Part shown: positions 1-64,000 of the stretch, one piece after another | Position numbering within the stretch: the stretch's first letter is position 1 | Layout of the letters: each line of letters starts with the position of its first letter | Made by a program: the position numbers and the translations under genes | The notes under the pieces: model-generated | The model's database searches: none | Told to the model about the DNA's origin: nothing | What the model saw: only the letters and a program-made list of their open reading frames with translations | Assembly: GCA_000146045.2 (NCBI GenBank) | Contig: BK006947.3 | Span: 512,001-576,000 of the forward strand | Length of the DNA stretch: 64,000 nucleotides | From: TPA_inf: Saccharomyces | Lineage: Eukaryota | Direction: 5' to 3'

Positions 1-396
1 GTCATAGACTATGCATTGAGAAAAAGACCGAATGTCAAGTTAGTCGATACTGGTTTAGCGATCGGTAAAGAAGCGTTTACTAGTTACAGAGGCAAAAAGT
101 TTCATCCTAGTGTGAAATTAGCGAGGAGGTACTATCCACATACGTACAACGTCGATGGGTTCTTTGTCGCTAAATTCCAAAAGATCGGTCCATCTTCGTT
201 TGATGATAACCAAGCAAGTGCAAAAGAAAAGGAAACTGCTGCTAGAAAGGAAGCTTTGGAAGAAGGTATCATTCACTCTGACTTCGCAACCTTCGAGGAC
301 GAAGAAGACGATAAGTACATTGAAAAGTCTGTGAAAAACAATCTTTTGAAAAAGGGTGTCAATCCAAAAGCTAAAAGACCTTCTAACGAAAAATAA
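1..396 (+). CDS. NOP2: 3' (C-terminal) fragment of NOP2, a NOL1/NOP2/Sun-family rRNA m5C methyltransferase; the ORF is open from the window edge
   Basis: Frame 1 is open from nt 1 to the stop at 394-396. The C-terminal motif DGFFVAKFQKIG is typical of RsmB/NOP2 family ends, followed by a K/E-rich tail. It lies immediately before ARP5, as on chrXIV. Confidence 0.75.
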   Translation, partial: VIDYALRKRPNVKLVDTGLAIGKEAFTSYRGKKFHPSVKLARRYYPHTYNVDGFFVAKFQKIGPSSFDDNQASAKEKETAARKEALEEGIIHSDFATFEDEEDDKYIEKSVKNNLLKKGVNPKAKRPSNEK

Positions 397-460
397 GTTC
401 CCACAAACGTAGTGGCATCATGTTAGCATAGTTTTCTCTCTCTAATCTTTCTCTGTCTAC

Positions 461-484
461 ATATATATATATATATATATATAT
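461..484. repeat. (AT)12 dinucleotide microsatellite in the convergent NOP2/ARP5 3' intergenic region
   Basis: It is a perfect atatat... run of 24 bp. Confidence 0.9.
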
Positions 485-667
485 CAATTTCAAATATGTC
501 TCACTGTATATTAAATTCAAAATAGAAATAATAAAGCCGATTTGTAAACAGCACTAAGAAAAAAGGCGATGATATTACTTATTAATATTCGTTGCCAATA
601 TAGTATTACATATATCTCTATTTATTTCTCTTTTTTTGTTTTTAAGGCGTTTCAGTTTGCTGTCTCC

Positions 668-2935
668 TTAGTCTTCAAAATACTTCGTATTCCCTAACTT
701 ATGCTCTTTGATGTACTCTGGACCGTACTCTTCGTATTCTTTCTTACTGATAACTGTTTTCCTATACTGTTCTTCGTTTCGTGCTAGAGCTGCCATACCC
801 TTCCAGGCATCCAATGAAGGATCTGAAGACATATTTACAGTGATATTGGTACCGGTAGGAAGGAATCCAGTGAATTCCTTCACAATACGTTCTTTCAATC
901 CTGGCACCTTAGCATTACCGCCGGTAATAAGAACGTTGTTCACCATGTCTATGGAAGTTTGACTCAATTTTCCTGGTTGAGAACCAAACTTCTTTAGTAA
1001 AATGGTTTCTGATAATTCGCAAATACCGGCTTGGTCTTGTCCGCCCATTGTCGGTTGAAATATCACTTCTGGTACCCTTATACGTTCTACATTCAAATGC
1101 ATTTGATGTTGTTCATGTATATTTTCGCTATCATGAGGTCTAGGTCCTCTTAAAAACAGGTGGAGGATAGAATTTCTCCAATCGTACTGTGCTTCCAGCG
1201 TATCTTCTTCAGTAAAGTTTGGATCGTGTTCTAAAAGTAGTCTCTCCAGTTCCACGATGTCTTTGTACTCGTACTCTAATGCTTCTTCAAAAGCCTCAGG
1301 ATTTTGAGTAATATCAGTATAAATAAGCCAGTCTTCATCATTAGCGCCAAAAGTGTCATTTGGATCATTATCTATTGTCGCTTGGTGTCTATTACGTTTG
1401 GCCCCTTGTTTGACATTATCCTCAGCCAATGAAGCTAGATTTTTCATTCTGTTCTGTGAAACTTGAGATTTTCTGTCCTTCATTTCGTCACGTAGTTTTA
1501 ACTTTTCTTTTCTCCTTTTTATTAATTTGTTTAATTTCAATCTTTTGTCCTTTATCCAACCATTTAAGTCAGTTTCACGCCATTGTTGCTCTTTTAATTT
1601 TTTTTCTTCTTCTTCCTTGGCGACTCTTTCCTTTTCTTCTTTAGCCTTTTGCCTGGCGTCTTGACTGGCCTTCAAAAATCTTTGCTTCCTTTTCTCCTTG
1701 ATTTGATCTTCATTTAGATCTTCGTCTGCAATATCAAGCAAATCAAATTTCTGGGCTGTTTTGTCTTCATTCATTTCATCCAGGTGACTATCATCTTCTG
1801 CTTCAACCATTTGGGCTTTTTTTAATGATTGTTCTAGGCTATGAAGATACTTTTTAAAATCACGTTCGTCATCAAAACCAGCGTTTTGCAAAACCGAGAG
1901 TACTTTCTTCTTAGGTTCGTCAATTAATTGGTCTCTAACTTTTGAGAAGTATTCAAATTCTTCCTGCTTCTGAACCAATTTTTCCATTCTTTTCAAACGT
2001 GCCTGTTCTTGCAAGCGTTTCCCAGTTTCCTTTCTTTTTTCGGCTTGAATTCGTAATTCTTCTTCTGTCTTTTGAGGTTGAAGGACTTCTGTAAAAGGGG
2101 CTTCCACTACCACATCATTTGTATCAAGGTTCTCCAAGGTGAGGATTTTTTCAATATCTTCATCATAATTTCGCGAAACATAGCAATAATCTTTATACAT
2201 CGTTTCATACTGCAAATAAGACATCTTTGTTGGAAAATATGGATACTTCAAAGCCATCAAATCATTCAAGTAGTCAACTGCTTGATGTCCTCCCCAATTA
2301 ATCCTTTTTGCATCTGTCAAGATACCTGCACCATCAACTACGGGAATTACATTGGTGTCCTCATGGCCACAACTGATGACCAAACCTGTTTTATTTCCGC
2401 TTGGGTTATAATTGTAAAAACTAAACAGACTGTCTATTCCGAAAGTAACGCCTGGTACATTGTAAGTTTCAAACAAAATCTGGTACCAATTTGTCCGTTG
2501 TGATTGAACAGTTGCCAGTCTTTCGGTAAGTAATATTGGATTAGGAATTCCGTTATCTGGTACCACTCCCAAATGATGAAAAGTGTAGTCCAATATTTCT
2601 TCAGTGAGATTCCAATTGGTTACAAATGGTCCGTCAAAGGGGCTTCTCGATTGCGAACGCACAGCTTGATCCAACAAGGTGTCATTACCGACAAAAGTGA
2701 AATTTTTGTTTAACTTTCTGTCTCTAAACTTGGTCAATGCATTCGGAAAAATATGTGTAGGGGTAGCATGGTTAACGAATCCTGCTCTCAGTTTGCTTGA
2801 TCCAAAATCAATGGCAATGGGCGACTGGGGATTGTAAGCTGACTGTTCATCGAATGGTTCTGGGGTTTGTCTCAATGGAGGGTCGTCTATCACTACTGCC
2901 TTAAGAGGAGTCAAAGAGGCGTCTCTGCTAGACAT
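668..2935 (-). CDS. ARP5: Actin-related protein Arp5 (INO80 complex), 755 aa
   Basis: The protein begins MSSRDASLTP at the ATG (reverse complement at 2933-2935). The upstream 'M' codons in the ORF track are GTG/TTG. It has an actin fold with a long K/E-rich coiled insert, and its length matches ARP5. Confidence 0.9.
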   Translation of the reverse strand: MSSRDASLTPLKAVVIDDPPLRQTPEPFDEQSAYNPQSPIAIDFGSSKLRAGFVNHATPTHIFPNALTKFRDRKLNKNFTFVGNDTLLDQAVRSQSRSPFDGPFVTNWNLTEEILDYTFHHLGVVPDNGIPNPILLTERLATVQSQRTNWYQILFETYNVPGVTFGIDSLFSFYNYNPSGNKTGLVISCGHEDTNVIPVVDGAGILTDAKRINWGGHQAVDYLNDLMALKYPYFPTKMSYLQYETMYKDYCYVSRNYDEDIEKILTLENLDTNDVVVEAPFTEVLQPQKTEEELRIQAEKRKETGKRLQEQARLKRMEKLVQKQEEFEYFSKVRDQLIDEPKKKVLSVLQNAGFDDERDFKKYLHSLEQSLKKAQMVEAEDDSHLDEMNEDKTAQKFDLLDIADEDLNEDQIKEKRKQRFLKASQDARQKAKEEKERVAKEEEEKKLKEQQWRETDLNGWIKDKRLKLNKLIKRRKEKLKLRDEMKDRKSQVSQNRMKNLASLAEDNVKQGAKRNRHQATIDNDPNDTFGANDEDWLIYTDITQNPEAFEEALEYEYKDIVELERLLLEHDPNFTEEDTLEAQYDWRNSILHLFLRGPRPHDSENIHEQHQMHLNVERIRVPEVIFQPTMGGQDQAGICELSETILLKKFGSQPGKLSQTSIDMVNNVLITGGNAKVPGLKERIVKEFTGFLPTGTNITVNMSSDPSLDAWKGMAALARNEEQYRKTVISKKEYEEYGPEYIKEHKLGNTKYFED

Positions 2936-3762
2936 TATACGTCTTATGTTCAGAGTCCTTCGAAATTTCACTTTTATAACAAGTTTTTACTGAGAACCGC
3001 TGCTTATATTGATTATTATATTCTTCCCAAAGTGAGTATTTCATAAGCGTTGTAATGATGTATCATAGTCTACGAAACGAGATAAATGCTAAACGCTAAT
3101 TATAGTTGAGAATTTACAACGATGTAAGTCGCACTAAGCCAAGAACTTCTTTCGATGATTGTCATTGCTCTTAGCAAACTGTTCATTGTGAGTTTTGTTA
3201 CTTGCTGAAAATTACATCGGTCAAGACCCTTCTATATTGTCACCTTCCATTTATGAAGACAGCACTTCAAGGCAAAAGTGTTTAATATTTATACGCGGAT
3301 CATGATTGCTTAGCTCCTTCTTTAACTCAGTACTTGTGGTTAGAATTTTGTAGATACCTGCACACATTTTGGTAGCAGCTGTGTCGGTGTTTCATGAGGA
3401 TCGGAAAGATATGTACGGAAAGATCACATGTATATATTTAACAAAGAATGCATAATTCGCCTTGTTGATGGTTACGACCAGATCAGATAAAGTAGTTCAA
3501 AGATCACAACAGAATTTTATCTTTCCAATTACCATTCAGAAAAATTTTTTATCTCTTGGAGGGTTATTTTCGGGCCTTTCAAGAATATGATAAAGATATA
3601 TCTTGGCAGATGTACTGATGATTACTGGTGCGTTAGAACCGTATGGCCTTGAAAAGAATAAAAGCAAACATCGATTTTTTTGGTACTGAATTACACAATT
3701 TTTAAGGACTAAAAAAAAAAATGTTTAACCTGAACAACCATGTATCTTAGATGTCAGGGTAT

Positions 3763-4713
3763 CTAGATTATTTCTCTACCATTCAGGACATCATCCAAAA
3801 ACATCGATGGCGCCTGTCTTTTATGAGCCTTTTTAGGAGAGCTAGTATTTGAGGTAGCAGAAGCGACTGGTATGAGGCCCAAGGAGGATTGGTTTCTCTT
3901 ATGGTAGCCTTCCATTGAGTTAATTTTCTTTTCCTTTCTTTCAGGTGACGCTGCTCTTTGTGGTCTATTGAGGTTCAGCTTTCTCTCTTCTTCTTCTTCT
4001 TCTTCTTCTTCTAGATAGGTACCTACGTATAAAAATGGATCGTCAATAAAAATGTTAGTGTCTTTTGATTGATGGCGGCTATGACTTTTTTCATATTGTG
4101 ACACTTGTAAAGTAGGAGATATAAATAAGGATCTTCTGTTGTCTGTGAACGGATCCTGAATTGGGTTGAATGGTGAGGCAGCATCCTCGTATTGGCTAGA
4201 TTCTAATTGGCTCATAGAATCCCAATCATCCTGCATATATGATTTCTCATCATTGATGTCAAAGGGATTGCTTTGTAAAGAAGAACTATGCTTGTGGTGT
4301 CCCCTGTACAAATTTTTACTATCATTTGCATAAGAATTTGTCATTGTGAAACGACGAGACAAATAACTGGACACTAACCACCATATAAGAATACTGATAA
4401 AAATGGCACCTATGACAGCACCCACAGCAATGTATACAGTTCCATTTGGTTTATCAGCAGCATTTAAAATAAATGGGTTTCCTGCTGTAGATGGGGGTGT
4501 TATACTTGCGACAATTAGTGATGAGGAGGATGTTGCTCCACTGGAAGTTGAGAAAGCCGAAGATGTTAACGATGGAAGGGACTTGGAACTCGTTTCGGAC
4601 ACTACACTTGACGTGGGCTTTGACAGGGCGGTTGAACTAGTTGTAGTAGTAACTAAAGTAGGAAGGTCTCTTCTGACCAGCGATACAGACGGGATAAAGT
4701 TTTTCTTAACCAT
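3763..4713 (-). CDS. YNL058C-like Ser/Thr-rich single-pass membrane protein (316 aa) with a poly-Glu tract
   Basis: The ATG is at 4711-4713 (MVKKNF...). It has an S/T-rich N-terminus, one hydrophobic TM segment ([20 protein letters not shown]) and an EEEEEEEE run encoded by a (GAA/GAG)n tract at 3996-4019. Confidence 0.8.
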
Positions 4714-5248
4714 CTCTGCCGATGTTTCTTTCTGAACTTTTGACAAGGTATGAGTCTAGTTGATTATAATACAAGAGTGTGGGTATGTTATTAATAAACA
4801 TTATAAATTATTAACCCATATAGCTGCTAAATATAATTGAAAATCTAGTAATTTCTAATTATACATTTTTTTTTTTTACAAATGTTTTATGATATGTTTA
4901 CTATTTCCCGCTTTAGGAAATCATATTAAGGGTTTCATGAAAGAATTCTGCAGAGTGATCATTGGAAATCGGCAGAAAGTGAGAAGGGAGGCTGTCACCA
5001 GGTTCCCCTATACTATTCATGTGAGTGGTAGCATGCAAAGTAAAGACCCTTTTTCATTTAGTGATTCATCCATGAATAGCTCTTGGTGCTAGCCCAGATT
5101 TTTCAGTAATTTTTGTTTTTTCTTCTGAATTTTCCAGAATTAAAAAAAAGATCAGAAAAAAGCGAGAGTTTACTTAAGATATTAAAGTCTAGTTGATATA
5201 TCAACAAGTGAAGGCAAAATACCAATAGAGTGCACGTTTCTTGATGCT

Positions 5249-5842
5249 ATGAAATACATACCCCCATTAAATTTTTCGCCAGTGGTGAGCACGGATGTAT
5301 CGTTATATCGATCGGGATACCCGATGCCGTTAAATTATAGTTTCATCAAGCATCAGTTACACTTGAAGACCATAATATATATTGGCGATAAAGATAGGCC
5401 TCTCGAAGAATATCAAAGCTTCCTGGAGTCAGAAAAGATAAAATACTATCACATATTTATGGATTCAAGCCGCGATGAAGGAATTCAAGAAAGAATGAAC
5501 CAGGTCTTGCACTTGGTGCTGGATGTCAGAAACTATCCCATCTTAGTGCATTCCAATAAGGGCAAGCACCGTGTTGGTGTAGTTGTGGGAATCATAAGAA
5601 AGTTGTTACAGGGATGGTCCACTGCAGGTATATGCCAAGAGTACGGGTTATTTTCTGGTGGGATGAAAGATGGAGTAGATTTGGAGTTTATCACAATGTT
5701 CGAAACCAATCTGAAAATACCGAGAAACGTTATCCCTGGCTTTGCTAAACACTGCTTGTATTTGAATGAGCTAGAGGCTGCGGAAGGAAGTGATGATGAG
5801 TCAGGAAGTGAGTCTATTCTCACTGCCAAGCAACCAATATGA
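5249..5842 (+). CDS. OCA2: Oca2, a putative protein-tyrosine-phosphatase-like protein (197 aa), Siw14/Oca family
   Basis: The ATG is at 5249. The sequence HSNKGKHRVGVVVGIIRK resembles the CX5R P-loop but has Ser in place of the catalytic Cys. Length is 197 aa. Confidence 0.85.
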   Translation: MKYIPPLNFSPVVSTDVSLYRSGYPMPLNYSFIKHQLHLKTIIYIGDKDRPLEEYQSFLESEKIKYYHIFMDSSRDEGIQERMNQVLHLVLDVRNYPILVHSNKGKHRVGVVVGIIRKLLQGWSTAGICQEYGLFSGGMKDGVDLEFITMFETNLKIPRNVIPGFAKHCLYLNELEAAEGSDDESGSESILTAKQPI

Positions 5843-5993
5843 TTATGAGAACCAGCCGTTACAAAGAATATTTTCTGTCATTAATATATTTGTATAAATA
5901 AAACAACAAGTCTAAAGATCAAGTAGAAAAATGGAAACAAGAACGAGCACATATATGGTATATAGTGAACATATATATATTAGATATATACGT

Positions 5994-6845
5994 TCAAGCG
6001 TCGAAGGACAAAGACCAACCTAGCTTGTGAACAGGTTCAGACAACTTCAAAGCATCGAAAGAGGAACCGACACCCAGAGTGACGCCAGGTCTTAACAATT
6101 GCTTGTAAGCCAAAGTGACAATACCGGAATCGGACACCTTAGCCTTAACTTGGGAAGATGCATCAGGCAAATATCTAGTGGCGAATTCGATGTTGACATT
6201 GGAGTTAGGTAGTTTGCAGTTCATTGTAGCCTTAGCACCGACCTGTAAAAAGGCGTTGACGTTTTGGAAGAAGTCAACGGTAGTTATTTGCTCGTTGTTC
6301 AATGTAGCGCCCAAGGAGTAGTCTTTGGCGAAATAACTTAAAGCCATGGCATAACGAGAAATGGAACCGGCGCTGATATCGTAACCAAACTCTGCGCCAC
6401 CAACAATACCTTCGTGGGCCATAGTTAAGTCACCAACAAATGTTGGTGACTTCAAACACAAGTCAAAGGCACCTCTTGCGGTGAAGAAAGGTTGTGTGAA
6501 CGTAGTGTTTAAGACGGCGGACTTGGCGACGCCTGGAGTCAAAGAAGTGATCAATTCGTTCTTTAGACCAGGGGTCAAGTTGGCAAACTCTAATTTGGTT
6601 TGCAAGTTGTTTGTGTTAGACCAGCCTTGAGTTAGACCCAAGCCGGTTTGCTTGTCATTCAACTTTGCTTCCACGTTAGTAGACAGTGGACCGTCTTTGA
6701 CAGGCTGTTTAGCCTTCAATGAGAACTTAATGCCATTGGCGGTTGTTGTTTGCACATCAAAGGCAGCTGGGGTAGCATGATAGAAATCCTTGTTCAATAG
6801 GTCATTGATATTTCTGGAGATATCGCTGTAAACTGGAGGAGACAT
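5994..6845 (-). CDS. POR1: Mitochondrial outer-membrane porin (VDAC), 283 aa
   Basis: Full-length match to the yeast porin sequence (MSPPVYSDISRNINDLLNKDFYH...). It has a beta-barrel amphipathic pattern. Confidence 0.95.
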   Translation of the reverse strand: MSPPVYSDISRNINDLLNKDFYHATPAAFDVQTTTANGIKFSLKAKQPVKDGPLSTNVEAKLNDKQTGLGLTQGWSNTNNLQTKLEFANLTPGLKNELITSLTPGVAKSAVLNTTFTQPFFTARGAFDLCLKSPTFVGDLTMAHEGIVGGAEFGYDISAGSISRYAMALSYFAKDYSLGATLNNEQITTVDFFQNVNAFLQVGAKATMNCKLPNSNVNIEFATRYLPDASSQVKAKVSDSGIVTLAYKQLLRPGVTLGVGSSFDALKLSEPVHKLGWSLSFDA

Positions 6846-7098
6846 TGTTGAGAGGTTGGTTTGATTTTTGCTTTGGGTACGCTTGGCTGTTTCGTGTTGG
6901 GAGAATCCGTAGCACTAATGAGTAGTGGAACGAGTTGGGGGTAGTTATATAGTAGATCAACTCGTGCTCTGCTGGCTATAAAAGGGGTTCTTTGTTGAGG
7001 AACGGCCGAAATGGCGGTGTTTGATTGGGCCGCAGCCGGCAAAAAGCACCGGAACCGTGAAAAAAGCTCGTCTGACGCGGAAACGTGCGGCAAAAAAT

Positions 7099-7162
7099 CT
7101 CCGCGACGGGGAATTGAACCCCGATCTGGCACGCGACAAGCGCCCATTCTGACCATTAAACT
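7099..7162 (-). tRNA. tD(GUC): tRNA-Asp(GUC) gene, 3' 64 nt (D-loop through acceptor 3' end), cut off from its 5' end by the Ty1 insertion
   Basis: The reverse complement reads GTTTAATGGTCAGAATGGGCGCTTGTCGCGTGCCAGATCGGGGTTCAATTCCCCGTCGCGGAG, which is yeast tRNA-Asp nt 9-72. A T6 Pol III terminator (reverse complement of 7092-7098) follows the 3' end. The Ty1 LTR begins right at 7163. Confidence 0.9.
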
Positions 7163-7496
7163 TGTTGGAATAAAAATCAACTATCATCTACTAACTAGTA
7201 TTTACGTTACTAGTATATTATCATATACGGTGTTAGAAGATGACGCAAATGATGAGAAATAGTCATCTAAATTAGTGGAAGCTGAAACGCAAGGATTGAT
7301 AATGTAATAGGATCAATGAATATTAACATATAAAACGATGATAATAATATTTATAGAATTGTGTAGAATTACAGATTTCCTTTTATGGATTCCTAAATCC
7401 TCGAGGAGAACTTCTAGTATATTCTGTATACCTAATATTATAGCCTTTATCAACAATGGAATCCCAACAATTATCTCAACATTCACCCATTTCTCA
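7163..7496 (+). repeat. Ty1 5' LTR (delta), 334 bp
   Basis: It runs from TGTTGG to TCTCA. Visual comparison with the 3' LTR at 12729-13062 found no differences. Confidence 0.9.
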
Positions 7497-8778
7497 TGGT
7501 AGCGCCTGTGCTTCGGTTACTTCTAAGGAAGTCCACACAAATCAAGATCCGTTAGACGTTTCAGCTTCCAAAATTCAAGAATATGATAAGGCTTCCACTA
7601 AGGCTAACTCTCAACAGACAACAACACCTGCTTCATCAGCTGTTCCAGAGAACCCCCATCATGCCTCTCCTCAAACTGCTCAGTCACATTCACCACAGAA
7701 TGGGCCGTACCCACAGCAGTGCATGATGACCCAAAACCAAGCCAATCCATCTGATTGGTCATTTTACGGACGCCCATCTATGATTCCGTATACACCTTAT
7801 CAAATGTCGCCTATGTACTTTCCACCTGGGCCACATTCACAGTTTCCGCAGTATCCATCATCAGTTGGAACGCCTCTGAGCACTCCATCACCTGAGTCAG
7901 GTAATACATTTACTGATTCATCCTCAGCGGACTCTGATATGACATCCACTAAAAAATATGTCAGACCACCACCAATGTTAACCTCACCTAATGACTTTCT
8001 AAATTGGGTTAAAACATACATCAAATTTTTACAAAACTCGAATCTCGGTGGTATTATTCCGACAGTAAACGGAAAACCCGTACGTCAGATCACTGATGAT
8101 GAACTCACCTTCTTGTATAACACTTTTCAAATATTTGCTCCATCTCAATTCCTACCTACCTGGGTCAAAGACATCCTATCCGTTGATTATACGGATATCA
8201 TGAAAATTCTTTCCAAAAGTATTGAAAAAATGCAATCTGATACCCAAGAGGCAAACGACATTGTGACCCTGGCAAATTTGCAATATAATGGCAGTACACC
8301 TGCAGATGCATTTGAAACAAAAGTCACAAACATTATCGACAGACTGAACAATAATGGCATTCATATCAATAACAAGGTCGCATGCCAATTAATTATGAGA
8401 GGTCTATCTGGCGAATATAAATTTTTACGCTACACACGTCATCGACATCTAAATATGACAGTCGCTGAACTGTTCTTAGATATCCATGCTATTTATGAAG
8501 AACAACAGGGATCGAGAAACAGCAAACCTAATTACAGGAGAAATCCGAGTGATGAGAAGAATGATTCTCGCAGCTATACAAATACAACCAAACCCAAAGT
8601 TATAGCTCGGAATCCTCAAAAAACAAATAATTCGAAATCGAAAACAGCCAGGGCTCACAATGTATCCACATCTAATAACTCTCCCAGCACGGACAACGAT
8701 TCCATCAGTAAATCAACTACTGAACCGATTCAATTGAACAATAAGCACGACCTTCATCTTAGGCCAGAAACTTACTGA
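7456..8778 (+). CDS. TYA: Ty1 TYA (Gag), 440 aa; the ATG lies inside the 5' LTR
   Basis: [26 protein letters not shown]... is canonical Ty1 Gag. The ORF is intact. Confidence 0.95.
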
Positions 8779-11700
8779 ATCTACAGTAAATCATACTAAT
8801 CATTCTGATGATGAACTCCCTGGACACCTCCTTCTCGATTCAGGAGCATCACGAACCCTTATAAGATCTGCTCATCACATACACTCAGCATCATCTAATC
8901 CTGACATAAACGTAGTTGATGCTCAAAAAAGAAATATACCAATTAACGCTATTGGTGACCTACAATTTCACTTCCAGGACAACACCAAAACATCAATAAA
9001 GGTATTGCACACTCCTAACATAGCCTATGACTTACTCAGTTTGAATGAATTGGCTGCAGTAGATATCACAGCATGCTTTACCAAAAACGTCTTAGAACGA
9101 TCTGACGGCACTGTACTTGCACCTATCGTAAAATATGGAGACTTTTACTGGGTATCTAAAAAGTACTTGCTTCCATCAAATATCTCCGTACCCACCATCA
9201 ATAATGTCCATACAAGTGAAAGTACACGCAAATATCCTTATCCTTTCATTCATCGAATGCTTGCGCATGCCAATGCACAGACAATTCGATACTCACTTAA
9301 AAATAACACCATCACGTATTTTAACGAATCAGATGTCGACTGGTCTAGTGCTATTGACTATCAATGTCCTGATTGTTTAATCGGCAAAAGCACCAAACAC
9401 AGACATATCAAAGGTTCACGACTAAAATACCAAAATTCATACGAACCCTTTCAATACCTACATACTGACATATTTGGTCCAGTTCACAACCTACCAAAGA
9501 GTGCACCATCCTATTTCATCTCATTTACTGATGAGACAACAAAATTCCGTTGGGTTTATCCATTACACGACCGTCGCGAGGACTCTATCCTCGATGTTTT
9601 TACTACGATACTAGCTTTTATTAAGAACCAGTTTCAGGCCAGTGTCTTGGTTATACAAATGGACCGTGGTTCTGAGTATACTAACAGAACTCTCCATAAA
9701 TTCCTTGAAAAAAATGGTATAACTCCATGCTATACAACCACAGCGGATTCCCGAGCACATGGAGTCGCTGAACGGCTCAACCGTACCTTATTAGATGACT
9801 GCCGTACTCAACTGCAATGTAGTGGTTTACCGAACCATTTATGGTTCTCTGCAATCGAATTTTCTACTATTGTGAGAAATTCACTAGCTTCACCTAAAAG
9901 CAAAAAATCTGCAAGACAACATGCTGGCTTGGCAGGACTTGATATCAGTACTTTGTTACCTTTCGGTCAACCTGTTATCGTCAATGATCACAACCCTAAC
10001 TCCAAAATACATCCTCGTGGCATCCCAGGCTACGCTCTACATCCGTCTCGAAACTCTTATGGATATATCATCTATCTTCCATCCTTAAAGAAGACAGTAG
10101 ATACAACTAACTATGTTATTCTTCAGGGCAAGGAATCCAGATTAGATCAATTCAATTACGACGCACTCACTTTCGATGAAGACTTAAACCGTTTAACTGC
10201 TTCATATCAATCGTTCATTGCGTCAAATGAGATCCAACAATCCGATGATCTTAACTTCCAATCTGACATCGAACTACATCCTGAGCAACCGAGAAATGTC
10301 CTTTCAAAAGCTGTGAGTCCAACCGATTCCACACCTCCGTCAACTCATACTGAAGATTCGAAACGTGTTTCTAAAACCAATATTCGCGCACCCAGAGAAG
10401 TTGATCCCAACATATCTAAATCTGATATCCTTCCATCAAAGAAGAGATCTAGCACCCCCCAAATTTCCGATATCGAGAGTACTGGTTCGGGTGGTATGCA
10501 TAGATTAGATGTTCCTTTACTTGCTCCCATGTCCCAATCTAACACACATGAATCGTCGCACACCAGTAAATCTAAAGATTTCAGACACTCAGACTCGTAC
10601 AGTGACAATGAGACTAATCATACAAACGTACCAATATCCAGTACGGGTGGTACCAATAATAAAACTGTTCCGCAGACAAGCGAACAGGAGACTGAGAAAA
10701 GGATTATACACCGTTCACCTTCGATCGATACTTCCTCATCAGAAAGTAATTCACTACACCACGTCGTTCCTATCAAAACGTCAGATACCTGTCCTAAGGA
10801 GAATACAGAGGAATCTATAATTGCTGATCTTCCACTTCCCGATCTGCCTCCAGAACCTCCTACCAAATTATCAGACTCCTTTAAAGAACTTCCACCGATC
10901 AATTCTCGTCAAACTAATTCCAGTTTGGGTGGTATTGGTGACTCTAATGCCTATACTACTATCAACAGTAAGAAAAGATCATTAGAAGATAATGAAACTG
11001 AAATTAAGGTATCACGAGACACATGGAATACTAAGAATATGCGTAGTTTAGAACCTCCGAGATCGAAGAAACGAATTCACCTGATTGCAGCTGTAAAAGC
11101 AGTAAAATCAATCAAACCAATACGGACAACCTTACGATACGATGAGGCAATCACCTATAATAAAGATATTAAAGAAAAAGAAAAATATATCGAGGCATAC
11201 CACAAAGAAGTCAATCAACTGTTGAAGATGAAAACTTGGGACACTGACAAATATTATGACAGAAAAGAAATAGACCCTAAAAGAGTAATAAATTCAATGT
11301 TTATCTTCAACAGGAAACGTGACGGTACTCATAAAGCTAGATTTGTTGCAAGAGGTGATATTCAGCATCCTGACACTTACGACTCAGGCATGCAATCCAA
11401 TACCGTACATCACTATGCATTGATGACATCCCTGTCACTTGCATTAGACAATAACTACTATATTACACAATTAGACATATCTTCGGCATATTTGTATGCA
11501 GACATCAAAGAAGAATTATACATAAGACCTCCACCACATTTAGGAATGAATGATAAGTTGATACGTTTGAAGAAATCACTTTATGGTTTGAAACAAAGTG
11601 GTGCAAACTGGTATGAAACGATCAAATCATATCTGATTGAACAATGTGATATGGAAGAAGTTCGCGGATGGTCATGCGTATTTAAGAATAGTCAAGTAAC

Positions 11701-12706
11701 AATTTGCTTATTCGTTGATGATATGATATTGTTCAGCAAAGACTTAAATGCAAATAAGAAAATCATAACAACACTCAAGAAACAATACGATACAAAGATA
11801 ATAAATCTGGGTGAAAGTGATAACGAAATTCAGTACGACATACTTGGATTAGAGATCAAATATCAAAGAAGCAAGTACATGAAATTAGGTATGGAAAAAT
11901 CTTTGACAGAAAAATTACCCAAACTAAACGTTCATTTAAATCCAAAAGGAAAAAAACTTAGCGCTCCAGGTCAACCAGGTCTTTATATAGACCAGGATGA
12001 ACTAGAAATAGATGAAGATGAATACAAAGAGAAGGTACATGAAATGCAAAAGTTGATTGGTCTAGCTTCATATGTTGGATATAAATTTAGATTTGACTTA
12101 CTATACTACATCAACACACTTGCTCAACATATACTATTCCCCTCTAGGCAAGTTTTAGACATGACATATGAGTTAATACAATTCATGTGGGACACTAGAG
12201 ATAAACAACTGATATGGCACAAAAACAAACCTACCAAGCCAGATAATAAACTAGTCGCAATAAGCGATGCTTCATATGGTAACCAACCATATTACAAGTC
12301 ACAAATTGGTAACATTTTCCTACTCAACGGAAAAGTGATTGGAGGAAAGTCGACAAAGGCTTCGTTAACATGCACTTCAACTACAGAAGCAGAAATACAC
12401 GCAGTCAGTGAAGCTATTCCGCTATTGAATAACCTCAGTCACCTTGTGCAAGAACTTAACAAGAAACCAATTATTAAAGGCTTACTTACTGATAGTAGAT
12501 CAACGATCAGTATAATTAAGTCTACAAATGAAGAGAAATTTAGAAACAGATTTTTTGGCACAAAGGCAATGAGACTTAGAGATGAAGTATCAGGTAATAA
12601 TTTATACGTATACTACATCGAGACCAAGAAGAACATTGCTGATGTGATGACAAAACCTCTTCCGATAAAAACATTTAAACTATTAACTAACAAATGGATT
12701 CATTAG
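7456..12706 (+). CDS. TYB: Ty1 TYA-TYB (Gag-Pol) fusion made by +1 ribosomal frameshift at CTT-AGG-C (8758-8764); Pol encodes protease, integrase and RT/RNase H
   Basis: The +1 frame is open from 8762 to the TAG at 12704-12706 as far as checked; no stop codon occurs between 8762 and 9005, while the rest of that span rests on the provided ORF track. The protease motif [13 protein letters not shown], the integrase zinc finger plus DDE motif, and YVDDM in the RT are present. Confidence 0.9.
8758..8764 (+). promoter_or_regulatory. Ty1 programmed +1 frameshift site (CTT AGG C heptamer)
   Basis: The exact heptamer sits at the Gag/Pol overlap. The Gag frame ends 14 nt downstream at 8776-8778. Confidence 0.9.
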
Positions 12707-12728
12707 ATCTATTACATTATGGGTGGTA

Positions 12729-13062
12729 TGTTGGAATAAAAATCAACTATCATCTACTAACTAGTATTTACGTTACTAGTATATTATCATATACGGTGTT
12801 AGAAGATGACGCAAATGATGAGAAATAGTCATCTAAATTAGTGGAAGCTGAAACGCAAGGATTGATAATGTAATAGGATCAATGAATATTAACATATAAA
12901 ACGATGATAATAATATTTATAGAATTGTGTAGAATTACAGATTTCCTTTTATGGATTCCTAAATCCTCGAGGAGAACTTCTAGTATATTCTGTATACCTA
13001 ATATTATAGCCTTTATCAACAATGGAATCCCAACAATTATCTCAACATTCACCCATTTCTCA
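12729..13062 (+). repeat. Ty1 3' LTR (delta), 334 bp
   Basis: It is preceded by the PPT and ends TCTCA right before the TSD AAACT. Confidence 0.9.
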
Positions 13063-13075
13063 AAACTATCACGGA
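13063..13075 (-). tRNA. tD(GUC): tRNA-Asp(GUC) gene, 5' 13 nt (acceptor 5' strand and start of the D-arm), separated from the rest of the gene by Ty1
   Basis: The reverse complement of 13063-13075 is TCCGTGATAGTTT, which is tRNA-Asp nt 1-13. Joining it to the 7099-7162 fragment, minus one TSD copy, rebuilds an uninterrupted 72-nt tRNA-Asp. Confidence 0.85.
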
Positions 13076-13194
13076 ATACTAATCGAAGACTAGTGACGCA
13101 CGTTACGCTATAGCAACAACGTCACAAGGATAACGTTAGTAGTTTTTTGGAAGGACAATTGCAAACTATATGTAAACGAACGAAGACACACAGT

Positions 13195-13340
13195 CCAAAG
13201 CTGTAACAACAACCACATATATAAATGGTAGTCTTCTAGGAAACTTCACTGTAAGATTAGATACGTAGAGGTGAAAGACAAGTTGAAGTTTGGATCGGAA
13301 GTTCCATTAATATTTGGGTAAGTAAGTTCGCCGCGCGGCA
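13195..13340. repeat. Unclassified LTR-like remnant (possibly Ty4 tau or a degenerate delta fragment) in the former tRNA-Asp upstream region
   Basis: An ~80-bp core (CTAGGAAACTTC...GGATCGGAAGTTCCATTAATAT) recurs with about 75% identity at 48990-49075 near tRNA-Thr, which suggests one repeat family. I could not recall a consensus to classify it. Confidence 0.3.
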
Positions 13341-14085
13341 GAAACGGTGAGTACTTACTCACTTTTGTTCTAACTACAACAAAAAACTGTAAAAGTGGTG
13401 TAAGGTTTACGTTCCGTTTTGGTTGCAAATCATCAGCCCTGGTTTAAGCTTTATGTCCAACATTGGTTAGCGAAGGCACCGTACTGGTCTCGATGTCGGT
13501 GAGCAGGGGCGGCGAAATTCATTCCAATCTTGGATAATATATATGTATATATCTATACACGCGGCGAGATCTTGTCCTCTAATTTCCCTTCGCTAAATCA
13601 TTAAGAGGTCATTCATGAAGTTAATTCAGCACCAAAGTTGGACTGTTAGACACGAGATACACATTGCAGTCCAAATGTGCAGATTTTTCAGATAATTGTC
13701 GTCGCACAAGACTGCCCCTCCCGTCCTCAGACAGACACAAAATTAGATTTTACGTTTACATAAAGATGTACATAACTTGAAAAAACGTTAATCCCTCTTA
13801 AATTTAGACCTTGTAAGTCTTCCTGGCCACTCTTTGTGATATATTGTAGTGCAATATATTGATTCGTTCTTCTTATTTCTTTGTTCTTAGGCATTTCCGC
13901 TTTAGAAAATTCGTTGGGTGGTTTCTGCGACGGGTATCCCCTTCGATTTTGCATAATGATCTTCAATTCTACAACTAAAATCAAGTAGATACAGGAAAAT
14001 ATTCCATAAATTATAGTGTAAATCGCCCTGTATACACCTTATCGTTTCATCTCAGGCAAGTTAAAGCATTTGGGAAACGTGCTAG

Positions 14086-17000
14086 ATGACAGAAGAAGAT
14101 AGAAAGCTCACTGTAGAGACAGAAACAGTTGAGGCACCCGTGGCAAATAATCTTTTATTGTCGAATAACAGTAATGTAGTAGCACCTAATCCTTCTATTC
14201 CCTCTGCCTCCACATCTACCTCTCCGCTACACAGGGAAATAGTTGATGATTCTGTCGCTACTGCTAACACCACCAGCAACGTTGTACAGCATAATTTGCC
14301 CACCATAGATAACAATTTAATGGATTCCGATGCCACGTCACATAATCAAGATCATTGGCATTCAGACATAAACAGGGCAGGAACATCAATGTCAACGAGT
14401 GATATCCCAACAGATTTACATTTAGAACATATCGGCTCTGTTTCATCAACTAATAATAATAGTAACAATGCCCTAATCAACCACAACCCTCTGTCATCTC
14501 ATCTTTCCAATCCGTCATCTTCATTACGAAACAAGAAGAGCTCTTTGTTGGTAGCTTCTAACCCTGCGTTTGCTTCAGATGTTGAACTCTCGAAGAAGAA
14601 ACCTGCCGTCATCTCCAATAATATGCCTACAAGTAACATTGCCCTTTATCAAACAGCGAGATCGGCGAATATTCATGGTCCATCATCAACTTCCGCATCT
14701 AAAGCGTTCAGAAAGGCTTCGGCCTTCTCCAATAACACGGCACCCAGCACTAGTAATAACATCGGCTCGAATACACCTCCAGCTCCTCTTTTACCTCTAC
14801 CTTCACTATCACAACAAAATAAGCCAAAAATAATAGAGAGGCCCACAATGCACGTCACTAATTCAAGAGAAATACTTTTAGGTGAAAACCTGTTAGATGA
14901 TACAAAGGCGAAGAATGCTCCCGCGAATTCAACCACACACGATAATGGTCCAGTAGCAAATGATGGGCTGCGTATACCGAATCACTCGAACGCAGATGAT
15001 AATGAAAATAACAACAAAATGAAGAAGAATAAAAACATTAATAGTGGGAAAAATGAACGTAATGATGACACCAGCAAAATATGCACTACATCTACTAAAA
15101 CAGCGCCTTCAACCGCACCTTTGGGCAGTACAGACAATACTCAGGCTCTCACTGCTAGTGTCTCCAGCAGTAATGCTGACAATCACAATAATAACAAGAA
15201 GAAAACCAGCAGCAACAACAACGGCAATAACAGTAATAGTGCATCCAATAAAACCAATGCCGATATCAAGAATTCTAACGCCGACTTGAGCGCTTCTACC
15301 TCTAACAATAATGCAATAAATGACGACTCACATGAGAGTAATTCAGAAAAACCAACAAAGGCGGATTTTTTCGCTGCAAGGCTGGCTACAGCTGTAGGTG
15401 AAAATGAAATTAGTGATTCTGAGGAAACATTTGTTTATGAATCGGCAGCTAATTCGACTAAAAACCTAATATTTCCTGACTCCTCCAGCCAGCAGCAGCA
15501 GCAGCAACAGCAACCTCCAAAACAACAGCAACAGCAACAAAATCATGGAATAACCTCAAAGATAAGCGCCCCATTGCTAAACAATAACAAAAAATTATTA
15601 AGCCGACTGAAAAATTCAAGACATATTAGCACTGGTGCCATATTGAATAACACAATCGCGACTATAAGCACAAATCCGAACTTGAATTCTAATGTGATGC
15701 AGAACAATAACAATCTGATGTCGGGACACAATCACCTGGACGAGTTGAGCAGTATAAAACAGGAGCCACCGCATCAATTGCAGCAGCAGCAACCACCAAT
15801 GGATGTACAATCGGTAGATTCGTATACCTCTGACAACCCAGACAGCAATGTTATTGCCAAGTCGCCTGATAAGAGGTCAAGCTTAGTATCCCTATCTAAA
15901 GTTTCTCCACATTTACTTTCATCCACATCAAGCAACGGTAACACAATATCGTGTCCCAATGTTGCCACAAATTCGCAGGAATTGGAACCAAACAATGATA
16001 TTTCAACGAAGAAATCTCTTTCCAATTCTACTTTGAGACATTCCTCTGCTAATAGAAATTCTAATTATGGTGACAACAAAAGGCCTCTTAGAACAACAGT
16101 GTCAAAGATATTTGATTCAAACCCTAATGGAGCTCCTTTACGGAGATACTCTGGGGTACCGGATCACGTTAATCTAGAAGATTACATCGAACAGCCGCAT
16201 AATTATCCAACAATGCAAAATAGTGTGAAAAAGGATGAATTTTATAACAGCAGGAACAATAAGTTTCCCCATGGTTTAAACTTTTATGGTGATAACAATG
16301 TTATTGAAGAGGAAAATAATGGTGACTCGTCTAATGTAAATCGACCGCAACACACTAACCTTCAGCATGAGTTTATTCCAGAAGATAACGAAAGTGATGA
16401 AAACGATATTCACTCCATGTTTTATTATAATCATAAGAACGATTTAGAAACAAAACCGCTAATATCCGATTATGGTGAAGATGAAGACGTAGATGATTAT
16501 GATCGCCCAAATGCTACTTTCAACAGTTACTATGGCTCAGCATCCAACACGCACGAACTTCCATTACATGGAAGGATGCCTTCAAGATCAAATAATGATT
16601 ACTACGATTTTATGGTTGGCAACAATACTGGCAATAACAACCAATTGAATGAATATACCCCCTTAAGAATGAAACGTGGTCAAAGACACCTATCAAGAAC
16701 AAACAATAGCATAATGAATGGTAGCATCCATATGAATGGTAACGATGACGTTACCCATTCCAATATCAATAATAACGATATTGTTGGTTACTCACCGCAC
16801 AACTTTTACTCAAGGAAGTCCCCATTTGTGAAAGTAAAGAATTTTCTTTATCTTGCATTTGTTATATCATCACTATTGATGACAGGATTCATTCTGGGAT
16901 TTTTATTGGCCACTAATAAAGAACTACAAGATGTAGACGTGGTAGTGATGGATAATGTGATTTCAAGTTCGGACGAGTTGATCTTCGACATCACAGTAAG

Positions 17001-17583
17001 TGCTTTTAATCCAGGATTCTTCAGTATAAGCGTTTCCCAAGTCGATTTGGACATTTTTGCAAAAAGTTCTTACCTGAAGTGCGATTCTAATGGTGACTGT
17101 ACAGTAATGGAACAGGAACGGAAAATTTTACAAATAACGACAAATCTTTCGTTAGTTGAAGAGAGTGCTAATAATGATATTAGTGGTGGGAACATAGAGA
17201 CGGTATTACTAGGAACCGCTAAAAAACTAGAGACACCATTAAAGTTCCAGGGCGGCGCATTTAATAGGAACTACGATGTGTCAGTCTCGAGTGTCAAGCT
17301 TTTAAGTCCTGGGTCTCGTGAAGCCAAGCACGAAAACGACGATGATGACGATGATGATGGCGACGATGGTGACGATGAAAACAATACTAATGAAAGACAA
17401 TACAAAAGCAAACCAAATGCTAGAGATGACAAAGAAGATGATACTAAAAAATGGAAGCTACTAATCAAGCATGATTACGAATTGATAGTCCGTGGAAGCA
17501 TGAAGTATGAGGTGCCCTTTTTCAATACGCAAAAATCTACGGCTATTCAAAAGGATTCCATGGTCCATCCTGGTAAGAAGTGA
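14086..17583 (+). CDS. VAC7: Vac7, a vacuolar membrane regulator of PI(3,5)P2 synthesis (1,165 aa)
   Basis: The length matches. It has a long N/S/Q-rich low-complexity N-terminal region with poly-Q runs (15489-15540), a single TM segment (FLYLAFVISSLLMTGFILGFLLA), and an acidic D-rich tract near the C-terminus. Confidence 0.9.
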   Translation: MTEEDRKLTVETETVEAPVANNLLLSNNSNVVAPNPSIPSASTSTSPLHREIVDDSVATANTTSNVVQHNLPTIDNNLMDSDATSHNQDHWHSDINRAGTSMSTSDIPTDLHLEHIGSVSSTNNNSNNALINHNPLSSHLSNPSSSLRNKKSSLLVASNPAFASDVELSKKKPAVISNNMPTSNIALYQTARSANIHGPSSTSASKAFRKASAFSNNTAPSTSNNIGSNTPPAPLLPLPSLSQQNKPKIIERPTMHVTNSREILLGENLLDDTKAKNAPANSTTHDNGPVANDGLRIPNHSNADDNENNNKMKKNKNINSGKNERNDDTSKICTTSTKTAPSTAPLGSTDNTQALTASVSSSNADNHNNNKKKTSSNNNGNNSNSASNKTNADIKNSNADLSASTSNNNAINDDSHESNSEKPTKADFFAARLATAVGENEISDSEETFVYESAANSTKNLIFPDSSSQQQQQQQQPPKQQQQQQNHGITSKISAPLLNNNKKLLSRLKNSRHISTGAILNNTIATISTNPNLNSNVMQNNNNLMSGHNHLDELSSIKQEPPHQLQQQQPPMDVQSVDSYTSDNPDSNVIAKSPDKRSSLVSLSKVSPHLLSSTSSNGNTISCPNVATNSQELEPNNDISTKKSLSNSTLRHSSANRNSNYGDNKRPLRTTVSKIFDSNPNGAPLRRYSGVPDHVNLEDYIEQPHNYPTMQNSVKKDEFYNSRNNKFPHGLNFYGDNNVIEEENNGDSSNVNRPQHTNLQHEFIPEDNESDENDIHSMFYYNHKNDLETKPLISDYGEDEDVDDYDRPNATFNSYYGSASNTHELPLHGRMPSRSNNDYYDFMVGNNTGNNNQLNEYTPLRMKRGQRHLSRTNNSIMNGSIHMNGNDDVTHSNINNNDIVGYSPHNFYSRKSPFVKVKNFLYLAFVISSLLMTGFILGFLLATNKELQDVDVVVMDNVISSSDELIFDITVSAFNPGFFSISVSQVDLDIFAKSSYLKCDSNGDCTVMEQERKILQITTNLSLVEESANNDISGGNIETVLLGTAKKLETPLKFQGGAFNRNYDVSVSSVKLLSPGSREAKHENDDDDDDDGDDGDDENNTNERQYKSKPNARDDKEDDTKKWKLLIKHDYELIVRGSMKYEVPFFNTQKSTAIQKDSMVHPGKK

Positions 17584-17941
17584 GTGTTAAGAATGTAGCT
17601 TTTTCGTCAAAGCTGGGTATTTTTCTTTTTATAGCGCAGGAGCGGAAGGCAATTTCCAAAACAGGAATGTACTTTCCAAAAAAGGAAAATGTAGTTTGTT
17701 TTTTGATGTTTTTTTCTCTTTGACTATTTCAAATTTAGAAGTGAAAAAATACAAAAATGTTACATAGGATTCGATACAGTGTAATATATCATTATTATTA
17801 CTTTTAAATAAAGCGTTTAGTAAACAAGAGTGAGGGTTATGCAACTCGTTTAGTAAACATTCTTTTTTTTTTCTTCATTTAAGTATAAGACAACAATAGT
17901 AGCGGAAGCGATAGTAATACATTTGGTAGCGATAAGTGCAC

Positions 17942-19411
17942 ATGCAATTTCACTCAGATAAGCAGCATTTGGACAGTAAAACCGACATCGATTTCAAGCC
18001 AAACTCACCGCGTTCCTTACAAAATAGGAATACCAAAAATTTATCTTTAGATATAGCAGCACTCCATCCATTAATGGAATTCTCATCGCCAAGCCAAGAT
18101 GTGCCAGGTTCAGTAAAATTCCCATCGCCGACACCTTTGAATCTATTTATGAAGCCCAAACCTATTGTGTTGGAGAAATGTCCACCAAAAGTAAGTCCAA
18201 GGCCAACGCCACCATCGCTGTCGATGAGGCGAAGCGAGGCCTCTATATACACACTACCAACATCTTTGAAGAACCGAACTGTTTCTCCAAGCGTGTATAC
18301 AAAATCATCCACAGTATCGTCTATCAGTAAGCTGTCATCATCATCACCGTTATCGTCATTTTCAGAAAAACCTCATCTGAATAGAGTCCATTCATTATCC
18401 GTGAAAACTAAAGACTTGAAGTTGAAGGGAATTAGAGGACGTTCTCAAACGATCTCAGGGTTAGAGACATCCACGCCAATTTCTAGTACTCGTGAAGGTA
18501 CTTTAGATAGTACGGATGTCAACAGATTTTCTAACCAAAAGAATATGCAAACAACATTGATTTTCCCGGAGGAGGACTCGGATCTGAATATTGATATGGT
18601 GCATGCAGAGATTTATCAACGAACGGTTTATTTAGATGGACCATTGCTGGTACTGCCGCCTAATTTGTATCTATATTCAGAACCCAAACTAGAAGATATA
18701 TTATCGTTTGATTTAGTCATTAATGTTGCCAAAGAAATACCGAACCTGGAGTTTTTAATACCGCCGGAAATGGCACATAAAATAAAATATTACCATATTG
18801 AATGGACACACACATCCAAGATCGTCAAGGACTTATCCCGATTGACACGCATTATACATACCGCTCATTCGCAAGGCAAGAAAATACTCGTACACTGTCA
18901 GTGTGGAGTATCAAGATCGGCGTCATTGATTGTGGCGTATATCATGCGATATTATGGCTTGAGTTTAAATGATGCATACAATAAGCTGAAAGGTGTTGCT
19001 AAGGATATAAGTCCAAACATGGGTCTCATCTTCCAACTTATGGAATGGGGAACCATGTTGTCCAAGAACTCACCGGGCGAAGAAGGAGAGACTGTTCACA
19101 TGCCTGAGGAAGATGACATCGGAAACAACGAAGTTTCCTCGACTACGAAGTCCTACTCTTCTGCGTCCTTTAGAAGTTTTCCCATGGTAACGAATCTATC
19201 ATCGTCGCCGAATGACAGTTCTGTCAATTCTTCGGAAGTAACGCCAAGAACTCCTGCTACGTTGACTGGAGCAAGGACCGCACTGGCCACAGAACGCGGG
19301 GAAGATGATGAGCACTGTAAAAGTTTGTCTCAACCCGCAGATTCACTGGAAGCTTCTGTGGACAACGAATCAATATCTACTGCCCCGGAACAGATGATGT
19401 TTCTTCCTTAA
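17942..19411 (+). CDS. MSG5: Msg5 dual-specificity MAPK phosphatase (489 aa)
   Basis: The DSP active-site motif VHCQCGVSRSASLIVAYIM is present. The first ATG is at 17942 (the ORF-track start at 17936 is GTG). A second in-frame Met about 45 codons downstream fits the reported long and short isoforms. Confidence 0.9.
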   Translation: MQFHSDKQHLDSKTDIDFKPNSPRSLQNRNTKNLSLDIAALHPLMEFSSPSQDVPGSVKFPSPTPLNLFMKPKPIVLEKCPPKVSPRPTPPSLSMRRSEASIYTLPTSLKNRTVSPSVYTKSSTVSSISKLSSSSPLSSFSEKPHLNRVHSLSVKTKDLKLKGIRGRSQTISGLETSTPISSTREGTLDSTDVNRFSNQKNMQTTLIFPEEDSDLNIDMVHAEIYQRTVYLDGPLLVLPPNLYLYSEPKLEDILSFDLVINVAKEIPNLEFLIPPEMAHKIKYYHIEWTHTSKIVKDLSRLTRIIHTAHSQGKKILVHCQCGVSRSASLIVAYIMRYYGLSLNDAYNKLKGVAKDISPNMGLIFQLMEWGTMLSKNSPGEEGETVHMPEEDDIGNNEVSSTTKSYSSASFRSFPMVTNLSSSPNDSSVNSSEVTPRTPATLTGARTALATERGEDDEHCKSLSQPADSLEASVDNESISTAPEQMMFLP

Positions 19412-19576
19412 GGGACAGCATCTCCCAAAAGAATCTTTATGACTATCAGATCTGCAGGCAGACCGCCTCCCTACGCTTCTAAATAGAATGTACTTAGCAC
19501 TTCTGCCTACATAGTAATTATTCATCATTGTAAGTGTCACATTGCAAAAATCGTCCAATAGACGTTTTCCTCGTTT

Positions 19577-19585
19577 GTGATTGGC
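19577..19585 (-). promoter_or_regulatory. Candidate HAP2/3/4/5 CCAAT-box (CCAATCA) about 145 bp upstream of COX5A
   Basis: The reverse complement of TGATTGGCC gives GGCCAATCA, matching the CCAATNA consensus. COX5A is a respiratory gene known to be HAP-regulated. Confidence 0.4.
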
Positions 19586-19724
19586 CCTACGTTTTGCGCC
19601 GATACAAGCGGCGGCGAAAAGTTAAAAAGAACAATCAATTAAATAAGAACCATCAGTCCTCGTATTTTGTCTTCTGTTTGCAAGCAATGCACCAAACACA
19701 AGATCAACTAAGAACGCATCTACA

Positions 19725-20186
19725 ATGTTACGTAACACTTTTACTAGAGCTGGTGGACTATCACGTATTACATCCGTAAGATTCGCTCAAACACATGCTC
19801 TTTCCAACGCTGCTGTAATGGATCTGCAATCCAGATGGGAGAACATGCCCTCCACTGAGCAGCAGGATATTGTCAGTAAGTTGAGTGAACGTCAAAAATT
19901 ACCATGGGCACAGCTTACTGAGCCTGAAAAGCAAGCTGTGTGGTACATTTCTTACGGAGAATGGGGCCCAAGAAGACCTGTATTGAATAAGGGTGATTCC
20001 AGTTTTATTGCCAAAGGTGTTGCTGCAGGCCTACTATTTTCAGTGGGACTTTTTGCTGTCGTCAGGATGGCGGGTGGCCAAGACGCAAAGACCATGAATA
20101 AGGAGTGGCAGCTAAAGAGTGACGAATATTTGAAGTCGAAGAATGCTAATCCTTGGGGTGGTTATTCTCAGGTCCAATCTAAATGA
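19725..20186 (+). CDS. COX5A: Cytochrome c oxidase subunit Va (153 aa) with a mitochondrial presequence
   Basis: Full match (MLRNTFTRAGGLSRITSVRFAQTHA...). It has one TM helix. Confidence 0.95.
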   Translation: MLRNTFTRAGGLSRITSVRFAQTHALSNAAVMDLQSRWENMPSTEQQDIVSKLSERQKLPWAQLTEPEKQAVWYISYGEWGPRRPVLNKGDSSFIAKGVAAGLLFSVGLFAVVRMAGGQDAKTMNKEWQLKSDEYLKSKNANPWGGYSQVQSK

Positions 20187-20658
20187 ACAGGCCAGAAATT
20201 TTGAAAGGAAATCAATAGGGGTTAACGATTGTCATGGTTTTTTCAGCTAGTCTGTGACCTGTACGAAAGTGAATATCTTATTACATTATAAGTGTATCCA
20301 TGGGCATCCGCCCAATACAATGCCAACATATCAAACATAAAATTGGCTGATTGCCACTCTCACATTTTTTCTTTATTTATTTACTCAAATTTTGTAATTT
20401 TTTGTTAGACATATAATTTTATATCATTATTCTTATTATTCTTATATTTAAGGGAACCCCCCTGGAATGAAATAAGCTAATATAGTATGAGGGAATCCTG
20501 TATAAATGGGTTTACCTTGTTATTCTATGCCTCCCTTTCAAAGACGTATTTCTTAAAAACTTCTCCATTTGGTTGAATACTATGAAAAAAAAAAAATCAA
20601 CTAGAATAGATATGGAAGATAAAAATGTGTAACAAAAAAGAAGAAAAGAGCTGGAGGT

Positions 20659-21870
20659 ATGACAATAGCGCCAATGGCAAACGATTTAGAAGATTTTGAG
20701 TCTCTGCTGGAGCCTGATTTTGATGCTAAACAATTTGGTAATGACTTACTGAAGGCTACTAATAACAATGACACAACCATTTTAGACCTTAACACGCCTC
20801 TTAAAAAGCTAAACTATGATCTACATGAGATTGACTCTAGAATAGACCAATTGATGAATAGCAACCCATTGGAGATAATAGAGTTAATTTACAAAAATGA
20901 ACACGTCAATTCAACCATAGTTGGTGAGTTGAAACCAAGTTTGGGATATATGAATATGTCGTACGATAGACTAAAGAATCAAGTTCTAGATCCTTATGAA
21001 AGAGCGAGGAAAGTCCAACTAGCGTTGAGTAAAGTTTACCAAACATCTTTTCTCTTGCGCGGAGCATTGCTTTATATTCATTTATCAAACAAATTAAACG
21101 CACTGTCTAAAACAGCCCAACTAAGCACATCAACAGCTATTAATTTAGCCTCCTTACACTACCAACTTGAAATTACTTTGGAAGAAAATAAAAATCTAAA
21201 ATCCTTGCGGAAAATTAAACAATTAGATCAGGACATTGTTTCCCCCAACAAAAGAGAGTTAATAACATTTTTGTCTTTACAAATGTGTAAAGAGTGCTTG
21301 AACTCTATTAAAATCAAATCGAACAAAGAAATAATATCTCAGCTGGCCTACTCCTTATATCTACTTTCATCTCAAGAATTCGAGTCTGCAATAAACAAGA
21401 TTGTACTATCTAATGTTACAATGAGCTCACAAATCCTATCAAAAATTTTAAATTCTATCAGGATGTTTCCTGATGCGTTCAATGAAGTTGTTGAAAAAGG
21501 TTATAACATCTACATTTTAGAAACACTACTACAGAACATCAAAACGGATAATGTTACGAATTCCTCGAGATCTATTGCTGCTAATAAATCACGCCTTGGC
21601 AATCTTTTATCAGAATATACCTCAATGAAGAGTAAAGCAGGTTCTGGTACACCGAGAGATCTGTTTTGGAGCAAAGTTTCATCTGCCTTCAAAAAGGACT
21701 TTGATATATCTGTTAATAGAGGAGGCCCTGTGGGCAAGTCGCTGTTAAAAAATAAAGATTTTATTATAAACACTATGAAGCAAAGTATGAAAAAATCTTC
21801 TGATAATAGTGATTACCAAAGCTACTTGGATGTAATGCTAAACTCAGTATCTATTTCTCTAAATAAGTGA
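20659..21870 (+). CDS. COG5: Conserved oligomeric Golgi complex subunit 5 (403 aa)
   Basis: Length and position match; the call rests mainly on its place in the chrXIV gene order rather than on recognised residues. Confidence 0.85.
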   Translation: MTIAPMANDLEDFESLLEPDFDAKQFGNDLLKATNNNDTTILDLNTPLKKLNYDLHEIDSRIDQLMNSNPLEIIELIYKNEHVNSTIVGELKPSLGYMNMSYDRLKNQVLDPYERARKVQLALSKVYQTSFLLRGALLYIHLSNKLNALSKTAQLSTSTAINLASLHYQLEITLEENKNLKSLRKIKQLDQDIVSPNKRELITFLSLQMCKECLNSIKIKSNKEIISQLAYSLYLLSSQEFESAINKIVLSNVTMSSQILSKILNSIRMFPDAFNEVVEKGYNIYILETLLQNIKTDNVTNSSRSIAANKSRLGNLLSEYTSMKSKAGSGTPRDLFWSKVSSAFKKDFDISVNRGGPVGKSLLKNKDFIINTMKQSMKKSSDNSDYQSYLDVMLNSVSISLNK

Positions 21871-22078
21871 GACAGTTTACATAAAATTAAGAATGTTGAT
21901 GAAATAGGATGAATCTAAAGCAATTTTCAATAGCATGTGCATATGTTTAATAAAAATTACATGAAATGTAATATTTGTTTATATTATTAAAGATTATACT
22001 AGTAATAGTTATTATGAGAAATCCAATATCGGTTAGTTTATATGAAGTATTAATATGTATATATATACATTTACGTGG

Positions 22079-34412: not shown

Positions 34413-34737
34413 CTACTACACTTCAAAATGAAATACCCCTGCATCACCAGATTCATCAACCTAAACGTACAAGACGTATGAAACACGTATGAAACAGTTG
34501 TTGCGAAAAAAACAAGATTAAGTATTTTCAAAGCCCCGGTTGCCTTGATGAACCTAAACGTATAAATAGTTGAGCAATCAGTTTAGCTCCGAAGATCTAT
34601 GCTTCCACCCTTTAGTCAGATTTAGATCCTATATAGATTATATGGGATAAGTAACATTCCGTCAATCAAGCTGCTCTTCTGACAGGTATTAATATTGTTA
34701 AGACGGCTAGTATTGACTAACTTCATGACACAACCAC
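34413..34737 (+). repeat. Diverged sigma-like (Ty3-related) solo LTR next to the canonical sigma
   Basis: Blocks align with sigma (CAAAATGAAATA, CACGTATGAAACA, GTATAAATAG, AGTTTAGCTCCGAAGATC..GCTTCCACC, GATAAGTAACATTCCGT) at roughly 70% identity. The boundaries are approximate. Confidence 0.45.
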
Positions 34738-35077
34738 TGTTGTATCTCAAAATGAGATATGTCAGTATGACAATACGTCACCCTGAACGTTCATAAAACA
34801 CATATGAAACAACCTTATAACAAAACGAACAACATGAGACAAAACCCGACCTTCCCTAGCTGAACTACCCAAAGTATAAATGCCTGAACAATTAGTTTAG
34901 ATCCGAGATTCCGCGCTTCCACCACTTAGTATGATTCATATTTTATATAATATATAAGATAAGTAACATTCCGTGAATTAATCTGATAAACCGTTTTGAC
35001 AACTGGTTACTTCCCTAAGACTGTTTATATTAGGATTGTCAAGACACTCCGGTATTACTCGAGCCCGTAATACAACA
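34738..35077 (+). repeat. Ty3 sigma solo LTR (340 bp) with TSD ACCAC (34733-34737 and 35078-35082), ending 16 bp upstream of tRNA-Pro
   Basis: It runs from TGTTGTATCTCAAAATGAGATATGTCAG to CCCGTAATACAACA, a near-perfect sigma. The position at about -17 of a Pol III gene is the characteristic Ty3 target. Confidence 0.9.
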
Positions 35078-35093
35078 ACCACACGAAATAATC

Positions 35094-35196
35094 GGGCGTG
35101 TGGTCTAGTGGTATGATTCTCGCTTTGGGCGACTTCCTGCCTAAACAGGAAGACAAAGCATGCGAGAGGCCCTGGGTTCAATTCCCAGCTCGCCCC
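35094..35196 (+). tRNA. tP(UGG): tRNA-Pro(UGG) with a 31-nt intron (35130-35160)
   Basis: The exons are GGGCGTGTGGTCTAGTGGTATGATTCTCGCTTTGGG and TGCGAGAGGCCCTGGGTTCAATTCCCAGCTCGCCCC. The anticodon is TGG, a B-box GGTTCAATTCC is present, and a T-run terminator follows. Confidence 0.95.
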
Positions 35197-36099
35197 GTTA
35201 TCTTTTTTCACCATCAGGGCGGAATTTTTTTGTTTAGCATCAATCAACCTAACCTCTCATGCTTCTCCAAGCTGAAAGAAGTAAACTCACTCTATGTACG
35301 TGTTGCAACATATATCTGCCAAAAGAATGAAAGTAGGTTCAGAACAAACAGATTGAAAGGAGACCAGTAAAACTATATGGGGGGGGTTGTTCTTCCCGCC
35401 TCCTTCTGGGATTATGAAGACGCGCTGATCTGCTATAGTTCAACGTCCTTTTCGCTTACTATTTCTGGTAAGAAATATAAGGAATTCTCGGATTAATTAC
35501 TTTTCTCGAAAGGGGATTCCGAACACCTACCGGAAAAAAATAGCAGCCCTTAAGGGGAGAGTACGGCTCTTGGCATGACGGGAGGCAGGACAGCACTAAA
35601 GGCAGACTAGTCACTGAGCGCTCCAAGTTGGGTATGATAGTATCTTCAAGTTTTGGTCGAGTAGCTATTCCTCTTCTTCAAAGCCACTTACGCTTCGCCC
35701 AATAATGTCATGATTTACAAATAAACCTTCCTCTCCGAACCCTTAAAAGTAGGCAAATTGAGAAAATTTTTTGCTCGTCTTTTTTTCTCTCGTTTCGATT
35801 ACCTTATTGGGAACTTCTCGAAGAACTCGGCGAAGAGGTCCAGAGGAAGATTACTGACTATCATCAAGCCTTGTTTCTTTTGGCCTCTTCAGTAAGCTGC
35901 AAATGCAGTATTGGCTTTTTTAAAAAAGAAAAAGAGAAGGAAAGCGGAAACTAGTCTTGTTGCTCTTCTAGTGCAGTTGTTGTTTGTTCATTTGTTTCTT
36001 AATAACAGTCAACGAGAAAACTTGCGCGTGCAGTAGGAAAATAAGTAGCAAATTACATTACATGGAAAACTTGCAACCATCTGTGAGCACAGGCGACCA

Positions 36100-37290
36100 A
36101 TGAGTACTTTCAACAGTTACAGCCAGCCAAAGGAAAGCAATGATAATAGTCATAATAATGTCAACAAGAGCAAATCGCTGTTAGATATAATATTTGGTAC
36201 TAATGTATCGGAATGGGCTTTTTCTGAGAATGCTTTAATGAAAGCTATGGATTTGAAAATAGAACAAGAAAAGACTAAGCAGCAATATTATAAACTTGAA
36301 AACTTGAATCGTTCGATAGAGTTGTTTAAGCTTGCTTCCAGTTCAGGTCTGCCCATAAATCAAATACATAAACTATTCAACACCGACCATGGCGTACCGG
36401 CGTCTTCGCCGATGAAGGCAGGGGGCAATCAACCACATAACAATACAGAAGGCACGCAATCTTCAGAAAATCTGCCCAGATTGAATGGTTCTATGAAGTC
36501 ATTAAAACCTCTAAATATGAACACAGTGTCACCAACTCCAATGAGTCGACAGCCCTCTCCATATAAGTTTCCAGCATCATCCTCTACCGGCGGTATATCA
36601 CACTCCACAGTTACAAATGTACAACGAAGAGCTAATTCTCCTGCAAGAATAGGTGCATCCGCAGTTGCTGCGTTGAATGACAATATTTCCATTAAGGAGG
36701 AAGATGTGGCTAGGCGAATTCCCTCTGGTACAAAATCTCAAGAATCGCCTTTAAACAAGAAGCCGACTTCTCTTCACAGCCGTAACTTGTCACTTCCAAT
36801 AGGAAAGTTCACCAATCCTAATATTCCTTCTACAATGACATCCATACTAAGTTTCAATAGAGACCAACAGCAGCCGCTATCTCAACCACTGCCTCCTCCT
36901 CCACAACAGCAACAGGATCTCCACACGCACAATTTACATACTATACCAAGGAAACCTGGAATGGTTCAAAAAAAGCATAGGCGTGCAAGATCCACATCCT
37001 CCTTTGGAGTGATCGATTTAAGTATTATCGATGAAGCAAAAGAAAAACAAGTACAGAGATCACCATCCCCTATACATTCTAACGTGTCCGTAGCACTTAC
37101 CTCACATGACAAACCAATTGAATCCAATATGAAGGAACAACCAAATATGCTGCAATCGGTTCGTGAAGGACGTCAAGTACACGATGACTTGGATGACAGA
37201 ACATGCAGTGAAAGCAGTAGTAGAAACGAAAGCCCCGTAAGAACCATCACAAAGGATAATTCTGTAGGCAAGATTTTAAATAGTACTTGA
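36100..37290 (+). CDS. BOP3: Bop3, S/T/P-rich protein of unknown function (396 aa)
   Basis: Length and position match. The sequence is low-complexity, S/P/Q-rich. Confidence 0.8.
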   Translation: MSTFNSYSQPKESNDNSHNNVNKSKSLLDIIFGTNVSEWAFSENALMKAMDLKIEQEKTKQQYYKLENLNRSIELFKLASSSGLPINQIHKLFNTDHGVPASSPMKAGGNQPHNNTEGTQSSENLPRLNGSMKSLKPLNMNTVSPTPMSRQPSPYKFPASSSTGGISHSTVTNVQRRANSPARIGASAVAALNDNISIKEEDVARRIPSGTKSQESPLNKKPTSLHSRNLSLPIGKFTNPNIPSTMTSILSFNRDQQQPLSQPLPPPPQQQQDLHTHNLHTIPRKPGMVQKKHRRARSTSSFGVIDLSIIDEAKEKQVQRSPSPIHSNVSVALTSHDKPIESNMKEQPNMLQSVREGRQVHDDLDDRTCSESSSRNESPVRTITKDNSVGKILNST

Positions 37291-37467
37291 GTGATCATTA
37301 TTTTCTTTTTGATGTTCCCCCTACGTATGTATACACCCATATATTATATAGATACCCGCCGCATACCAACATAAAAAAGGTAACAAATATTTGAGATATA
37401 GAGCATCGCTACATTATGGGCAAGATGCGTCTTTGTGAGACGATTTTAAACAGAAGTTGTTCATCTC

Positions 37468-39987
37468 TCAGTGATCAATACCTATCAACATGTCAAATTC
37501 ATCAGTGGAAAAATTTAAAATTTCGAATACCTGATCCTTCTTGTTCGGATACAAATGAATCAACAGTTTCCTGAAGATATTATAAAATAGCGACAACTTC
37601 TTGAAACATTCATCGCATATTTCATCAGCTATCATTGGTGACGTTAATTTAAATAGTAAATTACCTTGAACATCTGTTAACGCCTGAGGTAGATAATAGT
37701 TCAACTTATCATGCACATTTTTTCTGACCATGTCTAATTCCATCAATGAATTATCCCTCAGGGCTAAGTACATATCATAATCCAATTCATCCTTTACTGA
37801 GTCCACAGGAAAAATCATATTGACCAAATTGCTGTAAAGGTCTAAACCTGTATTCTCAAATAGGAATTTTATTTGTAAAGTTAGCATTTGCTTAGTATAT
37901 TCCTTCAGTTTATCACAAACCCAGATGGTGATTTTCCGGCTGTCATCATCTTGTGCAAACAATCCCTCAAAAGGTTGAAGTCTAGATTTAATTAAATCGA
38001 AACAGTTTATCTCTATAGTTAGCAATGATGCCTTTTCTTTTTCATTTTTTTTCGCCAAAGGAAAAGATGTTTGCAATTGTTTTAACAGAACATCTTTTAT
38101 TGGTTGTTCTACAATTGTTTGTAAATTCTTAGATGAGAGCAATTTATTATCTTCTGATTCCTCATCTTCGGCAGCATGTGTCTTTTCATAAATTTCAAAT
38201 AACTCTACCAATTTATTCATATACTCTGATAGCCACTCTGGTGGCAGTAAATCATCTGAAGAATTTTTTGTTTCCGCCATGACTGTTTGCTTCATATAGT
38301 CTTCATAGTATCCAATAATTCTGTTTTTGGAAATGTCTTCCAACGACTTTAAATTGTTAATAATAGAACTATCGTCCTGAATTCCCTTTCTCTCGAACAT
38401 AACTCTGTAAAGTTTCAGCAGCCTCACAATCTCGAAATTGATGATCGGATTTTCTTCAAACCTCACGATTTGCTCGATACGAATACGACACGAATTGGAT
38501 AGCGACTGGATGATATCGTTCAGCAATTTGTTGTCGATGCCTTTCAAGAATGTCTTGTTTTGTTGAAGTATAGAAATTGGGGTATCTTTTAAGTCTTCAT
38601 CCTGAAAGTCAAATAGTGACTTCACGAAATCAGCTTCATTTGCGATGATGGAATGAACGGACGCTAGTACGTCACCAATATACCTAATTGGATCGTGTGC
38701 CGATAATATGATGGGTTTAGAGGTAGTTGAATTCATATCGAATTGAGACAAAAACTCATCCAGAATACTCTTGGATCTCAGTGTGGTCACTCTTTTCAAC
38801 AACTCATTAAATAATTCTAGATCACTTGACAGGAAGACCAGACTCTTCCGAAAAATGTTTAAGCTTTCTTGTTCAGTAGTACCATGGTCATTTAATAAAT
38901 TTGAAGAGGATTCAAAACTATATAAAAAATCGATCAAATAATTGAAGATTTTTTTGTTTGTCTTTTCTAAAATTTCATTAACTCCCATTATCAAAGCATT
39001 TCCAGCATTCAAATTAGGAAGCGTCAGCAAGAAACTTGATTCATCTTTAATATTGATTACTTTCTTTACTACCTCGAAAAAGATGTTGTCTATAGTACCA
39101 TTGGTGATTACATCGTCCTCTACCTGATTCAAAGTAAACCTATCCCTTATAGATAACAGTATTTTTTTTTTCAGCTTCAACTGCTCTGCCTTTAAACGGT
39201 ATTGATCTATTTCCTGAAGTACCACGTTATTTGTTGGAACCTCATTTGTCTCATTACTTAGTAATTTTTCGCTCGTTCTTTGTATTTTTTCGACGGAAGA
39301 AGATAATCGTTTAATCCTTCTAATGATAGGTTTGAATTCCTCAAGTACCGTAATATGTTCCTTTAGCAGTTGAGATTCCAAATCAGTCCTCAATGCTCTT
39401 CTTGCCAAAGTACCTACATATTCAGGATTCATGAGCTTTTGTTCATCAAGGGACAATCTCTCTTTATTCTCTTCTAGAACCTTTAGGGATTTTCTTAGTT
39501 GGACTGTGGCCTGATAGTTAATCAATGTGTAATTGTTCAATATCTTGGATAGTTTATTCGAAAGAACCAAATTTGTGGTATTTTTGTTGGAACCACTTGA
39601 CGGGGATACTAATTTTGATAAATCAAGGTTTTTTGGCTCGTAATTCGTGAAATTTTGAGATTCTTGCTGCGATAGTTTTTCATCCTGGGAATTTTGCCCT
39701 AATTGTTTGCTTGGATTTGAAAGCTGTATTTTATCAATGGAAGACATTGCGTAATGTGTCATTTTCTTATGTAGGTCTTTCGAACCAGCACCATCATTAT
39801 CTACTGGCAAAGTTGCATTATTATTGGAATAACGTTGAAGGTCGGGCAACTTAAACTGTAGATCTAGTTTACCGGTGGGCTGTGACTGTGCATCTGAGGT
39901 TAAGTTTAGTCTTGGCTCAGGTTCTGGTAATTCTGGCGTGGCAGTATCCGCCATTGCGTAGGTCTGATAGTCTACAACGAAATCCAT
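37468..39987 (-). CDS. COG6: Conserved oligomeric Golgi complex subunit 6 (839 aa)
   Basis: Length and position match; the call rests mainly on its place in the chrXIV gene order rather than on recognised residues. Confidence 0.85.
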   Translation of the reverse strand: MDFVVDYQTYAMADTATPELPEPEPRLNLTSDAQSQPTGKLDLQFKLPDLQRYSNNNATLPVDNDGAGSKDLHKKMTHYAMSSIDKIQLSNPSKQLGQNSQDEKLSQQESQNFTNYEPKNLDLSKLVSPSSGSNKNTTNLVLSNKLSKILNNYTLINYQATVQLRKSLKVLEENKERLSLDEQKLMNPEYVGTLARRALRTDLESQLLKEHITVLEEFKPIIRRIKRLSSSVEKIQRTSEKLLSNETNEVPTNNVVLQEIDQYRLKAEQLKLKKKILLSIRDRFTLNQVEDDVITNGTIDNIFFEVVKKVINIKDESSFLLTLPNLNAGNALIMGVNEILEKTNKKIFNYLIDFLYSFESSSNLLNDHGTTEQESLNIFRKSLVFLSSDLELFNELLKRVTTLRSKSILDEFLSQFDMNSTTSKPIILSAHDPIRYIGDVLASVHSIIANEADFVKSLFDFQDEDLKDTPISILQQNKTFLKGIDNKLLNDIIQSLSNSCRIRIEQIVRFEENPIINFEIVRLLKLYRVMFERKGIQDDSSIINNLKSLEDISKNRIIGYYEDYMKQTVMAETKNSSDDLLPPEWLSEYMNKLVELFEIYEKTHAAEDEESEDNKLLSSKNLQTIVEQPIKDVLLKQLQTSFPLAKKNEKEKASLLTIEINCFDLIKSRLQPFEGLFAQDDDSRKITIWVCDKLKEYTKQMLTLQIKFLFENTGLDLYSNLVNMIFPVDSVKDELDYDMYLALRDNSLMELDMVRKNVHDKLNYYLPQALTDVQGNLLFKLTSPMIADEICDECFKKLSLFYNIFRKLLIHLYPNKKDQVFEILNFSTDEFDMLIGIDH

Positions 39988-41379
39988 TGTGAGTAAACTT
40001 CACTGGGGATTTTGTTACGATAATGTACAATATACTTCAGATACTACAGCTTTCGGATGAATATTTACTAGAATGAATTACTACCTTAGATGTATATTTT
40101 GTATGAAAGCGTCATTACGCCAGTTGTATGTATTTTGTCGTCTGAGACGGCAGGTGATATATAAGTAAAATGGAAGTATAAACGAACAGAAAGCAATCAT
40201 TAACAATTTACTTATAGATTTCGACTAACATACGCATCGGTAGGATTAGATACCAGTTTTTGAAATCCAATTTTTCCCTCGTATATGGAATGTGCTGAGA
40301 GTTTTCCTCAGGGATATGCGTATCAACAAAAGAGAGGTGGTAATACATGCAATCATATAGCGGTTTGTTTCTTTAATACTATATGTTGTCACTTATAATC
40401 CTGTTATATTATTGATCTTTAGGTTTCAGCTGATCCTTCTAATATCCCTCTATTGGTTTCGTAATTCGTGTTATCCTTTAAGAAGATCCTAGCGACATAA
40501 TCATACTATCAACTGTTATGTTACCGTTTGGTGAACAGTTGGCTTTTTGCTCCGGCATTTTTGATTAAAAATAGGCTCTTGTTAAGCTACTGGAATTTTT
40601 CTATATTACCAGGCTACTCTTGATATGGCACCGGAATGTAATAGGAGTTACAAGACCATTTCAAGTTAAAGAAAAATTACTGGAAAAAGGGTAGTAACGT
40701 ACGTGGACGAAATAAATAAGAAGGACGTAAATTTAATACAAATGCACAAGTAAAGTTATCGGCTCCTATTCTTCACTAATTCCATGCATATTAAGAACTG
40801 CTGGAATAAGAATTGACCGTTGCTTATTGACTAGTGGCCATGTTACTAGTATACCTATCACACACAATGTAAGAAAGTGACATAAGCCATGAGATACAAT
40901 CTCAAATCTAGTAAAAGCCGAAATACAAGAACTGATGATGTAACAGAGTAATGCATAACAACGTGCAATGCAAAGGAAGAAATAATAGTGTTATTACGTA
41001 GGACATTGATTTCCTGTCATGACTATTATATCCTCAATGAGCGCATATAATGCATTCTGTATATTCAATAATACCACCTTATCAAATAACGAATACCATC
41101 GATTATCAGTAAATTCATGTATCACTCGCGTAAATTCTGAAATTCAGCCCACTAGGAAGACGTTTATATCAGTTTACTTTTGTACAAGTGACTTATTGCA
41201 AGCAATTTGTACGAAATATGCTTACACTTTTCATTAGTAAAAGAACCAACCACCCATCATTAACATCTTTTTATTTTTTATCCTTATCGTGTAAAAAAAA
41301 CTTAAGAATAGACATCCTGGTGACGCATATCGACGAAAGCACACAACAGCGTCAAAAATTGATTAAAAGGTAAGTTATC

Positions 41380-42750
41380 ATGCCCACACCTATGACGCCT
41401 GTCAAGGTCGGCGCTTTAGCCTGCCAGAGGAACTCATTTCTCTTCGATGGGTTCAAAACACTGGTTGTTTCTTGCGAACCAACGAAGAATAAAAAGGGAG
41501 AGATTGAAGGTTATGAGATTGAACTACAAGATACTATTCTGTTCCCCGAAGGTGGGGGCCAACCAAGTGATTCTGGTTTTTTGAAAATTGTTGAAGGGAA
41601 TCGTAATTCGTCGAAAATTGAGAAGATATTAGTTTCACACGTTTCTCGTTTCGGTTTACATGCAAAGCATCATGTCAATGACTACATTGAGCCCGGAACA
41701 ACAGTGGAAGTGGCCGTGGACGAGCAAAAGAGAATGGATTATATGCAACAACATACTGGTCAACACTTGTTAAGTGCCATTCTGGAACGCAACTACAAAG
41801 TAGACACTGTATCTTGGTCGATGGGTGGTATCATCACAAAGAAAAAACCTGTTCTAGAGCCTAGCGACTATTTCAATTATATAGAGTTGAACAGGAAATT
41901 GACTCTCGACGAAATAACGAACGTATCAGATGAGATTAATCAGTTGATCATCAACTTTCCTCAGGAAATTATTGTAGAGGAAAGAATCGGTGAAGAAACA
42001 GTAGATGAAGTTAGTACATCCAAAATTCCAGACGATTACGACCTCTCCAAAGGTGTTCTACGTACTATCCACATCGGTGACATTGATTCTAACCCATGTT
42101 GTGGTACACATTTGAAATGTACCTCTCAAATAGGTTCCATTTTAATTCTTTCCAATCAATCAGCCGTAAGAGGTTCAAACTCAAGGCTCTATTTCATGTG
42201 TGGGAAGCGGGTTTCTTTGTATGCAAAATCTGTTAATAAAATTTTACTGGATTCTAAAAACTTATTGAGTTGTTCAGAAACTCAAATTTCTGAGAAGATA
42301 ACAAGGCAAACCAAACAAATTCAACAATTAAATAAAAGAGAACAGTATTGGATAAAGAGATTAGCACGTACCGCTTCTGAAGAATTAATGAACACACTGA
42401 AAGCCAGTGGAAAGAAAAGGGCTTATTTTATGGAAGAAGAATACGGAACATTGGAACTGTTGCTACAGATCCACAAGGAAGTATCTAATTTTTTGAAAGA
42501 TGATACAGAAGGTTACGAAATTATCCTATGCGGTTATGAAAGACAAACGAACACTGGCTCACTGCTAATTCTTTCGGAATCGGGTGAAAAAATTGCCAAT
42601 TTGGCTGCTAACTTAGGTTCGATACTACAAAACCTAAAAGGCGGTGGTGGTAAGAAAGGTGGCAAGTGGCAAGGTAAAATTACATCCATTTCGAATGCCG
42701 AGTTTGCCGCCCTCTCTGATTATTTAAGCCATGATTTCGCATCATGTTGA
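41380..42750 (+). CDS. YNL040W, an AlaX-like (alanyl-tRNA synthetase editing-domain) protein, 456 aa
   Basis: HxxxH...CxxxH zinc motifs (HTGQHLL ... CCGTHL) typical of AlaRS second additional domain are present. The ATG is at 41380. Confidence 0.8.
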   Translation: MPTPMTPVKVGALACQRNSFLFDGFKTLVVSCEPTKNKKGEIEGYEIELQDTILFPEGGGQPSDSGFLKIVEGNRNSSKIEKILVSHVSRFGLHAKHHVNDYIEPGTTVEVAVDEQKRMDYMQQHTGQHLLSAILERNYKVDTVSWSMGGIITKKKPVLEPSDYFNYIELNRKLTLDEITNVSDEINQLIINFPQEIIVEERIGEETVDEVSTSKIPDDYDLSKGVLRTIHIGDIDSNPCCGTHLKCTSQIGSILILSNQSAVRGSNSRLYFMCGKRVSLYAKSVNKILLDSKNLLSCSETQISEKITRQTKQIQQLNKREQYWIKRLARTASEELMNTLKASGKKRAYFMEEEYGTLELLLQIHKEVSNFLKDDTEGYEIILCGYERQTNTGSLLILSESGEKIANLAANLGSILQNLKGGGGKKGGKWQGKITSISNAEFAALSDYLSHDFASC

Positions 42751-43047
42751 GAAATGTGCCATTTGTATACGCAGATTTGTTGTATACATAATGGTAGGTA
42801 TTTATCGTGATCAAGTCTCAGGAAGTCAATAAGCATGGTCTATTCTTTTCTTTTATGTAGTTTATAATAGGCAACTTTAATGTTCCCAGAAGACGCGTTT
42901 TCCATTACTTATTATACCCAAAAAAAAAAATTAAAAAAAAACAACTTCGAACATGCAAACGCAAAGCGAAGGAAATTATAACTTTGACTTCTAACCTATT
43001 AAAGAAATACAAACAACCGGCAAGGAGCCACTGATTACCAGGTATTT

Positions 43048-44832
43048 ATGAGTAGTATTGTTAATAAAAGTGGTACACGCTTTGCCCCTAAAGTAAGGCA
43101 GCGTAGAGCCGCCACTGGAGGAACACCAACTCCAAAGCCAAGAACCCCTCAACTTTTCATTCCCGAAAGTAAAGAAATAGAAGAAGATAATAGTGATAAC
43201 GATAAAGGTGTTGATGAAAATGAAACGGCTATTGTTGAGAAACCTTCGCTAGTTGGAGAACGCTCTTTAGAAGGCTTTACCTTAACCGGCACTAATGGAC
43301 ATGATAATGAAATAGGTGATGAGGGCCCCATTGACGCCTCGACCCAGAACCCCAAAGCAGACGTTATAGAAGATAATGTGACTCTAAAACCGGCACCCTT
43401 GCAAACCCACCGAGACCAGAAGGTACCGAGATCCAGCAGATTAGCTTCACTGAGTAAGGACAACGAAAGTCGTCCAAGTTTTAAACCGTCATTTCTCGAT
43501 TCTTCCAGTAACAGTAATGGGACTGCGCGACGTTTATCTACAATCTCCAATAAGCTTCCTAAAAAGATAAGGCTTGGAAGCATTACAGAAAACGATATGA
43601 ATCTGAAAACTTTCAAAAGACATAGGGTTTTGGGCAAACCTTCTTCGGCTAAGAAACCAGCAGGTGCACACAGAATCAGTATTGTCTCCAAAATTTCTCC
43701 ACCTACGGCAATGACCGATTCTTTGGACAGGAATGAATTTTCGTCAGAAACTTCTACATCAAGAGAAGCTGATGAGAATGAAAATTATGTGATTAGCAAA
43801 GTCAAAGATATCCCGAAAAAAGTGAGAGATGGGGAGTCTGCTAAATATTTTATCGATGAAGAGAATTTTACGATGGCAGAGTTGTGTAAGCCAAACTTTC
43901 CTATTGGTCAAATATCTGAAAACTTTGAAAAATCTAAAATGGCAAAAAAGGCAAAATTGGAAAAGAGAAGGCATCTTAGAGAACTCAGAATGCGCGCACG
44001 ACAAGAATTTAAACCACTACACTCATTGACTAAAGAAGAACAGGAAGAAGAAGAGGAGAAGAGAAAGGAAGAAAGAGATAAACTACTCAACGCTGACATT
44101 CCTGAGTCAGACCGCAAAGCACATACGGCGATCCAACTGAAGCTTAACCCTGATGGTACTATGGCAATTGATGAAGAGACTATGGTTGTTGACAGACACA
44201 AAAATGCTAGTATCGAAAATGAATATAAAGAAAAAGTTGATGAAAACCCTTTTGCCAATCTTTATAATTACGGGTCGTATGGTAGGGGTTCATACACAGA
44301 CCCGTGGACTGTGGAAGAAATGATAAAGTTCTACAAGGCGCTTTCTATGTGGGGGACAGATTTCAATTTGATCTCACAATTATACCCTTATAGATCAAGA
44401 AAACAAGTGAAGGCCAAATTCGTTAATGAGGAGAAGAAACGTCCAATATTGATTGAATTGGCCCTTCGATCTAAGCTACCGCCTAATTTTGATGAGTATT
44501 GCTGCGAAATCAAGAAGAACATTGGTACAGTAGCAGACTTCAACGAGAAACTAATCGAATTACAAAACGAGCACAAACATCATATGAAGGAAATCGAAGA
44601 AGCAAAGAATACGGCAAAGGAGGAAGACCAAACTGCACAAAGGCTAAATGATGCTAATTTGAATAAAAAGGGATCTGGTGGTATTATGACAAATGATTTG
44701 AAAGTTTATAGAAAAACGGAAGTTGTTCTGGGTACAATTGATGACTTGAAAAGGAAGAAACTCAAAGAAAGGAATAATGATGACAATGAGGATAATGAAG
44801 GAAGTGAAGAAGAGCCTGAGATTGATCAATAA
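43048..44832 (+). CDS. BDP1: Bdp1 (TFIIIB B'' subunit), 594 aa
   Basis: The SANT domain (WTVEEMIKFYKALSMWGTDFNLISQLYPYRSRKQVKAKF) is present. The length matches. Confidence 0.9.
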   Translation: MSSIVNKSGTRFAPKVRQRRAATGGTPTPKPRTPQLFIPESKEIEEDNSDNDKGVDENETAIVEKPSLVGERSLEGFTLTGTNGHDNEIGDEGPIDASTQNPKADVIEDNVTLKPAPLQTHRDQKVPRSSRLASLSKDNESRPSFKPSFLDSSSNSNGTARRLSTISNKLPKKIRLGSITENDMNLKTFKRHRVLGKPSSAKKPAGAHRISIVSKISPPTAMTDSLDRNEFSSETSTSREADENENYVISKVKDIPKKVRDGESAKYFIDEENFTMAELCKPNFPIGQISENFEKSKMAKKAKLEKRRHLRELRMRARQEFKPLHSLTKEEQEEEEEKRKEERDKLLNADIPESDRKAHTAIQLKLNPDGTMAIDEETMVVDRHKNASIENEYKEKVDENPFANLYNYGSYGRGSYTDPWTVEEMIKFYKALSMWGTDFNLISQLYPYRSRKQVKAKFVNEEKKRPILIELALRSKLPPNFDEYCCEIKKNIGTVADFNEKLIELQNEHKHHMKEIEEAKNTAKEEDQTAQRLNDANLNKKGSGGIMTNDLKVYRKTEVVLGTIDDLKRKKLKERNNDDNEDNEGSEEEPEIDQ

Positions 44833-45019
44833 GAGACATTTATATGCATACATAATGGATAAATAGCACAACTTTTTGTTGTATTATATCATTTTCTTCA
44901 GGTGTACCGCGGCATCAATAAATGAAGCGATGTTCGGAAGAAAAAATTGGCAACGAAAACAGTATTATGAAAGTTACATATGAGGATCGTTCTATAAGCA
45001 AAAGAAACAAAAGGATGAT

Positions 45020-45783
45020 ATGATTAGTAAAGAGTATGAATTTGGTAAGACTAGTATACTGAATAGAAAGAAGTATACATTAGTTATCGATGAAGACAAG
45101 AATGGCAATTTTATAAGATTTACCGTTTTACCTGTATCTAACCGAAAGTTCAAAAAAGTCAAGCAAAATGGGAGGGTAGAGATTAACATGGGCATACAAT
45201 ATCACCAAATTGTACTTATTTTACTACTGAATATTTTGTTCTATGTAATTTGCCTAAGATCAAGATTTCTCGAACATATTAATAGAACTTTTGAAGTGAC
45301 AATCGCGCGAAGTTTCCAGATCTTAATTATAATGGGATTGTTTGCCTTAGGTACAATTATACTTGTGAGGGGACCTAGTGTGGAAACTGTAACAATTTTC
45401 AAAGAAAGTGGACTACAGCTGTCCAGAGTGAAGGGTATGGTTATATTTCCTCAACAATGGAATCGGAAGTTCTTTGAACAAGTAGAGTTTATATCCAATG
45501 AAAGAATTATTGATGTAGTGATCAATGAAGGATTCTGTCGGGGATTTCGAGTGATATTCTATCTTGCAGCAATTGTACGTAAATCGTCTACGCTTAAGCT
45601 ATTATTTCCAGTATGTATTCAAGCGAATTTAAGATTGTTTCTTACTTCAACGATCTGATTAGAAATACTAACACAACAATGCAGTCAAATTTGCCCAGTA
45701 TCGATGACCAACGTCTAATATACAACATATCTAGAAAATATCTCAGTAAGCAAGAAAAACCCCTGAGCAGACCAAAAGATTGA
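45020..45783 (+). CDS. GPI15: Gpi15 (GPI-GlcNAc transferase subunit), spliced: exon 1 45020-45610, intron 45611-45684, exon 2 45685-45783; 229 aa
   Basis: The 5' splice site GTATGT starts at 45611, TACTAAC is at 45666-45672, and the 3' splice site AG is at 45683-45684. Splicing replaces the ORF-track tail VCIQANL... with SNLPSIDDQRLIYNISRKYLSKQEKPLSRPKD. There are two TM segments. Confidence 0.8.
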
Positions 45784-45919
45784 ACATCAAATTATCATTA
45801 CAGAAAATCTTGAGACATTTTGGTATATACTTATATTTTAGTGTATGTTTATATATAATTATAGATAAGAATTTGAACACACTTAAGTTGCAGAACAAAA
45901 AAAAGGGGAATTGTTTTCA

Positions 45920-47002
45920 TTACATGGTAGATAATTTGTTGATGATTTCATTCGTGAAGTCAGTAGTAGAAGAGGAACCACCAATATCTCTAGTGGTATG
46001 CTTACCTTCTGCGATCGTTTCATGAACTGCCTTTGAGATTCTAGTAGCATATTCATTCAAACCCAAATGGTTCAACATTAACGTGGAGGAAAGGATCATG
46101 GCAGTTGGGTTAGCCACATTTTGGCCTTTAATATCTAAACCAACATGTCTGGAACCTGGTTCGAAGACAGCATAGTCCCTGCCAAAGTTGGCACCTGCCA
46201 CCAATCCTGGACCACCGATCAAAGCAGCGCCAATGTTGCCTAAGATGGTACCGTACATTGAAGGGGTAACTAGGACATCAAATTGATGAGGTTTGGCCAC
46301 CGCCTGCATGGAGGCATTGTCGACAATGATGGACGATACGTCAATATCAGGATATTCTTTTTGGCCAATTTCAGTTATTATATTTCTGAACAGACCGTCA
46401 CCTAACTTCATGATATTTGCCTTATGCACAGCTGTGACAGACTTTCTGTTGTATTTCTTGGCGAAGTCAAAGGCAAATCTGGCGATCCTTTCTGTCTTAG
46501 GTCTAGTCATAACTTTCAAAGATTCCACTACACCAGGGACGGATTCATGTTCCAGGCCTGAGAACTCACCCTCCGTGTTTTCTCTAATGACAATCAAATC
46601 TATGTCTGGAATTCTAGTCTTGACACCCTTCAAGGATTTGAAAAGGGCCACATTGGCGTAGATATCTAGTTGTTTACGCAAAGCAACGTTTAGTGAACCG
46701 TGACCTGTTTGGTCAGCAGGAGTGTGCCATAGCCCCTTAAGACCAATCTTATTTCTCTTTAGAGACTCAACAGCTTCATAGACGCCTTCCTTATGATCTG
46801 TTTGCTTAATGTTTATAGTTTCCCAGTCGATCGGGATATTTTCAGCCTCAAAAATGGTTCTCACTGAATCAGTGATTTCTTTCCCAACACCGTCACCAGG
46901 TATCAAAGTGACGGTGAAACGACCGCCATACTTCTTGGGTAGGGTGCGTTCCGCCTGAGCGGCAGTGGCTAAAGTTCTCTTAGCAATTGTTCTGTTAAGC
47001 AT
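45920..47002 (-). CDS. IDH1: NAD+-dependent isocitrate dehydrogenase subunit 1 (360 aa)
   Basis: The isocitrate/isopropylmalate dehydrogenase fold is present (…NLYANVRP-like region, GSANIG). It has a mitochondrial presequence. Confidence 0.95.
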   Translation of the reverse strand: MLNRTIAKRTLATAAQAERTLPKKYGGRFTVTLIPGDGVGKEITDSVRTIFEAENIPIDWETINIKQTDHKEGVYEAVESLKRNKIGLKGLWHTPADQTGHGSLNVALRKQLDIYANVALFKSLKGVKTRIPDIDLIVIRENTEGEFSGLEHESVPGVVESLKVMTRPKTERIARFAFDFAKKYNRKSVTAVHKANIMKLGDGLFRNIITEIGQKEYPDIDVSSIIVDNASMQAVAKPHQFDVLVTPSMYGTILGNIGAALIGGPGLVAGANFGRDYAVFEPGSRHVGLDIKGQNVANPTAMILSSTLMLNHLGLNEYATRISKAVHETIAEGKHTTRDIGGSSSTTDFTNEIINKLSTM

Positions 47003-47456
47003 TTTTCTCTTACAATTATGGAGGAAAAGGGAGAAGAATGAGGATAGGGAGAATAATGAACCTTGATTGTTACCAGTAATATTAAGGTACTGTTGAAATA
47101 GATCTACGGTAGAGTAAAGAAATCAATCAATCAAGAATAAGCCAATGAAGCGGAAGAAAACAAGAAAAAAGACCTATGGAAAATATAGATAGTCCTATGT
47201 GCTCACCCACATAAAACACTTATATATATATTCAGTGTAGGCATGTATTGTACGGGGATATATATATGAGGGTCTTCCTTTAATCGCTAAATAACAATAC
47301 CGAGCTACCAAAAAAAATAAAAGAAGGTTTCTGCAATATGGTTGGTTGATGAGTGACCTATGACGCCCGATGCTCGGAGAAGGTGGTCAGGCACACGTGA
47401 TTCACCTAAACTCGGCGCCGAAAAAAATTTGATCAGCCGTACAGTGTGATTGTTAT

Positions 47457-47482
47457 CACGTGATAGTAACGTAAGTCACGTG
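47457..47482. promoter_or_regulatory. Two CACGTG E-boxes (47457-47462 and 47477-47482) in the IDH1/NCE103 divergent intergenic region; candidate Cbf1 or bHLH sites
   Basis: There are exact palindromic hexamers 20 bp apart. A palindromic TGACGTCA (CRE-like) lies at 47529-47536. Confidence 0.3.
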
Positions 47483-47677
47483 CTTTCTAACCATCACCCC
47501 GCACGAACGTTCGTTCCCGTTTCGATGTTGACGTCAGAATGAGCTAACTTGACGCCACTGAATTAATTCGCATTGTCACCATGACGCTTATCAAGCCGAA
47601 AAAATTACTAGTGATTCCTTCCTCCCCCTCTCTCGATGAGTAATTTTGAAATGAACAAGTAGGCTGACATAGAGTAC

Positions 47678-47685
47678 TATAAATA
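47678..47685 (+). promoter_or_regulatory. TATAAATA, a candidate TATA box about 130 bp upstream of the NCE103 ATG
   Basis: It is a consensus TATA element at a typical yeast distance from the start codon. Confidence 0.4.
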
Positions 47686-47813
47686 CTTAGGAAGTAATGA
47701 TTCTCGAGGATAGGTAAGAGCTGTCCTCTTCTAATTCTTGTTCGTTTTCTTCTGAAAACCCCAACCACATCAACTACAGCTAAGACTACAAATTTCAATT
47801 ATTACACATCAGA

Positions 47814-48479
47814 ATGAGCGCTACCGAATCTTCATCTATATTCACATTGAGTCACAACTCAAACCTACAAGATATCTTGGCCGCCAATGCCAAATGGGCC
47901 TCCCAGATGAACAACATACAGCCAACTTTGTTCCCAGATCACAATGCGAAGGGCCAGTCCCCTCACACTCTTTTCATCGGCTGCTCCGATTCGCGTTACA
48001 ACGAAAACTGTTTAGGTGTCTTGCCCGGCGAAGTGTTCACTTGGAAAAATGTTGCTAACATATGTCACTCAGAGGATTTAACTTTGAAGGCCACTTTAGA
48101 GTTTGCCATTATTTGTCTAAAAGTTAACAAAGTTATTATTTGTGGCCACACTGATTGTGGTGGTATAAAGACATGTTTAACTAACCAAAGGGAAGCCTTA
48201 CCAAAAGTTAACTGTTCTCATCTGTACAAGTACTTAGACGATATTGACACCATGTACCATGAAGAGTCACAAAATTTGATCCATTTGAAAACGCAACGTG
48301 AAAAATCTCATTACCTGTCGCACTGTAACGTCAAAAGGCAGTTTAATAGGATTATTGAAAACCCTACTGTGCAAACTGCTGTACAAAATGGAGAATTACA
48401 GGTATACGGTCTGCTTTACAACGTAGAGGACGGTCTACTGCAAACAGTTAGCACTTACACAAAAGTTACCCCAAAATAG
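47814..48479 (+). CDS. NCE103: Beta-class carbonic anhydrase (221 aa)
   Basis: The beta-CA zinc ligand motifs (CSDSR ... HTDCGG) are present. Confidence 0.95.
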   Translation: MSATESSSIFTLSHNSNLQDILAANAKWASQMNNIQPTLFPDHNAKGQSPHTLFIGCSDSRYNENCLGVLPGEVFTWKNVANICHSEDLTLKATLEFAIICLKVNKVIICGHTDCGGIKTCLTNQREALPKVNCSHLYKYLDDIDTMYHEESQNLIHLKTQREKSHYLSHCNVKRQFNRIIENPTVQTAVQNGELQVYGLLYNVEDGLLQTVSTYTKVTPK

Positions 48480-48692
48480 TTTTAGCCTCACCGATATACT
48501 TATATAATATTCATTGAAATAGAAAGACATTTACAAAGTAGACGGGGATATTTAGCCCCACTCATATAAATTATGCATTATAACTTTTATAAAAAAAAAG
48601 AAATCACACTTAAATAAATGTCTTAATTGCACATTCCATGTTCAGATATACACTATCTTACCTTTTGAATAGGAATGATGGAAAAAAAATTA

Positions 48693-48765
48693 TGCTTCCA
48701 ATCGGATTTGAACCGATGATCTCCACATTACTAGTGTGGCGCCTTACCAACTTGGCCATAGAAGC
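48693..48765 (-). tRNA. tT(AGU): tRNA-Thr(AGU)
   Basis: The reverse complement is GCTTCTATGGCCAAGTTGGTAAGGCGCCACACTAGTAATGTGGAGATCATCGGTTCAAATCCGATTGGAAGCA. A T-run terminator is at 48683-48691 on the minus strand. Confidence 0.95.
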
Positions 48766-48959
48766 CCGTTATTACGGTCTGTGATCCAGCAAATGTCAGA
48801 TATAACGAATTGAAGTTGCTTTTCCCATCAATGTTTGTCAAGTTGAAACGCTGTAGCACACACTAAGCATTAACGACTATATTACAAGTAAAGCATCAAA
48901 TGATTACTTAAAAGAGTAATCGCAAACTATATTGAAGTTGGCAAAGGCACATGATCCAA

Positions 48960-50032
48960 ATGGTAACGATAACAACATATATGAAAAGTAGTGTTCTAGG
49001 AAACTTCGATAGGGGAGAAAGTACGTAAAAAAAATAATTTTGAGTTGGATTCGAAGTTCCATTAATATCTTGGATAATTAAGTTTGCTGCGTGAGAGACA
49101 GGCAGATTCGGCTTCACAGGAATAAACTCCTATAATTTAAAGGAACTTGTTAGTGTTAGCACTATAAGTAAGAAAAAGTAAATTCTGGCAGTGTTGCTTT
49201 TAATCGCAATAATATTTGATTTACATTCAAACAGTTTCATATACCTCTTTGATAGAACATATTTGCATATGTGTTTATTTGTTTTTTATTTTTTTTTGAT
49301 TACTTCTTTTCAAAAACTAAATGTGAACAAAGAAGAAAAAGGAGTATAAAAGAATAAATAATAGCGGTATTACGTGTGTTGGAAAAAGAATCATAGATCG
49401 TCAATGGACTAGTATTTGTATTACCAGTATTATTATAATATGGATCGTAAGAAGATAACATAAAACATAGAAACAGTTGTCAAATCCTTGCACAATTCTA
49501 ACATTCATTATCCTATTACATTATCAATCCTTGCATTTCAACTTTCCATCAAATTTAATGATTTGTTTTCAATCTTTATGTCTTCTTTTTACATCGCATA
49601 TGATACTGTTGGAACGAGAGTAATTAATAGTAACATGAGTTGCTATGGTAACAATCTAATGCTTACATCGTATATTAATGTACAACTCGTATACGTTTAA
49701 GTGTGATTGCGCCTATTGCAGAAGGAATGTTAAACGAGAAGCTCAGACAATACTGAAGCTGTGTTAAAGATCTATTAGTTGAACATGATATGGTAGGTAC
49801 ATATATGAGGAATATGAGTCGTCACATCAATGTATAGTAACTACCGGAATCACTATTATATTGGTCATGATTAATATGACCAATCGGCGTGTGTTTTATA
49901 TACCTCTCTTATTTAGTATAAGAAGATCAGTACTCACTTCTTCATTAATACTAATTTTTAACCTCTAATTATCAACAGATACCATGCTAGTATTACAAAT
50001 AATACTAAACAGATGATGTTAGAGTTTCATTC
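48960..50032. repeat. Mosaic of degenerate solo-LTR fragments between tRNA-Thr and the Ty2: an unclassified fragment (~48960-49110), a degenerate delta (~49490-49650, minus orientation) and another LTR-like end (~49780-49980)
   Basis: The 49505-49640 fragment aligns with the delta internal region (CATT.ATCCTATTACATTATCAATCCTTGC.TTTCA.CTTCCA...). The reverse complement of 49780-49980 begins TGTTGATAATTAGAGG. The 48990-49075 core recurs at 13243-13330. Confidence 0.4.
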
Positions 50033-50386
50033 TGAAAAGAATGTGGATTTTGATGTAATTGTTGGGATTCCATTTTTTATAAGGCAATAATATTAGGTAT
50101 GTAGATATACTAGAAGTTCTCCTCGAGGATTTAGGAATCCATAAAAGGGAATCTGCAATTCTATACAATTCTATAAATATTATTATCATCATTTTATATG
50201 TTAATATTCATTGATCCTATTACATTATCAATCCTTGCGTTTCAGCTTCCACTAATTTAGATGACTATTTCTCATCATTTGCGTCATCTTCTAACACCGT
50301 ATATGATAATATACTAGTAACGTAAATACTAGTTAGTAGATGATAGTTGATTTTTATTCCAACATACCACCCATAATGTAATAGAT

Positions 50387-53300
50387 CTAATGAATCCATT
50401 TGTTAGTTAATAGTTTAAATGTTTTTATCGGAAGAGGTTTTGTCATCACATCAGCAATGTTCTTCTTGGTCTCGATGTAGTATACGTATAAATTATTACC
50501 TGATACTTCATCTCTAAGTCTCATTGCCTTTGTGCCAAAAAATCTGTTTCTAAATTTCTCTTCATTTGTAGACTTAATTATACTGATCGTTGATCTACTA
50601 TCAGTAAGTAAGCCTTTAATAATTGGTTTCTTGTTAAGTTCTTGCACAAGGTGACTGAGGTTATTCAATAGCGGAATAGCTTCACTGACTGCGTGTATTT
50701 CTGCTTCTGTAGTTGAAGTGCATGTTAACGAAGCCTTTGTCGACTTTCCTCCAATCACTTTTCCGTTGAGTAGGAAAATGTTACCAATTTGTGACTTGTA
50801 ATATGGTTGGTTACCATATGAAGCATCGCTTATTGCGACTAGTTTATTATCTGGCTTGGTAGGTTTGTTTTTGTGCCATATTAATTGTTTATCTCTAGTG
50901 TCCCACATGAATTGTATTAACTCATATGTCATGTCTAAAACTTGCCTAGAGGGGAATAGTATATGTTGAGCAAGTGTGTTGATGTAGTATAGTAAGTCAA
51001 ATCTAAATTTATATCCAACATATGAAGCTAGACCAATCAACTTTTGCATTTCATGTACTTTCTCTTTGTATTCATCTTCATCTATTTCTAGTTCATCCTG
51101 GTCTATATAATGACCTGGTTGACCTGGAGCTCTAAGTTTCTTTCCTTTTGGGTTCAAAGGTACGTTTAGTTTGGGTAATTTTTCTGTCAAGGATTTTTCC
51201 ATACCTAATTTCATGTACTTGCTTCTTTGATATTTGATCTCTAATCCAAGTATGTCGTACTGAATGTCGTTATCACTTTCACCCAGATTTATTATCTTTG
51301 TATCGTATTGTTTCTTGAGTGTTGTTATGATTTTCTTATTTGCATTTAAGTCTTTGCTGAATAATATCATATCATCAACGAATAAGCAAATTGTTACTTG
51401 ACTATTTTTAAATACGCATGACCATCCGCGAACTTCTTGCATGTCGCAACAATTTATTAAATATGATTTAATGGTTTCATACCAGTTTGCACCACTTTGT
51501 TTCAAACCATAGAGTGATTTTCTCAAACGTAGTAATTTATCATTCAAACCTAAATGTGGTGGAGGTCTTATGTATAATTCTTCTTTGATATCAGCATATA
51601 AGTAAGCAGAGGATATGTCCAGCTGTGTGATATAATAGTCGTTGTCTAATGCGATTGACAGTGACGTCATCAGTGCATAGTGATGTACGGTATTGGATTG
51701 CATATCAGAATCATATGTATCGGGGTGTTGAATGTCGCCTCTTGCAACAAATCTAGCTTTGTGTGTACCATCACGTTTCTTGTTAAATATAAACATTGAG
51801 TTTATTACTTTTTTAGGATCTATGTCATTTCTATCATAATATTTGTTTGTATCCCAAGTGTTCATTTTCAATAGTTGGCTAATTTCTTTATGATAAGCTT
51901 CAACATATCTGTCTTTTTCTTTGTTGTCTTTATTATAAGTAATTGCTTCATCATATCTTAAGGTCGTTCGAACTGGTTTGATCGATTTCACTCCTTTTAT
52001 TGCTGCAATTAAATTTATGCGTTTCTTCGATCTTGGTGGTTCCAGACTTCTCATATTCTTATTATTCCATGTGTCTCGGGATACCTCAATTTCAGTTTCA
52101 TTATCTTCTAATGATCTTTTCTTACTTTTGGTAGTAGTCAGAACATTAGAATCATCCATACCACCCAAACTGGAATTAGTCTGACGAGAGTGTATGTGTG
52201 GAATATCTTTTGAAACATCAGAAGTGTCCGTAGGAGATTGATGGGTTAAGTCAGGAAGTGGGAGGTCGTCAAGAATAGAATCAGCCGTAACATTTTTTGA
52301 GGATTTGTCAGGCATTATATTAGGAGTCGCATGGTCAGAAGATCGATATTCTGGCGGATCCGTATCAATGGAGGGTGTATTATCACATACAGCCTTTGTT
52401 TCTATGGAGATGATGGGAGTAGTGGATTCACTGTTGGACGAACGGTCATCTATTGAGGGCGTACTATTTGTAGTCCTGTATTTGATATTTGTATCACTAT
52501 TTCGTTGAATATATGGTTCCTCCGTACCACCCAAACGTGTAGTTTTGATGTTTTCAAGTCCATAATTAACTCTATCCTGTGAGGTCAAATCAATCATATC
52601 ATTGGGACTACCAGGTCGCTTTTGGTTTCGTGCAGTGAAGGTAGACGAGTGTCTAGGTGAAGTAGTATCTGATTCAACGGTACCAACCATTTCGGTACTC
52701 TCTTTATTAATGATATGGGGTGTACGAGATCGTATAGTAGATGGAAGAATATTGTATTCAGATATGTCGGCATCAACTTCTTTTGGTGCACGTACTTTTT
52801 GGACTGGTTCCTTGTCTAATTGTAAAGGGTTTATTGATTGGGACGAGAAGTCGTTCACTAGAGGATCAGAGTTTATTTCAATCTCCGATTGATAGTCATG
52901 ATCAGATTCTGTATTTTGATCATATGACTGCTCCGTTTCATTTTGTTCAATAAAAGATTGGTTATGGGCTGTTAAACGATTGAGATCATCATCAAAAGTG
53001 AGTGTATCGTAGTCGAACTGGTCCAATTTCGTTTGCTTGTTTTGTAATATAACGTAATTGGTAGTATCTACTGTCTTTTTTAATGATGGAAGATAGATAA
53101 TATAGCCATAAGAGTTTCGTGACGGATGTAAGGCGTAACCTGGAATGCCACGAGGATGTATTTTCGAGTCGGGATTATGGTTGTTAACTATAACCGGTTG
53201 ACCGAAAGGTAGTATAGTAGTAATGTCCAGTCCAGCTAAACCTGCATGTTGTCTTGCGGATTTATCGTTTTTTGGTGAGACTAATGAATTTCTGATTATA

Positions 53301-54427
53301 GTAGAAAATTCGACTGCTGAGAACCATAGATGATTTGGTAGACCACTGCAATGAAGCAGTGTGCGACAATCGTTTAATAAAGTACGATTTAATCGTTCAG
53401 CGACACCGTGTGCTCTAGAATCTGCCGTGGTTGTATAGCATGCAGTAATACCTCTGTTCGTAAAGAACTTATGAAGAGTTTTGTTAGTGTACTCGGAGCC
53501 ACGATCCATCTGGATAACTAGAACGCGAGCATTGAATTGGTTCTTAATAAATGCTAATATCGATGTAAAAACATTGAGGATAGATTCTTCACGACGGTCG
53601 TGTAATGGGTACACCCATTGGAATCTGGTTTTCTCATCTGTAAACGATATAAAGTAAGAAGGTGCACTTTTCGGTAAGTGATGTACAGGACCAAATATAT
53701 CGGTATGCAAGTACTGAAAAGGCTCATATGATTCTTGGTACTTTAGTCGTGATCCTTTGACATGTCTATGTTTCGTGCTTTTGCCGATTAGACAGTCAGG
53801 ACATTGATATGTGCTAGCGTTAGACCATTCAATATCCGATTCCTTCAAATATGTAACTGCATTCTTCTTAAGAGACTTCTGAATACTTCGGAAGTTAGCA
53901 TGTCCAAGCATTCGATGTATTAACGGATATGGATATTTATTTACGCTTTTGCTTTTGTTGACGTTGTTTATTGTTAGCTTTGAAATGTGCGAAGGAATTA
54001 GGTATTTTTTAGATAACCAGTAAAAGTCTCCATGTTTGACTATGGGAGCTAGTACTGTACCATCCGATCTTTCTAAAGTGTTTCTGGTAAAGCAGGCAGT
54101 AATATTTTGATTAGCCAGCTCACTCAAACTTAATAGATCATAGGCTATGTTTGGTGTGTGTAGTGCTTTTATTGATGTTTTGGTGCCGTTCTGAAAGTTG
54201 AAGTGAAGATTACCAATGGCATTTATAGGAATGTCTTGTTTTTGAGCATCGACTATGTTTATTTCAGAATTGGGTGTTGCATGGTGTAAATAATGGGCTG
54301 ATCTGACAAGCGTTTGCGAAGCTCCTGAATCAATAAGAAGGTGATCAGGTAGTTCGTCATTCGAGTCTACTGTGTGTGTTGGCTTAGATTCTTTCTGTTG
54401 CTGGCCTAAGACTAAGTTCGTTGTCAT
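50387..54427 (-). CDS. TYB: Ty2 TYB (Pol: protease, integrase, RT/RNase H) reading frame, expressed as a Gag-Pol fusion by +1 frameshifting
   Basis: The ORF is open for 1,346 codons and overlaps the Gag 3' end by 44 nt. Its C-terminal ~560 aa are near-identical to the Ty1 Pol at 11050-12706. Confidence 0.85.
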
Positions 54428-55701
54428 CGCTTAAGTATTGTGATGAAACGGTTGATTCATTAATGTGATCATTGTTCACCCTTGAGAATTTACTAGATGT
54501 AGCAATATTGTGAGCTTTTGCTGCTCTTGGTTTTGAACTATTTGTTCTCTGATAATTACGAGTTGTAACCTTTGTGTTAGTCGTGTTTGGAGATGTGCGA
54601 GAAACATTTTTGTATTCGCTGTGTTGTTTGTATTGGGACGGTTTATTTAGATTCATGATTTTATTTTCGTCATATATTAACTGAATTTCAGCGAATAATT
54701 GGGAAAGTTTCATGTTCGTTTTGGTACGATATTGATTACGTAGGTATTTGAAGTCACCGGATAGACCTTTAAGTATTAGTTGACAGGCCAATCTGTCGCT
54801 AACATTGATATTGTTTTCTTTTAGCCTCTGAATGATCGTACTGACTGTAATTTCAAATGTATCAGCAGATGTACTTCCGTCGTACTCAAGGTTGGCAAGA
54901 GCTATCCAATCCTTTAATTCTTGATTGTTAGTTTGCATTTTGGACACACTTTTACAAAGGACTGTAAGGATGTCAGCATAATTAATTTCTAAAATTTGTT
55001 TTACCCATGTTGGCAATAAATGAAATGGGGCAAATGCTTGGAAGGTATTGTATATATACGCATGTTCTTCATAAGTCATTTGTCTTTTGATTTCACCCTG
55101 GTCATTTGGAATGATGTCACCGAGATTAGAGTTCTTCAAAAATCTGATGTAAAATTTAACCCATGTAGAAAAGTTTTCTTCTGATGTTAAAGTGTGTGGT
55201 GGTAAGACGTTATTTCCCACCTTTGTCTTAGCTTGAGGTATTTCAGAGTGTTGATTTTTTAAATCGATTGGATCAGGTGAGGAAGTACTCAGTGGTGGGA
55301 TATACCGTGGCAACGGATAGTGTGGGTCCGGTTGATAATACGCAGGTGACGTTTGATAATGTGAACACGTCATCATAGATGGTTGTTGGTAATGTGCCCA
55401 GTTAGAGGCCATAGCTTTGTTTGGGGTCATCATGCCGTGCTGTTGGTACTGTCCATTCTGTGGAGGTGGTACTGAAGCAGGTTGAGGAGAGACATGATGA
55501 TGGTTCTCTGGAACAGCTGATGTCCCAGGTGTTGTCTCTTGTTGAGAATTAACCTTAGTGGAATCTCTATCAAATTCCGGTAAATTGGAAGCTGAAACGG
55601 CTAACGGATCTTGATTTGATGGGACTTCCTTAGAAGTAACCGAAGCATAGGCGCTACCATGAAGAAAAATGTGGATTTTGATGTAATTGTTGGGATTCCA
55701 T
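54384..55701 (-). pseudogene. TYA: Ty2 TYA (Gag) whose conserved LTR ATG (reverse complement at 55699-55701) is put out of frame by a 1-nt insertion in the 5' LTR
   Basis: From the conserved ATG the frame reads [15 protein letters not shown] (TAG at 55654-55656). The Gag body, from ...[14 protein letters not shown] onward, is in a different frame. The 5' LTR end reads CCACATTTTTCTTCA, one nt longer than the same element's 3' LTR (CCACATTCTTTTCA). Confidence 0.6.
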
Positions 55702-56114
55702 TTTTTATAAGGCAATAATATTAGGTATGTAGATATACTAGAAGTTCTCCTCGAGGATTTAGGAATCCATAAAAGGGAATCTGCAATTCTATACAATTCT
55801 ATAAATATTATTATCATCATTTTATATGTTAATATTCATTGATCCTATTACATTATCAATCCTTGCGTTTCAGCTTCCACTAATTTAGATGACTATTTCT
55901 CATCATTTGCGTCATCTTCTAACACCGTATATGATAATATACTAGTAACGTAAATACTAGTTAGTAGATGATAGTTGATTTTTATTCCAACACATTCCAA
56001 TACCACTGATAAGTACATTCTGCATGTCTATTTATAAAACCTTCTTTAAGACAAATATGCTATTTATCCTTTGATAACAATTTCCTGTGAGACAGAAATC
56101 ACCATAAAATAATC

Positions 56115-56217
56115 GGGCGTGTGGTCTAGTGGTATGATTCTCGCTTTGGGCGACTTCCTGCCTAAACAGGAAGACAAAGCATGCGAGAGGCCCTGGGTTC
56201 AATTCCCAGCTCGCCCC
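56115..56217 (+). tRNA. tP(UGG): tRNA-Pro(UGG), second copy, identical to 35094-35196 including the 31-nt intron (56151-56181)
   Basis: The 103-nt sequence is identical to the first copy, and a T-run follows. The 5' flank differs from copy 1 (no sigma; a Ty2 LTR lies 122 bp upstream). Confidence 0.95.
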
Positions 56218-56521
56218 TTTATATTTTTTCACCATCAACGTGGTGTTTCACTTATTCCTTTTCTAGTATTTTTTTTCCACCTTATAGAAGCGTGCACGTT
56301 TAATGCTGGAGATAAAAAAAAAAAATGCATTAATACTCTATATAGCAGAAATATAGTTGTTATAACATTGTACCAACAAAAGAAGCCCTATGAAGATAAA
56401 CTATGATCTAGAAGTATCAACTTGTTTGGAATGTATGCTTCGTTTTTTAAGTTATAGAGTAGTTCTGCCGAAATCTCTTGCAGATGTTAGGCATCTCTTT
56501 AGATGTATTGTCTTTATGAAA

Positions 56522-64000: not shown

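Follow-up and report, generated by a model that had tools for sequence, protein, structure and literature searches.

The window, i.e. the whole stretch of 64,000 nucleotides that was analyzed, contains the POR1–VAC7 intergenic region of Saccharomyces cerevisiae S288C chromosome XIV: POR1 (NP_014343.1) and VAC7 (NP_014344.3) match the S288C proteins exactly, and COX5A matches the yeast protein at 153/153 positions. This region harbors a Ty1 element of 5900 bp (7163–13062), YNLWTy1-2 or Ty1-NL2, which begins with TGTTGG, ends with TTCTCA and is bordered on each side by a piece of the tRNA-Asp gene tD(GUC)N. The gene is located about 250 bp upstream of POR1, whose ATG lies 254 bp from the tRNA remnant. 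The features of the locus are the following:

7092–7097, minus strand: Pol III terminator, six Ts (tRNA-sense strand) separated from nt 72 by a single A (reads ...GCGGAG a tttttt gcc)
7099–7162, minus strand: 3' fragment of tD(GUC)N, nt 9–72 (exact 64-nt match; Rfam RF00005)
7110–7120, minus strand: intact B-box, GGTTCAATTCC, the TFIIIC tauB binding site
7153–7162, minus strand: remainder of the A-box, tRNA nt 9–18, AGTTTAATGG
7158–7162, no strand: target-site duplication AAACT, left copy (tRNA nt 13–9)
7163–7496, plus strand: Ty1 5' LTR (delta), 334 bp, TG...CA, identical to the 3' LTR at 334/334 positions
7456–8778, plus strand: TYA (Gag), YNL054W-A, 440 aa
7497–7506, plus strand: primer-binding site TGGTAGCGCC, adjoining the 5' LTR
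8758–8764, plus strand: +1 ribosomal frameshift heptamer CTTAGGC (Ty nt 1596)
8762–12706, plus strand: TYB (Pol: protease, integrase, RT/RNase H), read after the frameshift; the fusion is YNL054W-B
12720–12728, plus strand: polypurine tract TGGGTGGTA, adjoining the 3' LTR
12729–13062, plus strand: Ty1 3' LTR, 334 bp
13063–13067, no strand: target-site duplication AAACT, right copy
13063–13075, minus strand: 5' fragment of tD(GUC)N, nt 1–13, still joined to its native upstream (TFIIIB) region

The element displays the hallmarks of a Ty1 LTR retrotransposon (Pseudoviridae, Ty1/copia): LTRs, a target-site duplication, a primer-binding site, a polypurine tract, and TYA and TYB linked by a +1 frameshift. 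The primer-binding site TGGTAGCGCC is complementary to the 3' end of the initiator tRNA-Met. TYA residues 249–359 match PDB entry 7nlh ('Ty1 Gag p22', E=4.6e-66), which identifies a Ty1-type rather than a Ty2-type Gag. The TYB frame is open up to 12703, with a stop codon ending at 12706, and splicing the two frames at the heptamer yields a Gag-Pol of 1749 aa whose sequence matches UniProt Q99337 / NP_001268465.1, the Transposon Ty1-NL2 Gag-Pol polyprotein of S. cerevisiae S288C, exactly. As judged from its sequence, this copy is intact and still looks retrotransposition-competent. Note that a Ty2 is found 37 kb away (50033–55992) and ends 122 bp upstream of a tRNA-Pro gene; its alignment with the Ty1 is confined to the LTR region (first ~650 nt) and to some 2.2 kb at the 3' end. 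The window also contains two intron-containing tRNA-Pro genes, which were missed by ARAGORN and detected by Rfam.

The initial annotation had described a full-length Ty1 inside the body of a tRNA-Asp(GUC) gene, flanked on the left by tRNA nt 9–72 with an intact B-box and a terminator, and on the right by nt 1–13, with AAACT repeated at both junctions. Each of these readings is correct: the 64- and 13-nt flanks are the exact reverse complement of tRNA-Asp(GUC) nt 9–72 and nt 1–13, AAACT is read at 7158–7162 and at 13063–13067, and the two tRNA fragments overlap by exactly these 5 nt. The junction sequences of the occupied allele are TTTCTCAAAACTATCACGGA and CCATTAAACTTGTTGGAATA, and the boundary between the LTR and the 3' fragment reads TTATTCCAACA followed by AGTTTAATGG. 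The insertion point therefore lies at tRNA nt 9–13, i.e. at +9 to +13 in the transcribed body and not upstream of the coding sequence, with the Ty1 oriented head-to-head with the 3' tRNA fragment. ARAGORN called no tRNA at the split locus in the unmodified window. When the 5900-bp Ty1 and one AAACT were removed in silico, the resulting 72-mer was recognized as tRNA-Asp(gtc) with a normal cloverleaf, which is the outcome of the fold check that had been proposed for the excised sequence. The 3' fragment as it stands is also picked up by the Rfam tRNA model (7107–7162, minus strand, model positions 9–63, 34.8 bits for a gathering score of 29).

Comparison with other strains, also proposed at the outset, did reveal empty sites: among the matches listed, the site is empty and the tRNA-Asp gene intact in 8 of 10 distinct S. 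cerevisiae assemblies. The 72-mer obtained in silico is string-identical to the intact orthologous gene in 8 other S. cerevisiae assemblies, so that the perfect 72-nt tRNA-Asp claimed to result from excision corresponds to real alleles, and the same 72-mer occupies the orthologous site in 4 assemblies of other Saccharomyces species. The 72-nt gene is syntenic, 243–253 bp upstream of POR1, in assemblies of S. kudriavzevii and of the S. eubayanus group. One empty allele (L009) aligns across the excision point over 2606 bp at 99.2%, with colinear flanks. A coincidental match of the flanks is excluded by the 64+13 nt of identity, the existence of empty alleles and this colinearity. In L001, L003, L006–L008 and L010, the intact tD(GUC) is preceded, at a distance of 15 nt, by a solo sigma bearing the GTCTT duplication; the S288C allele has no sigma.

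The occupied site is found in at least four records (CP046094.1, CP127208.1, CM029086.1 and a Logan SRR12125344 contig), and every long contig with the exact S288C VAC7 allele has the site occupied. The same Ty1 junctions are present in the separate long assemblies L002/L011, L004 and L012; the Ty1 of L012 differs from that of the window at 1 of 5900 positions, and that of L002/L011 is 5894 bp long with fragmented ORF calls. In addition, a Logan short-read contig (L013) starts inside the LTR and crosses the right junction straight into AAACTATCACGGA; the short-read evidence consists of this one contig, 13 similar places having been left uninspected. Since the site is empty elsewhere and the tRNA gene is present in other species, the destruction of this ancestral copy is a recent event in the S288C lineage. 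That the insertion is evolutionarily recent also follows from the identity of the two LTRs, together with the polymorphism of the site among strains.

What remains of the promoter differs from what had been proposed in one respect. The B-box consensus of Pol III type 2 promoters is GGTTCGANTCC, and it is matched by GGTTCAATTCC at 7110–7120. In the intact gene, the A-box spans tRNA nt 8–18 (TAGTTTAATGG) and the Ty1 split falls within it; because of the target-site duplication, the fragment carrying the B-box retains 10 of the 11 A-box positions in a hybrid A-box, AAGTTTAATGG, composed of the adjoining LTR base and nt 9–18. The statement that the A-box and the B-box are 5.9 kb apart is thus inaccurate: what has been moved 5.9 kb off from the B-box fragment is nt 1–8, together with the transcription start and the TFIIIB-binding region that precedes it. 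At the other end, the A and six Ts that follow nt 72 span 7098–7092. A complete type 2 Pol III promoter is nevertheless absent, nt 1–8, the start site and the upstream DNA being replaced by the Ty1 LTR, and so is an uninterrupted 72-nt cloverleaf having both the GTC anticodon and a complete acceptor stem. Indeed, the hybrid 72-mer made of LTR and tRNA remnant has neither acceptor stem nor cloverleaf (MFE -18.6 vs -26.6 kcal/mol).

The locus has been described before. Patterson et al. 2019 (Genome Res 29:1298, PMC6673722) reported that YNLWTy1-2 lies in tD(GUC)N, the Ty1 insertion having 'occurred within the gene'. Their locus and ours are the same (Gag-Pol identical to Q99337, POR1 and VAC7 exact, same tRNA), with no substantive difference, except that they consider the A-box 'effectively removed' whereas nt 9–18 are retained on the B-box fragment in the sequence analyzed here. 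According to their article, which relays Harismendy 2003, tD(GUC)N is bound by Tfc1 (TFIIIC) and not by Brf1, in keeping with the earlier guess that TFIIIC might still bind the orphan B-box half. In the same article, Ty3 integrase was absent from this gene as well, and Ty3, which rarely targets the site, had hardly inserted there (0.67 +/- 0.35). As Tfc1 is bound and Brf1 and Ty3 integrase are absent in that account, the remnant behaves as a TFIIIC-only site that is no longer a retrotransposon target. The TFIIIC-bound remnant has the POR1 promoter on one side and the divergent Ty1 5' LTR on the other. Both the insertion and what it does to the binding of Pol III factors have therefore already been published: the observation is real and was correctly read, and it is not new. 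It carries little weight as a discovery because it concerns a feature of the reference yeast genome that has already been described.

The sequence, the empty-site alleles and the literature agree on a full-length Ty1 integrated in the tD(GUC) gene body with a 5-bp duplication, and they also support the claim that it should inactivate this tRNA copy. The reading that we favor, with a probability of about 0.96, is that the tD(GUC)N gene between POR1 and VAC7 was broken by a single recent Ty1 integration in the S288C lineage, leaving a dead copy and a TFIIIC-only remnant; the sequence contains nothing that speaks against it. The ancestral gene was struck by an ordinary integrase-mediated insertion, with a staggered cut at tRNA nt 9–13, within the A-box, giving rise to the AAACT duplication. 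The 5' piece (nt 1–13) keeps the upstream region but has no usable internal promoter, and the 3' piece (nt 9–72) retains the terminator, the B-box and an almost complete A-box but lacks nt 1–8, the start site and the native TFIIIB-binding DNA. That the S288C copy is dead is in part demonstrated and in part deduced; the loss of the start site and of the TFIIIB DNA is the probable cause of the failure to assemble TFIIIB. The loss of the copy is presumably tolerated because the tD(GUC) family is multicopy.

The placement of TFIIIB is directed largely by TFIIIC and less by DNA sequence. TFIIIC might then place TFIIIB on the AT-rich LTR end, making the 3' remnant a working Pol III unit whose product, a 5'-aberrant tRNA-Asp-like RNA, would be degraded or have some other role. 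In favor of this, the remnant has the hybrid A-box AAGTTTAATGG as well as a B-box and a terminator, its Rfam score exceeds the gathering score, and TFIIIC is reported to be bound (PMC6673722). However, Brf1 was absent in two independent studies, as that article relates, and Ty3 insertion, which requires TFIIIB, is close to nil at this site (PMC6673722). Furthermore, the LTR end contains TTTTT on the tRNA-sense strand 10–14 nt before the junction (gatttttattccaaca followed by AGTTT), i.e. just downstream of the start site expected from the A-box, so that early termination is plausible, and the hybrid 72-mer could not form an acceptor stem. Given the T5 run and the published lack of Brf1 and of Ty3 targeting, we consider a transcribed remnant unlikely, with odds that are long against it.

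The arrangement could also stem from Ty–Ty recombination or gene conversion, or from two separate partial tRNA genes, instead of one integration. Ectopic recombination is known for Ty elements, YNLWTy1-2 itself is reported to be used in rearrangements (PMC2712687 and PMC3291544), and a Ty2 is present in the window. These origins are nonetheless extremely improbable: AAACT is matched at both ends and is exactly the overlap between the tRNA fragments, the LTRs are 100% identical, the empty alleles hold one intact gene between colinear flanks, and other species carry the gene in synteny. Such origins are effectively ruled out by the matching duplication together with the empty sites. Least credible of all is misplacement of the Ty1 through repeat mis-assembly, of which Ty elements are classic causes and to which the 5894-bp element of L002/L011 might point, since it is ruled out by the identical junctions shared by independent assemblies (at least four separate records), the short reads across the right junction and the near-identity of the L012 element.

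A single integration into the gene body does depart from the usual targeting of Ty1, as the initial annotation had pointed out. [quoted passage not shown] Canonical insertions at tRNA genes involve the same family, a 5-bp duplication and association with a tRNA gene, as is the case here, and the Ty2 of the window is a textbook example of canonical upstream targeting. They spare the tRNA gene, however, whereas the Ty1 at +9 to +13 destroys its own targeting signal because it is inserted inside the normally nucleosome-depleted, factor-bound body. The position in the gene body is probably a rare off-target outcome of Pol III-tethered targeting. Ty3 has targeted the same tRNA gene in other strains, as shown by the solo sigma elements, but its insertions fall at the start site and leave the gene unharmed, in contrast to the Ty1 that broke the S288C allele.

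The remnant also resembles ETC (extra-TFIIIC) sites in that TFIIIC is reported on its B-box without TFIIIB or Pol III; yeast ETC sites, along with other partial Pol III complexes, were described by Moqtaderi & Struhl 2004, as cited in PMC6673722. ETC sites are conserved stand-alone B-boxes, whereas the remnant is what is left of a genuine tRNA gene that was broken recently and in a strain-specific manner.

A further consequence is doubtful, although conceivable: the remnant might happen to function as an insulator, or the Ty1 might be a ROAM-type modifier, either of which would alter POR1 expression in S288C-derived laboratory strains. If so, POR1 expression would differ from that of empty-site strains with an intact tRNA gene, possibly in a mating-type-dependent manner. 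A literature search for a link between POR1 and the Ty1 at the tD(GUC)N locus retrieved nothing relevant.

For work with S288C-derived strains, the tD(GUC)N gene listed in annotation tables is not a functional copy, which affects tRNA gene counts, tRNA adaptation indices and Pol III ChIP benchmarks. More generally, Ty1 targeting is not fail-safe, as an occasional strike on a Pol III gene body erases the very signal that attracted the element. A multicopy tRNA family buffers such strikes: an identical gene conserved at the exact same site across the Saccharomyces genus is dispensable in S288C. Finally, a tRNA gene that has been broken can live on as a site bound by TFIIIC alone.

The two ends of the inserted segment, TGTTGG at the start and TTCTCA at the finish, abut parts of a single tRNA-Asp(GUC) gene, tD(GUC)N:

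7099-7162, minus strand: 3' fragment of tRNA-Asp(GUC), nt 9-72 (junction reading and string comparison)
13063-13075, minus strand: 5' fragment of tRNA-Asp(GUC), nt 1-13 (junction reading and string comparison)
7158-7162 and 13063-13067: duplicated pentamer AAACT (string comparison)

Deletion in silico of positions 7163-13067 yielded a 72-mer that ARAGORN recognized as tRNA-Asp(gtc) with a normal cloverleaf; the split locus in the unmodified window gave no ARAGORN tRNA call. The Rfam tRNA model matches the 3' fragment (7107-7162, minus strand, model positions 9-63) with 34.8 bits, the gathering score being 29. Every statement of the initial annotation regarding the sequence was confirmed, i.e. 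the exact tRNA strings at the two Ty1 flanks, the AAACT duplication at both junctions and the recovery of a 72-nt tRNA-Asp upon excision of the element and one AAACT.

The element is 5900 bp long and its two LTRs (334 bp each) are 100% identical. Its internal features are as follows:

Directly 3' of the 5' LTR: primer-binding site, TGGTAGCGCC
Element nt 1596: +1 frameshift heptamer CTTAGGC
Directly before the 3' LTR: polypurine tract

TYA comprises 440 aa, the TYB frame is open up to the stop codon, and Gag matches solved 'Ty1 Gag p22' structures. With the two frames spliced at this heptamer, the product is 1749 aa long and exactly matches the 'Transposon Ty1-NL2 Gag-Pol polyprotein' of S. cerevisiae S288C (UniProt Q99337 / NP_001268465.1); most other S288C Ty1 copies of the same protein cluster encode 1755 aa, a six-residue difference. 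The flanking ORFs exactly match S288C POR1 (NP_014343.1) and VAC7 (NP_014344.3), and COX5A in the window is identical (153/153) to the yeast protein of PDB entries. Together with the Gag-Pol match, these identities therefore establish that the window is reference-strain chromosome XIV and the element YNLWTy1-2.

The split gene results from a single integrase-catalysed insertion of Ty1 into one tRNA gene, since the 5-bp duplication matches and the tRNA fragments overlap by exactly 5 nt. The same two features exclude both an assembly of the flanks from two separate tRNA gene fragments and a Ty-Ty recombination. Ty1 usually integrates on the upstream side of Pol III genes, into nucleosomal DNA within about 1 kb, via an integrase-AC40 interaction, and the tDNA body is nucleosome-depleted (PMC7459421, PMC5911963, PMC3545840), so that the gene-body position represents a rare off-target event. 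Two other elements of the window show, by contrast, the usual arrangement upstream of a tRNA gene:

50033-55992, minus strand: full-length Ty2-like element, 5960 bp, duplication CATTC
34738-35077: solo Ty3 sigma LTR, 340 bp, duplication ACCAC

The Ty2-like element, which lies 37 kb from YNLWTy1-2 in inverted orientation, has LTRs of 332 bp with 4 mismatches and aligns with Ty1 in two stretches only, the initial ~650 nt (LTR region) and the 3' ~2.2 kb. Its 5' LTR end occupies the canonical position relative to an intron-containing tRNA-Pro(UGG) gene (56115-56217, plus strand), at a distance of 122 bp on the upstream side; for the solo sigma and another such gene (35094-35196, plus strand), the upstream distance is 16 nt. 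Both genes were missed by ARAGORN as run on the window and detected by the Rfam model (48.7 bits each); an ARAGORN-only tRNA count for the window would be too low. A more diverged sigma-like fragment (34552-34673, 75% over 122 nt) is found just upstream of the solo sigma. Some 730 bp from tRNA-Thr(AGU) (48693-48765) there is a degraded delta LTR fragment (49499-49605; 109 nt aligned at 80% identity), probably left by an old Ty1 or Ty2. The window also contains a 594-aa ORF (43048-44832, plus strand), which, going by the gene order of chromosome XIV, would be BDP1, a TFIIIB subunit; if so, its location near a Pol III-related finding is mere coincidence.

The interpretation of the initial annotation finds support, except on one point of promoter anatomy. 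The A-box was said to be separated from the B-box by 5.9 kb. The insertion point actually falls within the A-box (nt 8-18, TAGTTTAATGG), and the duplication of nt 9-13 leaves 10 of its 11 positions (AAGTTTAATGG) on the same fragment as the B-box (GGTTCAATTCC) and the T6 terminator, so that the two boxes are not separated. This promoter-bearing half has lost the start site, the native region bound by TFIIIB, and nt 1-8, which form the acceptor stem's 5' strand; the other fragment consists only of nt 1-13 and the native upstream DNA. In place of the lost start region there is now the beginning of the Ty1 5' LTR, in reverse complement, and the resulting hybrid 72-mer has no tRNA fold. Read on the tRNA-sense strand, this part of the LTR has five consecutive T (TTTTT) 10-14 nt ahead of the junction; a Pol III transcript initiated at the normal spacing from the A-box might be terminated there.

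The literature already describes the Ty1 insertion, the inactivation that it causes and the TFIIIC that stays bound. Patterson et al. 2019 (Genome Res 29:1298, PMC6673722) report that in Harismendy et al. 2003 tD(GUC)N was bound by the TFIIIC subunit Tfc1 and devoid of Brf1. Their own data also show the locus without Brf1; Ty3 integrase is absent, Ty3 insertions are scarce (0.67 +/- 0.35), and survival of the strain is explained by the other tD(GUC) genes. Both predictions made from the sequence, inactivation of this tRNA copy and leftover TFIIIC binding at the B-box half, are thus borne out in print, the latter as relayed in that paper. There is a modest possibility that Ty1 and the TFIIIC-bound remnant, which lies 254 bp from the POR1 ATG, alter POR1 expression; a literature search on such an effect returned nothing.

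Comparison with other strains, proposed in the initial annotation as a search for an empty site, was carried out on contigs encoding the same POR1 protein, which represent ten distinct places. Eight are empty (L001, L003, L005-L010), with VAC7 and POR1 about 1.7 kb apart and an intact tRNA-Asp(gtc) at the orthologous position, string-identical to the reconstructed 72-mer. After excision, the window allele is colinear with that of L009 across the junction (2606 bp, 99.2%). The remaining two (L002, L004) carry Ty1 with identical junctions. The site is also occupied in every long contig with the exact S288C VAC7 allele (L011, and L012 representing eight similar places), the L012 element showing one difference in 5900 positions from that of the window; the one short-read contig examined (L013, which has 13 similar places besides) starts within the LTR and continues TTTCTCA/AAACTATCACGGA. 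Among the assemblies examined, the insertion was seen only in those with S288C-type alleles.

In most empty-site strains, a reverse-oriented solo Ty3 sigma with a GTCTT duplication sits upstream of the tRNA gene, 15 nt from its nt 1:

L001 9321-9661: solo Ty3 sigma near the intact tD(GUC), also present in L003, L006, L007, L008 and L010

The GTCTT site is unoccupied in the S288C window and in L009. In L005, about 54 bp of low-complexity filler (9613-9666; a G run, a T run and unrelated short sequence) stand where other strains carry sigma, and might reflect misassembly or a scar left by a deletion. With sigma at GTCTT and Ty1 at AAACT, one tRNA gene thus bears two independent retroelement insertions that are polymorphic within the species.

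In assemblies of S. kudriavzevii and of the S. eubayanus group, the identical 72-nt tRNA gene precedes POR1 by 243-253 bp. Given this syntenic gene in other species, the identical LTRs and the pattern of empty and occupied alleles, sequence comparison shows that Ty1 recently destroyed an ancestral, genus-wide tRNA gene copy.

Follow-up and report, generated by a model that had tools for sequence, protein, structure and literature searches.

Within the 64,000-nucleotide stretch of Saccharomyces cerevisiae chromosome XIV that was analysed here (the window), a Ty2 retrotransposon lies on the minus strand with a conserved Gag start codon that does not lead into Gag. An earlier sequence-only reading had ascribed this to a single-nucleotide insertion in the 5' LTR and had considered the copy to be probably non-autonomous. 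The locus raises the question of whether the frame break is genuine, at what stage in the life of the element it arose and what it leaves of the capacity of this copy to make protein and to move.

The Ty2 copy and its disconnected Gag start

The element is a full-length Ty2 of 5960 bp, occupying positions 50033-55992 of the window on the minus strand. The translations of the neighbouring open reading frames correspond to what we take to be IDH1, NCE103, YNL035C, BDP1 and SIW14, and as the copy sits between NCE103 and YNL035C the element is YNLCTy2-1, a name found in the published literature. YNL035C shares the strand of the element and is found 530 bp upstream of it. The position near RNA polymerase III genes is that expected of a Ty2 element, with tRNA-Thr(AGU) at 1.27 kb and tRNA-Ile(AAU) at 1.87 kb from the element ends. 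Older delta fragments are scattered between the element and these flanking tRNA genes.

The remaining hallmarks of the family are also found (Table 1). The LTRs are direct repeats within the Ty2 range of about 332-334 bp and have TG...CA ends, the primer-binding site (PBS) directly follows the 5' LTR, a polypurine tract (PPT) precedes the 3' LTR and the element is bordered by a 5-bp target-site duplication with a matching empty site in other strains. The 10-nt sequence TGGTAGCGCC after the 5' LTR is the primer-binding site, for tRNA-iMet, of both Ty1 and Ty2 (PMC4974528). The body of Gag, which ends at the stop codon 54384-54386, matches the Pfam TYA family across the whole model (E=1.4e-204), and the integrase and reverse-transcriptase domains of Pol (rve before RVT_2 in Pfam) agree with the copia order of protease, integrase, reverse transcriptase and RNase H. 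When the Gag body and Pol are joined via the CTTAGGC heptamer, whose identity goes back to Belcourt and Farabaugh 1990 as cited within PMC7055915, the product is 99.1% identical to the Ty2-C Gag-Pol protein NP_009909.2 over residues 1-1770 with no gaps. The assignment to Ty2 thus fits on every count, as does the earlier statement that Pol and the rest of Gag are open. The 1346-aa Pol-frame ORF has no entry in the protein collection that was searched.

The defect is confined to the start. The Gag AUG at 55701-55699 on the minus strand (at the head of ATGGAATCC, or of the longer stretch ATGGAATCCCAACAATTACATCAAAATCCACATTTTTCTTCATGGTAGCGCC) opens a frame of only 15 codons, which ends at a TAG at 55656-55654 within the PBS, in agreement with the proposed disconnection, and the Gag body continues in a different frame. 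The copy therefore has all the structural features of a Ty2 except that which marks an autonomous one, namely an AUG in the LTR that reads into Gag and, via the +1 shift, into Pol. To judge from the sequence, YNLCTy2-1 is intact in everything but the start.

Table 1. Features of YNLCTy2-1, in positions of the window
Feature	Position	Strand	Basis or remark
Target-site duplication, upstream copy (GAATG on element strand)	55993..55997	.	5 bp
5' LTR, TGTTGG...TTCA	55660..55992	-	333 bp; LTR pair comparison
U3 ATG in Gag-body frame	55818..55820	-	Heads a 478-aa ORF; upstream of presumed transcript start
GAGGAGA, presumed transcript 5' end (start of R)	55746..55752	-	Homology to Ty1 nt 1-7
Orphaned Gag AUG (context AAAAAAUGG) and 15-codon ORF to UAG	55654..55701	-	Frame translation
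Divergent 5' LTR U5 terminus TTTCTTCA	55660..55667	-	LTR alignment; net +1 base
Primer-binding site TGGTAGCGCC, intact, directly after 5' LTR	55650..55659	-	Identity per PMC4974528
Gag body, HGSAYASV...RPATERI	54384..55661	-	425 codons and stop; own frame, different from that of the AUG
First Gag-body-frame AUG after the lesion (canonical Met90)	55431..55433	-	Predicted product a truncated Gag of 349 aa
CTTAGGC, +1 programmed frameshift heptamer	54404..54410	-	Sequence; in frame with Gag body
Pol reading frame, open to stop	50387..54406	-	Translation and Pfam (Pol_BBD, rve, RVT_2)
Polypurine tract TGGGTGGTA	50365..50373	-	Sequence; abuts 3' LTR
3' LTR	50033..50364	-	332 bp; LTR pair comparison
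3' LTR U5 terminus CTTTTCA	50033..50039	-	LTR alignment; would keep the AUG in frame
Target-site duplication, downstream copy (GAATG on element strand)	50028..50032	.	5 bp

The two LTRs are identical over their first 325 nt, and their divergence is limited to the final 7-8 nt of U5, where the 5' LTR ends in ...CCACATTTTTCTTCA and the 3' LTR in ...CCACATTCTTTTCA. Given the latter ending, the AUG would read into Gag (H-S-F-H-G), just as had been suggested. The description of the lesion as a one-nucleotide insertion holds only in part, as the U5 end of the 5' LTR does have one base more than that of the 3' LTR but the minimal difference between them is one substitution together with one 1-nt indel, and a pure T insertion is insufficient to generate it. 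Two positions in the earlier account also need to be corrected, since the T5 run lies at 55665-55669 rather than 55666-55670, and the next in-frame Met begins at 55433, which is canonical codon 90 and not about 100 codons into Gag. An intact Ty1 in the same 64-kb window (7163-13062) has fully identical LTRs, including the U5 end.

Among the Ty2 copies retrieved for comparison, the most frequent ending is CATTCTCTTCA, which encodes H-S-L-H-G. The 3' LTR end of YNLCTy2-1 is one substitution away from this sequence and the 5' LTR end is removed from it by one substitution and one extra base, such that 12 nt follow the CCA in the 5' LTR against 11 nt in canonical Ty2 copies. Closer to the 5' LTR is the ending CATTTTCTTCA of another, distinct Ty2 copy (L021), which was one of three loci obtained in a metagenome scan for variants of the U5/PBS junction and is found on an adapter-contaminated contig; its T4 run is one T short of that in the YNLCTy2-1 5' LTR and keeps the frame (H-F-L-H-G). 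In a comparison of ten Ty2 5' ends, a small sample made up of YNLCTy2-1 and a handful of other copies, the +1 state belongs to YNLCTy2-1 alone. All of the indels in these ten ends are located in the U5 end or the PBS, in a set that is enriched for broken starts as three of its members came to light by way of truncated Gag gene calls. The N-termini of Ty2 Gag are nearly invariant except at codons 7-13, with the densest variation at codons 10-13; the latter are encoded by the last bases of U5, and the variants include HSLHG, RSLHG, HCPHG, SPNLHG and SPNFHG. A further locus with discordant LTR ends was considered as a second example but set aside, because it has no matching target duplication and its LTRs therefore stem from different insertions.

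Sequencing error or genuine frame break

A frame break next to a homopolymer invites the suspicion of a miscounted T run, with the true AUG in frame, and the lesion does include the T5 run. Chromosome-scale assemblies that carry YNLCTy2-1 were obtained by looking up the exact YNL035C protein. One of these, L002, matches the window at 100% identity across 11.2 kb, and being identical base for base it is possibly derived from the reference. The other two that cover the junction were assembled de novo. L001 differs from the window only by seven scattered 1-nt gaps in 11 kb, whilst L004 is noisy, with 95% identity and many gaps, so that long-read assemblies clearly do carry indels elsewhere. Nonetheless, L001, L002 and L004 all read ...CCACATTTTTCTTCA followed by TGGTAGCGCC at the 5' LTR, and the ending ...CCACATTCTTTTCA of the 3' LTR is confirmed in L001 and L002. 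An independent sequence with one T fewer, which would have spoken for an error, was thus not encountered in these assemblies, all three of which have the bases of the window. A metagenome contig that extends 54 nt into the same LTR has the same junction.

The extra base can also be traced in an old public record. An ORF of 478 aa, which runs from an ATG in U3 into the Gag body and exists only because of the frameshift, is an exact match to UniRef100_A2P2P8, the PIR/TrEMBL entry "TyA protein, retrotransposon Ty2.N". As this ORF was already present in the old record, the original chromosome XIV sequence must have had the same bases. The record describes the same object as YNLCTy2-1, with no sequence difference, and by starting TYA at the U3 ATG it masked the defect. 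The possibility that the 478-aa ORF represents a genuine extended Gag was set aside, since its ATG belongs to U3 and precedes the presumed start of the transcript, the ORF itself being a side effect of the frameshift. Moreover, the difference between the 5' and 3' LTRs includes a substitution, something that a homopolymer miscount does not yield. In view of the recurrence of the same bases in independent de novo assemblies and in the old entry, a sequencing or assembly artefact is considered exceedingly improbable.

Age and origin of the lesion

The insertion appears to be young. Nine of ten loci from other strains, fetched via NCE103, lack the insertion and have one CATTC only, with identical flanks in three of them, and these empty sites together with the 325 nt of LTR identity point to a recent event. 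The intact target duplication indicates that there has been no inter-element crossover at YNLCTy2-1. The question is then whether the copy was inserted with its defect or acquired it in place.

In the standard replication scheme the U5 of the 3' LTR derives from minus-strand strong-stop DNA, and the U5 of the 5' LTR derives from plus-strand strong-stop DNA, the synthesis of which extends to the tRNA junction. A change that is specific to the 5' LTR and lies beside the PBS hence fits an error at the plus-strand strong-stop step, or a contribution from another RNA packaged in the same particle. The explanation towards which we lean is that the lesion arose at the U5/PBS junction during the very reverse-transcription cycle that created YNLCTy2-1, and not by later decay, in which case the element was probably dead on arrival. 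For Ty1, Gabriel and colleagues in 1996 (in PNAS) and Mules and colleagues in 1998 (in MCB and J Virol) reportedly described non-random reverse-transcription errors linked to strand ends, to heterogeneity in RNase H cleavage, to non-templated addition and to dislocation or realignment, with the U5/PBS border among the sites. YNLCTy2-1 resembles these Ty1 hotspots in that its changes are next to the PBS and are suggestive of dislocation or of slippage along a run of pyrimidines. However, the hotspot studies reportedly employed marked Ty1 elements in single-cycle assays, whereas the event in YNLCTy2-1 is reconstructed from one genomic Ty2 copy.

Alternatively, the element may have been inserted with identical, in-frame ends and the 5' U5 end, the 3' U5 end or both may have changed later by slippage or substitution. 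Runs rich in T and C are prone to slippage, and the in-frame T4 ending of L021 is only one T away from the 5' LTR of YNLCTy2-1. Against this, at least two independent changes, or three if the parent had the T4 ending, would have had to fall within 8-11 nt, with no change in the flanks or in the remaining 325 nt of each LTR, in an insertion that is both very young and polymorphic. Under uniform mutation, the probability that two post-insertion events both fall within the terminal 8 nt of the 333 is about (8/333)^2, or ~6e-4, for an interval that was picked post hoc. Decay after integration is accordingly regarded as unlikely.

A single simple error at reverse transcription does not explain everything either, since neither LTR end of YNLCTy2-1 equals CATTCTCTTCA and one such error therefore fails to account for both ends. 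The differing ends may stem from a pair of parental RNAs packaged together or from ectopic conversion. The 5' U5 end could have come from a second Ty2 RNA in the particle, through a template switch or heteroduplex at plus-strand transfer, or the 5' U5/PBS region could have undergone ectopic gene conversion at a later time. The distances between the sequences would suit such an origin, the 3' LTR end being one step and the 5' end one to two steps from CATTCTCTTCA and the two ends being two steps apart. At least 19 recombination events have been recorded among the 13 S288c Ty2 copies (PMC3511429), and Ty1/2 hybrids form in heterozygous particles (PMC4022208). Nevertheless, no donor with a T5 ending (CATTTTTCTTCA) is present among the few Ty2 copies retrieved, and any donor would itself have to be frameshifted, as otherwise the indel still has to arise de novo. 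Recombination as the origin of the 5' end is thus also held to be doubtful, and an error in the founding reverse-transcription cycle remains the preferred explanation.

Consequences for the copy and for the Ty2 family

Ty1 RNA begins with GAGGAGA (PMC4974528), and by homology the transcript of YNLCTy2-1 is presumed to start at 55752, which would place the Gag AUG at nt 52 of the RNA and the PBS at nt 94. A Ty2 mRNA initiated at about this position would include the defective U5, such that ribosomes starting at 55701, the one AUG that is well placed, would be in the wrong frame and would stop 15 codons on, at the UAG inside the PBS. Gag and Gag-Pol, which depend on the same AUG and, for the latter, on the CTTAGGC +1 shift, would both remain unmade from this copy. 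The sequence-only reading had suspected non-autonomy, and this is supported by the dependence of Pol on fusion to Gag and hence on the out-of-frame AUG; with neither protein made, the copy would be non-autonomous. Taken as a whole, there is good reason for confidence that YNLCTy2-1 is a young, strain-specific and otherwise intact Ty2 in which a net gain of one base in U5 breaks the Gag start, and that it is non-autonomous; an origin of the lesion in reverse transcription is somewhat more likely than not.

It might be argued that the copy still yields a useful protein. The Gag frame would be restored by a +1 shift at any point from the T run to the UAG, for example by slippage on UUU-U or by a shift at UGG-UAG-C; leaky scanning or reinitiation could give access to Met90; and the U3 ATG at 55820, which shares the frame of the Gag body and so gives the 478-aa ORF, could be used on read-through transcripts from the upstream gene YNL035C. 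The known +1 sites of yeast include CUU-AGG-C (Ty1) and GCG-AGU-U (Ty3), and the antizyme-type shift occurs at a stop; a programmed site is expected to pair a shift-prone P-site codon with a slowly decoded one and to be conserved. The local sequence CAU-UUU-UCU-UCA-UGG-UAG-C contains no known yeast +1 heptamer, and the frame break does not resemble a programmed +1 recoding site. Furthermore, the first AUG is in a strong context (AAAAAAUGG), four more out-of-frame AUGs (55660, 55648, 55495 and 55456) stand ahead of Met90, the U3 ATG is upstream of the presumed transcript start and the two NCBI-annotated assemblies, L002 and L003, have no gene call within YNLCTy2-1. The production of a useful protein is for these reasons seen as highly unlikely, even if a small amount of Gag may be rescued through leaky scanning, reinitiation or a spontaneous +1 slip.

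The cis elements R, U5, PBS, PPT and the LTR termini are intact in YNLCTy2-1, and mini-Ty1 elements that retain only ~380 nt from the 5' end and 357 nt from the 3' end can transpose if the proteins are provided in trans (PMC4974528). With this precedent, mobilisation of the YNLCTy2-1 RNA by other Ty2 or Ty1 copies is plausible, and the element could be mobile solely with proteins supplied in trans. Early termination can direct yeast mRNAs to nonsense-mediated decay (PMC1657058), and the early stop probably exposes the YNLCTy2-1 RNA to this pathway, which would lower its level. If the RNA were mobilised, its fate would follow from the replication cycle. The standard retroviral scheme has the U5 of both progeny LTRs copied from the 5' end of the RNA, so that the defect would pass to both LTRs of any progeny.

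YNLCTy2-1 shares with the canonical Ty2 elements (Ty2-C / YCLWTy2-1, NP_009909.2, and Ty2-OR2, Gag NP_620390.1) the layout LTR-PBS-Gag-CTTAGGC-Pol-PPT-LTR, but whereas their U5 has CATTCTCTTCA or an in-frame variant that lets the AUG read into Gag, translation in YNLCTy2-1 is predicted to stop at the PBS UAG. Like mini-Ty1 and other non-autonomous LTR elements it retains all of the cis sequences and is expected to make no proteins. Unlike mini-Ty1 it keeps its full coding capacity, silenced by a single start-frame lesion, and its mobilisation in trans is putative. A product initiated at Met90 would be an N-terminally truncated Gag, as are the copy-number-control proteins p22/p18 of Ty1, although the Met90 codon lies behind five AUGs, which sets it apart from a p22/p18 analogue.

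Defective Ty copies are established, as is the error-prone nature of the U5/PBS border. The defect described here is real but of an ordinary and already recorded kind, in a copy that is catalogued and whose TYA ORF entered the public databases decades ago. An explicit description of the frameshift was not found among the papers searched, and the two that name the element do so only as a rearrangement breakpoint.

A much broader proposition is that the last ~10 nt of the Ty2 U5, held between the Gag AUG and a PBS with a UAG in the +1 frame, form a systematic zone of reverse-transcription error, such that some insertions are born without Gag and their RNA competes for Gag and Pol, thereby braking Ty2. 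This is very unlikely to be so. If it were true, a noticeable share of new Ty2 insertions, with YNLCTy2-1 among them, would be Gag-less yet still give packageable RNA, with the defect passed on to progeny, and the family would possess a built-in brake. Ty2 has been reported to be without self-encoded copy-number control and to be unresponsive to p22 (PMC7055915), so that the brake would act on a family reportedly lacking control of the p22 type. In a weaker variant of this proposition, a truncated Gag initiated at Met90 of YNLCTy2-1 may interfere with particle assembly.

For the known Ty2 complement the meaning of the frame break is more immediate. It explains why YNLCTy2-1, one of the 13 full-length Ty2 copies of S288c, has no gene called in the NCBI-annotated assemblies examined, as well as the origin of the odd 478-aa "TyA, Ty2.N" protein in old databases. 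The element also provides a natural example of an LTR asymmetry that indicates in which step of replication the copy was probably inactivated. In counts of active Ty2 elements and in copy-specific expression maps, YNLCTy2-1 should be treated as an RNA-only, trans-dependent element.

The Gag frameshift of YNLCTy2-1 in earlier records

The 478-aa ORF predicted mechanically within YNLCTy2-1 is matched exactly by UniRef100_A2P2P8, the PIR entry 'TyA protein, retrotransposon Ty2.N', in which the frameshift was masked in the old annotation through the use of an upstream start ATG. This ATG lies in U3 and is unlikely to be present in the transcript. Several Ty2 Gag/Pol fragments are also found in protein clusters under bacterial names, namely Streptococcus uberis, S. 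canis, Lactococcus lactis, Blautia wexlerae and Parabacteroides merdae, and these almost certainly derive from yeast DNA contaminating the respective assemblies.

Features in the window and in comparison loci from other assemblies
Feature	Location	Strand
478-aa mechanical ORF, starting in U3 of YNLCTy2-1	window 54387-55820	minus
Junction lesions in other Ty copies	L011:90-140; L013:176-226; L014:9735-9790	
Ty2 with differing LTRs	L018:1170-7460	
Second retrotransposon, Ty1 type, intact	window 7163-13062	plus
131-nt repeat, two copies, 98.5% identity	window 56107-56237; 35086-35216	
Diverged old delta (Ty1/Ty2 LTR) fragments, 72-80% identity	window 48918-49091; 49499-49605	
Other Ty insertions, NCE103-YNL035C intergenic region	L027:11000-17000; L031:12000-18600	

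The U5/PBS junction in other Ty copies

The reading frame is broken at the same U5/PBS junction in three further copies, a sample biased by their having been picked up through truncated Gag calls, and some of the lesions may be assembly errors. In L011 the LTR ends in CCACATTCCACA before the TGG of the primer-binding site (-2), in the Ty1-type copy L013 it ends in CACCCATCTACA before TGG (-1), and the YJM789 Ty2 (L014) carries a 1-nt deletion within the PBS itself (TGGTGCGCC). The L018 Ty2 has five differences between its LTRs, three of them within the last 5 nt of U5, and is probably the recombination product of two insertions, since no matching target duplication is found. In the Ty1 of the window, the two 334-bp LTRs show 100% identity, U5 ends included, and the element is flanked by an AAACT target duplication. 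Its Gag ORF is 440 aa long, CTTAGGC is found at 8758, and the Pol frame is open.

Repeated insertion around YNLCTy2-1

The 131-nt repeat probably represents part of an LTR from a different family; one copy is located between YNLCTy2-1 and YNL035C, and the other some 21 kb away. Many short-read contigs covering the locus break at about 56193. The old delta fragments are placed between tRNA-Thr and YNLCTy2-1, an intergenic region that is a repeated target of insertions. In two other strains (L027 and L031) the Ty insertions differ from YNLCTy2-1, whose target site remains empty there; the NCE103-YNL035C intergenic region is an insertion hotspot.
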